Source: Candidatus Methanoperedenaceae archaeon
GTDB taxonomy: Archaea; Halobacteriota; Methanosarcinia; Methanosarcinales; Methanoperedenaceae
NCBI GenBank assembly: GCA_963753595.1
Contig: CAVWCX010000009.1
Coordinates: 1-50,409 of the forward strand
Direction of reading: 5' to 3'
DNA: 50,409 nt
Part shown: piece by piece, positions 1 to 50,409 of the stretch
Layout of the letters: the number at the start of each line of letters is the position of its first letter
Position numbering within the stretch: position 1 is the first letter of the stretch
The notes under the pieces: generated by a model
The model's database searches: none
Seen by the model: the letters and a program-made list of their open reading frames with translations, nothing else
What the model was told of the DNA's origin: nothing
Position numbers and translations under genes: made by a program

Positions 1-2672
1 GCATGGAAGAACGGATGTCCATAACCAACAGACGCTGTGGTAAAGCCTACAAGACGGGCAAGCACTCCCGCTGATGTATGGGGGGCCAGTCCTATCACTA
101 ATTTCCCGATCAGGTCATCTATCTTATCGATATTATAATAAGATTCAACTTTATAATATCTCGTTAAAAGGTCATCTATGAATCGCGCGGTTTTTAAAAG
201 ATATTCAGCGCAATCCTTTGAAACAACAATATCCTGCACTTTGAGCTCAAGGATCTGGTTCTCATCAACAAGCGGATTTCCGTAAGTGTCATTAATATAA
301 CCAAGTGCTTTGAATTTCAGGACAGAAACACCGAGTTCTTTGGGTTTTATATGCGTAAGAGGCATATCCGAAAGGTCATATCTCACAGTGCCGTCCTTGA
401 ACATCACAACATCATGCTTTGCCCTGAGCACTCCTTTTTCCAGTGGCTCAGGGGTCTTGTTTTTTGAAGTAAGACCAAGAACACCTTTTGGTTTGTAAAC
501 ATCCCTTTCCCCGACATTATCAAGTGCTTTCTGGTATTCTGATATGAAATCAATATCCATTTCAATGACAGAAGTAGTCTCTTTTTTGCATTTCGGGCAG
601 ATGGTTTTTTCGACTTCAATCCCGCATGACTCACATTTAAGAAGCGGATGAGTGAATTTTCCGCATGTGCACCTGTTCTTGAAAGTCCTGTTCTTACATG
701 CCGGACATATGCGGCTTCCGATCTGGACGTTTATTGTCCCGACTTTTCCTTTCTGGTATGTCAGTCCTGTCTGGAACTCACTGCTCTTGAATTCATTCTT
801 TTTGTCTTTGTCAATATCGTCATCATCCACGAAATCTTTTACATCTACAAGGGAGCGTCTTTTGCCTCCGGCTCCACCGATCGGGAAAAGCACATGCGGA
901 GCAGGTTTCATTTCACGTTTATCAGATTTCTCAGGGCGTCCCATACGTGCACCGATCCTGATAGGAGCGCGGGCCCGGATGGTTATTCCGCTTACTTTTG
1001 AGACCATATCCAGGATATTGGATTCAGTATTTGTCCAGTTCTTTTTAAAAGTTGTATCAAGGCCAAGACATCTCATCAGGGGAAGCGGTTCATCAATGAA
1101 AACAAGCTTCTCACGAACTATATGAGGAACAAGCAGGACTTCAAGGATGGTTTTTATTTTGTCATCGATCGGAAATGAAAGTTTATCAGAATATTTTCCA
1201 TTTATCCTGATATATTCAGACAATTGGGAAAACTCATCAATTGAAATATCATGCCAGAGATATGTATATTTTGGATGCAGCGGCACCTTATAAGTATCTG
1301 AAAATAAGAGCGCTTTTTCAGCATTGGGATTTTTCAGATCATTCAGTTCCTTTATTGATGTTTTTGCAGCAAGCTCCTGGAGCCACCATTCATAGCAATA
1401 GGATGAGGGAACAAGCGGATGGTTATTCTCAAGAAAATCCCCGAAATTTATCAATATCTCCCCTATATCAAGGATCTGCTGTACTGACGGCCGTATTTTT
1501 TTTGCTTCTTCTTCAGTCCTGATACTCAGTACATCACCATTGAACAGGCGCACGGTAGGGCCGTCAATTGTGTCTACAGGAGCTATGCCTGCGGCTTTTC
1601 CTGGCCTCTCGACTTTTATCTGGGTGCCGGCGGCAATAAAATCATCCATCAATACCATCGTGGCTGGACTGATACCAGCAGCTGCAAAACTCGTGTTCCT
1701 TCCCCTGCCATACCGCAGGCGAAAACCGCCAGGTCTTGAGGGGTATGAAAAAACGGGTCGCCCTGCGATCAGATCCTGCAGGTACTTATCCCTGGGTTTT
1801 AGCTGGGCCGATGCATCATCAGTTTTTACAGTGACTACGAATTTATCAAGCCAGTCCCATCCTTCGAGTTTGAGTTTATCAACATGCTTTTTCACCTTTG
1901 GCGCCTTGAGAGCAATGCCTTCAGCAATGACAAGTGCCATGCCGCCCCTTATCCTGTTCGTCTCTATTCGCGGGAGGTCGCGCCGCCCTTCGACTTCGGC
2001 TTCCTCTGTGGGTTCACCATCAATGCATATAGGGCAGTTCCTGACTATAAGGCGGATCTCATCATCGGATGGAAGATACTGCAAATTCGCTACGCGCCTG
2101 TATGCTGTTATCTCTTCAACATATCGCTCAACTTCCTCGGGTCGGGGAACAAAACGTGCGATCCCCAGGTTTGCGCGCACATAATCGGCAGCCAGCACTG
2201 ACAACGCCTGCGCAGTACCCCCGGCACTCCTTATCGGGCCTGCATAATATATCCTGATATAATCGGTACCGTCATCGTTTTTTGCCAGGTCTATCTTGGC
2301 GATACCTTCTATGGGTGCCGCCACTACGCCTTCCGTAAGGACAGCCATTGCAACTCTCACAGCAGCTTCAATGGCATCCCTGTTCGATTCAAAAGTTTTT
2401 ATCTCACCCTTGGCTACAGCGATTGCTACCTGGAGCGCCGCTTCCTCACGCGACATAGTGGTTTCAAGTTCCCTCAGCTTTTTTGCGACGCCCTCGATGG
2501 ATAGGAGTTTTTCGACCCTGTCGGCAAGGTCTTTTGCAATTGGTATTTCAATCGCCGGAGTCGGGTCGGCGCCGTTTGCGCGAGCGCGGTTGGCTACCTC
2601 GATAGCTCGGTTAAGCTCTGTTTCAAGAGTATTAAAATAAACAAGCATTTCTGCGCTTGCAGCGAATTTCAT
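1..2672 (-). CDS. polC: DNA polymerase D large subunit DP2 (5' part; runs off the left edge)
   Basis: Missing from the ORF track because there is no stop in the window. ATG at 2672 gives [37 protein letters not shown]...[13 protein letters not shown]. The same frame reads [17 protein letters not shown]...GYGHPFFH at the window edge. Both are DP2 signatures. Intermediate codons were not all checked. Confidence 0.95.
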
Positions 2673-2778
2673 TTATGGGTGCTCCATATGACTATTACAA
2701 GTGGAGTTCGTACCAGTTCGTTCTAGTTCGCAATTGAAAATCTGGTTAGTAATAATAAAACGATTTAACCAAACAACA

Positions 2779-2810
2779 AATCTGCGTTTACCTGCGTTCA
2801 TCTGCGGTTC
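2779..2810 (-). repeat. Dispersed 32-bp element with a 10-bp internal period (AACGCAGATG), copy 1
   Basis: The reverse complement GAACCGCAGATGAACGCAGGTAAACGCAGATT matches 34236-34267 at 30/32 positions. Confidence 0.85.
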
Positions 2811-3049
2811 TTTACGAACAGATCGAAGCAGATAAAATTTATTTTGTTTGATCAACATTACATGCTGATTTCAGGCTGGAATAAGATAAAGATTGTTATT
2901 GGTCAATAGAAAGTTATTTCTTCTATAAAAACTGTGATATCATGATAATGATACGCATCTTTGCAGCTGTATGTCATCAGGTCATATCAGGAAATAATGT
3001 TGGAATATTGCTGATTTCCCAGGAATTATAATGCCAAAACAATAAGAAC

Positions 3050-5017
3050 ATGAGATGGATATATTTAATCTTAGCCATAATAATTGTATTCCTATTTACG
3101 GTAGATCCAGTACTTGCTGATGATTGTGAGGATCTCAATGAACAAAAAATTTGCTGGGATACCGGCATCAGTGCCACACTGAGCTGGACAAACTCCCGGA
3201 CTACATCAGGTGGATATCTGATAGAGGCAAGGGATTTTGACTGGATGGGCTCTATTTCTGTCAGAGTAACAAAAAACGGGATAACAAAAGAAGGAGTGTT
3301 ATCCGAAGGTGAATATTATTTTTTCGATTTTTCCGATAACTCTACTTTTAATGGGATAAAAATAATTGCAGACCAGGTTTCAAATATTAATTCGTTTCCA
3401 TCAAATATAGGAACATTTCCATCAGATCCACAGGCAAAAATTTCATTCAAGCTATCTATCCCTGAAAAGAAAATACCCACTCTAGAAATATCGACATCTA
3501 CAGAAAGGGAAAACGAATCATATCCTGAAATTAAAGCTAATATAGACCTTCAAAATTCAGGAGATTCAGACCTTATAGAAACGCAAGTCAGGATAATCTA
3601 TGAAGGTCTTGAAGTTATGAATGAATTTGATTATAAAGAGGGGGCATTGAACGAAGTAACTGCATCAGGCCATGAAATCAAATGGGTTGATTTCAGTTCA
3701 TATAAACTTACACCAGAAAATCCTGGTTTTATAAAGAATGGATATAATGTAAGGGTTTTGAATTTTTCAAATAAAACCGCCGTAATAAATACCAGCTACA
3801 ATGGATCAATTAAAAGTGATGTACTAATGGAAGATGGTTCTATAACATTTGGTTATACCATGGAAAATGAATATACGGGAATAAAAATACTTGGGACCCA
3901 TATTTCAAATGAAGCAGCAGAATTGATTTTGCAGGTCCCTGTAAAAAATAGCCTGAAGCGAAGATATCCAGTTATCTTTGCGGGAAGCAATGAATCCATA
4001 AAACTGGGATTTAAAATACCGGCATCTCCAAGAAAAACTTATACAATATCAGCGGAAGCAAGTGCAAAAGACAGGGAAGGAAATAGTTACATAAAAAGCG
4101 TATCCAATAGAATTACTTTGCAGAATACCTTCAATATAAAAAAAATCACTTCAAACTCGATCCTTGGAGAGAATCTATATCATGGATATTCAAGAGTTGG
4201 AAATATTGGAACTCTTAAAAATATTTCATATATTACTATCAGTGTAGTTAATCTTCAGAATTATCCTGTGCATAATGTAAAACTCAGGGACACAATTTCG
4301 CCGGGTTTTAATTTTACAGATGACTTGAACAGGACTTCTCTCTCCTGGAATTTCGATATGAATGCGAGTGATCATAAAGAATTTACTTATGCGATCACAG
4401 CAAAACAGCAGGGAATATATAATATTCCAAAAGCAGAGCTTACCTGGAGTGAATGGGGAGAAACTTTCCGTTTGGAATCAAATGCCCCAAGAACATCCGT
4501 ATCAGGCCCATATATCGTTATGGAAAGGAGTTTTAATAAAAGTAATTTTAAAATTGGTGATACTCTTTTAGTTTCTCTTTCAATGACCAACACTGGTGAT
4601 ATGCCAACAAATATCTTTGTTAATGATAGTGTACCTCAAAATGCAACATTCATTTCAGGCACGTTATCTTTTTCCGGTTTCTTAAGACCACGTGAGAATG
4701 TCCTGATCATCTATTCAATCATGGTCAATGATAATATAATTGATTTTAAAGCTCCTGAAATGATATCAAAAAACAAGGGATTTGAATGGTATAAGCCTCT
4801 TCAGTCTATAAAAATTTCAGGTCTATCTCCCGTACCGACAGCTATTCCAACAATTGTCCCTGTTGTGATTTTAAATAGTCCGGAACAGGTACCTGAACAA
4901 GTTCCTGGTAAGGGAATTGTCGAGCCGGTAAATGAGGGATTTCCCTGGCTTGAGGGGGCAATTTCGATAATTACACTATTTTCCGGAATTCTCCTGTTCC
5001 TGAATAGGAAAAAATAA
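3050..5017 (+). CDS. Secreted, membrane-anchored surface (S-layer/BatD/DUF11-like) protein
   Basis: Signal peptide, many N-x-S/T sequons, and two DUF11-like repeats (VVNLQNYPVHNVKLRDTISPGF / MTNTGDMPTNIFVNDSVPQNATF). Ends in a Pro/Thr linker, a TM helix and RKK. Confidence 0.75.
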   Translation: MRWIYLILAIIIVFLFTVDPVLADDCEDLNEQKICWDTGISATLSWTNSRTTSGGYLIEARDFDWMGSISVRVTKNGITKEGVLSEGEYYFFDFSDNSTFNGIKIIADQVSNINSFPSNIGTFPSDPQAKISFKLSIPEKKIPTLEISTSTERENESYPEIKANIDLQNSGDSDLIETQVRIIYEGLEVMNEFDYKEGALNEVTASGHEIKWVDFSSYKLTPENPGFIKNGYNVRVLNFSNKTAVINTSYNGSIKSDVLMEDGSITFGYTMENEYTGIKILGTHISNEAAELILQVPVKNSLKRRYPVIFAGSNESIKLGFKIPASPRKTYTISAEASAKDREGNSYIKSVSNRITLQNTFNIKKITSNSILGENLYHGYSRVGNIGTLKNISYITISVVNLQNYPVHNVKLRDTISPGFNFTDDLNRTSLSWNFDMNASDHKEFTYAITAKQQGIYNIPKAELTWSEWGETFRLESNAPRTSVSGPYIVMERSFNKSNFKIGDTLLVSLSMTNTGDMPTNIFVNDSVPQNATFISGTLSFSGFLRPRENVLIIYSIMVNDNIIDFKAPEMISKNKGFEWYKPLQSIKISGLSPVPTAIPTIVPVVILNSPEQVPEQVPGKGIVEPVNEGFPWLEGAISIITLFSGILLFLNRKK

Positions 5018-5066
5018 TTAAGAACCTGTGAAAAATGAAGTGATCACAGGTATTTTTAAAACCGCA

Positions 5067-6410
<1,344 letters not shown>

Positions 6411-6473
6411 GTTCTATCTCCTTGTATTTGTTCATTATCTTACTTATAATCACGTTAGTATATAAAAAAAAGC

Positions 6474-7256
6474 TCATGTTTTTGATTTTCTCAAATCCAC
6501 GACTTCATAGTTAAGCCCTTCGGACTCAAGCCTGTTAAGCAGGCCTGGTACTTCCTCATCAACCGAAACCACAAGCGATGACAGGCCGTGATAAGCAGCT
6601 TCAACCACGGATTCTTTTGCACCGAAAAGAATGTTCGGTTTGATATTGATCTTGCGAAGGGATACGAGAGCCTCAACCCCTATTGCTGCAATATACGGCT
6701 TTTCCTGCGATCGTTTCTTTAACATATCATAATCCAGGTCCCGTGAGCCGCCTTTTTCCACGCGCGGGACTTTGCAGATAGTTATATTGACAGGTGGAAA
6801 ACTTATCATCCCTTTTAATTCTGTTACTCCTACATCCTCTCCTTCATCTGCATCAGAAATTGTGACTCCGGTAACGTCCCCGTCTTTCCCTGCATATAAT
6901 AGACCGTTTTCCATCATCAGTGAAACCGATTCTCCACGGGAAAGCTTAACTCTTGCGATAGCAGTAGCCACGGATATGTGGCTTACGATATCTTCCATGA
7001 CAAAACGGGCATATTTCTTTAACTCTATCGCCCTTTCAAGAACCCATTCAATACCGTTCTTTGTAACATGATAGCGCACGCGCCCATCAGAATCCAGGAA
7101 TCCTTCCGACACCAGGTCTTTTATATATTCTGAAACCGCCTGGGGTGTTATGCCTATCCTGCCAGCGATCTCCTTTTGCATGACATCGGGCTGGTGCGCC
7201 GCGATTTCAACAAGGATCTGGAATCGGGTTATTTCTTTTTTGCTCCGCAATATCAT
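6474..7256 (-). CDS. Winged-helix (MarR/Crp-like) transcriptional regulator, COG1497-like
   Basis: N-terminal HTH (QKEIAGRIGITPQAVSEYIKDL) followed by a conserved archaeal C-terminal domain. Overlaps the upstream gene by ATGA. Confidence 0.75.
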   Translation of the reverse strand: MILRSKKEITRFQILVEIAAHQPDVMQKEIAGRIGITPQAVSEYIKDLVSEGFLDSDGRVRYHVTKNGIEWVLERAIELKKYARFVMEDIVSHISVATAIARVKLSRGESVSLMMENGLLYAGKDGDVTGVTISDADEGEDVGVTELKGMISFPPVNITICKVPRVEKGGSRDLDYDMLKKRSQEKPYIAAIGVEALVSLRKINIKPNILFGAKESVVEAAYHGLSSLVVSVDEEVPGLLNRLESEGLNYEVVDLRKSKT

Positions 7257-7762
7257 TCGGTTTCCCCGAATATCTCAATCCTTTGCCCTTTAACTGTAAG
7301 GATCGGAGAACGTCGTGCAACAGCACGGATGTACATAATGCTCTTATCAATAACTCTCTGGAGGCCGTTCATTGACTGGTTCCCGGCTTTTACTTCCTTT
7401 TCTATCAGATCAAGATAGTCGCGTAATTCGCTGTCACTCTTGAACGTGACCATTATCATATCGCTTAAATCTTCAACTGAGCACTCAAAATTGACCTGTA
7501 CTCTTGAATAAGATGAATGAAATTCTTTTTCAGGTTTTTGTCCTGGCTGTGGCATTCTCCATTTACTTTCAACAAATCCGCTTTTTTTCAAAATACTAAG
7601 ACTTTCAGTCGGGTCAAAACCAACTTCTTTTTCGATCTCATCAATGGCTTTCCAGCCCGTCTGGATGCAATCAAAAACTTTCTTGTGGGACTCAATACCA
7701 AAGGCGCGTAAAAGCGGAACAATATCTGAAGGTTCATTAATAATTCGAATTCTTTTTCCCAT
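7253..7762 (-). CDS. ArsR-like archaeal regulator (conserved in methanogens)
   Basis: IINEPSDIVPLL and LKKSGFVESKWRMPQPGQKPEKEFHSSY motifs, recognised from memory. Confidence 0.7.
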   Translation of the reverse strand: MGKRIRIINEPSDIVPLLRAFGIESHKKVFDCIQTGWKAIDEIEKEVGFDPTESLSILKKSGFVESKWRMPQPGQKPEKEFHSSYSRVQVNFECSVEDLSDMIMVTFKSDSELRDYLDLIEKEVKAGNQSMNGLQRVIDKSIMYIRAVARRSPILTVKGQRIEIFGETE

Positions 7763-7824
7763 GTATGATCTCTCTTTATAGCAGCCTATATTTGTTTTAT
7801 AAAAGGATAAATGTTTTGAAGAAA

Positions 7825-8337
7825 CTATATACCATTAAATATATTTATTCCTACTGTGAGGAGAGTCATCACGACACCCGCTATCAAAACACCGGCAAAT
7901 ATTGCCAGAAAAGCATTCCTGAACTTGAATCCAAAAATAAATGCAGCTGCACAACCTGTCCATGCTCCTGTAGCTGGTAAAGGTACGCCCACAAATATCG
8001 CAAGTCCGATCGAGCCGTATTTTTCAAAGCTTTCACTATGCTTTCTATGGGTCCTTTCAAAAAGCCAGGTAAAATATCTGTCCCAGGTTTTCCAACGGCG
8101 CAAATAGTTCGATACCGGTTCAAGATAAAGGAGAAGAGGAATAACTGGCAGCATATTGCCAATTACTGCAAAAGAAAAGGCTGAAACAGGATCCATCCCG
8201 AATCCATAGGGGGGTTTCAAAATCGCTATTGGTATCGCAAGCCTCAATTCCGCTACTGGAAGAGCGGCCATAATTATGACCGCAAGCCAGGGGGGGATCG
8301 AACTGAAAATATCCAGAAGATATGCTTCAAGTGTCAT
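7825..8337 (-). CDS. Small multidrug export-type membrane protein (COG2426)
   Basis: LPVAELRLAIP and FVGVPLPATGAWTG motifs; hydrophobic. Confidence 0.8.
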   Translation of the reverse strand: MTLEAYLLDIFSSIPPWLAVIIMAALPVAELRLAIPIAILKPPYGFGMDPVSAFSFAVIGNMLPVIPLLLYLEPVSNYLRRWKTWDRYFTWLFERTHRKHSESFEKYGSIGLAIFVGVPLPATGAWTGCAAAFIFGFKFRNAFLAIFAGVLIAGVVMTLLTVGINIFNGI

Positions 8338-9296
8338 TTTTTAGAACCACACAGGATAAAGTGTGCGATCAGTGCCTCAAGCTGGATACGCTCATTAGCT
8401 CCTTCCGCCATCCGAAAATCGATCTCACCAATGCGGTCTATCAGATCGACTTTAAGCTTGTCAGGGATCTGCATATCAAACATGGCACGGAATATCTGTC
8501 CAATGATATCCTCACCCGAAAGCCCCTGCTCGATCAACAAATAATCAAGTTTTGCGCGGGCTTTCATGAAATTCCCATCAAGTGCAAGTTTTATCAATTC
8601 AATGACCTCTTCGGGTTTTGCGGTAGAAGTGGTCTTATAAATAGCGTCAAGATCAACGGTCTTATCAAGCATTGCAGCCGCCTGCAGGGCATTAATGGCG
8701 CGCCTCATATCCCCTGCTGCCACATATCGTATGGCTTCCAGGCCGTCATCTGTCAGCGTTACACCCTCTATTTTGGCGATCTGCTTCACCCTTTCCTCAA
8801 CCGCTGCGCTTGATATGGGTTTGAACCTGTAAACTGCGCATCGCGACTGGATGGGTTCGATTATTTTTGATGAATAGTTGCAGGATAGAATAAACCGGCA
8901 GGAACTTGTATATTTTTCCATTGTCCTCCGTAGCGCGGATTGTGCATCAGAAGTAAGCGCATCGGCCTCATCAAGGAATATTATCTTGAATTCCGCTTCA
9001 CCTAGCGGCGCAGTTCTTGCGAAGTTCTTTATCTTTGTCCTCACAACATCAATGCCGCGTTCATCACTGGCATTCAGCTCGGTGAAATTGTTTAACCAGC
9101 CCTCTCCGAAAAGTTCCCGCGCCACGCATATTGCCGAGGCTGTTTTCCCGACGCCGGGAGGCCCCGAGAAAAGAAGGTGCGGTAGATTCCTTGACTGGAC
9201 ATAGGATTTAAGGCGCTTTATTACTTCGACCTGCCCCACAACATCTTCAAGTTTTTTTGGACGATATTTCTCGATCCAGATTTCCTCTTTTATCAT
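8334..9296 (-). CDS. rfcS: Replication factor C small subunit
   Basis: WIEKYRP, GPPGVGKT, ELNASDERGID, DEAD and SRC motifs; 320 aa, no intein. Confidence 0.97.
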   Translation of the reverse strand: MIKEEIWIEKYRPKKLEDVVGQVEVIKRLKSYVQSRNLPHLLFSGPPGVGKTASAICVARELFGEGWLNNFTELNASDERGIDVVRTKIKNFARTAPLGEAEFKIIFLDEADALTSDAQSALRRTMEKYTSSCRFILSCNYSSKIIEPIQSRCAVYRFKPISSAAVEERVKQIAKIEGVTLTDDGLEAIRYVAAGDMRRAINALQAAAMLDKTVDLDAIYKTTSTAKPEEVIELIKLALDGNFMKARAKLDYLLIEQGLSGEDIIGQIFRAMFDMQIPDKLKVDLIDRIGEIDFRMAEGANERIQLEALIAHFILCGSKK

Positions 9297-9417
9297 TCCA
9301 ACCTTATTAAGAAGAAGGTATTATTTAAGTTTCCTGTATGGGTTTACAGCTTTTTTCACGCACTTTTAAATAAGAAGATTACAAATTACACTTATAGTAT
9401 AAGAGTGAGGTTTGTTC

Positions 9418-9550
9418 ATGAAACTGTATGAATGGCAGGTGAAATCGGGGGAACTGCGGAAGAGGAAGCCATTGACTTCATAAAAAAGATGAGATCACTG
9501 TGGCAAAAAGCCCTTCAGATATTGTGCAACTGGTAAAGAATAGCTTATAG
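9418..9550 (+). pseudogene. Collapsed relic of a succinyl-CoA synthetase sucC-sucD operon
   Basis: GAGG RBS followed by MKLYEWQ (SucC-like start), then GEIGGTAEEEAIDFIKKM and ITVAKSPSDIVQLVKNSL* (SucD-like), joined across frame breaks. Confidence 0.75.
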
Positions 9551-9560
9551 TTCAGCAAGG

Positions 9561-9570
9561 TTTTTATCTA
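9561..9570 (+). promoter_or_regulatory. TATA-box candidate for tRNA-Pro
   Basis: TTTTTATCTA about 30 bp upstream of the tRNA 5' end. Confidence 0.5.
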
Positions 9571-9596
9571 ATAAGGCTGTTATTGAGACGCCCCAC

Positions 9597-9671
9597 GGGA
9601 TAGTAGGGTAGCCTGGTCCATCCTTGAGCGTTTGGGACGCTTAGACCGCGGTTCAAATCCGCGCTATCCCA
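9597..9671 (+). tRNA. tRNA-Pro (TGG), no intron, CCA not encoded
   Basis: Acceptor stem GGGATAG/CTATCCC plus A; anticodon arm GAGCG-TTTGGGA-CGCTT; T arm CGCGG-TTCAAAT-CCGCG; T-rich tract downstream. Confidence 0.95.
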
Positions 9672-9834
9672 TTTACTTTTTTTATATAATTTTTAAATTA
9701 TATTTTAATGTGACACTTTTGTCACAACTGTTCTTAATATATTGTGCATTCAAACCATCATTTGAATCAAGATTATTTGACACATTGTATCACCATAATG
9801 AAAAATCAATTTCCATATAAAACCATCATAATTT

Positions 9835-10740
9835 ATGAACGACAAACATCCCATACACACAACCATAAGTACCGAATCATTAAGGATACTTGAACGTTAC
9901 GAGAAAGAACTTGGCGCGAAGAACACAGTACTTGAGCGCGCACTTCTTGGGATGGATAAACTGCGTTTCAAGGAAAAAGTAGATTCTTACACTATCAGCA
10001 AATTGATAAAAAGGGTAACTGTTGGGGTACCTGGTGTTGATGCTTTGATGGAAGGCGGAATACCAGAGGGCTTTGTAGTCGTAGTGACCGGTCCTCCTGG
10101 CACGGGAAAAACCACTTTTTCATTGCAGTATCTGATGGAAGGTTTAAAAAAGGACGAACGATGTATTTTCTTTTCATTCGAAGAGAAAGTGGACCATATC
10201 ATAAAGCAGTCCATCAGGTTTGGATGGGACATAGGTGAATATATCGATAAGGGTTACCTGGAAATTTTCGGGTTCACGATGCTTTCAACTGAAGAGATCA
10301 TTGAAATAATCAATGTTTTCAAGCCGAAACGAATTGTTTTTGATTCCCTCAACACTTTTTTCGATATACATGAGTTCCGAAGGTCATCCCAGTGGAGAAG
10401 TATCTTAAAAGAAATAAGGGAGAAGAAAATAACATGTCTTGCGATCACTGAAAAAAGACATGGCCTTGAAGTAAAAGAATATGATGAATTTGATTTCATG
10501 GGGGATGGCGTTATATTTTTCGACAAAAACCAGAGGTATGATCTGGATCCATATCCCACATATTATATCCAGATCCAGAAATTGCGAATTACCAAAATAA
10601 ATGAAATGCCGCACCCGTTCATATTTACAGGGCATGGGCTGGAACTTATAGGCAATAAGGGACTCTCGAAAATATTCGGGGAGACTCTATCTAAAAAAAA
10701 CTCCAATAACGGATGCTTCCATAAAGCCTTATGTTATTGA
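9835..10740 (+). CDS. RAD55/KaiC-like single-domain ATPase with N-terminal extension
   Basis: GVPGVDALMEGGIP, GPPGTGKT, FEE, RIVFDS and QKLR motifs. Confidence 0.88.
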   Translation: MNDKHPIHTTISTESLRILERYEKELGAKNTVLERALLGMDKLRFKEKVDSYTISKLIKRVTVGVPGVDALMEGGIPEGFVVVVTGPPGTGKTTFSLQYLMEGLKKDERCIFFSFEEKVDHIIKQSIRFGWDIGEYIDKGYLEIFGFTMLSTEEIIEIINVFKPKRIVFDSLNTFFDIHEFRRSSQWRSILKEIREKKITCLAITEKRHGLEVKEYDEFDFMGDGVIFFDKNQRYDLDPYPTYYIQIQKLRITKINEMPHPFIFTGHGLELIGNKGLSKIFGETLSKKNSNNGCFHKALCY

Positions 10741-10756
10741 TTCTGCCTGAACATTT

Positions 10757-11251
10757 CTACATTATTTTTGCTTCTATTTTCTCAGCGAGCGCGGTAAGAT
10801 GCCCTGGATTATCGGGAATATCTTTTTTGTATTTGGCGCTGACCGCAGCAAAAACATTATTTTTGAAAAACAGGAGATTATATGTGATCCCCTCTGAATC
10901 CTTTTTCATCAGCATGAGAGACGATTCACCGACGGTTTTTGTTATCACAGGCTTCCCATATCCATTATGTTTCAAATATCTGACATCGGCTTCATAAGCC
11001 TTTTTTGCCCCTTCATTATCCTGGTATGTTGTAATCACCTGTATGATCGTGTCCTTCTTATCCTTTAATAGACAGCTAAAACATCCTTCTGAGAAACCCC
11101 ATTTCTTAAGGTCACCCGTTGTTGCATAATTAAAGCATAATTCAGGCTCTGTTGAAAGCGTGCATACATTTTCATATACTGTTTCTGTTTTTTCTCCTGC
11201 CTCAGCCTGGGTCAGGGCGATATCGATCGAACGTCCCTTCATGTTTTGCAA
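10757..11251 (-). CDS. Hypothetical protein
   Basis: 164-aa ORF with protein-like composition filling the gap between genes; no family recognised. Confidence 0.55.
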   Translation of the reverse strand: MQNMKGRSIDIALTQAEAGEKTETVYENVCTLSTEPELCFNYATTGDLKKWGFSEGCFSCLLKDKKDTIIQVITTYQDNEGAKKAYEADVRYLKHNGYGKPVITKTVGESSLMLMKKDSEGITYNLLFFKNNVFAAVSAKYKKDIPDNPGHLTALAEKIEAKIM

Positions 11252-11355
11252 TAAATGCGCAGGTTGGATATGAAAGTATCGAATCTTAATAGATAGAATA
11301 AAATAGATAGAATTACCTATTAAAGTTGAATATCGTTTAGTAGAGGAGATGTATT

Positions 11356-12093
11356 ATGTTTAAGGTACTAATAGGCGCAGAAAAACTGAAAGAATCGATA
11401 GAGTCAATATCCACACTCGTAGATGAAGCAAGATTCAGGCTTACGCCCCAGGGTTTATCAGTAAAGGCAGTTGATCCTGCAAATGTTGCCATGGTGAGTT
11501 TTGAGCTTTCAAAGGATGCTTTTGAATCTTTTGAGGCAACAGAAGGTGAACTTGGTATCGACCTCACAAAATTGATAGGCGTAATGGAGATGGCGGAAAA
11601 GAGCGATAACATCGAGCTTGAGCTTGATGAGGCCAGCCATAAGCTCATTGTAAGGATGCGCGGGCTTGCTTATACCATGTCCCTGCTTGACCCTTCATCA
11701 ATTCGCAAAGAACCAAAAGTTCCTTCCCTTGACCTTCCTGCGCACATCGTTATCCGGGGAGAAGATATAAAAAGGGCTGTAAAAGCTGCTGAGAAAGTGA
11801 GCGATTATATGTCCATGGGAGTTAAAGGAGATATTTTTTTCATGGAAGCGGAAGGAGATACGGATAAGGTACATGTGGAATTGGAAAAAAGCCAGTTAAT
11901 TGACCTCCAGGGGACGGATGCAAAATCATTATTTTCCCTTGATTATCTCTCTGACATGAGTAAGATCCTGGGGAAATCAAATGAAGTCAATATCGACCTC
12001 GGGAAGGATTTCCCTCTCAAGATCAGGATCAAGATCGCAGAAGGTCACGGAGAAGTCAGTTATATGCTGGCCCCCAGGGTTGAATCCGAATAA
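11356..12093 (+). CDS. pcn: DNA polymerase sliding clamp PCNA
   Basis: AVDPANVAMV and YMLAPRVE motifs; GGAG RBS. Confidence 0.97.
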   Translation: MFKVLIGAEKLKESIESISTLVDEARFRLTPQGLSVKAVDPANVAMVSFELSKDAFESFEATEGELGIDLTKLIGVMEMAEKSDNIELELDEASHKLIVRMRGLAYTMSLLDPSSIRKEPKVPSLDLPAHIVIRGEDIKRAVKAAEKVSDYMSMGVKGDIFFMEAEGDTDKVHVELEKSQLIDLQGTDAKSLFSLDYLSDMSKILGKSNEVNIDLGKDFPLKIRIKIAEGHGEVSYMLAPRVESE

Positions 12094-12095
12094 GC

Positions 12096-13109
12096 ATGGA
12101 TGTTTTCAAGTTTGCTTATTTTCCTTTTGTCAATGCAGCCGCAAAATATGTAGAAGCACTGGATTTCAAACTTGATGAACTCTTTTCAGAGAGGGCATTT
12201 GAACAGGTTAGAGTTCGCGGAAAATCCCGCGTGCTTGAGGCTATCGGTGATGGTATCACCCGGCATAGCTGTCCAGACCGGGTGAGCGCCGAAAAGGAAC
12301 TTCTCTCTTATCCTGTTGCAAGAATTCTTGTATCGTGCATCAATGACGGATATCTTATCAAGCGGTATGCGCTTTCTGAGGCAAAATCAGCTTTCGAGAA
12401 AGTAAAAGAACTGCGTGAAGATGAGCTAAAGGAATTTGCGCTTGATTTTAATATAAATGCTGTTTTTGATGAGAAAGGAGCAGTCATTCATTTTACGGAT
12501 TACATACGCTATGCAAATGTTATCCATGAACCAAAATGGAAGCTCGTGAACAGGAATATTGATCATGGCAGGGTGTCCCTTTCAAGGGAAGATTTCTCAC
12601 GCATAATGGAAGAGGCCATAAGGAAAAGGATCGAAGCCGGTCTTCCACTTGCCGTTCCTCCTGATATATGCGCATCCCTCGCGCAATATCTTGAGGATAT
12701 CAGGAACGCACTGACAACACGAAAATCAGAGTTCAATATCGAGGAATTCAAGGAAATAATGCCTGATTGTTTTCCTCCATGTGTTCTACATGCCCTCTCA
12801 AATGTCAAAGCCGGGGTGAATCTTGCGCATTCGATGCGCTTTGCCCTTGTCTCTTTTTTGCTGAATACCGGGATGAACACAGATGGGATAATTGAACTTT
12901 TTAAAGTCTCGCCTGATTTTGATGAAGAGCGTACGCGATACCAGGTCAATCACATACACGGCGCAACAGGTACAACATATACATCCCCTTCATGCGCCAC
13001 CATGATAACCTACGGGAATTGTTATGGAAAAGAGGCGCTTTGTGAGAGGATCTCGCATCCCCTGTCGTATTACCGGAAGAAAGCGTGGATATTGAAGAAA
13101 GGAAATTGA
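12096..13109 (+). CDS. priL: DNA primase large subunit
   Basis: FPPC, HSMRF, YQVNHI, PSCATM...C...C and HPLSYY Fe-S domain motifs; directly follows pcn. Confidence 0.93.
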   Translation: MDVFKFAYFPFVNAAAKYVEALDFKLDELFSERAFEQVRVRGKSRVLEAIGDGITRHSCPDRVSAEKELLSYPVARILVSCINDGYLIKRYALSEAKSAFEKVKELREDELKEFALDFNINAVFDEKGAVIHFTDYIRYANVIHEPKWKLVNRNIDHGRVSLSREDFSRIMEEAIRKRIEAGLPLAVPPDICASLAQYLEDIRNALTTRKSEFNIEEFKEIMPDCFPPCVLHALSNVKAGVNLAHSMRFALVSFLLNTGMNTDGIIELFKVSPDFDEERTRYQVNHIHGATGTTYTSPSCATMITYGNCYGKEALCERISHPLSYYRKKAWILKKGN

Positions 13110-13376
13110 TATAAATTATACTTTATATACTATGAGAAAAATTAATAAGTGTATAATATGGATGGATCGATAAACCAAGATAAGGATAAAATTGACTGGA
13201 ATGAATACGGTAATTAGTGAAATGAATGAGGCGCTGGCGTTATGAATAAGAAAATTGACCAAATTATAACAAAACTCAAAGAAAATAAGCCAATTCTTGA
13301 GAAAAAATTCAGCGTTAAAAATCTTGAAGTCTTTGGTTCTTATGTTCATGACGAACAAAAGAAAAATAGTGACTTA

Positions 13377-14674
13377 GGGATTGCCGAAAAATAACTTATC
13401 TAAATTAATTCCCTTCCTCTTTTGGGGAAAGAGAATAATTCCATTTTGGGTGTAAAGAATGGTATTCTATCTTCAATCTTGCCATATCTTCATCAGAGAA
13501 TTTAACTCCTTTATTATATTCCTTTTCATCTAATAGCGATGCCACAGTAAGACCTTTGTTTGTCTTTGTGCCACTGATCAGTTCAATAATTGTTTCAAAA
13601 CTAACGAGCGGTTTCCCCTTCCAATTCATTGTAATGAATGAGAACATGCGATGTTCTATCTTGTTCCATTTGCTTGTCCCAGGAGGGTAATGGCATACGG
13701 TAATAGGTATTTTTATTTGGTTCACCAATTCTTGTAAATGAAATTTCCAGCCTTTATTGCGACTTCCATTGCTCCCCCCACCATCTGCACATATCATCAG
13801 ACCTTTTGCATCTGGATAATTATTTCTTCCAAACATAAGCCACCATTGCCTTATGCTTTCAACGGCAAATTCGGACGTATCATAACTCATTCCCACATTT
13901 ACCATTCCTTCATTTCTCTTAAGATCATAAATCCCATATGGTGTCGCCCTTCCAATCCCAAGTGAAGGAAAATCATACACATTTACTTCTTTTGCCTTGC
14001 CTTTTTTCTCCCATGTTCTTCCAGGATTTTTGAATTCTCCTACATTTTCTTTCTTTTTTGCATCAACTGATATTACGGGATACTCCTGATTTATAAATTC
14101 TTTAGCTTTTTCGTTTATATACCTGAACTGGGCATCTCTTTCGGGAACTGAAGAACCTTCGATGTTTTTCTTATTGGCCTGAAGCGAGTAATCGTTTTCC
14201 TTCAATAAACGTCCTACTGTATCTGGATCGATTTTATGTTTTAGCTTTTTCAATTCATCAGCGATCTTGTAGGTTGATTTGTTTGTCCATTTCAGCAGGC
14301 TCATTGGGTCGCCTGAGGTGTTTTCATCCATTATTTTTTCAAGATCTCCAATTATTTCGGGATCTTTTATTTCTACCTTTTTTCTTCCTCCTCCAAGTGC
14401 TCGAAGTCTTTCTGGAGGTTTAAGTTTCTCTGACGTTTTGAGTTCCTCTATCCCTTTATGGATAGTCGAATGGGACATGCCTGTTAATTCTTCAACTTTT
14501 GAGACTCCACCCCACCCAATTTCAAGTGCTATGGCTCCTGCAAAACGTCTTGCTTGAACTTCATCCGCTCCTGATAGGGCTTTTAGCCACCATGTGTACT
14601 CCTTGTTAGTATCCATGCCACTATATATGATGGCTTAGATTATATAATTTACTAATTTATTTTTAGGTATTGCC
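13377..14674 (-). mobile_element. ISAzo13-family insertion sequence, 1298 bp
   Basis: Imperfect TIRs GGGATTGCCGAAAAATAACTTA and GGCAATACCTAAAAATAAATTA (17/22 match). TTA target duplication at 13374-13376 and 14675-14677. Confidence 0.92.
13405..14616 (-). CDS. ISAzo13-family DDE transposase, intact
   Basis: GGGRK, GDPMSLLKWT, ISVDAKKKE, ADGGGSN and PPGTSKWNKIEHR motifs. Confidence 0.95.
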   Translation of the reverse strand: MDTNKEYTWWLKALSGADEVQARRFAGAIALEIGWGGVSKVEELTGMSHSTIHKGIEELKTSEKLKPPERLRALGGGRKKVEIKDPEIIGDLEKIMDENTSGDPMSLLKWTNKSTYKIADELKKLKHKIDPDTVGRLLKENDYSLQANKKNIEGSSVPERDAQFRYINEKAKEFINQEYPVISVDAKKKENVGEFKNPGRTWEKKGKAKEVNVYDFPSLGIGRATPYGIYDLKRNEGMVNVGMSYDTSEFAVESIRQWWLMFGRNNYPDAKGLMICADGGGSNGSRNKGWKFHLQELVNQIKIPITVCHYPPGTSKWNKIEHRMFSFITMNWKGKPLVSFETIIELISGTKTNKGLTVASLLDEKEYNKGVKFSDEDMARLKIEYHSLHPKWNYSLSPKEEGN

Positions 14675-14835
14675 TTAGATGTCCTCGTAGAATTTTCTAA
14701 AACTGTTGATTTGTTTAAATACATAGAACTTGAAAATTATTTGAGCGAAAAACTTGGCATTAAAGTTGATCTTGTAATGAAAGATACTCTAAAACCACGC
14801 ATAAAAGATAGGATATTGAATGAGGCAATTCCAAT

Positions 14836-15194
14836 ATGAAAAAAGAAAGAGATATCAGGCTTTACCTTGACGATATTCTTGAAGCAATCGAAAAGATAGA
14901 AAGATACACATAGGGTTTGGATTTTGAAAAGTTCAGGAAAGATGAAAAAACAGGCGATGCTGTCATCAGGAATTTTTCAGGGAGGCTGTCAAGCATATTC
15001 CTCCAAGCATTAGAAAGAAACATCCCGATATCCCATGGAAAATAATTGCCGGGATGCGAGATAAGCTGGTTCATGAATATTTTGGGATAAGATATGATGT
15101 GGTTTGGGAAACAATTGAATTGAGGTTGCCTTCGCTAAGAGTTGCTATTAAGCAAATATTGGATAAGATGGATAAGGAAATGGAAAAGGCATGA
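14836..15194 (+). pseudogene. HEPN/DUF86 (HepT-like) toxin pseudogene
   Basis: ATGA-coupled to the MNT gene. In-frame TAG at 14911-14913 and a frameshift near 14975-14982. The distal frame keeps IPWKIIAGMRDKLVHEYFG (R-x4-H-x-Y). Confidence 0.9.
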
Positions 15195-15269
15195 ACTCCC
15201 CACAGGATGTCGTCGACGTAACTAGAAATGAATGGGATAGAAAGATTTTATTGATACGAATATTACAAT

Positions 15270-15734
15270 ATGGCTGAAAACAAAACACAAAAGGCAAGAC
15301 CAGATGGACAATCTTATTTCATAATCCTTCTAATCCTGTCCATCTGGTTAAATTTCGTATTCCCTATCTGGACGGTCCTTTATGCTCCATACACATATTT
15401 CTGGATAATAATCATCGGCTTCGGAATAGTCATAGGCCTCTGGAGCCGCTCATTATTTTTAAAGAGTAAAACGACACTATCGCCTTATGAATCGCCTACG
15501 TCACTCGAGACTTCAGGTCCTTTTCATATAAGCCGAAATCCTATGTATCTTGGAATGGCAGCCATACTATTAGGTATCGCTATATTACTGGGAACACTGG
15601 TTACTTTTACATTCCCGGCCCTATTCATAATAATAATTGAAACTTTGCTTATTCCAGATGAAGAACGGAAGCTAGAAAAAATATTTGGAGAACAGTACAA
15701 GGAATATAATAATAAAGTACGACAGTGGATATAA
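15270..15734 (+). CDS. Isoprenylcysteine carboxylmethyltransferase/PEMT-family membrane protein
   Basis: SGPFHISRNPMYLG and EERKLEKIFGEQYKEY motifs. Confidence 0.88.
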   Translation: MAENKTQKARPDGQSYFIILLILSIWLNFVFPIWTVLYAPYTYFWIIIIGFGIVIGLWSRSLFLKSKTTLSPYESPTSLETSGPFHISRNPMYLGMAAILLGIAILLGTLVTFTFPALFIIIIETLLIPDEERKLEKIFGEQYKEYNNKVRQWI

Positions 15735-15825
15735 CTCCTCATTTCCCAGGAAACGAAGTCTTTTCGAGCGTATGACTTGAAAGTTTAAGAGGAATTGTTG
15801 AAACTATAAATGGTGAATAAGAATC

Positions 15826-16734
15826 TTACTTGATCAGAGCATTATTTTGAATAATTGACCGCCTCAGGCTTTCTTTGAAAGGAACTGGTTCAAACCTGAA
15901 TATTGTATTGAGATCATTCCGCTCGCAGACCATGTTATTCTGCAAGGACTCGATCAGCCAGTAAACAACGTTAGGATCTACAGGCGAAAGCTTTCCCAGG
16001 ACAATTGATGATAGCCAGTGCCACGAACCGGGTATGCGAATGAACGTTCTTTTCAACCCGAGTTCATCTGCATATTGTTGTATCAATTCTTTATATGTCA
16101 AGATCTGGGAACATCCGATATCATAACATTTGTTCACAGTCTCTTTTTTTTCCAGGCATTCAACAAGATATTTTATCACGTCGTCAATGAATATCGGTTG
16201 CACGTGTGTATCTTCCCAGTCAAGAACAGGTATAATAGGAAATATATTAACGACTGTATCAAGGATATCAAAAGCTGCGCCTCCGCGCCCGATGATCATA
16301 GAAGCCCTGAAAATCGTATGATCAATGCCGCTGTTCCTTATTATGTCTTCAACTTCCTTCCTGCTTTTAAGGTGATGGGACAATTTTTCGTTCGGGTTTC
16401 TCATTCCAGTGAGATGGATTATCCTTTTGACACTATTGAGTTTGCACGCATCTACCATGTTTTCTATCGCAATCCTGTCAAGAACATCGAATTTTTTCTG
16501 TTCACCTTTTGGCTGGTTTCCCATCATATGAATGAAATAATATACAGTATCGACACCTTTTGTCGCAGCAATAAGAGAATCACGGTCAAGGACATCACCT
16601 GTGATATAAGTGATGTTCGGATCATCGGATGTTTTTTGTTTCCTGACAAGGCATCTCACCTGCAGGTTTTTTCGGGATAGGCCCCGCAAAACACGACTTC
16701 CGATAAAACCCGTTGCTCCCGTGAGTAGGATCAT
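15826..16734 (-). CDS. NAD(P)-binding SDR/epimerase-family protein (YbjT-like)
   Basis: ILLTGATGFIG Rossmann motif; start placed at ATG 16734. Confidence 0.85.
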   Translation of the reverse strand: MILLTGATGFIGSRVLRGLSRKNLQVRCLVRKQKTSDDPNITYITGDVLDRDSLIAATKGVDTVYYFIHMMGNQPKGEQKKFDVLDRIAIENMVDACKLNSVKRIIHLTGMRNPNEKLSHHLKSRKEVEDIIRNSGIDHTIFRASMIIGRGGAAFDILDTVVNIFPIIPVLDWEDTHVQPIFIDDVIKYLVECLEKKETVNKCYDIGCSQILTYKELIQQYADELGLKRTFIRIPGSWHWLSSIVLGKLSPVDPNVVYWLIESLQNNMVCERNDLNTIFRFEPVPFKESLRRSIIQNNALIK

Positions 16735-16802
16735 AATTGACTGTGTGCGCTGAAAAGTATTCAATATATCGATAATATTTTCCGGATTCTACAATAATAT
16801 TT

Positions 16803-17684
16803 TCAATTCATCAGCTTGAGGAATATATCTTCAAGGGATGTCTCGACAGTTTTTATATTGATAATTTTCCCGTTATGCTTTGCCACCCAGCCTGTAATAT
16901 TGTTAAATTCATCAAGGTCGTGTGTTTTTGTGATGAAATTCCCGTTATTTTTCTGTGCCGCAAAATCAAAGCTATCTTTTACATTGAACTCGATCGAATA
17001 TTCAACTGCCCCGCACATTTTCCTGATCTGGGGCATGGTGCCCTTTGAAACCTCTTTTCCCCGGTTCATTATCAGGACATGGTCGCATATGCTTTCAACC
17101 TGGTACAGGTTATGAGCACTGAAAATTATGGTTTTTCCCGATTTTTTCAATTCTAATACGAAATCAGAAAGATATTTGGAAGTTGTAGGATCAAGACCTG
17201 AAGTCATCTCATCAAGAATAAGGTACTCGGGATCATTTATCAAAGCCCTTGCTATTGCCACTTTTCGCTGCATACCCTTTGACATCTCACCTATCTTTTT
17301 GTCTCTTGCATCAAGTTTAAGCGCCTCCAGGAGTTCCCGGATATGTGCAGATGCTGTTTCCTTTCCTATCCCATATATTTCTGCAAAAAACATGAGGTAA
17401 TCTTTTGCTGTCATTCCTTCATATAATGGGCTTTCTTCAGGCAGGAAACCAAGTTTCTGTTTGATTTTCCGGGGGTTTTTCCCCAGGTCTAACCCCTGTA
17501 TCGTTATACTGCCGCGGCTTGGAATAATCAATCCGCTCAGCATTTTAAGAGTTGTGGTCTTTCCTGCGCCGTTTGGCCCGACAATACCGAAAATCTCGCC
17601 TTTTTCGACCTCAAAATCCAGGGACTCAACAGCAGTAAAACTTCCATATTCTTTCCTGAGCCCTGTTACTTCGATTTCATTCAT
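16803..17684 (-). CDS. ABC transporter ATP-binding protein
   Basis: GPNGAGKT, MSKGM, LILDE and SAH motifs. Confidence 0.93.
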   Translation of the reverse strand: MNEIEVTGLRKEYGSFTAVESLDFEVEKGEIFGIVGPNGAGKTTTLKMLSGLIIPSRGSITIQGLDLGKNPRKIKQKLGFLPEESPLYEGMTAKDYLMFFAEIYGIGKETASAHIRELLEALKLDARDKKIGEMSKGMQRKVAIARALINDPEYLILDEMTSGLDPTTSKYLSDFVLELKKSGKTIIFSAHNLYQVESICDHVLIMNRGKEVSKGTMPQIRKMCGAVEYSIEFNVKDSFDFAAQKNNGNFITKTHDLDEFNNITGWVAKHNGKIINIKTVETSLEDIFLKLMN

Positions 17685-17754
17685 AATAAATACTTATTTA
17701 TCTCATAAGCATGATAAGTATTATGATGGATAAAATGAAAGAAATGAACTGAAT

Positions 17755-19566
17755 ATGAGACAAATATTTACAATAGCCAGATGGGAATTAAGGAAGACAA
17801 AGTCAAATTTTGGCCTGAAAACCCGTTTCTTTTCTATCATAATATTGCTACTGATAGGGACCGCTTCCTTTTTTGCAGCCCAATCCGGTCTTCATATAAA
17901 TGATAATATTTACAGGGTCGTGGTGACGGATGCATCCCTGGGCAGGGTGTTACAAAGCGATGCTAAATTCGAAGTTTACATTGCAGGTGAAGGGGGGGCC
18001 AGATCTCTTTTTGAAAATGAAGGAATTGATATTCTCATAAGCGGCGATAAAGTTTATTATCACAATACTGAAAAATCAATATCGGCTCTTGATGCACTTG
18101 ATAAGGCCATAAAAAAATATGATGAAGCAAGGCTTTTGTCATATGATGACCTGAATAATACTTTTCCTGTGTGGATCACCATAAACAATATCGCCCGTGA
18201 ACAGGCTTTCCAGGCGCCGTCAATTAATAAACTCCCTATGAATATGCCAGGGCAGGCCCCGGGAATAGATCAGAGCCAGGAGAGTGATAAATCCCGGGAA
18301 TCATCAGTGGAACCGGCAGGCTCCGCGCCCGAACAAGGAACAGGAACTATCCCGGAAAAAGCAACCGGTAATATACAAATCCCTTCCATCAGGGAAATAA
18401 CGGAAAATAAGATAATTTCACCCATTGATGAGCAAACTCTCGCAACGCCATCTCATTTTAACCCTTCTGTCCCTTTTAAATCCGTAGTCCTGAGTTTTAT
18501 ATTTATCTTCCCGATTTTTTTTATCGCGCAGTTTTTTTCATCAAGCATAATGGATGAAAGGATAAAGAAAAAAGGTGAACTTTTGCTTGTTTCACCTGTT
18601 AGTCCATACCAGATCGTCCTTGGCAAGCTTTTACCTTATCTTCTGGGCTCAATTGCGCTTGTGGCCATAATGACATTTAAACTGGGGGGAAGCCCTTGGA
18701 TAATCCTGACCCTCCTGCCTGTTTCCCTGATGTTTCTCTCAACATCCTTCCTGGGTGCAATAATTGCACGCAGTTTCAAGGAACTCAGTTTTGTGCTTAT
18801 TTTTCTTTCGGTTTTCCTGTCCGGCTATATTTTCTTTCCTGCGATGTTCGCTAATATCCATGCCATAAGTATTATTTCCCCCATAACACTTGTTGTCAGA
18901 CTTCTTGAGAATGAGACTGTTTCGATAAGCGATTACTTGTTTTCGACAACCCCATTTTACCTGTTATCAATTCTTATCCTGATATTTGGCATTTTCATTT
19001 ACAGGGAAGAAGACCTGTTCACACAAAAATCCATCAAAGAAAAACTTATTGATTCGATCCAGGAATTTATTAAACGAATTCCAGCCCCGCTATTCTCACT
19101 CAGCATCGCCCTTCTTCCCCTTGTTTTTTCGATCCAGTTGATGCTTATCGTTCTGATGTTTAATTTTCCTATCCGGATCGGGATTTTATTCTTTATTATT
19201 ATTGCCGCTTTTGTTGAAGAACTGGTAAAATCAGTCGGGATATATACCGTATTTTCCAGGAAAATGTCAGATGTCACAACAGGTAATGCCCTTAAATTCG
19301 GGATATTATCAGGGTTTGGTTTTTTCGCAGGTGAAAAGATACTGCTTCTTGTTGTGATTGCCAGTATCGCAGGGTCTGCTTTCGGGTCAGTGATGGGGGT
19401 CGGGCTTCTTGTTTTTCCTTTGCTTTTACATGTCACTTCCACAACAGCAGCTTCATTAAGTATGAGATATCTCGGGCATCGGGAGTATCTTGCCTGCGTT
19501 GTCCTTGCATCGATCGTTCATGCGGCTTATAATCTTTATCTGGTAAGGAGTGTTGTTTTTGGCTGA
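17755..19566 (+). CDS. ABC-2 type permease fused to a PrsW-like intramembrane protease domain
   Basis: DERIKKKGELLLVSP permease motif. The C-terminal part has FVEELVK, GFGFFAGE, LH and HAAYN. Confidence 0.78.
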   Translation: MRQIFTIARWELRKTKSNFGLKTRFFSIIILLLIGTASFFAAQSGLHINDNIYRVVVTDASLGRVLQSDAKFEVYIAGEGGARSLFENEGIDILISGDKVYYHNTEKSISALDALDKAIKKYDEARLLSYDDLNNTFPVWITINNIAREQAFQAPSINKLPMNMPGQAPGIDQSQESDKSRESSVEPAGSAPEQGTGTIPEKATGNIQIPSIREITENKIISPIDEQTLATPSHFNPSVPFKSVVLSFIFIFPIFFIAQFFSSSIMDERIKKKGELLLVSPVSPYQIVLGKLLPYLLGSIALVAIMTFKLGGSPWIILTLLPVSLMFLSTSFLGAIIARSFKELSFVLIFLSVFLSGYIFFPAMFANIHAISIISPITLVVRLLENETVSISDYLFSTTPFYLLSILILIFGIFIYREEDLFTQKSIKEKLIDSIQEFIKRIPAPLFSLSIALLPLVFSIQLMLIVLMFNFPIRIGILFFIIIAAFVEELVKSVGIYTVFSRKMSDVTTGNALKFGILSGFGFFAGEKILLLVVIASIAGSAFGSVMGVGLLVFPLLLHVTSTTAASLSMRYLGHREYLACVVLASIVHAAYNLYLVRSVVFG

Positions 19567-20620
19567 TACAGGGGTTATTGTGAAAAAGGAGGTTAAATCC
19601 CTCCTGTTTGAAAAAACACTAATACTGGCAATAATCGTACAATTGTTAATTGCCTCATTCTCATCTTTGATCGTTATTGGTCTTGCTTCATTTTTTGATC
19701 CGTCCTCTCTCAGTAATTATGACACTCCCAGGGCAAATGTGGGAATCGTGGGGCAGGGGGAATTAAGGCAATTCATTGAAAAAGGGCATATACATCCTCA
19801 TTATTACAGGGATGTTGACTCTGCACTTATTGATTTTTATAACAATAAAATCGATGCGGTCATCGTCATCCCGAAAGAAGGATCCGAAGGTAATGAAATT
19901 ATCAACCTGGAAATATATCTTCCAAAATCAGATATAAGGGGCACTTTCGTAACACTGGAGCTGAAGAAACCCCTGGAGGAATATGAAGGCTATGTCCAGG
20001 ATATAAGGGGTAAAAGGATCGGTTTTGAACCAATAAAAGTCTATGTTGATAAAGTTCCGAAAAAAACATCCGCATATTTTGAATTCATATTCGGGATACT
20101 TATCCCCCTTCTTGTTTTCACCCCGGTTTTCATATCAGGCGGCCTGATAATCGATATGCTGACCGAGGAATATGAACGTAAGACCATGGATTTGCTGCTG
20201 GTAACACCAGTGTCCTTTTCCCAGGTTTTAAACGGCAAGATGATCACTGCCATCATTATTGTCCCGGCACAGGCATTTTTGTGGATTCTTCTTGTCAGGT
20301 TAAACGGAGTAGTTGTTCACAACATCGGATTAATACTTCTTCTTTCAGGAATAATAGCGGCGATCGTTGTTATTATCGGGGCGATCATAGCAGTCAAATA
20401 TAAAAAGAGAATGATCTCACAGTATTTGTATTCACTTGTGCTTATTTTGATGTTCCTCATGGGATATCTTTTCACAAATTCTCCTTTTAACCTTGTGACA
20501 AGGCTGTCAGCCGATTCTATTGGCGCTGTGGTGCTGGTTTATTGCGGGGCGTATGCCGCTGTTGCGATTGTACTTTATATGGCTATGATGAGATTCCAGG
20601 TTTCAGGAACGGATAATTGA
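19550..20620 (+). CDS. ABC-2 type permease
   Basis: EEYERKTMDLLLVTP motif, multiple TM helices; start uncertain. Confidence 0.85.
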   Translation: MLFLADTGVIVKKEVKSLLFEKTLILAIIVQLLIASFSSLIVIGLASFFDPSSLSNYDTPRANVGIVGQGELRQFIEKGHIHPHYYRDVDSALIDFYNNKIDAVIVIPKEGSEGNEIINLEIYLPKSDIRGTFVTLELKKPLEEYEGYVQDIRGKRIGFEPIKVYVDKVPKKTSAYFEFIFGILIPLLVFTPVFISGGLIIDMLTEEYERKTMDLLLVTPVSFSQVLNGKMITAIIIVPAQAFLWILLVRLNGVVVHNIGLILLLSGIIAAIVVIIGAIIAVKYKKRMISQYLYSLVLILMFLMGYLFTNSPFNLVTRLSADSIGAVVLVYCGAYAAVAIVLYMAMMRFQVSGTDN

Positions 20621-20726
20621 TAATGATTATAATTTTATACAAATGGGCATGTTTTCCAAAAGTGTTATAAGATGCCACTACCATAAAAACCCGAAATCAA
20701 TTATCACGATCAAATGAGGATTTTAT

Positions 20727-21131
20727 ATGACTGAAAAAATTGGAATACTTGCACTCGGACATGGAAGCAGACATCCGCATAACAAAGAGGTCGTCAGTGG
20801 TGTTGCGGAACTGATCGCCAAAAAATATAAGGATGTTGTAGTTAAGATCGGTTTTATGAATATGAACACCCCGACAATGAAGGAAGGACTCGATGGTTTC
20901 AAAGGGACGGGTGTCACCAAGATAGTAGCTGTTCCAATTTTCCTGGCGCACGGTGTACATACCATGGAAGATATTCCCCAGATACTTGGTATAAGCAGGG
21001 ACTCGCGAAAAACCATGATAAAACTTGACGGCAAAGATATTGCGCTTATTTATTCAGAGCCTCTCGGCGTTGATGAACTGGTCGCAGAGCTGGCATTCAA
21101 GAGAGTTAACGAAGCTATTTCCTCGAATTAA
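20727..21131 (+). CDS. cfbA: Sirohydrochlorin nickelochelatase
   Basis: Short CbiX-type protein with GHGSR and PIFLAHGVHT; adjacent to cfbE. Confidence 0.88.
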   Translation: MTEKIGILALGHGSRHPHNKEVVSGVAELIAKKYKDVVVKIGFMNMNTPTMKEGLDGFKGTGVTKIVAVPIFLAHGVHTMEDIPQILGISRDSRKTMIKLDGKDIALIYSEPLGVDELVAELAFKRVNEAISSN

Positions 21132-22504
21132 TGCAAATCAATAGTTCCTCCAGGGTAGCAGTACTTGACCTGACACATGGAGGGGCTGTCATAGCCCGTA
21201 AATTTAAGAAGATCACAGGATCAGTGACTGCCATAGATGTGTACAGGAAACTCGGTCCTGGATTATTGGATGAACTTGAAAGGGATGGGATCAAAACCTC
21301 AAGGGAACCCCTGAATGCATCGGATTTTGATTATATTATATCTCCGGTGCACCTTGATTCAAATTATCCGATGCTTCTGGATGCAGCAGCGAATAAGATC
21401 CCTGTTTTATCCCATCATCAGGCTGTGGGGCATATCTTATCAGGATACGAGCTTAAGAACAAGACACTTATCGAGCTGACGGGTACAAAAGCCAAAACAA
21501 GCACCGCGATCTTGCTGGCAGATATTTTATCAAGGGAAAAAAAAGTAGTCTCACATACAAGCAGGGGTCTTGAAGACTGGAGTACAGGAACAATGATCAG
21601 GAAAGGATTGAGCATAACGCCGGCAAGCATCCTTACCGCTCTTGATGCTGTTCACGAAGCGGGGGTAAAATTCGATGTGTTCATATCCGAGATCTCAATT
21701 GGCGGGACAGGTTCTGCCGACATTGGAATAATTACCACGATAGCCAATGATTATAAGATCGCCAATAACACAAAGCTTGCAAGTGAAGCTAAGCGCCGGA
21801 TGATACTTGATGCAAGACCCGGAAGCATACTTGTAGTAAATAATGACGCTTTGAGGTTTTTCGGGGCATGCAGGAGGGATATTAATGTTATCTCATTTAC
21901 TGATTCAGTGAATGCAGCATGTAATGTCTATTATGAGAGCCTGGGTGCAAAAGGCGCAACATTAGCTTATTTTCTTGGAAAGGAACATGGCAGGATCCAT
22001 ATCCGGGAAGCGGCAGATTACGATATAACTTCTTATAAAACTGCCTTTGTATGTGCCACTGCTGCTGCTCTTGCCCTGGATATCAAAGCTCTGGCAATTG
22101 AGCGTGTATTACAGGAATTTAAGGGTGCAGAAGGGCGAATGAAGAAGATCTCCCTTGACGGAAGGATACTGATCGACAACTCGAACTCAGGAATGGATAT
22201 CAGGACAGCCGAAAAAGCGCTTGAATATTCAAAAAACGAGGGCAAAAGGATAGTCATGATACTTGGCGAAGAAGCAAAAGAAGTATGCGAAGGACTCGAA
22301 CCATCTGGTGTTGGCCGGTTTATCAATAAGCATATAAACGAACTTGCGGCCCTCATACTTGTAGGGGAAAGGATGAAAACATTCATTGAAAATGACCCGG
22401 AAAAGATCCATCATGCAAATGATCTTCCTGGCGGGATAGAGCTTGCAAAATCATTGACAAAGGAAAAGGATATCATTTTATCCTGTGTAAAGTGCTTCAG
22501 GTGA
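21131..22504 (+). CDS. cfbE: Coenzyme F430 synthase (Mur-ligase-like)
   Basis: LDLTHGG, ELTGTKAKTST, SITPAS, DNSNSG and C-terminal SCVKCFR. Confidence 0.9.
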   Translation: MQINSSSRVAVLDLTHGGAVIARKFKKITGSVTAIDVYRKLGPGLLDELERDGIKTSREPLNASDFDYIISPVHLDSNYPMLLDAAANKIPVLSHHQAVGHILSGYELKNKTLIELTGTKAKTSTAILLADILSREKKVVSHTSRGLEDWSTGTMIRKGLSITPASILTALDAVHEAGVKFDVFISEISIGGTGSADIGIITTIANDYKIANNTKLASEAKRRMILDARPGSILVVNNDALRFFGACRRDINVISFTDSVNAACNVYYESLGAKGATLAYFLGKEHGRIHIREAADYDITSYKTAFVCATAAALALDIKALAIERVLQEFKGAEGRMKKISLDGRILIDNSNSGMDIRTAEKALEYSKNEGKRIVMILGEEAKEVCEGLEPSGVGRFINKHINELAALILVGERMKTFIENDPEKIHHANDLPGGIELAKSLTKEKDIILSCVKCFR

Positions 22505-22523
22505 AGCGGTAAATGTGAACTGC

Positions 22524-22714
22524 TCAAAAGATAACTCGTGCAAGAATATGGAGCTTAATAAACCAATTATTCTCGCAAAAATTACAGAAAAAATGTCTGT
22601 TGCGGAGCTTATGAATTCGTTTTCCGGCTGTGCTTTCGGAACAGGCTCGCATTTATGAAACTGTTGAAATATACCACGAAATATACATGACAGGGATTGC
22701 ACAAAATTCTTCGG
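22524..22714 (+). pseudogene. Degenerate tandem duplicate of the dys upstream region and 5' end
   Basis: Aligns with 22726-22916. ATG 22548 gives MELNKPIILAKITEKMSVAELMNSFSGCAFG, then a +1 insertion leads to a stop. Confidence 0.9.
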
Positions 22715-22749
22715 TCTTTAAACGATCAAAAGATAACTACTACAAGAAT

Positions 22750-23676
22750 ATGGAGCTTAATAAACCAATTATTCCCGCAAGAATAACAGAAAACATGTCT
22801 GTTGATGAGCTTGTGAATTCGTTTTCCGGCTGTGCTTTCGGAGCAGGCCGCATTTATGAAGCTGTTGACATATACCGCGAAATGATACATGACAGGGATT
22901 GCACAAAATTCTTCGGCCTGGCAGGGGCGATGGTACCTGCGGGGATGAGGCATATTGTTAGCGATATGATAAGGAACGGGGAAATCGATATTCTTGTAAG
23001 CACAGGCGCCAACCTTGTCCATGACATGATCGAGTCCCTGGGACTTCATCATTACAAAGGAACTGACATAACAGATGATATCCAGTTAAAACACGAATCG
23101 GTCAACCGTATATATGATGTATTCCTGCCTGAACATCATTTCACGGATCTTGAAACGAAAATGCAATCAATTTTTAAAGAGGTCCCTGAGAAGCTTTCGA
23201 TCACCGAACTTCTATCGCACATCGGAGCAAGACTCGATGACAAAAACTCGATATTAAAAAGCGCATATGATATGGGTGTGCCTGTTTATTGCCCTGCCAT
23301 CCAGGATTCTATCATCGGATTGCAGGCATGGCTGTATAAGCAGACACGTCCTCTCAATGTGGATGTCTTTGCCGATATGAGGGGATTGATCGACAGGTGC
23401 TATGAGGCAAAACGCGCCGGGGTTGTGATAATAGGCGGCGGTGTACCCAAGAATTTCATTTTACAATCAATGCTTGTTACTCCGCGTTCTTTTGATTATG
23501 CGATACAGCTCACCATGGACAGGCCTGAGACCGGCGGACTTTCCGGCGCAACGCTTGACGAAGCGCGCTCATGGGGTAAGATCGGGGAAAATGCAAGGTC
23601 AGTGACAGTGTATTCTGATGCGACAATCACGCTTCCCTTGATCGTTGCAGCGGCAAAAAGTGGGAAATCAAAATAA
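22750..23676 (+). CDS. dys: Deoxyhypusine synthase
   Basis: STGANLVHD, GGGVPKNF and GGLSGATLDEARSWGK (catalytic Lys present). The true start is 22750; the ORF-track extension comes from the duplicate. Confidence 0.92.
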   Translation: MELNKPIIPARITENMSVDELVNSFSGCAFGAGRIYEAVDIYREMIHDRDCTKFFGLAGAMVPAGMRHIVSDMIRNGEIDILVSTGANLVHDMIESLGLHHYKGTDITDDIQLKHESVNRIYDVFLPEHHFTDLETKMQSIFKEVPEKLSITELLSHIGARLDDKNSILKSAYDMGVPVYCPAIQDSIIGLQAWLYKQTRPLNVDVFADMRGLIDRCYEAKRAGVVIIGGGVPKNFILQSMLVTPRSFDYAIQLTMDRPETGGLSGATLDEARSWGKIGENARSVTVYSDATITLPLIVAAAKSGKSK

Positions 23677-23684
23677 GATCAAAT

Positions 23685-24233
23685 TCAGATAATCTTATTC
23701 TCTCCGATCAGTTTCTGGGTCGCTATCCAGAAGCATATTACAGTAAATGGATATGTTATGAACCCACCCACGCCAAGAGCTGCCCCCATACTATTGATCA
23801 ATAGCAGGATAACGCCGAGTATTATTGAGAATTCGAAATTATCTCTTCCGATCCTGTAGCTTTTTTTGAGTGAGTCTATAGCCCCAAGGTTCTCCCCGAT
23901 CGCGATCGGGATGGCATACTGGAAAAGGGCTATTAGTATCAGTCCCGGGATAATGAGAAGAATTAATCCGGCTACTATTGCCAGGGCGCCAACAATGACC
24001 ATCACCCAGCTTACGGCGAAATAATCAAAACCCTTGAAAACATCTTTTATTTCCACACTTTCCCCCCGGATGATCTTCCTTCCCATTATGTAGAGGCCAA
24101 AAAGCAGTGGAGGCGCCGTGATTATTAAGATCGAACCTATTGCTGCGACCACTGCGGCAACAATAAATATAGCGAATTGTTTCTTATAAATATCAAAACC
24201 TTCACTTAATATATCTTCAACCTTAAAATTCAA
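23685..24233 (-). CDS. Integral membrane protein (DUF975-like)
   Basis: [10 protein letters not shown] and AIDSLKKS motifs; TTG start with GGAG upstream. Confidence 0.7.
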
Positions 24234-24307
24234 AGGATCAACTCCAGATTAATATTATCCCTGACAAAATATATAGTTTATCCTTATTATATAATAAATT
24301 AAAAAGC

Positions 24308-24348
24308 TGTAACAATAGAAAAATTGTAATAATGGAAAACTATATAAG
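24308..24348 (+). promoter_or_regulatory. Promoter of the glnA leader: 17-bp direct repeat with BRE/TATA
   Basis: TGTAACAATAGAAAAAT followed by TGTAATAATGGAAAACT, running into TATATAAG. Confidence 0.55.
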
Positions 24349-24371
24349 TATACAAACGGTAGCCTATAGTC

Positions 24372-24478
24372 GGTCACACATATCCTTCATTTGAGTTATT
24401 CCTCAAGTTGGGTAAAAACACTGTAAACGTTGATTCGATATAAGAATCTGAAAACCAGATGAGGGATATGCAGGGACC
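24372..24478 (+). ncRNA. Candidate structured leader RNA or sRNA upstream of glnA
   Basis: 15-bp stem 24379-24393/24456-24470 with two G-U pairs, closed by GGTC/GACC, with internal hairpins. Confidence 0.6.
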
Positions 24479-24501
24479 AAAAAACCAAAGGAGAAAAGAA
24501 A

Positions 24502-24588
24502 ATGGCAAAACCAATAACGCATAAGTTTCCGGCGTCGAGTATCATAAAAAGGCAAAATTGGCAAAGCAGGACAACTAAAAAGGATTAA
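24502..24588 (+). CDS. Candidate 28-aa small protein/uORF MAKPITHKFPASSIIKRQNWQSRTTKKD
   Basis: AAAGGAG RBS 8 nt before the ATG; lies between the structured leader and glnA. Confidence 0.5.
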   Translation: MAKPITHKFPASSIIKRQNWQSRTTKKD

Positions 24589-24671
24589 ATCACAACACAG
24601 AATGATTTATAATAATAGATTGTAATAAAGAGAAAAAGATAAAGAAGGATAAGAAAAGACAAGTGATGAAT

Positions 24672-25997
24672 ATGGGAATTACAAATGAAGATATATTAAG
24701 ATCCATAGAGGAAAACAAGGTCAGGTTTTTAAGACTCCAATTTGTTGATATTGGCGGAATGGTCAAGAATGTGGGCATTCCTGTATCACAGGCAGAAAAA
24801 GCCCTTACATCAGGAATAGCATTTGACGGTTCATCTATCGAGGGATTTGTCAGGATCGAAGAATCTGACATGATCCTGAAACCTGATAATAACACTTATA
24901 TGATTCTTCCATGGGACGTTAGCGGGGGAAAGGTCGCAAGGATAATATGTGATGTTTACAGGCCGGACGGAAAGCCCTTTGAAGGCGACCCCCGCTATGT
25001 CTTAAAGAGAGCCATTGCAGCTGCTGCCAAAAAAGGTTTTGTAATGAACACAGGGCCTGAGCTTGAATTCTTTTTCTTCAAGAGAAAAGACGGACAGGCA
25101 ACAGTTATCCCCCATGACTTTGGTGGCTATTTTGATTTTCCCCCGATAGACCAGGCCGAAAATATCCGGCAGGATATTGTAGTAGCCCTTGAGAACATGG
25201 GATTCAACATCGAAGCTTCCCATCACGAAGTTTCTATCGGGCAGCATGAGATAGATTTCAAATACAGCGATGCATTAAAGACAGCGGATAATGTCATTAC
25301 CTTCAAGTTCGTAACCAAGACGATCGCGCAGAAAAATGATTTGCATGCGTCTTTTATGCCAAAACCTGTCTTTGGAATAAATGGTTCAGGTATGCATACA
25401 AATATTTCCCTCTTTAAGAATGGAAAAAATGCATTCTATGATGAATCAGACAATATGCAGGTCAGCGATACTTTAAGATATTTCATTGGCGGTCTGAAAA
25501 AACACGTCAAATCCTTCACTGCAGTCACAAATCCTATAGTGAACAGTTATAAGAGGATCGTCCCGGGTTATGAGGCGCCAGTATATATTGCATGGTCAGG
25601 GGCCAACCGCTCATCCATGATACGAATACCGGCAGCAAGAGGAATGAGCACACGCGTTGAACTAAGAAGTCCTGACCCGTCCTGCAACCCATATCTATCA
25701 TTTGCAGTAATACTGATGGCTGGACTTGATGGTATTGATAATAAGATCGACCCGGGTGAGCCGACAACACTTAACCTGTTCCATCTTAATGATGAAGAAC
25801 GAATGAAAAACGGGATCGAATCACTCCCCGGAAGTCTTAAGGAAGCGCTGGATAACCTGGAAACCGACAGCATCATAAAAGATGCACTCGGAGAACATGT
25901 CTACCAGGATTTCATGAGACTTGGAAGGGCAGAATGGGATGCATACAGGATAAGCGTACATGGCTGGGAAATTGAGCGCTACCTGAATATTATATAA
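24672..25997 (+). CDS. glnA: Glutamine synthetase type I
   Basis: FDGSSIEGF, GPELEFF, HHEV...GQHEI, MPKP...NGSGMH, PGYEAP and ELRSPDP motifs. The start could be 24663, 24666 or 24672. Confidence 0.97.
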   Translation: MGITNEDILRSIEENKVRFLRLQFVDIGGMVKNVGIPVSQAEKALTSGIAFDGSSIEGFVRIEESDMILKPDNNTYMILPWDVSGGKVARIICDVYRPDGKPFEGDPRYVLKRAIAAAAKKGFVMNTGPELEFFFFKRKDGQATVIPHDFGGYFDFPPIDQAENIRQDIVVALENMGFNIEASHHEVSIGQHEIDFKYSDALKTADNVITFKFVTKTIAQKNDLHASFMPKPVFGINGSGMHTNISLFKNGKNAFYDESDNMQVSDTLRYFIGGLKKHVKSFTAVTNPIVNSYKRIVPGYEAPVYIAWSGANRSSMIRIPAARGMSTRVELRSPDPSCNPYLSFAVILMAGLDGIDNKIDPGEPTTLNLFHLNDEERMKNGIESLPGSLKEALDNLETDSIIKDALGEHVYQDFMRLGRAEWDAYRISVHGWEIERYLNII

Positions 25998-26019
25998 CCA
26001 GGCAACATATAAAGACAAA

Positions 26020-27009
26020 ATGAACACAACAACTATAGACTCAATGGTTCAAAGAAAACTCATAGAGATACTGCGGATACTACATGAGAACCAGGATCCT
26101 ATAGGGGCACGGCTAATTGCCGACAGGATGAATGACCGCGGATACCCCATAGGAGAAAGGGGTGTCCGTTATCACCTTCGCATCCTTGATGAGCGCGGTC
26201 TCACCAAGCGCCAGGGCTATGACGGAAGGACCATCACCGAGCGCGGGACAAAGGAACTTGAAAATGCACTTGTCGGGGACAGGATGGGTTTTATCATAAC
26301 AAGAATTGAGAAACTCATTTACGATACTACTTTCGATCTTAAGACCGGGCAGGGAAATGTGATCATCAATACATCGATAATCGATAAAAAAGATATTGAT
26401 GAAACACTTGAGATCATGCAGCATGTGATAAAAGAAGGTTATTGTTTCAGTCCTTTTGTAAAAATAATGGAGGAAGGGAGTCCCAATTATGATATCAATA
26501 TCCCTGAAGGCAAAATTGGAATTGCCACCATGTGCAGCATAACGATCGACGGGATTTTGCTAAAAAATGGTATTCCTGTAACCCCTAAATATGGCGGATT
26601 GCTGGATGTGAATAACAGGAAGCCAACAGGTTTTGAGGATATCATTGTTTATAATGGCACATCTATTGACCCTATGAAAATCTTTATCTCAAAGAAAATG
26701 ACACATGTGCTTGATGCGGTAGATACGGGTTCGGGGAGTCTTCTTGCAAACCTTCGTGAGATCCCGATGTCATCTGTTCTGGAGGCTCAAAAAATTTTGA
26801 AATCTGCAATGAGCATGGGGATAGCGGATATTACACAGATCGGGGAACCCGGGATGTCGGTGCTCAAAGCGCCTGTTGATTCGGGAAAAGTCGGGGTCGT
26901 AGTATATGCGGGGACAAATATCATGGCAGCCGTTGAGGAAAGCGGGATCAATGTGGCAACATTCCCGATATCAACGATTATGGATTTCAAGGAATTGAAA
27001 GCGCTTTGA
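26020..27009 (+). CDS. nrpRI: Nitrogen regulator NrpRI (wHTH plus one NRD domain)
   Basis: IGERGVRYHLRILDERGLT wHTH; TMCSITIDGILLKNGIP and YNGTSIDP NRD motifs; directly follows glnA. Confidence 0.85.
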   Translation: MNTTTIDSMVQRKLIEILRILHENQDPIGARLIADRMNDRGYPIGERGVRYHLRILDERGLTKRQGYDGRTITERGTKELENALVGDRMGFIITRIEKLIYDTTFDLKTGQGNVIINTSIIDKKDIDETLEIMQHVIKEGYCFSPFVKIMEEGSPNYDINIPEGKIGIATMCSITIDGILLKNGIPVTPKYGGLLDVNNRKPTGFEDIIVYNGTSIDPMKIFISKKMTHVLDAVDTGSGSLLANLREIPMSSVLEAQKILKSAMSMGIADITQIGEPGMSVLKAPVDSGKVGVVVYAGTNIMAAVEESGINVATFPISTIMDFKELKAL

Positions 27010-27136
27010 GGATCGAGTAGTGCAATAATAAGAACGAGTCAATATTATCCACATATTTTAATAATTACCTCCCGAAACCTATTTATAGCAAATGTTTCAA
27101 CAATTGTATGGAGTATCTATCTCCACAGGTGGAATT

Positions 27137-27343
27137 ATGGAAAAAAATGTTGGAACTATTGACCGTATTGTAAGAGTTGTTATCGGGATAATCCTGTTGT
27201 ATGCAGCTGCGACAGGTATGGTTTCGGGAATTTGGATGTACGTGGCCGGGATTCTTGGCATTGTGATGCTGGCTGCTGCAGCGCTTGCCTACTGCCCTCT
27301 GTATCCGGCAATGAAAATAAATACTACATCAAAGTCAAAATAA
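27137..27343 (+). CDS. DUF2892/YgaP-like small membrane protein
   Basis: MEKNVGTIDRIVR...YCPLY motif; AGGTGG RBS. Confidence 0.85.
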   Translation: MEKNVGTIDRIVRVVIGIILLYAAATGMVSGIWMYVAGILGIVMLAAAALAYCPLYPAMKINTTSKSK

Positions 27344-27420
27344 ACAATTTTTTTCTTTTTTTATCTTTCACATATTGATACTGCGCAAGTATTTATGTTA
27401 AAAAAACGCATTCGACACAT

Positions 27421-28401
27421 ATGAAAATGAATGCGCAGATCAAAGCTGAACTCATTTCTATCGGGGCAATTGATATTGATCCATCTATTCTTGGAAGGCT
27501 GACCATCCCAACGGCAGGACCGGGGGCCGGAGGCAAGGCTTTTTTCTTCAATTCCGGCGGTCATCGTGTGCGGCTCGTGGTGGATGAAGGCTCACCTCTA
27601 CGCGCAATTAAAGATAATGGCGAGATCGTGATCATAAAAGGCGGGAAAGAGTTCGTGAGAGGAACGATCGAGGAAGAACTCATACACTGCCCGGAGCAGG
27701 CATATATTACAATGAGTGAGCGCTGCATTTATGATTGCAAATTCTGCCCTGTCCCGAAACTGAATGGAAAGGTCAAATCTTCAGAAGAATTGCTGGCGCT
27801 TGTCGAAGAAGCATTCAAATTGGGGAAGATGAAAGGAATTTCTATAACATCAGGGGTCGAAGTGTCACCTGAAAAAGAAGTTGAACGCGCTGCCGATTTG
27901 GTCAGTAAATTGAAGAAATACAATGTCACCATAGGTGTTTCTGTCTATCCAACAAAGGACTCATCCCGCATCCTGAAAGAAGCGGGAGCAAGTGAAGTCA
28001 AATACAATGTTGAGACCATGGACAGGGAACTTTATGAGAAATACTGCAAGAAGCCACCTCTTGATTTTACGCTCGAATGCCTGAAGGATGCTGTCAAAAT
28101 ATTCGGAAAAAACAATGTTTTTACCAACTTCATTGCGGGGCTGGGAGAGACCGATGAAACAATTGAAACGAATTATGAGATACTTGCGAAAATGGGCGTG
28201 ATCCCGATAATACGCGCCGTTGGCGTGCATCCCCTGCGCTTTGGTGAACTGGAAGCAGAGAGACCAACAGCCCAAAGGCTGCTAAAACTTGCGAAAATGT
28301 CACGCAGGATACTTGATAAATACGGGCTTGATGCAAGTAAGGCAAAGACCATGTGCCTGCCGTGTACGGGGTGTGACCTGAATCCGCATGTGGATTTATG
28401 A
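27421..28401 (+). CDS. Radical SAM protein (biotin synthase-related, function unknown)
   Basis: CIYDCKFC motif, YNVET, and a C-terminal CLPCTGC. Confidence 0.85.
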   Translation: MKMNAQIKAELISIGAIDIDPSILGRLTIPTAGPGAGGKAFFFNSGGHRVRLVVDEGSPLRAIKDNGEIVIIKGGKEFVRGTIEEELIHCPEQAYITMSERCIYDCKFCPVPKLNGKVKSSEELLALVEEAFKLGKMKGISITSGVEVSPEKEVERAADLVSKLKKYNVTIGVSVYPTKDSSRILKEAGASEVKYNVETMDRELYEKYCKKPPLDFTLECLKDAVKIFGKNNVFTNFIAGLGETDETIETNYEILAKMGVIPIIRAVGVHPLRFGELEAERPTAQRLLKLAKMSRRILDKYGLDASKAKTMCLPCTGCDLNPHVDL

Positions 28402-28603
28402 TTGAGGAAAGAATTCCTATATTTCAAGAAGTTTTGTTATGAGCATCTCTGGGCGCCAGGCTGTTACTATGGTTCTGTAGGGAATGGGATGTTGTAAGTA
28501 AATACATTGAAACACAGGATTTACATCAATCCAAAAACGCTAGCTATAGGCCGTGTAATTAAGTCTGGGGTTTGTGACTGCTACGACAGAGCCCCATAAT
28601 AAT

Positions 28604-31600
28604 TCATTCTACCCAAGATTGTTGGTTAATGGCATCCATTAGGGAGAATATAACTGGACGGAGTTCTCCAACAACAAGATCAAAACCAACCTCTGGGCAT
28701 TCTGAGTCACTTACTTGACGATTTGCCTCCTCGATGCACCAAATTCTAAGTTCTGATGGCATGCCGCGTGAAGCACCAATCAACTTTGGAAATGTTGCCT
28801 TTTCAGATGGATTTGAGTTATTCTGCAAATGCTTTATCAGCATTGCTGAGAAATTATCATCTGCCTGAAGTCTACGGAGGATGGGACGAGTGATTAACTG
28901 TGAATAATTTCGGTGAATGCGCTCATAATTTGATAACAATTTTAAGAGGGCCTTAAATATAAACTCACTTGAACTCTTTCGACAAATAAGTTGAAAATAT
29001 GTAGCAAAAGATAAGGGTCGTTTCTGTCTTGTTACAATTTCAAAAATGCTATTTAATTCTTCACTTTCTGGCCAACCTTCACAGAGTGTAAGAATTAATT
29101 TCTCATCAGCATGATCTTTTGGACTTCCAGACATTAAGTGTGTTAATACATCACAATCCCCACCAAAATTCTTACTTATTAGTTCAGCTGCAACTACTGA
29201 TTCATTCCATGAGAAATCGTTTCGATGATCTCCAATACAAAGTATTTTTAAGCAATATTCGAGAAGGATAGGACTTTTAGGACGTACTCTACTGAGAAAA
29301 CGCAATATATTAGGTTTCGCATTTTGTTCGTTCCTACTTTCCAAAAAATGAAGCATTTCATTGCGAGGAGATGGGTATTCATCAGCAAACTGGCAAAGTT
29401 CGTCCCAAAGATTTAATATGTCATAATTTGGCTTATTAAGCATTTTCCACAGTTCTTTACCGAAAGCAACCTTGATATCATCCCAATTTTGTAGAATATA
29501 TCTCAATAGAGGAACATTTGGTGAAAGACTATTAATAATTGAAATAGCACAAGGTTCACTTTTTCCGATTGCCTCTTCAAAATTAATCATTACATCTAAG
29601 CGGCCTAATATTGCCAAACCACAGAACGCAGCTTGTTGGCGTTCCTCGTGGTCAAATCCATAACATCCAATACTTTGTGATAAGTATTCTATCGCAGACT
29701 TCATATCCTGATTCAATGCTTTTAATCGCATATGATAGCTAATTGAGGCTTGCGTTTTAATCTCTTTATCTGGCTCATAATCATAAAGCCTTAATAAAGA
29801 CATTGCGAACGTATCATCAACACTCTTATCCTTCAAGTATGCTACAATAACTCCACGAAGCTGAGTGGGCAGGGGGCATGCAATTTCAATGATTTTTTTT
29901 CGCAACTCTTCATCATTTCCAAAGGTCCACGCCACAGCCGCATAACTACCATCTCGTTTTAAAACCTCTTGTTTTGCAAAATCTTTTACACGCAGATCTG
30001 ATGAATAGCATGCTATTAAACGGGCTATTATAGTATCTCTTTGCAATCCTTTTAGATCAGATAGTATGCTCAAGACAATATCGACAACTTCGGTATCACC
30101 CTGTGTATTTCCCAGAGTTTGTAGGCCAATCATTACGAAATCATGACGTGCGCATTCAGGATCTCGAAGTAATTCAATAAGCCTGCTCCGGCATATACTC
30201 TTATTTTCGATAATCTGCGGAAGCAGATGTCCAATCCGAGATGCCTCAGATGCCGAACCGAATGCGAATTTAGTTAATCTATCGGCAACCTCAATATCTT
30301 GCATTCCCCAACCTTCTATTAGCGCTCCTGCTGGCCAATGAGGAATAGATGAGTTGAGTGATGATAGTAGTTTTTGTTTAGCCTTTGGTGTGCGTCCTAC
30401 TAATGCAGCCATAGCAACTGCAGGTTCATGAAATTCTTGTTTTGGTAGCCATTCTTCGATTGCCATGATGATCCTAGGATGGTCTTTGAAGTTCTTGGCC
30501 AATAAACTCCAAGGATCATGATAGTGCATTGAAATAAATGGATATTTCTCGTTCTTAATCTGATTGATGCAGAACTCAGCTACTTCTTCATCTTGTGCAT
30601 AATCATCAAGTAAAATTCTGAGAGCATATTCTCTATCTAGATTGATTTTATCTCGTCCAGCTTCCTTTAAAGCATCGAAGCAAGCTTTCTTAGTTTCGGA
30701 TGAGTTTGGCCATCCCCTCATAAGTGCCGATGCTACATCATTTTTCCACTGATAATCTAGGTTTGTACTCCATGAACCAATATGAATCAATTCTTTCCAA
30801 TCCTCTTCAGTTTGGCAATTTCTTTGTATCCTACCTAAGATTGCGAGTAAACGCAATTCTGGACTCATTGAGCGTCGAGCTACTTCCAAAATATGTTCGA
30901 TATTTTCATGATTTGGCCAACCCCGCAACAAAGCTTCAATTGCCGCAGCCCTTGTTTTTGATTCTACAGCATTTTGGGCAATCCAAGAAATACGATTACC
31001 AATTTCTGAATCACTAGCTGCAAGATCAGCTATAGCACTTGCTGCAGCTCGTTTGTTATCAGATTCTTCATCGTGTATACCTTTCCACAAGCATTCGATA
31101 ACTTCAGCATCTCTTGGCCATTTAGCCATAGCACTGAAGATTCCCTCTCGCCATCTTGCTCTGCAAGGAAACCAATTTTTAAGCTTTAACTTAACCAACT
31201 CTTTTACTTTTATAGAACGCAATCCATTCAGGATTTGCTTAAGGAGAAGCTCACGTTGAGGCATCCATGACCCCAGTTCAACTTGTTCGAATGACTCTCG
31301 TGCAAGTTCTCTGACAATGCCGACCGGGCAATTAAATTCGCCGAAAGCAGTTTCACATAGCAAGAGATCGATAGTGTAGCAGTCTATTGGATTAACAATC
31401 CTCCTTTTTTTTCGAATACATTCAATAAACTGTTTAGTGTCTTCTGCACGTTTGGTGATGTAGAATAATACTAGAATGATTTGACGCCACTGTGGGCTGG
31501 CACAGTGCATCTCTACGATTGATAATTGTTCGGCTAAAGGTAAACGAGATAGATGATATGCTGACAAATATTCCTGAAATACACGGTGAAAGAAACCAAC

Positions 31601-33547
31601 ATCTTTAGGAGACCGTTTCACAAGGATACCTATAAAGTTTTCACCTACCTCTAAAATTTTTCGGGTAAATTGATAAGCTTCACGTTGCTCAAAGCCTAAT
31701 CCAAAATCATCATCTTTAATAAATTTCTCTACAATAATTATTGCTTCATTTTGATCTATCGATCCTTCTCCAAACTTCTCTTGGATTTGATAAGCTAAAA
31801 GTCCAAAAATTTTCTTAATATCGTCATCATTAAGTTCGATTGAATCGGTTGTTAGAGATGCAGCCCTTCTTCTTCTTTGCGGATGTGTAGAGATTAGATG
31901 CTCTATAAGTGATTCGTAGGCTTTGAATCGACTTTGTGGAAGACTAGCATTATTAAATCTATGATAAATAAGTAGGCAAAGAAGTAGAGGTATTTTCGAT
32001 AATTCTCGAAGGTCTGGTGACATTTGCAGTTCATCGAAAAAAACTTCGCTTTCAGCATCGGCTTGTCGTATAACTTCAGACTCTTCAATTGTCGAACTTT
32101 GATTTAGGTTCTTTATTCTATAGATGAACCAAATCTTCGATAACTGCTTTTGCTGCTCTTCAGAAAAATCACTTAGCTCTCCTAATTTCCATCCTATTTC
32201 TTGCATTCCAAGGCGATCAAAACCATGTGGTCTACTTGTTATTATTGCTGGAACATCACGTTGCTTTATGAAAACCTTAAGCTGGTCCAAGGCTATTTTT
32301 GCAGCTGACTCATTTGTCCACTCATCCAGACCATCCACGAGTAATAAGAGTCTCTCATCTTCTAAGGCTTGTTCAAATAAGGGCCAAAGCCGCTCTTCAT
32401 TCCAATTTTTTAACCAATTGTGAACTAACTCACTCAGTGAACAAGTAGGAGTTGTTTGGTTTGAGATTAATTTTGTCCATAAAGCAAACGGCACCCAAAC
32501 AGGAAGAAATATGCCCCATTTTTGTGAGAGCAAAGTCAATCGTGGCGATTCATGTAATAGGTCGATAGCTATGAAACGCAATAGTGTACTTTTTCCACTT
32601 CCTGGTCCTCCAAGAATAATGTTGTGTTTTGCTATTGATAGCCACTTTTCAACCGATTGTCTTTTCTGATACGTAGAAGTTGATCGTGGCACTATAATTT
32701 TTTGTCTACTGCTTTCAAAAGCCTCATTTTCAAATTGGCTGCTCCCTAATTTGTCCTCATACTTTTCAGTTTCTGGCCTTCCTTCAGAATAAGGAGGTGT
32801 AATTAATCGTCGTTCGTAAATGTCAGGAATAACATATCTCTCCTCCAATGGCAAAACGTTGAGTTCACTCGTCGCGGTTATTGGCAAGCCAGGATCAAAA
32901 GTATTAAATACGTTCCTATAAAACGTTGCACACTTTTTTCGAAAATCAATAACATCTTTAATTTCTAATCTATTTTTCAATTCTTTTGCTTGCACTTCAC
33001 CACAAAATGCGCTTACCCACGCTCTACCGAAAAAATCATCAACAAGTTTTGGAAGGTCTTTCAATTTTATGGATAGTTGATGACTATCCCAGGAAACCAC
33101 TGTTATTCCCTTTTCTTTAAGTAGAGCTTGTTGTGATTCTAGTTCCTCCGCTCTATCTGTTGGAACTAGGCTTTCTTTTGTACATAAAATGAAAGTGTCT
33201 GTCTTGCCGACCCATTCTCCCTCTAAAAATTTCAAAACTGCGTTTCTGATCTTTGTGGGTCCAAAATCATTAACACGCTTGCATTGGTAGACCCAATATT
33301 TATCAGCGAACTTTTTTCGTGCGTAGATGTCGATACCCTCTTGCTTTTGACCACGTATACCATAAAGCTGACAGTGTTCAACGTTGGCTTCTAATCGTGC
33401 CATGCGTAGGCACAATCTCTCAAAATCTTCCCAACTAAGCTCACCAAATGGAAGCTCTTGCTTTCGAGTTTCTACAGGAGGATTAACCTGAGATAGGGGG
33501 GGAGTTTCAAGCCATGATGGAATAGAAGTGTCAATTTGTGTGCTCAT
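28604..33547 (-). CDS. REase(Mrr-like)-NACHT STAND NTPase with long helical C-terminus; probable antiviral defence protein
   Basis: WEDFERLC...QEGID...QCK nuclease motif; GGPGSGKS Walker A; LLVDGLDE Walker B; ITSRP, IPLLL and FFHRVFQEYLSA. Confidence 0.85.
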   Translation of the reverse strand: MSTQIDTSIPSWLETPPLSQVNPPVETRKQELPFGELSWEDFERLCLRMARLEANVEHCQLYGIRGQKQEGIDIYARKKFADKYWVYQCKRVNDFGPTKIRNAVLKFLEGEWVGKTDTFILCTKESLVPTDRAEELESQQALLKEKGITVVSWDSHQLSIKLKDLPKLVDDFFGRAWVSAFCGEVQAKELKNRLEIKDVIDFRKKCATFYRNVFNTFDPGLPITATSELNVLPLEERYVIPDIYERRLITPPYSEGRPETEKYEDKLGSSQFENEAFESSRQKIIVPRSTSTYQKRQSVEKWLSIAKHNIILGGPGSGKSTLLRFIAIDLLHESPRLTLLSQKWGIFLPVWVPFALWTKLISNQTTPTCSLSELVHNWLKNWNEERLWPLFEQALEDERLLLLVDGLDEWTNESAAKIALDQLKVFIKQRDVPAIITSRPHGFDRLGMQEIGWKLGELSDFSEEQQKQLSKIWFIYRIKNLNQSSTIEESEVIRQADAESEVFFDELQMSPDLRELSKIPLLLCLLIYHRFNNASLPQSRFKAYESLIEHLISTHPQRRRRAASLTTDSIELNDDDIKKIFGLLAYQIQEKFGEGSIDQNEAIIIVEKFIKDDDFGLGFEQREAYQFTRKILEVGENFIGILVKRSPKDVGFFHRVFQEYLSAYHLSRLPLAEQLSIVEMHCASPQWRQIILVLFYITKRAEDTKQFIECIRKKRRIVNPIDCYTIDLLLCETAFGEFNCPVGIVRELARESFEQVELGSWMPQRELLLKQILNGLRSIKVKELVKLKLKNWFPCRARWREGIFSAMAKWPRDAEVIECLWKGIHDEESDNKRAAASAIADLAASDSEIGNRISWIAQNAVESKTRAAAIEALLRGWPNHENIEHILEVARRSMSPELRLLAILGRIQRNCQTEEDWKELIHIGSWSTNLDYQWKNDVASALMRGWPNSSETKKACFDALKEAGRDKINLDREYALRILLDDYAQDEEVAEFCINQIKNEKYPFISMHYHDPWSLLAKNFKDHPRIIMAIEEWLPKQEFHEPAVAMAALVGRTPKAKQKLLSSLNSSIPHWPAGALIEGWGMQDIEVADRLTKFAFGSASEASRIGHLLPQIIENKSICRSRLIELLRDPECARHDFVMIGLQTLGNTQGDTEVVDIVLSILSDLKGLQRDTIIARLIACYSSDLRVKDFAKQEVLKRDGSYAAVAWTFGNDEELRKKIIEIACPLPTQLRGVIVAYLKDKSVDDTFAMSLLRLYDYEPDKEIKTQASISYHMRLKALNQDMKSAIEYLSQSIGCYGFDHEERQQAAFCGLAILGRLDVMINFEEAIGKSEPCAISIINSLSPNVPLLRYILQNWDDIKVAFGKELWKMLNKPNYDILNLWDELCQFADEYPSPRNEMLHFLESRNEQNAKPNILRFLSRVRPKSPILLEYCLKILCIGDHRNDFSWNESVVAAELISKNFGGDCDVLTHLMSGSPKDHADEKLILTLCEGWPESEELNSIFEIVTRQKRPLSFATYFQLICRKSSSEFIFKALLKLLSNYERIHRNYSQLITRPILRRLQADDNFSAMLIKHLQNNSNPSEKATFPKLIGASRGMPSELRIWCIEEANRQVSDSECPEVGFDLVVGELRPVIFSLMDAINQQSWVE

Positions 33548-33924
33548 TTTGTGGTTATCTATTTGTGAAAAGATGGATTTATTTCGGTTAATGATTTATG
33601 TTATCTCCTGTTATATTACTTTTCGTTTATCCTCCCAAGTTAATGTAAATTCTTTTCCTATCCATTCATTCAGAACCGAAGAAGGACAAAAATAGAATAT
33701 ACTATTAACAATTCTCCGTTACTGCGGGTAAACCGAACTCTCATGCACCCAAAAGGTGATAGAAAGCCAAAATAACTTTCATATAGTGTAAAATTGGTGC
33801 ATATGATGGGTATTGATTGATACATGAATTATATTTAGGATTTTCGATGAATCTAAATAGTATTGAGTTATGCTAAACTGTGGATAATTTCGAAGCAAGC
33901 TCAGTTAAAGAAGGTGAAGTAAAA

Positions 33925-34164
33925 ATGTATCGTTTCCTTGTAGTGATTGAAAAGGCAAATAAGAACTATTCGGCATATTCACCGGATTTACCGGGATGTG
34001 TGGCTACAGGCGCCACCCGTGAAGAAGCTGAGAATAATATGTATGAAGCTATTGAAATGCATATACAGGGATTACTGGAGGATAAATTTCCTATTCCAGA
34101 ATCAAAGTCATTTGCGGAGTACATAGCTGTTGCTGAAAAATCAGGTGTGGAGCAAACGGCTTAA
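33925..34164 (+). CDS. HicB-family antitoxin (orphan)
   Basis: YSAYSPDLPGCVATGATREEA motif; GGTGA RBS before ATG 33925. Confidence 0.88.
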   Translation: MYRFLVVIEKANKNYSAYSPDLPGCVATGATREEAENNMYEAIEMHIQGLLEDKFPIPESKSFAEYIAVAEKSGVEQTA

Positions 34165-34217
34165 TGACCAGCTCATATCCCAAAATATTTCTTTCTCTAT
34201 TGAATTTCTGTAGCTGA

Positions 34218-34712
34218 ATGGATTCTGAAAAAATGGAACCGCAGATGAACGCAGATGAACGCAGATTAAATGTTTCGTATCAAGAAAAATCCAGGCTATT
34301 CAGCAGTTTAAGGATTGAAGAGCTAAGAATACCACACATAGAGCTTGATTTGATACAGGCGCAACTGGAAGAAAATAAACCATACGAAGCCTGCGGTGTT
34401 CTCATTGGAACTATTGATGGAATGACCGCGCATGTCGAAAAAGCGCTTCCCATAACAAATGTTAAGCGGACGCATAGGAGTTTTGAGCTTGACCCGAAAG
34501 AGCATTATAATGCCTGGAATGAGGCCGAAAAGAACGGCAAGGAAATAGTCGGAGTTTATCACACACATCCTGCCTCTCGCGCTGATCCCTCTCATTGGGA
34601 CGAGGAGACAATGGAAAATGCCCCCTCAGTGTGGCTTATCGCAGGCGCTGATGGGATGAGGGCGTATGTGTGGGAGAATGGTTTGAAAACGGTAAAAATA
34701 ACAGAGACATAG
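34218..34712 (+). CDS. JAB/MPN+ (M67) metalloprotease, desampylase-like
   Basis: EACG plus H-x-H-x7-S-x2-D (HTHPASRADPSHWD). Start uncertain (34218, 34233 or 34245). Confidence 0.88.
   Translation: MDSEKMEPQMNADERRLNVSYQEKSRLFSSLRIEELRIPHIELDLIQAQLEENKPYEACGVLIGTIDGMTAHVEKALPITNVKRTHRSFELDPKEHYNAWNEAEKNGKEIVGVYHTHPASRADPSHWDEETMENAPSVWLIAGADGMRAYVWENGLKTVKITET
34236..34267 (+). repeat. Dispersed 32-bp element, copy 2
   Basis: GAACCGCAGATGAACGCAGATGAACGCAGATT. Confidence 0.85.
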
Positions 34713-34722
34713 GCGTTCTCCA

Positions 34723-34755
34723 TAGAGGGAAACTATTTGAATTAATTTCCCTATA
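34723..34755. terminator. Hairpin after the JAB gene (second copy at 35486-35512)
   Basis: AGGGAAA...TTTCCCT inverted repeat immediately after the stop codon. Confidence 0.5.
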
Positions 34756-35184
34756 GATAATACCATGATAAAACGGGACATGTGGATAGGGATAATAAAA
34801 GATTTCTCCGAATAGGGCTTTCATCACAAATGACTGTAACTCTTTTTGAATGTCCTCTTGCATTTACAATATGATTCTATTTTTCAAACTTCATACGAAT
34901 AGTTGTTCTGCAAGCCTCATAAAGATGTATTTATTTTTTTTCTGTTCATCTGAGTCAGGTTTATCAATTTCTTTTCCAGAGAAAACTGCTTTTATTGATT
35001 TCGTACTTTTTTCGGGAGTATCTAACATGAATCCTCAATATATGTCACTTATTTTTAATTCAACAATGTTGAAAAAGATATTAAAGATTCATGCGTCAAA
35101 AAATTAATATAATAATTATTATTATCCTCTATTGACTTCTGTTTTTATGCTTCCCAGATAGGAAATAAAGGAATTTTGTGGGCT

Positions 35185-35387
35185 TTATTTCATCGCCTTT
35201 TCCAGCCCTTCCATCGCGATCTGGTTTAGCTCTCTTGCCCTTTCCTCTGTTTTTCCCTCAGAGAAAATCCGCACTTTTGGCTCTGTCCCGCTGGCTCTGA
35301 CGGGATTTTTTGTATCAGCCTATCAAGTATCGCATCTGTATTCGTGCCTACGGGCAGTGTCTTTGCATCCTTTATCTGGTGATATTT
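35185..35387 (-). pseudogene. Relic 3' end of a phosphohexomutase paralog
   Basis: KYHQIKDAKTLPVGTNTDAILDRLIQKIP, then a deletion/frameshift, then VRASGTEPKVRIFSEGKTEERARELNQIAMEGLEKAMK*. Matches the end of 36990-38393. Confidence 0.88.
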
Positions 35388-35417
35388 CGGTCTGGCTGAT
35401 GGCATGTGTGGTGGGCA

Positions 35418-35515
35418 GAGGGCGTATGTGTGGGAGAATGGTTTGAAATCGGTTAAAAATAATAGAGGTATAGCGTTCTCCCTGGAGGGAAACAATTTGG
35501 ATTAGTTTCCCTATA
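35418..35515 (+). repeat. Diverged copy of the JAB gene 3' end and its hairpin
   Basis: GAGGGCGTATGTGTGGGAGAATGGTTTGAAA...TTTCCCTATA aligns with 34658-34755. Confidence 0.88.
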
Positions 35516-35527
35516 ACCTTTTTTCTA

Positions 35528-36955
35528 TCATGGCCGCAGGGATTTGAAATCCCTTAAATCAAAAGCCAGATAACCTTTTTCCCTGAGCTTTTCTTTGCCT
35601 TCAATACTTTTCCCGATGATCCCAAAATATTCCACTCTGTCTTTGACTTCCCACAGAACAAATTTTGATTTCTTTTTTAAGATATCCAGAATTTTCTGGG
35701 CTTCACTGGACTTTAGCTCCTGCCACTTGCACTCAATAAAAAGACTTTCCTTTGAGGTTTCATTCAGGGCAAGAAGGTCGATTTCCACTGCTTTTTTTCC
35801 ATCCTCGCCAGGAAAACTGCCCCACCATCTGCCTATTTTATCAAATCTGAATGGAAGAGAGCCTGCATAATTTCGTTTTACACAAAAATCTTTTGATATG
35901 TTCTCGAAAGCTCCTCCTACAAATGCCCCATAATTCTGTGAGAATATGTTTTTTAATTCATCCTCTCTCCCCTGCTCGTAGTAGGATTCATAGCGTTTAA
36001 TAAATGCGAACCAGAATCTCAGAAAATTATCATTCAATCTGTATATCCCAAGTCTCGATTTTCGGGGATCTTCAGTGATCGGTGTTTCTCTTCGAACAAG
36101 CTCATATTCATTTCGCAGGGTGTCAAGATGTCTTGAGGCTGTTCCACTTTTCCCCTCAAATATATTTGCTATTTCACCAACAGTGGTCTTGCCGGAAGCA
36201 ATGGCTTCAAGTATCGAAAAGTAGATTTTGTATTCCCCGCCGAACTCGCTTATCAAAACAGATTTTCCTTCATCTTTCAAAACAGGCATTCTCTGGTCGA
36301 AAAACATAGCATTCATGGCATTTTCGAAATCAAGTGTTTTGAATCGGTCTATATATTCATAATATTTCGGCACGCCGCCAAAAACTGCATAGAACTTGAT
36401 CATTTCCGAAATATCCTTAATGCCAATATCAGAAAGCATCTGCATTACCGTGCTTATGTCCAGAGGAGGAAGTTTCATCATAATATCGGCGCGACCGTAT
36501 AGAGGGTAAGAATAATCACCAAGTATTTTTTTCATCATGGAAAAACTTGAACCGCTTACCAGAACGGATACATTTTTCGCTTTATGTTTATACTCATCGA
36601 TCAATTTCTGGAAATCTGAGTAGATGCTCTTTTCCATATAATAAAAATTCTGGAACTCATCAAAAAAAACATATTTTTTTGTATCAAATAGATACCTAAG
36701 CAAGTCTTGTACACTCGTGAACTTTGGTATTTTTTCGCTTTGCGAAAGCTCATCAAGGAATAAATCCACGGTTTTATCCTTCGGCACGAAAACATAAGCA
36801 TACTCTTTACCTGCCAAGAACTCCTGGACAAGTCTGGTTTTACCAATCCTGCGCCGCCCGTAGATGACTATGAACTTAAAACCCCCGGAGGATGTGAGTT
36901 TGTCCAGGAGAGAGAGTTCTTCCAGGCGGTCGTAGAATTTGAAATCAGTATACAT
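35528..36955 (-). CDS. Archaeal AAA ATPase with wHTH and DUF234/PD-(D/E)xK domain (COG1672)
   Basis: YGRRRIGKT, FFDEFQ, GGVP, DNFLRFWF, GRWW and EIDLLA...IECKW motifs. Confidence 0.9.
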   Translation of the reverse strand: MYTDFKFYDRLEELSLLDKLTSSGGFKFIVIYGRRRIGKTRLVQEFLAGKEYAYVFVPKDKTVDLFLDELSQSEKIPKFTSVQDLLRYLFDTKKYVFFDEFQNFYYMEKSIYSDFQKLIDEYKHKAKNVSVLVSGSSFSMMKKILGDYSYPLYGRADIMMKLPPLDISTVMQMLSDIGIKDISEMIKFYAVFGGVPKYYEYIDRFKTLDFENAMNAMFFDQRMPVLKDEGKSVLISEFGGEYKIYFSILEAIASGKTTVGEIANIFEGKSGTASRHLDTLRNEYELVRRETPITEDPRKSRLGIYRLNDNFLRFWFAFIKRYESYYEQGREDELKNIFSQNYGAFVGGAFENISKDFCVKRNYAGSLPFRFDKIGRWWGSFPGEDGKKAVEIDLLALNETSKESLFIECKWQELKSSEAQKILDILKKKSKFVLWEVKDRVEYFGIIGKSIEGKEKLREKGYLAFDLRDFKSLRP

Positions 36956-36982
36956 GGTATGTAATATACATGTTATGTATAC
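36948..36982. promoter_or_regulatory. Double palindrome TACAT-N3-ATGTA overlapping the ATPase start codon
   Basis: Copies at 36951-36963 and 36967-36979, bounded by GTATAC on both sides. Confidence 0.55.
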
Positions 36983-36989
36983 TAATAGT

Positions 36990-38393
36990 TTATGCTACCA
37001 TCGCCCTCTCCAACCCCTCCATCGCGACCTTATTCAACCTCTCCGCAATATCTTCTGTCTTTCCTTCTGAAAAAATCCTCACCTTTGGTTCTGTACCGCT
37101 TGCCCTCACAAGGAACCAGCCGTCTGCGTAATCCACGCGCACACCATCCATATCAGAGATCCTGTCATAATCTTTTGGTATCTCGGACTTTAACCTCTCA
37201 AGTATCGCATCTGTATTCGTACCTGCGGGCAGTGTCTTTGCATCCTTTATCTGGTGATATTTAGGATAAGTTGCAACGAGTTCTGAAAAAGTCATTTTTT
37301 CCTTCGATAAGATCCCTGCCATAACTCCGGCAAGCATCGGTCCCTCGCGGCTCCATTCGATCAGCACTGAGCCATGCTCTTCAAGGCCAACCTGCGCGCC
37401 GCATAAGAGTTTTGCCTGCGCCAGGTACGGCTCGCCAACAGGTGTAAAGATCACTTCGGCGCCAAGGCTTCCGGCGACATCTTTTATGAGATTTGAGAAT
37501 GCGATCGTCACAGCGATCTTTTTATGTTTATCTTTACATTGCCTCAGTAAATGGTCGGCTAATATTGCAGCAGTTACATCTCCCTGTACGAATTTCCCAT
37601 TCTCATCCACAAATGCGGTCCTGTCGCCATCACCATCATGTGCTACTCCCATATCAGCGCCTTCCTCTACCACAAGTTTCTTGAGTTTTTCAAGATTTGC
37701 ATCTGTGGGTTCAGGATTTCTTTCCCTGAACATGCCGTCATATTTACAATTGAATCTTACCACTTCAAAACCCATTGCTTCAAGCGTTTCCGGTGTCACA
37801 GTTGATGCCGATCCACCCCCGCCATCGACCACAATTTTCATTGGCGCTACCGGGAACATTTTTTTGACATACTGGATAATATGGGCGCGATACCTGTCGC
37901 TTGCCCCTGTGTCATTCAATCGTTTCCCTTTTTTTGCATGAAGTTTTAAGTCCCCAAAATATATTTTCTCAAGAGCAAGGTCTTCTTCAGGTGAAAAACC
38001 CATGCCGATTTTATTTAAACATTTCATGCCATTATATTCAGGAGGATTATGCGATGCCGTTATCATTACACCCGCATCAGCCTGCCTTCCCACTTCCAGG
38101 GATAGCGTGTTCGGGGTAATGATACCCAGAGTTAGCGCATTGCAACCCTGTTCAATTATCCCTTCGATGAGTGCTTCTTCAAGCATGGGTGACGAGATCC
38201 TCGGGTCTTTTCCTATTGCTATTGTTTTCCCGGCGCCCAGATAATCGGCAAGAGCCGCGCCTGTACGTTTTGCTTTTTCGTCCCCCATCCCTTCATTGAC
38301 AACACCACGGAACCCGAATGTTCCGAATAATTTCTTAAGTTTACGGATCTTTTTATATTCATCAAATTTCGAAGTAAAATTTTCGCATGACAT
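36990..38393 (-). CDS. Phosphohexomutase (PGM/PMM/GlmM family)
   Basis: LFGTFGFRG, TASHNP, DGDGDR and RASGTEP motifs; start uncertain. Confidence 0.92.
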   Translation of the reverse strand: MSCENFTSKFDEYKKIRKLKKLFGTFGFRGVVNEGMGDEKAKRTGAALADYLGAGKTIAIGKDPRISSPMLEEALIEGIIEQGCNALTLGIITPNTLSLEVGRQADAGVMITASHNPPEYNGMKCLNKIGMGFSPEEDLALEKIYFGDLKLHAKKGKRLNDTGASDRYRAHIIQYVKKMFPVAPMKIVVDGGGGSASTVTPETLEAMGFEVVRFNCKYDGMFRERNPEPTDANLEKLKKLVVEEGADMGVAHDGDGDRTAFVDENGKFVQGDVTAAILADHLLRQCKDKHKKIAVTIAFSNLIKDVAGSLGAEVIFTPVGEPYLAQAKLLCGAQVGLEEHGSVLIEWSREGPMLAGVMAGILSKEKMTFSELVATYPKYHQIKDAKTLPAGTNTDAILERLKSEIPKDYDRISDMDGVRVDYADGWFLVRASGTEPKVRIFSEGKTEDIAERLNKVAMEGLERAMVA

Positions 38394-38491
38394 GCATTCG
38401 AATTTGTTTTGAATATATTAAATACTTTGATAATTTAATTAGGTAATAACTCTGGTTAGTTATTATCATAAAATACATAACAAGAATAATT

Positions 38492-39127
38492 ATGAACGAA
38501 ATACAAAATAATATAAATAATATTAAAAAAATTATCGATTCCAATAGGGATATTTCAATTCTTGCAGTTACAAAAACAAGAACCTTGGATGAAATAAATC
38601 TTGCAATTGATGGAGGGATATTAAACATAGGCGAGAACTATGTGGAAGAGGCTTATGAAAAATATCCATATATAACTTCAGTTAATGTAAAAAAACATTT
38701 CATCGGGCATCTACAAAGTAATAAAGCTAAAAGAGCTGTTGAAATATTTGATGTAATTCAAACCATTGATTCAATAAAACTCCTGGAAAAGATCGATAGC
38801 TTAGGCAAGAAAATAGATGTTATGTTCCAGGTAAATACTTCTTCGGATTCTAATTATCATGGAATTTATTTTGACGAATTTGATGATTTTTACAAAAATG
38901 TCCTGGAATTACAACTTAAAAATGTGAATATTACAGGCCTTATGACCATTGCATCAAAGGATGATCCCAGGACTTGTTTTAAAAGACTTTTTAATATTAA
39001 ACAAAAAACAAAACTTGATGTATTGTCTATGGGAATGAGTCATGATTATGAAATAGCAATTGAAGAAGGCGCGACAATGATCAGGTTAGGAACTAAAATA
39101 TTTGGAAATCGAAAAATCAATAAATAA
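38492..39127 (+). CDS. yggS: YggS/PLPBP pyridoxal-phosphate homeostasis protein
   Basis: AVTK, GENYVEE, HFIGHLQSNK, LSMGMS and IRLGTKIFG motifs; visibly AT-rich. Confidence 0.92.
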   Translation: MNEIQNNINNIKKIIDSNRDISILAVTKTRTLDEINLAIDGGILNIGENYVEEAYEKYPYITSVNVKKHFIGHLQSNKAKRAVEIFDVIQTIDSIKLLEKIDSLGKKIDVMFQVNTSSDSNYHGIYFDEFDDFYKNVLELQLKNVNITGLMTIASKDDPRTCFKRLFNIKQKTKLDVLSMGMSHDYEIAIEEGATMIRLGTKIFGNRKINK

Positions 39128-39142
39128 TGAATAAATTAGATG

Positions 39143-39204
39143 TTTCAACAATGATTTTAACAATGACTTTTAACAATGATCTTTAACAATGATTTTTAAC
39201 AATG
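39143..39204. repeat. Five tandem copies of a 12-13 bp unit with core AACAATG
   Basis: Cores start at 39147, 39159, 39172, 39185 and 39198. Confidence 0.93.
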
Positions 39205-39225
39205 CTCTTATAATCTTTTGAGTAT

Positions 39226-40329
39226 ATGGAGAATTTGATGGAAGAGCTCTCAACGATAATAGAAAAAGTACAGTCATCGGAGGAACTTGATTTTGATGAC
39301 GGTTTGCTTCTTATGAGATCAAGGAACCTGTCAGTTATCGGTGCACTTGCGGACAATGTCCGGAAAAAAACAGTTGGCGACCAGGTCATGTTCGTTACGA
39401 ACTGCCATATTAATTATAGTAATGTATGCAACTCAAAATGTAAATTTTGCGCATATTTCAGGGAAGAAGGGCAAAACGGGGCTTTCACACTGGGTATTGA
39501 TGAGATAATGGAAAAGGCAAAAAAAGCTAAAAATAGTGGGGCAACTGAACTCCATATCGTTGGATCACTTAATCCCAAACTGCCATTTGATTACTACGAG
39601 GATATCCTTATAAATATCCATGAAAAATATCCTGCCTTTTCTTTGAAAGCATATACCGCTGTTGAGATCGCACATCTATCCCGGATATCCGGGATGACTG
39701 TAAGGGAAGTATTATTGCGCCTTAAGAAAGCCGGGCTCACAGGTCTTCCTGGAGGCGGGGGAGAGATATTCAATGAAAAAACAAGAAAACAGGTATGTCC
39801 TGATAAAATTAGCGGCGAAAAATGGCTTGAAGTCATGGAAACTGCACACGGGCTGGGAATAAAAAGCAATGCTACGATGCTTTACGGTCATATCGAGACC
39901 CATGAGGACATTGTAGATCATATCCTGAGATTAAGGGAATTGCAGAAAAAAACACACGGGTTCCAGGCATTCATACCATTAAGATTCCATCCCGACAATA
40001 CTTATCTTTCGAAAAACGGGATCGTGACAGAAGGTCCAACGGGATTTGATGACCTTAAAACGATCGCTGTAGCGCGTCTTTTATTGAATGGACATATCAA
40101 TAACATAAAAAGTTACTGGGTAATGCTGGGCGAAAAAATGTCACAGATCGCCCTTTCCTATGGCGCTAACGATATCGACGGCACGGTCATGGAAGAGCGC
40201 ATCACTCATGCAGCAGGAGGCGCTGCGCCTGAATATATGCCAAAGGACAGGCTCATTTATTTGATCAGGAATGCGGGGAGGATACCGGTTGAGAGGACTT
40301 CCAATTATGAAATTATCAGGGAGTATTAG
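39226..40329 (+). CDS. mqnE: Aminofutalosine synthase (CofH/MqnE radical SAM)
   Basis: HINYSNVCNSKCKFCAY, LPGGGGEIF, NATMLYGHIE, FQAFIPL and EERITHAAG motifs fit MqnE better than CofH or MqnC. Confidence 0.8.
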   Translation: MENLMEELSTIIEKVQSSEELDFDDGLLLMRSRNLSVIGALADNVRKKTVGDQVMFVTNCHINYSNVCNSKCKFCAYFREEGQNGAFTLGIDEIMEKAKKAKNSGATELHIVGSLNPKLPFDYYEDILINIHEKYPAFSLKAYTAVEIAHLSRISGMTVREVLLRLKKAGLTGLPGGGGEIFNEKTRKQVCPDKISGEKWLEVMETAHGLGIKSNATMLYGHIETHEDIVDHILRLRELQKKTHGFQAFIPLRFHPDNTYLSKNGIVTEGPTGFDDLKTIAVARLLLNGHINNIKSYWVMLGEKMSQIALSYGANDIDGTVMEERITHAAGGAAPEYMPKDRLIYLIRNAGRIPVERTSNYEIIREY

Positions 40330-40374
40330 GAAATATTTACAGTCCTGTACTACAATTCGAAACCAGGGAAATAT

Positions 40375-40620
40375 ATGTTGAATGTAACCGTATATTCAAA
40401 AAAAGAATGTCATTTATGCGAGATCGCAAAAGAGGAACTTAAGGCTATCAGGCGTGAATTTGATTTTACCACAAAGGAAGTAGATATTGAAAAAGACACA
40501 ATTTCTTATGAAAAATTCAAGCACCAGATACCAGTTGTGGAAGTGGATGGGGAGATCATCTCAAGTGGAAGATTGAACGCGAAAAAATTAATAGCCTTGC
40601 TTAAGCATCAACTTCAATGA
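40375..40620 (+). CDS. Glutaredoxin-like protein (DUF836)
   Basis: YSKKECHLC and IPVV motifs. Confidence 0.85.
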   Translation: MLNVTVYSKKECHLCEIAKEELKAIRREFDFTTKEVDIEKDTISYEKFKHQIPVVEVDGEIISSGRLNAKKLIALLKHQLQ

Positions 40621-40783
40621 ATATTGGTACAATCCCTATTATTGCACCCAGGCCAAAAAAAAACAGGGCAAAATAATAATTGCCCTTTGATACATTATCT
40701 ATACTCACAGCGAGCAGTATCAGGCCAATGAATTTAGATAATGTATCTATCTTATTATGTTTTGATCTTGGTAGTTTCATCAA
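40601..40783 (-). CDS. Small 2-TM protein, last gene of the Rieske/cyt b cluster
   Basis: ATGA-coupled to subunit IV; two hydrophobic segments. Confidence 0.6.
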   Translation of the reverse strand: MMKLPRSKHNKIDTLSKFIGLILLAVSIDNVSKGNYYFALFFFGLGAIIGIVPIFIEVDA

Positions 40784-41238
40784 TGGTGGACAATACTAAA
40801 GTATGTGAAATACAGAATTCCAATGAGTGCTATAACACCCATGGCAACTGCAAATTTTCTTTTCCTGATATCACTTGACGGATTCCTGTCTATGAAGGGC
40901 ACCATAAAGAGAAGACCATACCACAATACCATAGGTAAAGTAACACCGATCACTTTCGCTTCTATTGGCCCGATATTCCAGGTCCAGAATTTGAGGAATC
41001 CGAAGACATAAAGGAAATACCATTCGGGATAGATAGGAGTTGGTGTATCGAACGGATCAGCCGGTTTTAGAAGACCTGCCGGGTAAAGTGAAGCCATCAA
41101 TATGAGGCTTCCTGCAATGAGGCACATCACAACTACTTCACGAAGCAGGAAATGCGGGAAAAACGGAAGTCCGCGTATCCTGACAGGTTCATGTCTTTCT
41201 TCGTCTACCTCATGTTTTTCAATTTCGATCAATGACAT
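40780..41238 (-). CDS. Cytochrome b6-type subunit IV (PetD-like)
   Basis: PFFPHFLLRE and ADPFDTPTPIYPEWYF motifs; start MSLIE at 41238. Confidence 0.9.
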   Translation of the reverse strand: MSLIEIEKHEVDEERHEPVRIRGLPFFPHFLLREVVVMCLIAGSLILMASLYPAGLLKPADPFDTPTPIYPEWYFLYVFGFLKFWTWNIGPIEAKVIGVTLPMVLWYGLLFMVPFIDRNPSSDIRKRKFAVAMGVIALIGILYFTYFSIVHH

Positions 41239-41239
41239 A

Positions 41240-41902
41240 TTAGAGCCTCCCTGAAATTCCCTGTATCCTGACCATGGCAAAATGCAGTATCAGGAGAATT
41301 GCAATGGTTAAGGGTAGGATCATTACATGTATGGCAAAGAAACGTGTCATTGTCTCAGCGCCGATGTCTGTCCCTCCTACCAGTATTAAGGAAATATATT
41401 GCCCTATGACCGGTATCGATCCTGCGATCCCTGTTCCTATTTTTGTTGCCCAGAACGCAAGCTGGTCCCATGGCAGCAGGTATCCTGAAAAACCAAAAGT
41501 AGTGGTGATCAAAAGGAGTGTTACACCAACAACCCAGTTCAATTCCCGCGGTTTCTTATATGCGCCCATAAAGTAAATCCTCATCATATGAAGCATTACT
41601 GCGGCGATCATTGTGTTTGCGGCCCAGTGATGGATGCTTCGTATCAGGCTTCCCATAGGAACTGCGGTCATGATATGTTCAACGCTCTTATAGGCTTCCA
41701 GTGGTGTGGGCTTATAATACATTGCCAGGAATATGCCCGTGCCAACAAGTATCAGGAAACACAGAAAAGCAATTCCTCCAAGACAATATAACGGATTTGT
41801 TACTGCATACTCCGGGGCAGGATGCTTGATTATCGGGGTGAGTAGTTCTTTTAACTTAAACCTCTCATCGAACCATTTGAATATCTTATCTTCAAGATTC
41901 AT
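41240..41902 (-). CDS. Cytochrome b6-type N-terminal subunit (PetB/QcrB-like)
   Basis: YCLGG, RSIHHW, LHMMR, GYLLPWDQ, FFAIH and LHF motifs. Confidence 0.93.
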   Translation of the reverse strand: MNLEDKIFKWFDERFKLKELLTPIIKHPAPEYAVTNPLYCLGGIAFLCFLILVGTGIFLAMYYKPTPLEAYKSVEHIMTAVPMGSLIRSIHHWAANTMIAAVMLHMMRIYFMGAYKKPRELNWVVGVTLLLITTTFGFSGYLLPWDQLAFWATKIGTGIAGSIPVIGQYISLILVGGTDIGAETMTRFFAIHVMILPLTIAILLILHFAMVRIQGISGRL

Positions 41903-41911
41903 ATTATCACC

Positions 41912-42406
41912 TCACGCAGCTCCGGCATAGAATGAAATGGTCTTCACATATGCAGGATCTTTCCATTTAAGGGCATATACCGCTCCTTCTTTCACGACTA
42001 CATCAATTGCCGGTAAAGGAGATGGTGGGGGTCCTGATATTACAGCGCCTGTATTCGGGTCGAACTTTCCAAGATGGCATGGGCAGAACAGAATGTTTTC
42101 ATCTTCCTTCCAGTAAGCGATACATCCAAGATGTGTGCAGACAGACCCGAAAGCCCGAAAACCTGCGGGCATATGAAGGAGTACTGCTGCTTTTCCGTTA
42201 AACATAAATTTCCGGACACTTCCTGTTGGCACTTCATCTGCATTTGCGATCTTCATTTCGACGGATTCACCTTTTGCGGCAGTCGCAGGCCAGAGGTATT
42301 TCAATATTGATGCCAAGGCACCTCCTGCAAAGAATAATGCAACAAGTCCCATAAAAAGTTCAGTAAGCTTCCTTCTTGTAATTGTAAAAGTTATTTTATC
42401 ACTCAT
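41912..42406 (-). CDS. Rieske 2Fe-2S subunit
   Basis: Twin-Arg TRRK plus TM helix; CTHLGC, CPCH and GPPPSPL motifs. Confidence 0.93.
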   Translation of the reverse strand: MSDKITFTITRRKLTELFMGLVALFFAGGALASILKYLWPATAAKGESVEMKIANADEVPTGSVRKFMFNGKAAVLLHMPAGFRAFGSVCTHLGCIAYWKEDENILFCPCHLGKFDPNTGAVISGPPPSPLPAIDVVVKEGAVYALKWKDPAYVKTISFYAGAA

Positions 42407-42410
42407 GTTC

Positions 42411-42686
42411 TCACTCCAGCGTTGTAACGTATTCGTCTTGCAGCAAACCTTTTACATATAGATATATGATAGCTGCCAGGTCAAACAGGAGATATGCAAG
42501 TAACTTTCCTACATCTTCGATGAATTGTCTTGTAGATGCAACCTCTGCATCGCTTGTTAAGATCCTCCAGAAGATCAAACTTGTAATTCCGGCTGCGACA
42601 AGTGTCAATAGAATTATCAATGCAAAAGCAACCTGTGACCAGAAACCTTCTTTTTCCGGTCCGTATTCAATTTTCTCAATATGCAT
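42411..42686 (-). CDS. Small 2-TM membrane protein of the Rieske cluster
   Basis: Co-oriented and tightly spaced; AGGTGA RBS. Confidence 0.75.
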   Translation of the reverse strand: MHIEKIEYGPEKEGFWSQVAFALIILLTLVAAGITSLIFWRILTSDAEVASTRQFIEDVGKLLAYLLFDLAAIIYLYVKGLLQDEYVTTLE

Positions 42687-42694
42687 GATTCACC

Positions 42695-43042
42695 TCACAA
42701 CCTTATTACATAAACTATGGCAAGCACAAGCAGGATAAGTGCCAGCCCTCGCAGTCCTACATCCCATGTTGTCATATGAACTCCTATCTCGATCTCTTTT
42801 TCAGGTTCAGGAGTTGGTGTTGCCTTCGGTGTTGGAACATAACCCTGGGTAGAATGATTATGGGTCACATAATAAACACCAACCTCGTTGAGTTGCGGCG
42901 GACCATCCCTTGTGTGGCAATATGGACAATTCCTGCTTTCTTTTACTGCATATTCGGGTCTTGCCGAAGTAAAATCGGGTACAAATAGCAGGAGAACTAA
43001 GGCGACTAGCAATATGATTACATTTATTCGTTTTTTGTTCAT
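42695..43042 (-). CDS. Small membrane-anchored monoheme cytochrome c
   Basis: Signal peptide, CPYCH, PT linker and C-terminal TM helix. Confidence 0.8.
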   Translation of the reverse strand: MNKKRINVIILLVALVLLLFVPDFTSARPEYAVKESRNCPYCHTRDGPPQLNEVGVYYVTHNHSTQGYVPTPKATPTPEPEKEIEIGVHMTTWDVGLRGLALILLVLAIVYVIRL

Positions 43043-43056
43043 TCTGATTCACCTCT

Positions 43057-43989
43057 TTATCTTCTGCGTATCAGCAGATATATTGAAATTATTCCTGTAA
43101 TGGATAATATTGTTCCAAATCCGGGAGTTGAAGGCTTTGCTTGTGGGGGTAACCCCAGGTCTGTTTGTGCTTTCCTGGCAAACATAATACCATTCTCTGT
43201 TACATTTTGAAAGTTAGGAAGGTTAAAACTATGCCAGAGTATGGGAAGATTATCCCTGATGGCCAATGCTGAGTCAAGTTCTTTCTGGGCGGCTGTGACG
43301 TCTTTTCCCTGCTGTTTTGCCTGTTTAATAGCAGCATCTGCAATCCTTATTTCGTTCTTGAGCATTTCAGCATTGTCTATTGATTTCACAGCTTCGTCAG
43401 GAATGTCAGGGGCAATTTTCATGTCAATATTATGACAGCTGCTGCACAGATCCTGGAATTCACTGGAATTCAGCACTTTGAATTCATGTGGATTATGGCA
43501 TGTATCACATGTAGGGGCCTGTTTTAGCGCCTTTAATCTCTGATAATGTAAGGAATCTTTGAACTGGTTCAATTCATTTGCATGACATTTACCGCATGTT
43601 TCAGGCACATTTCTGTAAAAAACGGTACTATTTGTCTGGGAAGAGCGTGAAACTCCCGCATGCGCTGTCTCCTTAATATCAGAATCGGGGTCGCCGCCAT
43701 GGCAATTGTCGCAAGTGACATTGAACAGGGCATGTTTGGAATTTGTCCATTGCTCATAATTGCTTTTTGCGATCTTATCTAGAGTGGTGGCATGACATTC
43801 AAGAGAACAGGCAACATCCCTTTGCAGATGTTTTATCCGAACCTCATTAAGTTGTTTTTCTTGCTCATTGAAAGCTGTAAGTTTTTCATGGCAATCCAGA
43901 CATGAATTGTCTGCTGCTGATATTGGCACGGCTAATACTGCAAAAATAAACATGAAACCGGCTAACACAATCGTTTTTTTTGTATACAT
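43057..43989 (-). CDS. Multiheme cytochrome c (5 CxxCH plus 1 CxxxCH) with PGF-CTERM
   Basis: CLDCH, CSLECH, CDNCH, CGKCH, CDTCH and CSSCH; TPGFG-TM-RRR tail. Confidence 0.92.
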   Translation of the reverse strand: MYTKKTIVLAGFMFIFAVLAVPISAADNSCLDCHEKLTAFNEQEKQLNEVRIKHLQRDVACSLECHATTLDKIAKSNYEQWTNSKHALFNVTCDNCHGGDPDSDIKETAHAGVSRSSQTNSTVFYRNVPETCGKCHANELNQFKDSLHYQRLKALKQAPTCDTCHNPHEFKVLNSSEFQDLCSSCHNIDMKIAPDIPDEAVKSIDNAEMLKNEIRIADAAIKQAKQQGKDVTAAQKELDSALAIRDNLPILWHSFNLPNFQNVTENGIMFARKAQTDLGLPPQAKPSTPGFGTILSITGIISIYLLIRRR

Positions 43990-44031
43990 TCAATCACCTT
44001 TGTTTCTATATTTAATTTATATGATTATATA

Positions 44032-44982
44032 TCAATGCCGTTTTAACAGATATGCTGCCAGGAGACCTGATACCATCAAGAACACTCCAAATCCTGGCGC
44101 TTTTGTCGGAACCGCTGTTCCAGTTTGTTCAGGCATTGCTTTTTCTGCGTTCTGGGCATCTATTAAGCCTTTTTGCACTTCCGTATCAAAGTAAGTCAGG
44201 TTGAACCTGTGCCAGACAGAAGGAGTATTTTTAAGTATGGTCTTTGCAGATTCAAGGTCTGCTTCGGCTGCCGTAACATCCTTTCCCATTGCTTTTGCCG
44301 CAAGGACAGAACTTCTTGCTTTTGATATCTCATGCTGCAATTCTTTTACAGAAGACAGGGCATTTTCTGCTTTCTTTGGCACTGCAGGATTGATCCCGGT
44401 AATTTGATTATGACAATTACTGCAGAAATCCTCAATTTCAGCTGCAGTTAAAACTTTAACACTATGTGCCTGGTGACAGGTGATACATGCGGGCGCTGGT
44501 CCTTCCTGATTTGATTCCAATTTCTTGAAATGCTGGGAACTCTTGAATTCATCAAGTTCCGGCGCATGACATTTGCCGCACATTTCGGGAGTATCGGCAC
44601 GTGAAATGCTTTTATTAGAAATACCCTTATGTGCTTCCTGCTTTAAAACTTTTGACGGGTCCCCCCCATGGCATTTTTCACATGTTACTTCAAATAAGGC
44701 GTGTGTGGATATTGACCACATGGCGTAGGTGCTGGCCGTTGATTTATTGAGGTTATCCTCGTGGCAGACTATAGAGCATGAAATACCGCTTTCGAGATGC
44801 TTGATACGAATGTCGATGAATTGCCTTTGTGACTCTGAACTAAAAAGCAATTGACGGTGACAGTCAGCACATGTGTTGTTAGGTAAATCCGGTGCTTTTG
44901 CTGAGGCAACTTGAATTACCTGCAAAGTGATAAACACAAGAACTATTCCTATAATTACCATTGAATCGTTTTTTTGTCGCAT
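44032..44982 (-). CDS. Paralogous multiheme cytochrome c (5 CxxCH plus 1 CxxxCH) with PGF-CTERM
   Basis: CADCH, CSIVCH, CEKCH, CGKCH, CITCH and CSNCH; APGFG-TM-KRH tail. Confidence 0.92.
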   Translation of the reverse strand: MRQKNDSMVIIGIVLVFITLQVIQVASAKAPDLPNNTCADCHRQLLFSSESQRQFIDIRIKHLESGISCSIVCHEDNLNKSTASTYAMWSISTHALFEVTCEKCHGGDPSKVLKQEAHKGISNKSISRADTPEMCGKCHAPELDEFKSSQHFKKLESNQEGPAPACITCHQAHSVKVLTAAEIEDFCSNCHNQITGINPAVPKKAENALSSVKELQHEISKARSSVLAAKAMGKDVTAAEADLESAKTILKNTPSVWHRFNLTYFDTEVQKGLIDAQNAEKAMPEQTGTAVPTKAPGFGVFLMVSGLLAAYLLKRH

Positions 44983-45004
44983 ATATGAATACTCCTTTCA
45001 TTAT

Positions 45005-45033
45005 CATCATTATTGATATTATTAATAATGATG
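45005..45033. promoter_or_regulatory. Inverted repeat upstream of the cytochrome operon
   Basis: CATCATTATT-N9-AATAATGATG between a TTTAAATA box (about 45058-45065, minus strand) and the first ATG. Confidence 0.5.
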
Positions 45034-45109
45034 TATAGTTCAATCTAATCTGCAAAATATTTAAACTTATCCTTCAAAAATATTATATTAATTTAAAGAT
45101 AAAATAATT

Positions 45110-47080
45110 TCATTCTTTGAGCTCTCGCCGCCTATCGCTCCTGTATTCATCCACAAGCGACTTCAACCATTCTTCTTTTGCCGCCGCCCTGCGCTGTTGA
45201 GCTTTCTTATTCCAGTCTTCTATTGCGTTTTTCATTTCATCAGGATCGATCACCGCAAGCTCTTCTGTTGAGTCAAACTGGATATTTACATCCTTTGCCC
45301 TTAAAACAGGCACACCAAGGATAAAAAGTTCTTCTTCCGCAGCATGCGACATATCATTGCATATAATGATCGCCCGGACACCAAAGTCAGCTAGCATTTT
45401 TGCGGTAATTGTCCCACCACCGCTTGAATCCTTCAACAGGATGATGTCATCTTTTTTTATTCCCACTGTTTCCCGGGTTTTGAGGATGCTGTCTTTAGTA
45501 AAAGAAAATATTATCTTCACAGGAAGAACACGGCCGCTTATTTCAAGCCGTCGGACTTTTTTAAGTTTATGGATCCTTTCATTTAATTCAGAAATTTTCC
45601 TGTTTTTTTCAGATATCTTGTCCTGCAATCGCTGGATATCCATATTCCGGATTTGCATTGTTTTGTCTTTTTTTAGTTTTTTGTATACATCCGATCGCTG
45701 CTTTTTTATCAGCTCTTCTAATTCCCGGATCTTTTCGTCCCTTATACCAAGTTCCTTTTCCAAAAATTCCTGTTTCGTCTTCATTTCATTGATTATATCT
45801 TCATATTTCCAGATTGCTTCCCTCAAGTGAAATGCTTCATCATCTCTTTTTTCAGGAACTGCCTGGATATGAGGCTCCCTGGTTTGAGGTCTTGTCAATC
45901 CCAATATCACAGTTTCCACGGATTTCCCCCTCACTACCTGTGCTATCGCTTCGCCGGCATCTACTCCCGGAGGTATTTTCTTTTTGATCTGTTCGAACTT
46001 ATTCTTGTTTTTCCGAAAAAACGATACAGCAGCAGCAATGGCATCACGTTCATGGTTGTTCGAATAGCCATATGGCGTTGCGAATCCGATCTTATCTTCA
46101 GCCGAGAGTACCTCAAAAGGAGAGCTTGATACGGAATTAAACGCCCTTCGGATCTTTTCAACCGCATTCGGGGTAGGGAATACATCACTTGCGATAACAA
46201 GCGGTCTTCCTTCCTGTGCGATCATTTCAATAACTTCAGGTATCGAAATAGTCCTTGAACTATGGATTTTCCGCAATTCTCCATCAAGTGTCAGAACGGC
46301 AATAGCTGTTGTAGTACCAGGGTCGATCCCAACGATGATATAATCTCTTTTTTTCACTTTAAGCGGCTTAAAAACCAGGGAATCGCGTTCTATACCTTTT
46401 ACACTCACCTGCACATCCCCGTATTTTCCCGAACCGATATGGATCTGGTTTCTTGGTGCATCCACAATGAATTCAGCTTTTGAATATCCTCCGAACCTCT
46501 CTGTTATATCCTGGGAAAATGTGAATCCCATGGTTCTTGACAGTCCATTCAGGGAATCTTCGATCTCTCTTGCTCTTTGCCTGACATATCCATGCATTTT
46601 ACGCCTGTACCTGTTCTGGCTCCATCCCCCCCGGCCGGGCGAGCGGCCCCTGCTGACCTTGATCATAGTTTTATCCTCAAATGCCGATACTTCATAACCT
46701 ACGCCCATTTGAGCAAGCCGGGCGCATATCAGGGCTTCTGCATTAGGGTCAAACCTGTCAAAGGATAGACCTTCCTGGCGGGCAAGTTTAGTTAGCGGCA
46801 AAAGCTGCTCTCCTCCTGTGACCTGGATAAGTTTCGTATTGGGGGGTAATCTCTGGAGAAACGAAATAAGGTCTTGCTTATCCGAAACGATCTCATAGAT
46901 ATTATCAACAGCTATCAACGATGGTTTTTCTTTCCAGGCCATCCGCATGAATTTATGGAGGCTTATCATTTTGTGATGCTCGACATCCCCATTCTTGAGT
47001 ACCACTACGGCATAAGCTGGTTTTTCTTTTGCACGTAAAGAACCTTTTGCGATGTCTATACCAAAAATTATTTCCGGCAT
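45110..47080 (-). CDS. DUF460 protein (COG2433; RNase H-like fold plus coiled coil)
   Basis: IFGIDI, GRSPGRGGWSQNRY, IVGIDPGTT and NNHERDA motifs; coiled coil. Confidence 0.88.
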   Translation of the reverse strand: MPEIIFGIDIAKGSLRAKEKPAYAVVVLKNGDVEHHKMISLHKFMRMAWKEKPSLIAVDNIYEIVSDKQDLISFLQRLPPNTKLIQVTGGEQLLPLTKLARQEGLSFDRFDPNAEALICARLAQMGVGYEVSAFEDKTMIKVSRGRSPGRGGWSQNRYRRKMHGYVRQRAREIEDSLNGLSRTMGFTFSQDITERFGGYSKAEFIVDAPRNQIHIGSGKYGDVQVSVKGIERDSLVFKPLKVKKRDYIIVGIDPGTTTAIAVLTLDGELRKIHSSRTISIPEVIEMIAQEGRPLVIASDVFPTPNAVEKIRRAFNSVSSSPFEVLSAEDKIGFATPYGYSNNHERDAIAAAVSFFRKNKNKFEQIKKKIPPGVDAGEAIAQVVRGKSVETVILGLTRPQTREPHIQAVPEKRDDEAFHLREAIWKYEDIINEMKTKQEFLEKELGIRDEKIRELEELIKKQRSDVYKKLKKDKTMQIRNMDIQRLQDKISEKNRKISELNERIHKLKKVRRLEISGRVLPVKIIFSFTKDSILKTRETVGIKKDDIILLKDSSGGGTITAKMLADFGVRAIIICNDMSHAAEEELFILGVPVLRAKDVNIQFDSTEELAVIDPDEMKNAIEDWNKKAQQRRAAAKEEWLKSLVDEYRSDRRRELKE

Positions 47081-47083
47081 GAT

Positions 47084-47953
47084 TCAGGTTACAATAGTAT
47101 TAATTAATTCCCCGATATCTCTTTTGATCCTGTATTTACGGTTAAAATATGATAATACATTATCAATATCCCTGTGAAGCAACTCCGTTGCATTCGGATG
47201 AGTTGATTTGATGAATTGGGGCCAATCGATGATCTCACACCCGGCAGGATTAACAAAGATATTAAATTCACTCAGGTCACAATGGATGATCCCGAGTCCA
47301 TATGCTTTTTTTACCTGTGCCAATATCTCATCCAGATACCAGTCAGGTTCATCAAGCCTTGTATGGGCAAGCTGCTGCCCAAGTGCTTTGGACATCACGA
47401 TCCCATGCCTGTTATGATCTATCGGTTCAGGAACGCTGACTTTTGGATAAAGAGCGACAAGGGCATCATATTCTTTTTTAGCGGCAAGACGCGCAGCATA
47501 TAACCAGGAAAGATGCCTTCTTTCCCCGATAGTTTCTCTTTTTATCCTGACGTGCCTGAAACTCATTTTTCCTTCCCTGTGGAGTTTAATTATAACATGC
47601 CGGTCAATGAGGCCGCCTGTAGCTTCATACACTTCCGATTCTTTTCCCCTTCCGATAATTTCACCCAGGGCATTCACAGATCCCCGCTTGACAAACGCAT
47701 TCAGTGCAAGCAGGTCGTATGCTTCAAAATATATCCTGTATCCTTCATAAGCCTGGACATTCCTGTGAATAAGCTTTCTTTGCGCCAGATTTGAGAGAAT
47801 ATATTCCACATCCTTGCGGTCAAATGTGGTAAAATTCACGATCTCTTCTATGGGAACCCATTCATGAAATTTCATATTGTTCTCGATTGCAACAAGAACA
47901 CGAAATTCCTTGTTCGTGATAGATAGAAATATTTCCGGAATATTTTCAAGCAT
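47084..47953 (-). CDS. rio2: RIO2-type Ser/Thr kinase
   Basis: N-terminal wHTH; GRGKESEVY, IIHCDLSEFNI and IIDWPQ motifs. Confidence 0.92.
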   Translation of the reverse strand: MLENIPEIFLSITNKEFRVLVAIENNMKFHEWVPIEEIVNFTTFDRKDVEYILSNLAQRKLIHRNVQAYEGYRIYFEAYDLLALNAFVKRGSVNALGEIIGRGKESEVYEATGGLIDRHVIIKLHREGKMSFRHVRIKRETIGERRHLSWLYAARLAAKKEYDALVALYPKVSVPEPIDHNRHGIVMSKALGQQLAHTRLDEPDWYLDEILAQVKKAYGLGIIHCDLSEFNIFVNPAGCEIIDWPQFIKSTHPNATELLHRDIDNVLSYFNRKYRIKRDIGELINTIVT

Positions 47954-48018
47954 TATTTACTATATGACACTGCTGACTATAAAAAAGGTTAATAAAAAAA
48001 AAACAAAAAGAAGGAAAA

Positions 48019-48651
48019 TTACCTTCTCTTTCCTCCGCCTCTTTTATCCCTGGAATCCCGGCCGCGGTCTCTACCGCCAGCGCTGCTTCCTCCTCCGCGA
48101 CCTCCGCCGGAACCGCCTCTGCCCCCGCCAAATCCTCCTCCTCCGCCATAGCCGCCGCCTCCACCGCCGCTGCCGTACATACTGCCATAACCTCCGCTGC
48201 CGCCTCGGCCTCCGCTTCCACCGCTATATCCGCCTGTGCGTCTTGGCCTGTCGGGCATTTCCACATGCTTATCAGACATATTAAGTTCAGTGTTTACTTC
48301 AACAACCGGTTCTTCTGACAATAACATCTTCCCGTATTTTCCTATGTTCAATCTCATGGAATTCCTTACTACGGAAATATAGCCATTCTGGATAGAAATA
48401 CTATCTCCTGCTGCAATTTTGCCGATCTGGTCATCCCATAAGGATAATAAGATGCTTGCTGTTCCATCTGCAACTTTTACTTCACAGACTTGTTTATCAC
48501 CATATTGTGATTTTATGTCTTTGACCTCTCCTATCTCAATTACTTTTAGAGTGGCGTTAACATTCTTTGAATTCTCGGTCATATCCTTTACATTAAAATT
48601 TGTAGGGGTCGTTTCCATTGTAATACCTTGCTTTATTTTAACTTCCTGCAT
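48019..48651 (-). CDS. Single OB-fold SSB/RPA-like protein with Gly/Arg-rich tail
   Basis: VADGTASILLSLWD and LNIGKYG OB-fold motifs; RGG/GYG-rich C-terminus. The start may be 48618. Confidence 0.88.
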   Translation of the reverse strand: MQEVKIKQGITMETTPTNFNVKDMTENSKNVNATLKVIEIGEVKDIKSQYGDKQVCEVKVADGTASILLSLWDDQIGKIAAGDSISIQNGYISVVRNSMRLNIGKYGKMLLSEEPVVEVNTELNMSDKHVEMPDRPRRTGGYSGGSGGRGGSGGYGSMYGSGGGGGGYGGGGGFGGGRGGSGGGRGGGSSAGGRDRGRDSRDKRGGGKRR

Positions 48652-48785
48652 CCCTTTTCTCAGATGTCATTCACCTGTATTTTAAGTTAGAAGAAGTAAA
48701 TATTAAATTGTAAACGTAGTTCATATACTTTCTGCATAATCAAATAACTGTTAAAATAAATTAATCAATTAATCTAAAAAATACA

Positions 48786-49004
48786 TTAATGTTTAAGAAT
48801 TACGATCTTAATATGAGTCCCCATGTTTTTTATTTCCAATACCTCATGATGATGTGTCTTGCTCCAGCCCGATATTGTGTCTTTTGCCGTGGGGTCGTCT
48901 GTTATTACTTCCAGTTTTTCACCTACGGGTAATGTTTCAAGTTTTTTCTTTGTATGAAATAATACAAAGGGGCATACTTTACCCTGAAGATCAAGGCATT
49001 CCAT
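48786..49004 (-). CDS. TusA/SirA-family sulfur carrier
   Basis: LDLQGKVCPF and LEVITDDP motifs; start MECLDL at 49004. Confidence 0.88.
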   Translation of the reverse strand: MECLDLQGKVCPFVLFHTKKKLETLPVGEKLEVITDDPTAKDTISGWSKTHHHEVLEIKNMGTHIKIVILKH

Positions 49005-49157
49005 ATTGACTATTATGAATGACTGGTATATTAAACTTTTATAAGGTTGGGTGAGTGATAAGCATACGTTAAACAGAATTGCCAATGCGAGAAGCACAGA
49101 GGGGAACGGCGCCGGAGCGCCCGTATCTGTTATTTCCGGCGCTGGAGTCGTAGTGGC

Positions 49158-50018
49158 TCATTTTGATAGAAATCCCTTCACCTTTCTTTGTTTCTCTCCA
49201 GTCAAATGAAGATAATTTTCATTAGAAATTACGGATTTTCCTGTTTTTTCCTCAAGCTCTTTCCGTGTATTCTTTGCGATTGTGCCGCCTTCAACAGCAG
49301 AATCCTTGCATTCTTCAAATCCCAGGGAATCTTTAGAAATTGTAATATCCGTTGTTGCTTTTTCACCGACCATAGTAAGGATCAACTCCCAGTCCGTCAT
49401 ATGGTCTCTCAGATTCTGGCCATCCCTTTCCAGGCTTTTGAATTCTTTGTATTCACCAACGGTTTTACCAAATGTTGCCTTTGATATCTCATTCGTGAGT
49501 ATCGCAAAGTCTTTTTTCTCCTGAATTCCCCTTGTTCTCCATTCATCAGTTAAATCCTGCCTGATCGCTATGCCCCTTAGTCTTTTGTCGATCCAATCCT
49601 CTGGATAGCCTTTAAGTTCGTAATATTCCTTGACCCTGTCCTGTGCGAGTTCCGGATTTTCTATTTCCTGTATCCTTTCGTATCCGACTTTTGCGAGCCA
49701 TCTTTTGAAGGGTTCAGCTTTTTTTGAAGGAATGGACTGGATTATCCTGAACATGGATTCGGTGTTGGCGCAGTCGGTTTCGTATTTCTTGCCGTCAGCA
49801 GATGGCAATTTCAGTTGTCGACAAAATGTCGATAACTCTATACCGCTCGACTCAGCTTCTCGTTTTTTAAGTCTATACCAGTAATCTTTTGGATCGGCAC
49901 TTTCAGTCAAAATACTTACAACATCAACAACTGAAAAATACCACTGTTCATCATACCATGTTCTTCTTATTTTAATTCCTTCAAAAACAACAAGCGCTTC
50001 TTTTGAGTCCATGTTCAT
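49158..50018 (-). CDS. Bro-N domain protein (antirepressor/DinD-like)
   Basis: IRRTWYDEQWYFSVVDVV, RIIQSIPSKKAEPFKRWLA and NLRDHMT motifs. Confidence 0.88.
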   Translation of the reverse strand: MNMDSKEALVVFEGIKIRRTWYDEQWYFSVVDVVSILTESADPKDYWYRLKKREAESSGIELSTFCRQLKLPSADGKKYETDCANTESMFRIIQSIPSKKAEPFKRWLAKVGYERIQEIENPELAQDRVKEYYELKGYPEDWIDKRLRGIAIRQDLTDEWRTRGIQEKKDFAILTNEISKATFGKTVGEYKEFKSLERDGQNLRDHMTDWELILTMVGEKATTDITISKDSLGFEECKDSAVEGGTIAKNTRKELEEKTGKSVISNENYLHLTGEKQRKVKGFLSK

Positions 50019-50303
50019 CTCTCGATATAGTAAATTTCTTGCATGGTCAAGATATCAGCAAGGTTAAAAAAGGTTGTTAGAGCGGTGTGAAAGTGATTTT
50101 TTGTGTATGATTTCATGTTTTTCTTTAAACGACCCGCATGTTTTTTGATTCATTTTACTTCCTTTTATTGAAATTCTCAACGATCTCTTCAGGGGTCAGA
50201 GCATAGTGGTAATCGGTAGAGCTTCGGCTTTTTTCCAGTAATCTTGCGTCAACCTATTTAATGACATTCTTATCAGCATCTTTTGAATTTTCACAACTTT
50301 TTT

Positions 50304-50374
50304 TCGACAGGATGAACAGGATTTACTGGATTTTTTACAATAAAATCTATCCTATCGTCCTGTAATCCTGTCGA
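50304..50374. repeat. REP-like inverted repeat built from ACAGGAT units
   Basis: TCGACAGGAT...ATCCTGTCGA ends, with three ACAGGAT-like units per arm. Confidence 0.8.
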
Positions 50375-50409
50375 TAGGCCTTTGTTTTGATAATTTGGTT
50401 TGAACCGGG

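Follow-up and report, generated by a model that had tools for sequence, protein, structure and literature searches.

Control of nitrogen assimilation after transcription in archaea is, to our knowledge, known almost only from the sRNAs of Methanosarcina, and the confirmed archaeal riboswitches known to us are few. In the present study, we asked whether the DNA in front of glnA and nrpR in Candidatus Methanoperedenaceae archaeon (positions 24308–24672 of the window, the whole stretch of 50,409 nt that was analysed) encodes a structured leader RNA, which genes such a leader belongs to, and what part it might play in nitrogen control. A sequence-only reading had proposed a nitrogen-responsive riboswitch, attenuator or sRNA at this place. 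The features of the locus are given in Table 1.

Table 1. Features of the leader locus and of the genes downstream (window coordinates).
Feature	Position	Strand	Basis or remark
Distal archaeal promoter, BRE-like GGAAAAC followed by TATA box TATATAAG	24334..24348	+	Reading and alignment
Invariant 22-mer AAACGGTAGCCTATAGTCGGTC, putative NrpR-type operator	24354..24375	+	Most conserved block of the locus
Full leader RNA, match of model R1	24367..24504	+	130.5 bits, E 9.2e-26; from predicted 5' end to AUG
P1a 5' arm GGUC, partner 24475-24478 (GACC)	24372..24375	+	Reading, RNAfold and covariation
P1b with extension, 5' arm, partner 24456-24470	24379..24393	+	15/15 pairs in the window
Competing hairpin P2, UUGAG-UUAUUC-CUCAA	24391..24406	+	Able to form
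Near-invariant core CUCAAGUUGGG, consensus GUCUCUCAAGUUGGG	24402..24412	+	Invariant alignment columns
P3 hairpin, GAUUC-loop-GAAUC	24432..24448	+	90.1% of cells pair; 1/5 pairs change on both sides
P1b 3' arm (24456-24470) and P1a 3' arm (24475-24478)	24456..24478	+	Reading, fold and covariation
Shine-Dalgarno GGAG of the ORF after the leader	24490..24493	+	AGGAGA near-invariant in relatives
28-codon ORF MAKPITHKFPASS..., decayed N-terminal remnant of the 486-aa gene	24502..24588	+	Graded series in relatives
glnA proximal promoter GAATGATTTATAA	24600..24612	+	Conserved in alignments
glnA, 444-aa GSI-alpha-type glutamine synthetase	24663..25997	+	Gln-synt_N, Gln-synt_C (Pfam); TIGR00653 (NCBIfam)
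nrpR, winged helix and one NrpR regulatory domain	26020..27009	+	PF08461 (HTH_12), PF01995 (NRD1_2)

The sequence-only reading had described a TATA box, a long stem with a four-base closure and an enclosed hairpin, and on direct reading all of these were found as described. The TATA box TATATAAG was present at 24341–24348. The long stem was formed by CATATCCTTCATTTG and CAGATGAGGGATATG, which paired at every position with exactly two G-U pairs, followed by the GGTC/GACC closure, and the inner hairpin was GATTC-GATATAA-GAATC. The second hairpin, TTGAG-TTATTC-CTCAA, was also found and shares 3 nt with the 5' arm of the long stem, but it is 16 nt long and ends at 24406 instead of 24405. The + strand of nucleotides 24368–24482 folded at -33.4 kcal/mol (z -4.05), and none of 200 dinucleotide shuffles was as stable; the - strand folded at -29.3 kcal/mol (z -3.02), with 3 of 200 shuffles as stable (RNAfold). 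The minimum-energy fold of the + strand contained the long stem, the closure and the inner hairpin, without the competing hairpin. The folded part of the leader comprises about 110 nt and begins a few bases past the predicted transcription start, with the stem P1 enclosing the core and the variable hairpin P3, the loop of which ranged from 2 to 20 nt across 33 loci.

The two wobble pairs had been taken as a sign of selection on RNA, and the alignments of relatives bore this out. Both sides changed in 12 of the 14 P1 pairs among the aligned loci (5/6 pairs in the extended P1a and 7/8 modelled pairs in P1b, in which 91.9% of cells were paired), and these counts are inflated, since they come from a model-fitted alignment of related sequences. 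Pairing overall was found in 89–91% of cells against at most 54% with slid partners, and 0 of 500 shuffles matched the observed values. P1 contained 64 G-U cells versus 8 A-C cells, an excess that only a + strand RNA explains. The 3' arm of P1a was GACC, GAUC or GGCC in relatives, where a G-U pair preserved the pairing. P1 was the only RNA feature present in all 46 aligned genome loci.

The proposed competition by P2 was weakly supported. The hairpin can form and 85.4% of its cells pair, but only one of its five pairs covaried. Of 30 sequences folded, a single one had P2 in its minimum-energy fold, and enforcing the hairpin cost a median of 4.25 kcal/mol. The core CUCAAGUUGGG was preserved even in the sister genus, and inside P1 it can pair in three mutually exclusive ways. 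P2, CAAG/CAUUG and CUCA/UGGG were all near-invariant, so that covariation cannot rank them, and a mutual-information scan over all column pairs gave a clade signal only. A conserved partner of the core was sought by eye in the 3' tail, around the start and at the ribosome-binding site of glnA, and none was found. Inspection by eye of the P1 internal loop also revealed neither a k-turn nor a bulge-helix-bulge.

A covariance model (R1) was built from 14 loci. It detected one copy of the leader in 41 of the 49 genomes of the genus and weak copies in both genomes of the sister genus. The 102 genomes examined from five further families of the order gave no hit. The leader RNA is real, and it is conserved within one family of methane-oxidising archaea. 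It had not been recognised as a member of a known RNA family; in agreement with this, the Rfam 15 cmscan of 23600–25200 on both strands gave no family match at E up to 10, the sole hit being a chance isrA match elsewhere on the - strand (13.2 bits versus a gathering score of 51). No earlier description of the element was found in the article texts searched. The suspected tie to nitrogen assimilation was upheld by the genes downstream, which encoded glutamine synthetases of two types and, in one case, an ammonium transporter. A glutamine synthetase gene followed 45 of the 46 genome copies (13 stood before a 486-aa gene and 32 before glnA), the remaining copy preceded the ammonium transporter gene amtB, and all 10 copies on metagenome contigs preceded a glutamine synthetase gene.

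The leader had been assigned to glnA-nrpR. It does precede these genes in the window, but in relatives it was originally the 5' UTR of a separate gene, encoding a 486-aa glutamine synthetase of the GSI-beta type. In 13 loci the leader ran directly into this gene (482–486 aa) upstream of glnA-nrpR, and the order in relatives was leader, 486-aa gene, hairpin and T-runs, glnA with its own promoter, and nrpR. The proximal promoter block in these loci was located after the stop of the gene, the hairpin and the T-runs, and before glnA. No second glutamine synthetase gene was found in the present assembly, in which glnA stands alone; the 486-aa gene has been deleted from this genome. Relatives contained a graded series, from the intact MATPTPEKLLEFIKEKNV... 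through remnants of 15, 18 and about 27 codons to the present 28-codon form, and the remnant peptides were recognisable as N-terminal decay products of the 486-aa enzyme. Remnants with differing junctions all retained the leader. In the present genome the distal promoter, leader, ribosome-binding site, AUG and 28-codon remnant are fused to the proximal promoter of glnA, the likely start of which is the ATG at 24672, after GUGAU.

In relatives, the remnant ORF stops at a TAA inside the glnA proximal promoter (24610–24612); a premature stop was found in the present genome only. The remnant ORF was open for at least 36 codons in 16 of the 17 genomes without the 486-aa gene, and the other two frames met a stop within 0–20 codons, with one frame in one locus lacking a stop. 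Substitutions in the remnant ORF were spread evenly over the codon positions (280/362/316 and 113/133/128). A translated small-protein regulator similar to sP26 was rejected, because purifying selection on the peptide was absent, as this even spread shows, and the copy in the window was truncated.

The similarity of the DNA to that of relatives begins at the distal promoter, and the 150 nt further upstream could not be aligned. The block (A)GAAAACTAT(A/T)TAAGT was near-invariant across the 46 aligned loci. Transcription is predicted, from the TATA-box spacing only, to start at about 24368–24372, and the invariant 22-mer would span this start. The distance from the first base of the TATA box to the start of CGGTAG is 16 nt, the same as in the sRNA154 promoters of three genomes of genus g12 (Methanosarcina-like), and in both cases CGGT recurs 14 nt later. 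sRNA154 of Methanosarcina mazei is a nitrogen-starvation sRNA which, according to PMC5867862 and PMC11549558, makes the mRNAs of glnA1, nifH and nrpA more stable and covers the ribosome-binding site of glnA2. In the same three g12 genomes, the palindrome GGTA-N6-TACC was found after the TATA box at glnA1 and also at the sRNA154 promoters, and from this position we infer that it is probably an NrpR site. The match in the window is a half-site, with the left CGGTA present and AGTC in place of the right TACC. The NrpR operator of Methanococcus maripaludis, given as GGAAN6TTCC in PMC2723118, was absent from 24320–24420. A candidate Methanosarcina operator, ACC-N7-GGT, did not turn up alongside NrpR in the papers searched and was dropped in favour of the directly observed palindrome. 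Searches of the genome gave no other copy of the 22-mer with as many as 4 mismatches allowed, or of its 17-mer core with as many as 3. The upstream region of the genome's own amtB contained no clear copy of the 22-mer, and only TATA-like matches were found upstream of amtB and of two genes flanking a PII locus. In its sequence, the leader promoter resembles the known nitrogen-regulated promoters of the Methanosarcina-like genus.

With moderate confidence, we interpret the element as a structured 5' leader RNA that is specific to this family, acts in cis on nitrogen-assimilation genes and is expressed from its own nitrogen-regulated promoter. The invariant 22-mer, which lies between the TATA box and the stem, may act as an NrpR-type operator, so that the leader transcript would be produced under nitrogen limitation. 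P1 starts 4–8 nt from the predicted 5' end and is kept in all 46 aligned genome loci, and it may therefore shield that end of the mRNA. The invariant core may serve as the landing place of a factor acting in trans, be it a protein, an RNA or a metabolite, and this factor would tune the stability or the translation of the ORF that begins about 25 nt further on. In the present genome, transcripts from the distal promoter are expected to read through into glnA-nrpR, as there is no T-run between the leader and these genes, and the remnant ORF may be held open so that ribosomes trail the polymerase.

A bolder form of this explanation, which we regard as rather improbable, would make the leader the first nitrogen-sensing riboswitch-like RNA of archaea and a cis functional relative of sRNA154. 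The CUCUCAAGUUGGG core would bind a nitrogen-status signal (glutamine, 2-oxoglutarate or a protein of the PII/NrpR type), and the loss of the GSI-beta-type gene would have re-wired the leader repeatedly onto glnA-nrpR, where a translated, sequence-free leader ORF would tie the decision made by the leader to the transcription of both the repressor gene and the gene of the main glutamine synthetase.

The metabolite-sensing part of this idea can be weighed separately, as a riboswitch in which the junction of P1, core and P3 would form an aptamer. Binding of a metabolite that reports nitrogen status, such as glutamine, glutamate or 2-oxoglutarate, would then change the translation or stability of glutamine synthetase mRNA; we consider this unlikely. 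The leader has the generic traits of a riboswitch, with a structured 5' domain, covarying stems and an invariant core before ORFs in 46/46 genome loci, and its near-invariant junction and loop nucleotides together with one hairpin of variable loop form an aptamer-like pattern. The leader is tied exclusively to glutamine synthetase genes and amtB. Cyanobacterial glutamine riboswitches control glutamine synthetase, and gifB is under such control (PMC6212724). Against a riboswitch, the Rfam search at E up to 10 returned neither a glutamine riboswitch nor any other family, and no alternative fold hiding the ribosome-binding site was predicted. The predicted unpaired probability of the Shine-Dalgarno sequence was 0.60 in the window and 0.5–0.99 in most loci, and since it is mostly unpaired in the predicted ensembles, no simple expression platform is visible. 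Reading of the sequence downstream of P1 gave no T-run terminator after the structure. The natural variants speak against an aptamer as well: three loci kept P1 alone with the whole core gone, two of which (L064 and L065) precede an intact 486-aa gene, and P3 was missing from the short and minimal variants, including 6 further loci, while P1 and the gene were retained. The core is thus dispensable in some lineages.

A trans-acting or dual-function sRNA, released from the leader by processing and acting on other nitrogen mRNAs as the counterpart of sRNA154 in this family, especially where the original gene is gone, was judged quite unlikely. The promoter layout and the RNA architecture do recall sRNA154, with a long closing stem past the putative operator and two hairpins; the leader is under selection after gene loss, and one extra copy stands before amtB. 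In favour of the sRNA, too, no homologue of sRNA154 was detected in the present genome: an nhmmer profile of 3 sequences gave no hit at E up to 10, and one 18-nt BLAST hit was rejected because it lay inside an ORF; the sRNA154 primer pattern was absent from 48 genomes of the family at up to 2 mismatches. For the leader itself, however, BLAST, nhmmer and the covariance model found no similarity to sRNA154, and model R1 gave no hit at the right strand and place in the sRNA154 loci. Nothing after P1 resembles a T-run, the ribosome-binding site and AUG are conserved, a full-length gene follows in 13 loci, and no targets were identified.

The element could also be a neutral relic in the present genome, which served the lost 486-aa gene only and is now decaying while glnA is transcribed from its proximal promoter. 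The loss of that gene, the remnant ORF without protein-level constraint and with its premature stop, and the conserved promoter of glnA all fit such a relic, but we consider it very unlikely in view of the genomes without the 486-aa gene. In 17 such genomes (136 pairs), the mean identity was highest in the promoter (0.89), followed by the leader (0.73), and both values greatly exceeded those of the remnant ORF body (0.60), the 150-nt spacer upstream (0.52) and the four-fold sites of glnA (0.50). In the 32 rows without the gene, P1 paired in 91.8% of cells and 12/14 pairs changed on both sides, which is as good as in the loci with the gene, and the leader was kept by remnants with differing junctions. 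Judged by these identities, the promoter and the leader remain under purifying selection in genomes without the 486-aa gene. Conservation at the DNA level only, in which a promoter and protein-binding sites are kept and the RNA fold is incidental, would suit the untranscribed or barely transcribed 22-mer, which is the most conserved block and includes the P1a 5' arm, but it is highly improbable given both-side changes between P1 sides about 80–100 nt apart and a G-U excess explicable only by + strand RNA.

The hosts of the leader are nitrate- and metal-dependent methane oxidisers, which have been genetically intractable so far. The element offers a concrete and testable handle on how these methane oxidisers set the level of glutamine synthetase. 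The RNA, about 110 nt in length, is well delimited and backed by covariation, and its natural deletion variants can be compared along with three gene contexts, namely two glutamine synthetases and one ammonium transporter. It is also a case in which a regulatory leader outlives its gene and a neighbouring operon takes it over.

Among the known systems, sRNA154 belongs to the same order (Methanosarcinales) and likewise takes part in the control of glutamine synthetase. Besides the common spacing of CGGTAG and CGGT in the promoter, both RNAs are about 110–140 nt long and have a long closing stem a few nucleotides past the CGGTAG site, with two enclosed hairpins. sRNA154 is free-standing and trans-acting, whereas the present leader appears from the sequence to run on into a ribosome-binding site and the ORF behind it, and its promoter lacks the right operator half-site. 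The NrpR-repressed promoters of methanogens also have their conserved block in this place, past the TATA box and ahead of the transcription start, and nrpR lies in the same gene cluster here. The left half-site CGGTA is identical to that of the GGTA-N6-TACC sites of genus g12. In contrast to those promoters, the leader promoter is without GGAAN6TTCC and has one half of GGTA-N6-TACC, a putative site only.

The glutamine riboswitches, which we take to be the glnA RNA motif (Rfam RF01739) and the Downstream-peptide motif (RF01704), are likewise 5' leaders with a structure, through which glutamine synthetase is linked to nitrogen status, and some stand before very short ORFs. Their hosts are cyanobacterial or marine bacterial, whereas the present host is archaeal, and the fold of the present leader is different and larger, with no match to them by cmscan at E up to 10. 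The 5'-terminal stem-loops of bacteria stabilise mRNAs against decay that depends on the 5' end. Unlike the present leader, such hairpins are simple and have no invariant core inside, but they share with it a very stable stem within a few nucleotides of the 5' end (predicted in the leader), which is here the sole part kept in every variant.

The leader features that had been read from the sequence alone were found in the window, and the competing hairpin, which shares bases with the long stem's 5' arm as claimed, was found to end one base past the 24405 first given.

Leader features in the window
Feature	Position	Strand	Remark
TATA box TATATAAG	24341-24348	+	read from sequence
15-bp stem	24379-24393 with 24456-24470	+	exactly two G-U pairs
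Stem closure GGTC/GACC	24372-24375 with 24475-24478	+	
Inner hairpin P3	24432-24448	+	
Competing hairpin	24391-24406	+	3 nt common with 5' arm of long stem

The genes glnA and nrpR were present downstream of the leader and a divergent membrane-protein gene upstream. The + strand of 24368-24482 folded with -33.4 kcal/mol (z -4.05), a value equalled by none of 200 shuffles, and the fold of the - strand was weaker (z -3.02). The Rfam search that the sequence-only reading had proposed matched no known family at E up to 10, and no description of this leader element was found in the literature. In the same window, residues 33-97 of deoxyhypusine synthase were matched by tblastn (71% identity) at 22524-22718, overlapping the start of the deoxyhypusine synthase gene at 22630, a hint of either a mis-set start or a short duplication, internal or tandem.

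In DNA searches of the relatives, the matching part of the window was limited to about 24329-24512, from the promoter through the first codons past the structure, and 15 of the 24 other genomes searched in the genus contained it. A covariance model built from 14 loci matched 41 of the 49 genomes of the genus (28 of 31 high-quality), followed by weak matches in both genomes of the sister genus of the same family; neither the two genomes from two further genera of the family nor the 102 from five other families of the order were matched. Nearly all genomes contained one copy and two contained two, and a pattern scan of metagenome contigs gave 10 further full matches. Base pairs were counted in 46 model-aligned copies, where 12 of the 14 modelled pairs of the closing stem P1 had changed on both sides and 89-91% of cells in the whole structure were paired, a share that sliding the 3' partners by 1-3 columns lowered to 54% or less; these counts are biased towards structure by an alignment fitted to the model and by the relatedness of the sequences. 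None of 500 shuffles reached the observed values. Both the conservation and the covariation that were to be sought among relatives were found, and the leader is a new structured RNA, confined to one family and tied to nitrogen assimilation.

The hairpin P3 was paired in 90% of cells, with a loop of 2-20 nt. The stretch between P1 and P3 was near-invariant (consensus GUCUCUCAAGUUGGG, then ACAUUGUAAAC) and was also kept in the sister genus. The proposal of an unannotated nitrogen-linked RNA held for its novelty to Rfam, its covariation and its tie to nitrogen assimilation, but less so for the competing hairpin, which draws partly on the near-invariant stretch and was paired in 85% of cells with only one of its five pairs covarying. 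This hairpin appeared in the minimum-energy fold of one sequence in 30, and forcing it cost a median of 4.25 kcal/mol, a figure inflated by the rows of one clade misaligned there. Two alternative local helices inside P1 were as possible and as invariant. Among natural variants, six loci lacked P3 and three contained P1 alone. The sister-genus leaders (L066, L067) kept P1 (11-12 bp) and the core, with other hairpins in place of P3; they were present about 60 nt upstream of glnA, with no AUG past the old ribosome-binding site.

The history of the leader is clear: its original gene was lost and the leader was kept before the neighbouring gene. The AUG closing the leader motif starts a type I glutamine synthetase gene of the GSI-beta kind in 13 of 46 genome loci, two of them interrupted by a contig end; its product has 482-486 aa and is 45% identical to the window GlnA. 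Longer flanking stretches were examined in five relatives. Three contained, in order, the leader, the 486-aa gene, a hairpin with T-runs, a conserved promoter (CCGAATGATTTAT...), glnA and nrpR; the fourth (G003) contained two leader copies, and the fifth had no glnA or nrpR match past the 486-aa gene within the stretch examined. The window assembly (92% complete) contained one glutamine synthetase gene only. The leader there is followed by a short ORF (24502-24588, MAKPITHKFPASS...), the endpoint of a graded series of remnants of the 486-aa gene, which when intact begins MATPTPEKLLEFIKEKNV...; about 27, 18, 15 or about 12 first codons were left (L069, L070 and L071 compared with window 24502-24612), and more decayed remnants of 36-43 codons ended at a TAA within the proximal TATA box. 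The unlike junctions and remnant lengths suggest that the gene was deleted several times independently, and every deletion left both the leader and the proximal promoter of glnA intact. The leader precedes glnA in 32 loci; its description as the leader of glnA-nrpR is correct for its place in the window but not for its origin. One second copy (L060, G050:C73) was present upstream of an ammonium transporter gene (Pfam PF00909), with a diverged promoter block and a remnant ORF of 17 codons. The two copies of G003 share a contig (L073, G003:C42:1-16000), a short variant upstream of glnA and nrpR and a minimal variant upstream of the 486-aa gene and a second nrpR paralogue (67% identical to the window NrpR).

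Identity was compared in 17 genomes without the 486-aa gene (136 pairs). The highest mean identity was 0.89 in the 41-nt promoter block, followed by 0.73 in the structured leader, 0.60 in the remnant ORF body, 0.52 in the 150 nt upstream and 0.50 at glnA four-fold sites. P1 was paired in 91.8% of cells in the 32 rows without the gene (12 of 14 pairs changed on both sides) and in 88.8% in the 13 rows with it (5 of 14). This ranking and the intact pairing indicate that the promoter and the RNA are under purifying selection despite the loss. No purifying selection was seen on the remnant peptide, as substitutions were even across the three codon positions. Its frame was open for at least 36 codons in 16 of the 17 genomes, the exception being the window copy (stop at codon 29); the other two frames met a stop within 0-20 codons, apart from one frame in one locus without a stop. 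An open frame with an unconstrained peptide suggests that translation across the region may matter rather than its product; such translation would keep ribosomes coupled to polymerase as far as glnA.

The best-conserved block of the locus was AAACGGTAGCCTATAGTCGGTC (24354-24375), between the TATA box and the stem, which was unique in the window genome. The NrpR operator of Methanococcus, GGAAN6TTCC (PMC2723118), was absent from the leader promoter. With a primer given in PMC11549558, the Methanosarcina nitrogen-starvation sRNA, sRNA154, was found in three genomes of g12, a different genus of the order. Its promoter contained a perfect CGGTA-N6-TACCG right after the TATA box, and glnA1 of the same genomes contained GGTA-N6-TACC in the matching position (two exact, one with a single mismatch). 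The left half in the window promoter is identical, CGGTAG, starting 16 nt from the first TATA-box base as in sRNA154, and a second CGGT follows 14 nt further on in both promoters; that of the window has no right half (TACC). We read the block as a putative diverged NrpR-type operator, by which leader transcription would be induced under nitrogen limitation. The sister-genus promoters contained GTACC, the other half of the palindrome, after the TATA box. A second perfect CGGTA-N6-TACCG was present in two g12 genomes (L100, G100:C1:951879-951894; L099, G149:C1:1578008-1578023); that of L100 follows a TATA box with no adjoining ORF of at least 80 aa, and could belong to a further small gene or sRNA under nitrogen control. 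At 24600-24612 of the window, the proximal promoter block of glnA, GAATGATTTATAA, resembled GGAATGAGATTTATATA, which in the Methanosarcina-like genus is conserved about 170 nt before glnA1 (L101-L103); the two may represent an old promoter common to GSI-alpha-type glnA. Genome G000 contained a second NrpR-like gene, whose match is confined to the regulatory domain (residues 91-326, 41% identity), about 12 kb from amtB, which is followed by two PII genes (contig C2, 79020-79727 and 65531-67607); an NrpRII-like partner would fit.

We lean towards a leader transcribed from a nitrogen-regulated promoter and acting in cis, where P1 at the 5' terminus would shield the mRNA and a trans factor that tunes stability or translation would dock at the invariant core; in the window genome the distal promoter and leader would now serve glnA-nrpR. 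A metabolite riboswitch is unlikely, and the ribosome-binding site after the leader was mostly unpaired in predicted ensembles. A released sRNA is more doubtful still; no T-run was found after P1 in the window. The selection seen after gene loss leaves a neutral relic slightly less probable again. Conservation of DNA only is very improbable, since P1 contained 501 Watson-Crick, 64 G-U, 8 A-C and 47 other cells, and the excess of G-U over A-C identifies RNA, read in the glnA direction, as the selected molecule.

The leader showed no similarity to sRNA154 in BLAST, nhmmer or covariance-model comparisons, and no homologue of sRNA154 was found in the window genome. In predicted folds, sRNA154 has the architecture of the leader, with a long closing stem a few bases past the operator and two hairpins enclosed.

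Follow-up and report, generated by a model that had tools for sequence, protein, structure and literature searches.

The small ORF that stands directly before glnA in the window (the whole 50,409-nt stretch of Candidatus Methanoperedenaceae DNA that was analysed) is real and conserved, and as a protein it is ordinary: a gene stump. It is very probably the 5' end of a lost type I glutamine synthetase paralog. Its peptide evolves without amino-acid constraint. An origin as a stump combined with a present role as a leader-controlled, sequence-independent upstream ORF (uORF) was favoured as a joint reading with somewhat better than even confidence; the uORF role taken by itself, which is read from sequence comparison, was judged close to an even call. 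In what follows, 'W' designates the window-type glnA and 'P' the leader-headed paralogous glutamine synthetase. The features of the window are as follows.

24335..24348, + strand: GAAAACTATATAAG, a BRE/TATA-like sequence and distal promoter-like element, shared by every locus aligned
24354..24375, + strand: nearly invariant 22-mer AAACGGTAGCCTATAGTCGGTC that separates the first helix from the TATA-like box, from alignments of leader loci
24372..24478, + strand: structured leader RNA made up of two hairpins, a long helix formed by CAUAUCCUUCAUUUG and CAGAUGAGGGAUAUG, and an outer helix (GGUC/GACC), from minimum free energy (MFE) folds and pair counts
24487..24493, + strand: Shine-Dalgarno (SD) sequence AAAGGAG of the small ORF, and the SD of gene P in relatives; GGAG in 20/20 window-clade sequences, complementary to 16S CCUCCU
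24502..24588, + strand: small ORF, very probably what is left of the 5' end of the lost type I glutamine synthetase paralog; codon 29 has become a nonsense codon, and the DNA is homologous to P over its first ~25 codons (z = 7.3 against shuffles)
24589..24612, + strand: the 8 codons that once closed the stump ORF, ATC ACA ACA CAG AAT GAT TTA TAA (ITTQNDL*), from alignment with 36-codon relatives
24600..24630, + strand: glnA's own promoter-like box GAATGATTTATAATAATAGATTGTAATAAAG, the first conserved element 3' of the terminator-like hairpin and T-run of P in tandem loci
24663..24667, + strand: glnA SD GTGAT, 4 nt 5' of the ATG, conserved as AGTGAT in alignments and complementary to 16S ...GAUCAC...
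24672..25997, + strand: glnA 'W', type I glutamine synthetase, 441 aa (Pfam Gln-synt_C 459 bits, Gln-synt_N 107 bits; TIGR00653 581 bits)
26020..27009, + strand: nrpR, nitrogen repressor gene (Pfam NRD1_2 312 bits, HTH_12 98 bits)

Position and start signals of the small ORF

The first-pass annotation had described an AAAGGAG-N8-ATG start opening a basic 28-aa ORF before glnA, and this was confirmed over 24487-24588. The ORF comprises 28 codons plus TAA; its ATG at 24502 lies 8 nt (AAAAGAAA) 3' of AAAGGAG (start region, CCAAAGGAGAAAAGAAAATGGCA), and the encoded peptide, MAKPITHKFPASSIIKRQNWQSRTTKKD, is basic (5 K, 2 R, 1 H, 1 D). Between the last nucleotide of the stop (24588) and the glnA ATG (24672) lie 83 nt. 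On its 5' side the ORF directly follows the long helix, the 3' strand of which runs to about 24478; the neighbouring genes are a membrane-protein gene on one side and glnA on the other. Downstream of glnA, nrpR was syntenic in 9/9 window-clade genomes checked.

The 3' end of the genome's 16S rRNA reads ...GGAUCACCUCCU, including CCUCCU. By our own count, the SD of the small ORF pairs with it over AGGAG (5 nt, 3 G-C pairs) and that of glnA over GUGAU (5 nt, 2 G-C pairs), so the ribosome site of the ORF, which had been called better than glnA's, is somewhat stronger. An AGGAG-N5-10-ATG site by itself is not beyond chance expectation, with 14 in the window against 10.3 +/- 3.4 expected and 16/100 shuffles reaching 14; the small ORF was rated above chance because it is conserved in relatives.

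Origin from a second glutamine synthetase gene

P encodes a glutamine synthetase of 482-486 aa with the N-terminus MATPTPEKLLEFIKEKNVKWVDLQF (MATPTPEKLLEF...), assigned to type I by TIGR00653 at 573 bits and 45-53% identical to W. In four loci (L014, L019, L024 and L022) and further ones, promoter-like box, leader, SD and ATG lead straight into P. Leader, P and W stand in tandem on one contig in 4 genomes, and probably in 2 more in which the arrangement is broken by contig ends. In these tandems a G+C hairpin and T-run come after the stop of P. A variable spacer then leads to the box CCCGAATGATTTAT(T)AA...ATAGTAAT(T)AAAG, which is followed ~20 nt further on by AGTGAT and the W ATG. W genes without a leader immediately before them are preceded by the same box. 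Because it follows P in the tandems, follows the small ORF in the window and precedes leaderless W genes, the box was assigned to W as its own promoter region, and the small ORF sits in the place of P.

The DNA of the small ORF aligns to the first ~25 codons of P, with z of 3.5-21 against shuffles in 11/12 loci (7.3 in the window and 21 in L013; only 1.1 in L020). Of the first 18 residues, 17 are equal to P in L013 and all 18 in L042; in the window, IIKRQNWQ aligns with FIKEKNVKWV of P. The TQNDL* 'C-terminus' of relatives with 36-37 codons is the box (AAT GAT TTA TAA) read as codons. The apparent conservation of the N-terminus is thus inherited from the start region of the lost gene, and that of the C-terminus arises because a promoter box reads as codons; in this way a small ORF that encodes no working peptide can come by a perfect RBS and seemingly conserved ends. 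P is absent from the assembly of the window genome, which is 92% complete.

The TAA at codon 29 is specific to the window lineage (GAT TAA versus GAT TTA/TTT in the nearest relatives), and the T-to-A change that made it shortened the ORF from 36 codons to 28. The original stop is still present at 24610-24612, within the promoter-like box of glnA. The 28-codon form was reached twice independently, in the window and, by a 4-nt deletion, in L079/L080.

The intergenic region was matched by BLAST in 29/36 same-genus genomes drawn and the leader part in 35/49 genomes of the whole genus (E <= 1e-5), in a survey that undercounts, diverged and even typical leaders having been found in several genomes only via the DNA upstream of glnA. 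The tally over the 49 genomes was as follows.

Stump ORF of 28-43 codons before W: 24 of 49 genomes
Stump shortened to 6-13 codons: 5 of 49 genomes
Stump deleted: 3 of 49 genomes
Leader leading into P: 13 of 49 genomes
W with box only: 1 of 49 genomes
No W found: 3 of 49 genomes

One of the 24 stump genomes also has a leader-P copy. The leader motif was further found in 22 metagenome contigs, 8 of them P-type, 11 with stumps of 28-41 codons, 2 with the ORF deleted and 1 ending before the SD. Spacing from the ATG to the box falls into classes of 98/101, 80, 73-79, 123 and 33 nt with varying frames relative to the box; over the lineages the stump measures 6-43 codons, with differing frames and C-termini, and in most of them 60-85 nt separate its stop from the glnA ATG. 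In L063 and L111 the box is absent and a 13-codon uORF ends 5 nt before the W ATG, a coupled form which shows that the leader can drive W directly.

Since the stumps are varied and the contig of one record (L118, L124) holds both a leader-P copy and a diverged leader-stump-W copy, the history comprised more than one event, and not deletions alone. P-type and stump-type loci were interleaved in the leader tree, whose low resolution is too weak for counting independent deletions. An ATCCCG repeat, located at P codons ~37-38 and in the box flank, is present in some loci and could explain recurrent deletion.

The events very probably ran as follows. The Methanoperedens unit of promoter-like box, structured leader, SD and ATG originally opened P, which in several genomes stands in tandem upstream of W, itself provided with its own promoter-like box. 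In the window lineage P was lost almost entirely, together with its terminator, by deletion; in at least one other lineage the leader and the 5' end of P were partly duplicated. Approximately the first 25-38 codons of P remained, fused directly ahead of the W box, with the frame stopping in the TATA-like TTTATAA, and the window has in addition the T-to-A change at codon 29. Gene remnants left by deletion in tandem paralogs are comparable, being 5' fragments with intact promoter, UTR and start joined to downstream intergenic DNA. The window stump is unlike ordinary pseudogene debris in that it is kept across many species, with its start signals conserved and stops avoided.

Selection on the peptide and on the open frame

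Substitutions were counted by parsimony over codons 2-28 in 17 window-clade sequences. The 106 substitutions were distributed 36/39/31 by codon position, with a synonymous to non-synonymous ratio of 20:86, random change being expected to give 20% synonymous. A second clade (6 sequences) gave 52 substitutions, 16/17/19 by position and 12:40 synonymous to non-synonymous. Intact P, used as a positive control (15 sequences, first 28 codons), gave 8/2/36 and 34:12, and the method therefore detects constraint where it is present. Pooled pN/pS was 0.81 for the small ORF, versus dN 0.047 and dS 1.13 for W (pairwise, 9 genomes). A dN/dS comparison in relatives, named in the first-pass annotation as a check on the ORF, thus found no coding constraint.

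A functional microprotein that binds or modulates GlnA in the manner of sP26 of M. mazei, perhaps by mimicking the glutamine synthetase N-terminus, had been put forward for this ORF. The ORF adjoins glnA, has a strong SD and goes back to the part of a glutamine synthetase gene that encodes the N-terminal helix region, and its stump peptides are annotated in a few genomes (3/9 exact look-ups in protein collections were positive, all labelled 'hypothetical protein'). The substitution pattern is that of a peptide without amino-acid constraint, unlike the intact P control; length, frame and stop vary over lineages, several of which have shortened or deleted the ORF, and the 'conserved' NDL* end belongs to the promoter box. 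In the part of the preprint available (bioRxiv 10.1101/2020.05.06.080432), sP26 is described as a 23-aa protein reported to interact with GlnA1 and conserved at both the amino-acid and the nucleotide level; its ~70-nt RNA is leaderless, has a GTG start and is encoded far from glnA1, in a locus flanked by the OMP decarboxylase gene and the ACS operon. According to the portion consulted of a later structural report, binding of sP26 to GlnA1 was not reproduced by cryo-EM (eLife PMC11957540). Both are small ORFs of methane-cycling Methanosarcinales archaea tied by their proposers to glutamine synthetase. As far as the features of sP26 are described in these sources, the window ORF is set apart from it in every aspect of context, with 28 aa (36 in close relatives), an SD-led ATG, a structured leader of >100 nt, a position adjoining glnA and an unconstrained sequence. 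The microprotein was accordingly considered very improbable, and gives way to the documented origin from a second glutamine synthetase gene.

Standing as a uORF before a glutamine synthetase gene, the ORF was also considered as a classical attenuation leader peptide sensing glutamine (Gln-tRNA) through its QNWQ codons, two of which are CAA (Q18, Q21). The QNWQ run, noted earlier as possibly meaningful, is the decayed KNVKW of the P N-terminus; its Q codons are kept in one clade only, and other stumps have 0-1 Gln codons there. Neither a terminator/antiterminator structure after the ORF nor an RNA structure connecting it with the glnA SD was found in the 8 loci folded, and the window contains no T-run longer than 3 between 24588 and 24672. 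A glutamine-sensing attenuator was hence rated barely credible. What stands of the leader-peptide proposal is the loose sense of a uORF, with conserved SD and ATG and with avoidance of stops and frameshifts.

That sense rests on the start signals and the frame. Among the window-clade sequences GGAG was kept in 20/20 and ATG in 19/20, and GGAG was invariant in 24/24 leaders, P-type and stump-type alike. The reading frame itself gained no stop in either clade. The two alternative frames gained 7 and 4 stops in the window clade (17 sequences) and 3 and 3 in the second clade (6 sequences), the totals per frame over 158 substitutions being 0, 10 and 7. Simulation with the observed spectrum and branch counts gave a mean of 5.8 gains and P(0) = 0.005, and the comparison of frames (0/17 stop gains in frame) gave P = 0.001, for related sequences on a rough parsimony tree built from the same short region. 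Three members of the window clade were left out of this test: L010, whose leader carries an internal deletion and whose ORF stops at codon 11; L075, from which the ORF is cleanly deleted; and L025, in which internal frameshifts preclude column-by-column alignment. With L010 counted, P(<=1) was 0.018 by simulation and 0.007 by frames. In L025, 36 codons are open despite a 3-nt deletion and three 1-nt insertions. On the same related sequences, indels were multiples of three in 3/4 cases in the small ORF versus 2/25 in the leader (Fisher p = 0.010), the fourth gap in the ORF being the truncating 4-nt deletion. Loss of the ORF tends to accompany damage to the leader (L010, L015, L029, L064, L065). 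These results are moderate evidence that the frame of the small ORF is kept open through avoidance of stops and frameshifts.

Were the stump a pure relic with no present function, SD, ATG and first codons would persist as part of a constrained leader and the open frame would be luck. A dN/dS of about 1 agrees with this, as do the many shortened or deleted versions, including the window's own 28-codon form, and the low depth of RNA contigs over the region (see below); moreover, the deletion product was open by construction, the P frame running into the TAA of the box. Against it stand the 17 stop gains that all fell out of frame, the few and mostly threefold indels next to a leader in which 23/25 are not multiples of three, the open frame of L025 across its insertions, and the association of ORF loss with leader damage. 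A pure relic was regarded as unlikely.

Mean divergence was 0.27 in the small ORF, 0.16 in the leader and 0.22 in the spacer. The three values are similar. At every codon position the ORF has diverged only ~0.1-0.45 times as much as the synonymous sites of W and nrpR, and it behaves like constrained non-coding DNA. Within the window clade a stretch inside it, AAAGGCAAAATTGGCAAAGC, is near-invariant, and the ORF body has 1.3 changes per column. The sub-synonymous divergence also hints at some nucleotide-level constraint outside the uORF model.

The flat codon positions, the divergence well under the synonymous rate of the neighbours and the near-invariant stretch would all suit an untranslated region conserved as RNA or DNA, for instance because it continues a regulatory RNA at its 3' end or serves the glnA promoter as an upstream element. 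From such a region, frame-specific stop avoidance and indels in multiples of three are unexpected. The RNA from the small ORF to glnA was no more stable or structured than shuffles (MFE z -0.35 to +2.3, 8 loci), and in tandem loci unrelated sequence occupies this position before the box, which rules out a conserved upstream promoter element. An untranslated element was considered improbable.

Leader RNA, transcripts and control of glnA

The 5' edge of conservation coincides with the element GAAAACTATATAAG, DNA farther upstream being unrelated between genomes; the element was presumed to be a promoter from the archaeal BRE/TATA consensus. The near-invariant 22-mer AAACGGTAGCCTATAGTCGGTC that follows may act as DNA (operator or initiator) or form the 5' terminus of the leader transcript. 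Its invariant core is unique in the genome at <=3 mismatches, as is the glnA box. Regulon-wide operators were considered for both and rejected, each being single-copy at that threshold.

Outer helix, long helix and two hairpins were common to the MFE folds of 15 loci. With the window MFE structure applied to 24 leaders, 81% of cells were paired; changes on both sides occurred at 12/34 pairs, a number matched by 4/500 shuffles, and the covariation score was reached by 0/500 shuffles. The structure was scored on that alignment in place of the RNAalifold consensus, which retained only 10 pairs (-2 kcal/mol) from the poor alignment of the 24 leaders. The leader structure is followed immediately by A-rich sequence that contains the SD of the small ORF. 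The unpaired probability of this SD is 0.13-0.84 over the folds of 15 loci, and the leader fold is thus not predicted to sequester it consistently. In most of the 15 MFE-folded loci, CGGUAGCC pairs with the start codon and codons 2-4 (AUGGCA..ACC); this pairing was set aside, as it is 92% paired but without covariation, is equalled by shuffles and would require CGGUAGCC to be transcribed.

The leader motif, searched as an IUPAC pattern, was present in 31 genome records, labelled Ca. Methanoperedens, Methanoperedenaceae, Methanobacteriota or 'uncultured archaeon'. No Rfam family was found over the leader or the small ORF at E <= 10 in the window (23500-25500) or at E <= 1 in 10 related loci. 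The sole Rfam matches in the related loci were two weak ones to miRNA models, elsewhere in L013. A limited literature search on Methanoperedens glutamine synthetase glnA found no description of the leader or the ORF. The leader is the more valuable lead: a structured, covarying RNA without an Rfam family, ahead of glutamine synthetase genes of anaerobic methane oxidisers.

In cyanobacteria, a glutamine riboswitch (glnA RNA and Downstream-peptide motifs) precedes the small gene of a glutamine synthetase inactivating factor. That system resembles the window in placing a structured leader RNA ahead of a short ORF tied to control of glutamine synthetase. It differs in that the window leader has no Rfam match and the peptide is unconstrained, whereas the cyanobacterial peptide is a conserved functional inhibitor. 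Closer are sequence-independent uORFs, in which, as in the window, a short ORF with its own SD lies in the long leader of a regulated gene and start and frame are kept while the peptide is not. The window ORF is unlike other uORFs in being the stump of a lost paralog; its stop falls within the promoter-like box of the main gene, 60-85 nt ahead of that gene's start codon. In M. mazei, ~10% of unannotated small ORFs detected by Ribo-seq lie in 5' UTRs as potential uORFs, as given in the part of that report available (PMC11456600).

As a uORF, the stump would still use its start site; the peptide would have no function and the ORF would be kept as a sequence-independent, presumably translated spacer. 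With the terminator of P gone, transcripts from the leader promoter would be expected to continue into glnA, and ribosomes loaded at the leader-controlled SD and ATG would cover ~90-110 nt before the W box. Simple coupling by termination and reinitiation is doubtful because 60-85 nt from the stop to the glnA ATG is too far. Ribosome transit could license the long-leader transcript of glnA or protect it, for instance from the termination or decay to which untranslated RNA is exposed.

FttA/aCPSF1 is a termination factor. Translation-dependent shielding from termination by this factor, or from 5'-3' decay, is suggested as a route by which the old leader might gain a hold on the remaining glutamine synthetase gene. 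The ORF is nevertheless dispensable in some lineages: as tallied above, it is cut to 6-13 codons in 5 genomes and deleted in 3 genomes and 2/22 metagenome contigs. If the avoidance of stops and frameshifts is real, the stump would be a natural multi-species uORF selected solely for being translated, and its history a route for handing a regulatory leader from a lost gene to its neighbour.

A bolder version, thought rather unlikely, would make the leader a new Methanoperedens-specific cis-regulatory RNA, sensing a ligand or a protein, with the stump ORF recruited as transducer whose regulated translation would decide whether the long transcript survives to express glnA. If true, this would be archaeal translation-coupled read-through control born from gene decay. 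Of the module of leader RNA, peptide, GlnA and NrpRI proposed in the first-pass annotation, the conserved arrangement of leader, start site, glnA and nrpR holds; the peptide drops out of it as an unconstrained gene stump.

Transcripts were sought in 7 RNA runs, all of which hold only 4-5% of the sampled words and therefore represent relatives and not the window strain. Contigs were matched at 80% likeness and do not resolve starts, ends, strand or single transcripts. One study supplied two runs in which leader and small ORF are covered as far as 24665-24675 by a contig of low depth (2.9; 4.2), and glnA by a second contig (30.2; 70.2) that starts at 24657-24665. The leader contig has about a tenth of the mean depth of the glnA contig, on a scale that cannot rank parts of a gene and may include DNA carry-over. 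The starts of the high-depth contigs of relatives fall 27-35 nt 3' of the box. A run of another study yielded a single contig of a relative (X5, depth 18.6) from 24385 through glnA. This pattern would fit a strong proximal promoter combined with read-through from the leader. Contigs begin at 24385 in 3/4 runs (2 studies), which could mark either a 5' end or a break in the assembly graph.

Conserved features of the glnA region

The following features were recorded in the window:
24335-24478, + strand: leader unit, in which a TATA-like box is followed by an invariant 22-mer and then by a leader RNA that is structured and covaries; also found at L051, L052, L053, L054 and other loci of related Methanoperedens genomes
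24600-24630: conserved promoter-like box belonging to window-type glnA (24672-25997, + strand)

The leader unit was specific to Methanoperedens and was located ahead of either a 486-aa type I glutamine synthetase (P, a paralog of the window-type enzyme; many genomes) or a stump ORF (others). Its structured RNA matched no Rfam family, and the unit may be a new cis-regulatory RNA acting in nitrogen assimilation. RNA contigs of relatives started exactly at the position homologous to 24385 in 3 of 4 runs (2 studies). This start could be a transcript 5' end, ~36 nt downstream of the TATA-like box, or could be an assembly-graph break where the conserved segment ends.

The glnA box contained TATA-like halves (n = 2; ATTTATAA ... 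TAATAAAG) in imperfect inverted orientation and was single-copy in the genome with ≤3 mismatches allowed. Within the 28-codon stump ORF (24502-24588, + strand), AAAGGCAAAATTGGCAAAGC (24546-24566) was almost invariant in the window clade, even at third codon positions, and the codons flanking it varied freely; a pairing partner for this stretch was sought and not found.

Variant arrangements in relatives

At L063 and L111, the leader was followed by a 13-codon ORF whose TGA overlapped the glnA SD, 5 nt upstream of the glnA ATG; the promoter box was absent from both loci. L063 and L111 carry a putative translationally coupled form of the leader-ORF-glnA arrangement.

L118 and L124 were located on one contig, which carried two leader copies on the same strand with ~8 kb between them, one upstream of an intact P gene and the other, much diverged, upstream of a 33-codon stump and glnA. 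This layout implies partial duplication in the lineage instead of simple deletion.

Tandem and additional glutamine synthetase genes

The two glutamine synthetase genes of the tandem loci (leader, P and window-type glnA in a row; L051-L056) were separated by a conserved terminator-like hairpin (TTCCAGC...GCTGGAA) and subsequent T-run, directly 3' of the P stop codon. At sites apart from the leader, many genomes of the genus carried one to three additional P-like paralogs (frames of about 486-513 aa); the window genome carried one glnA only.
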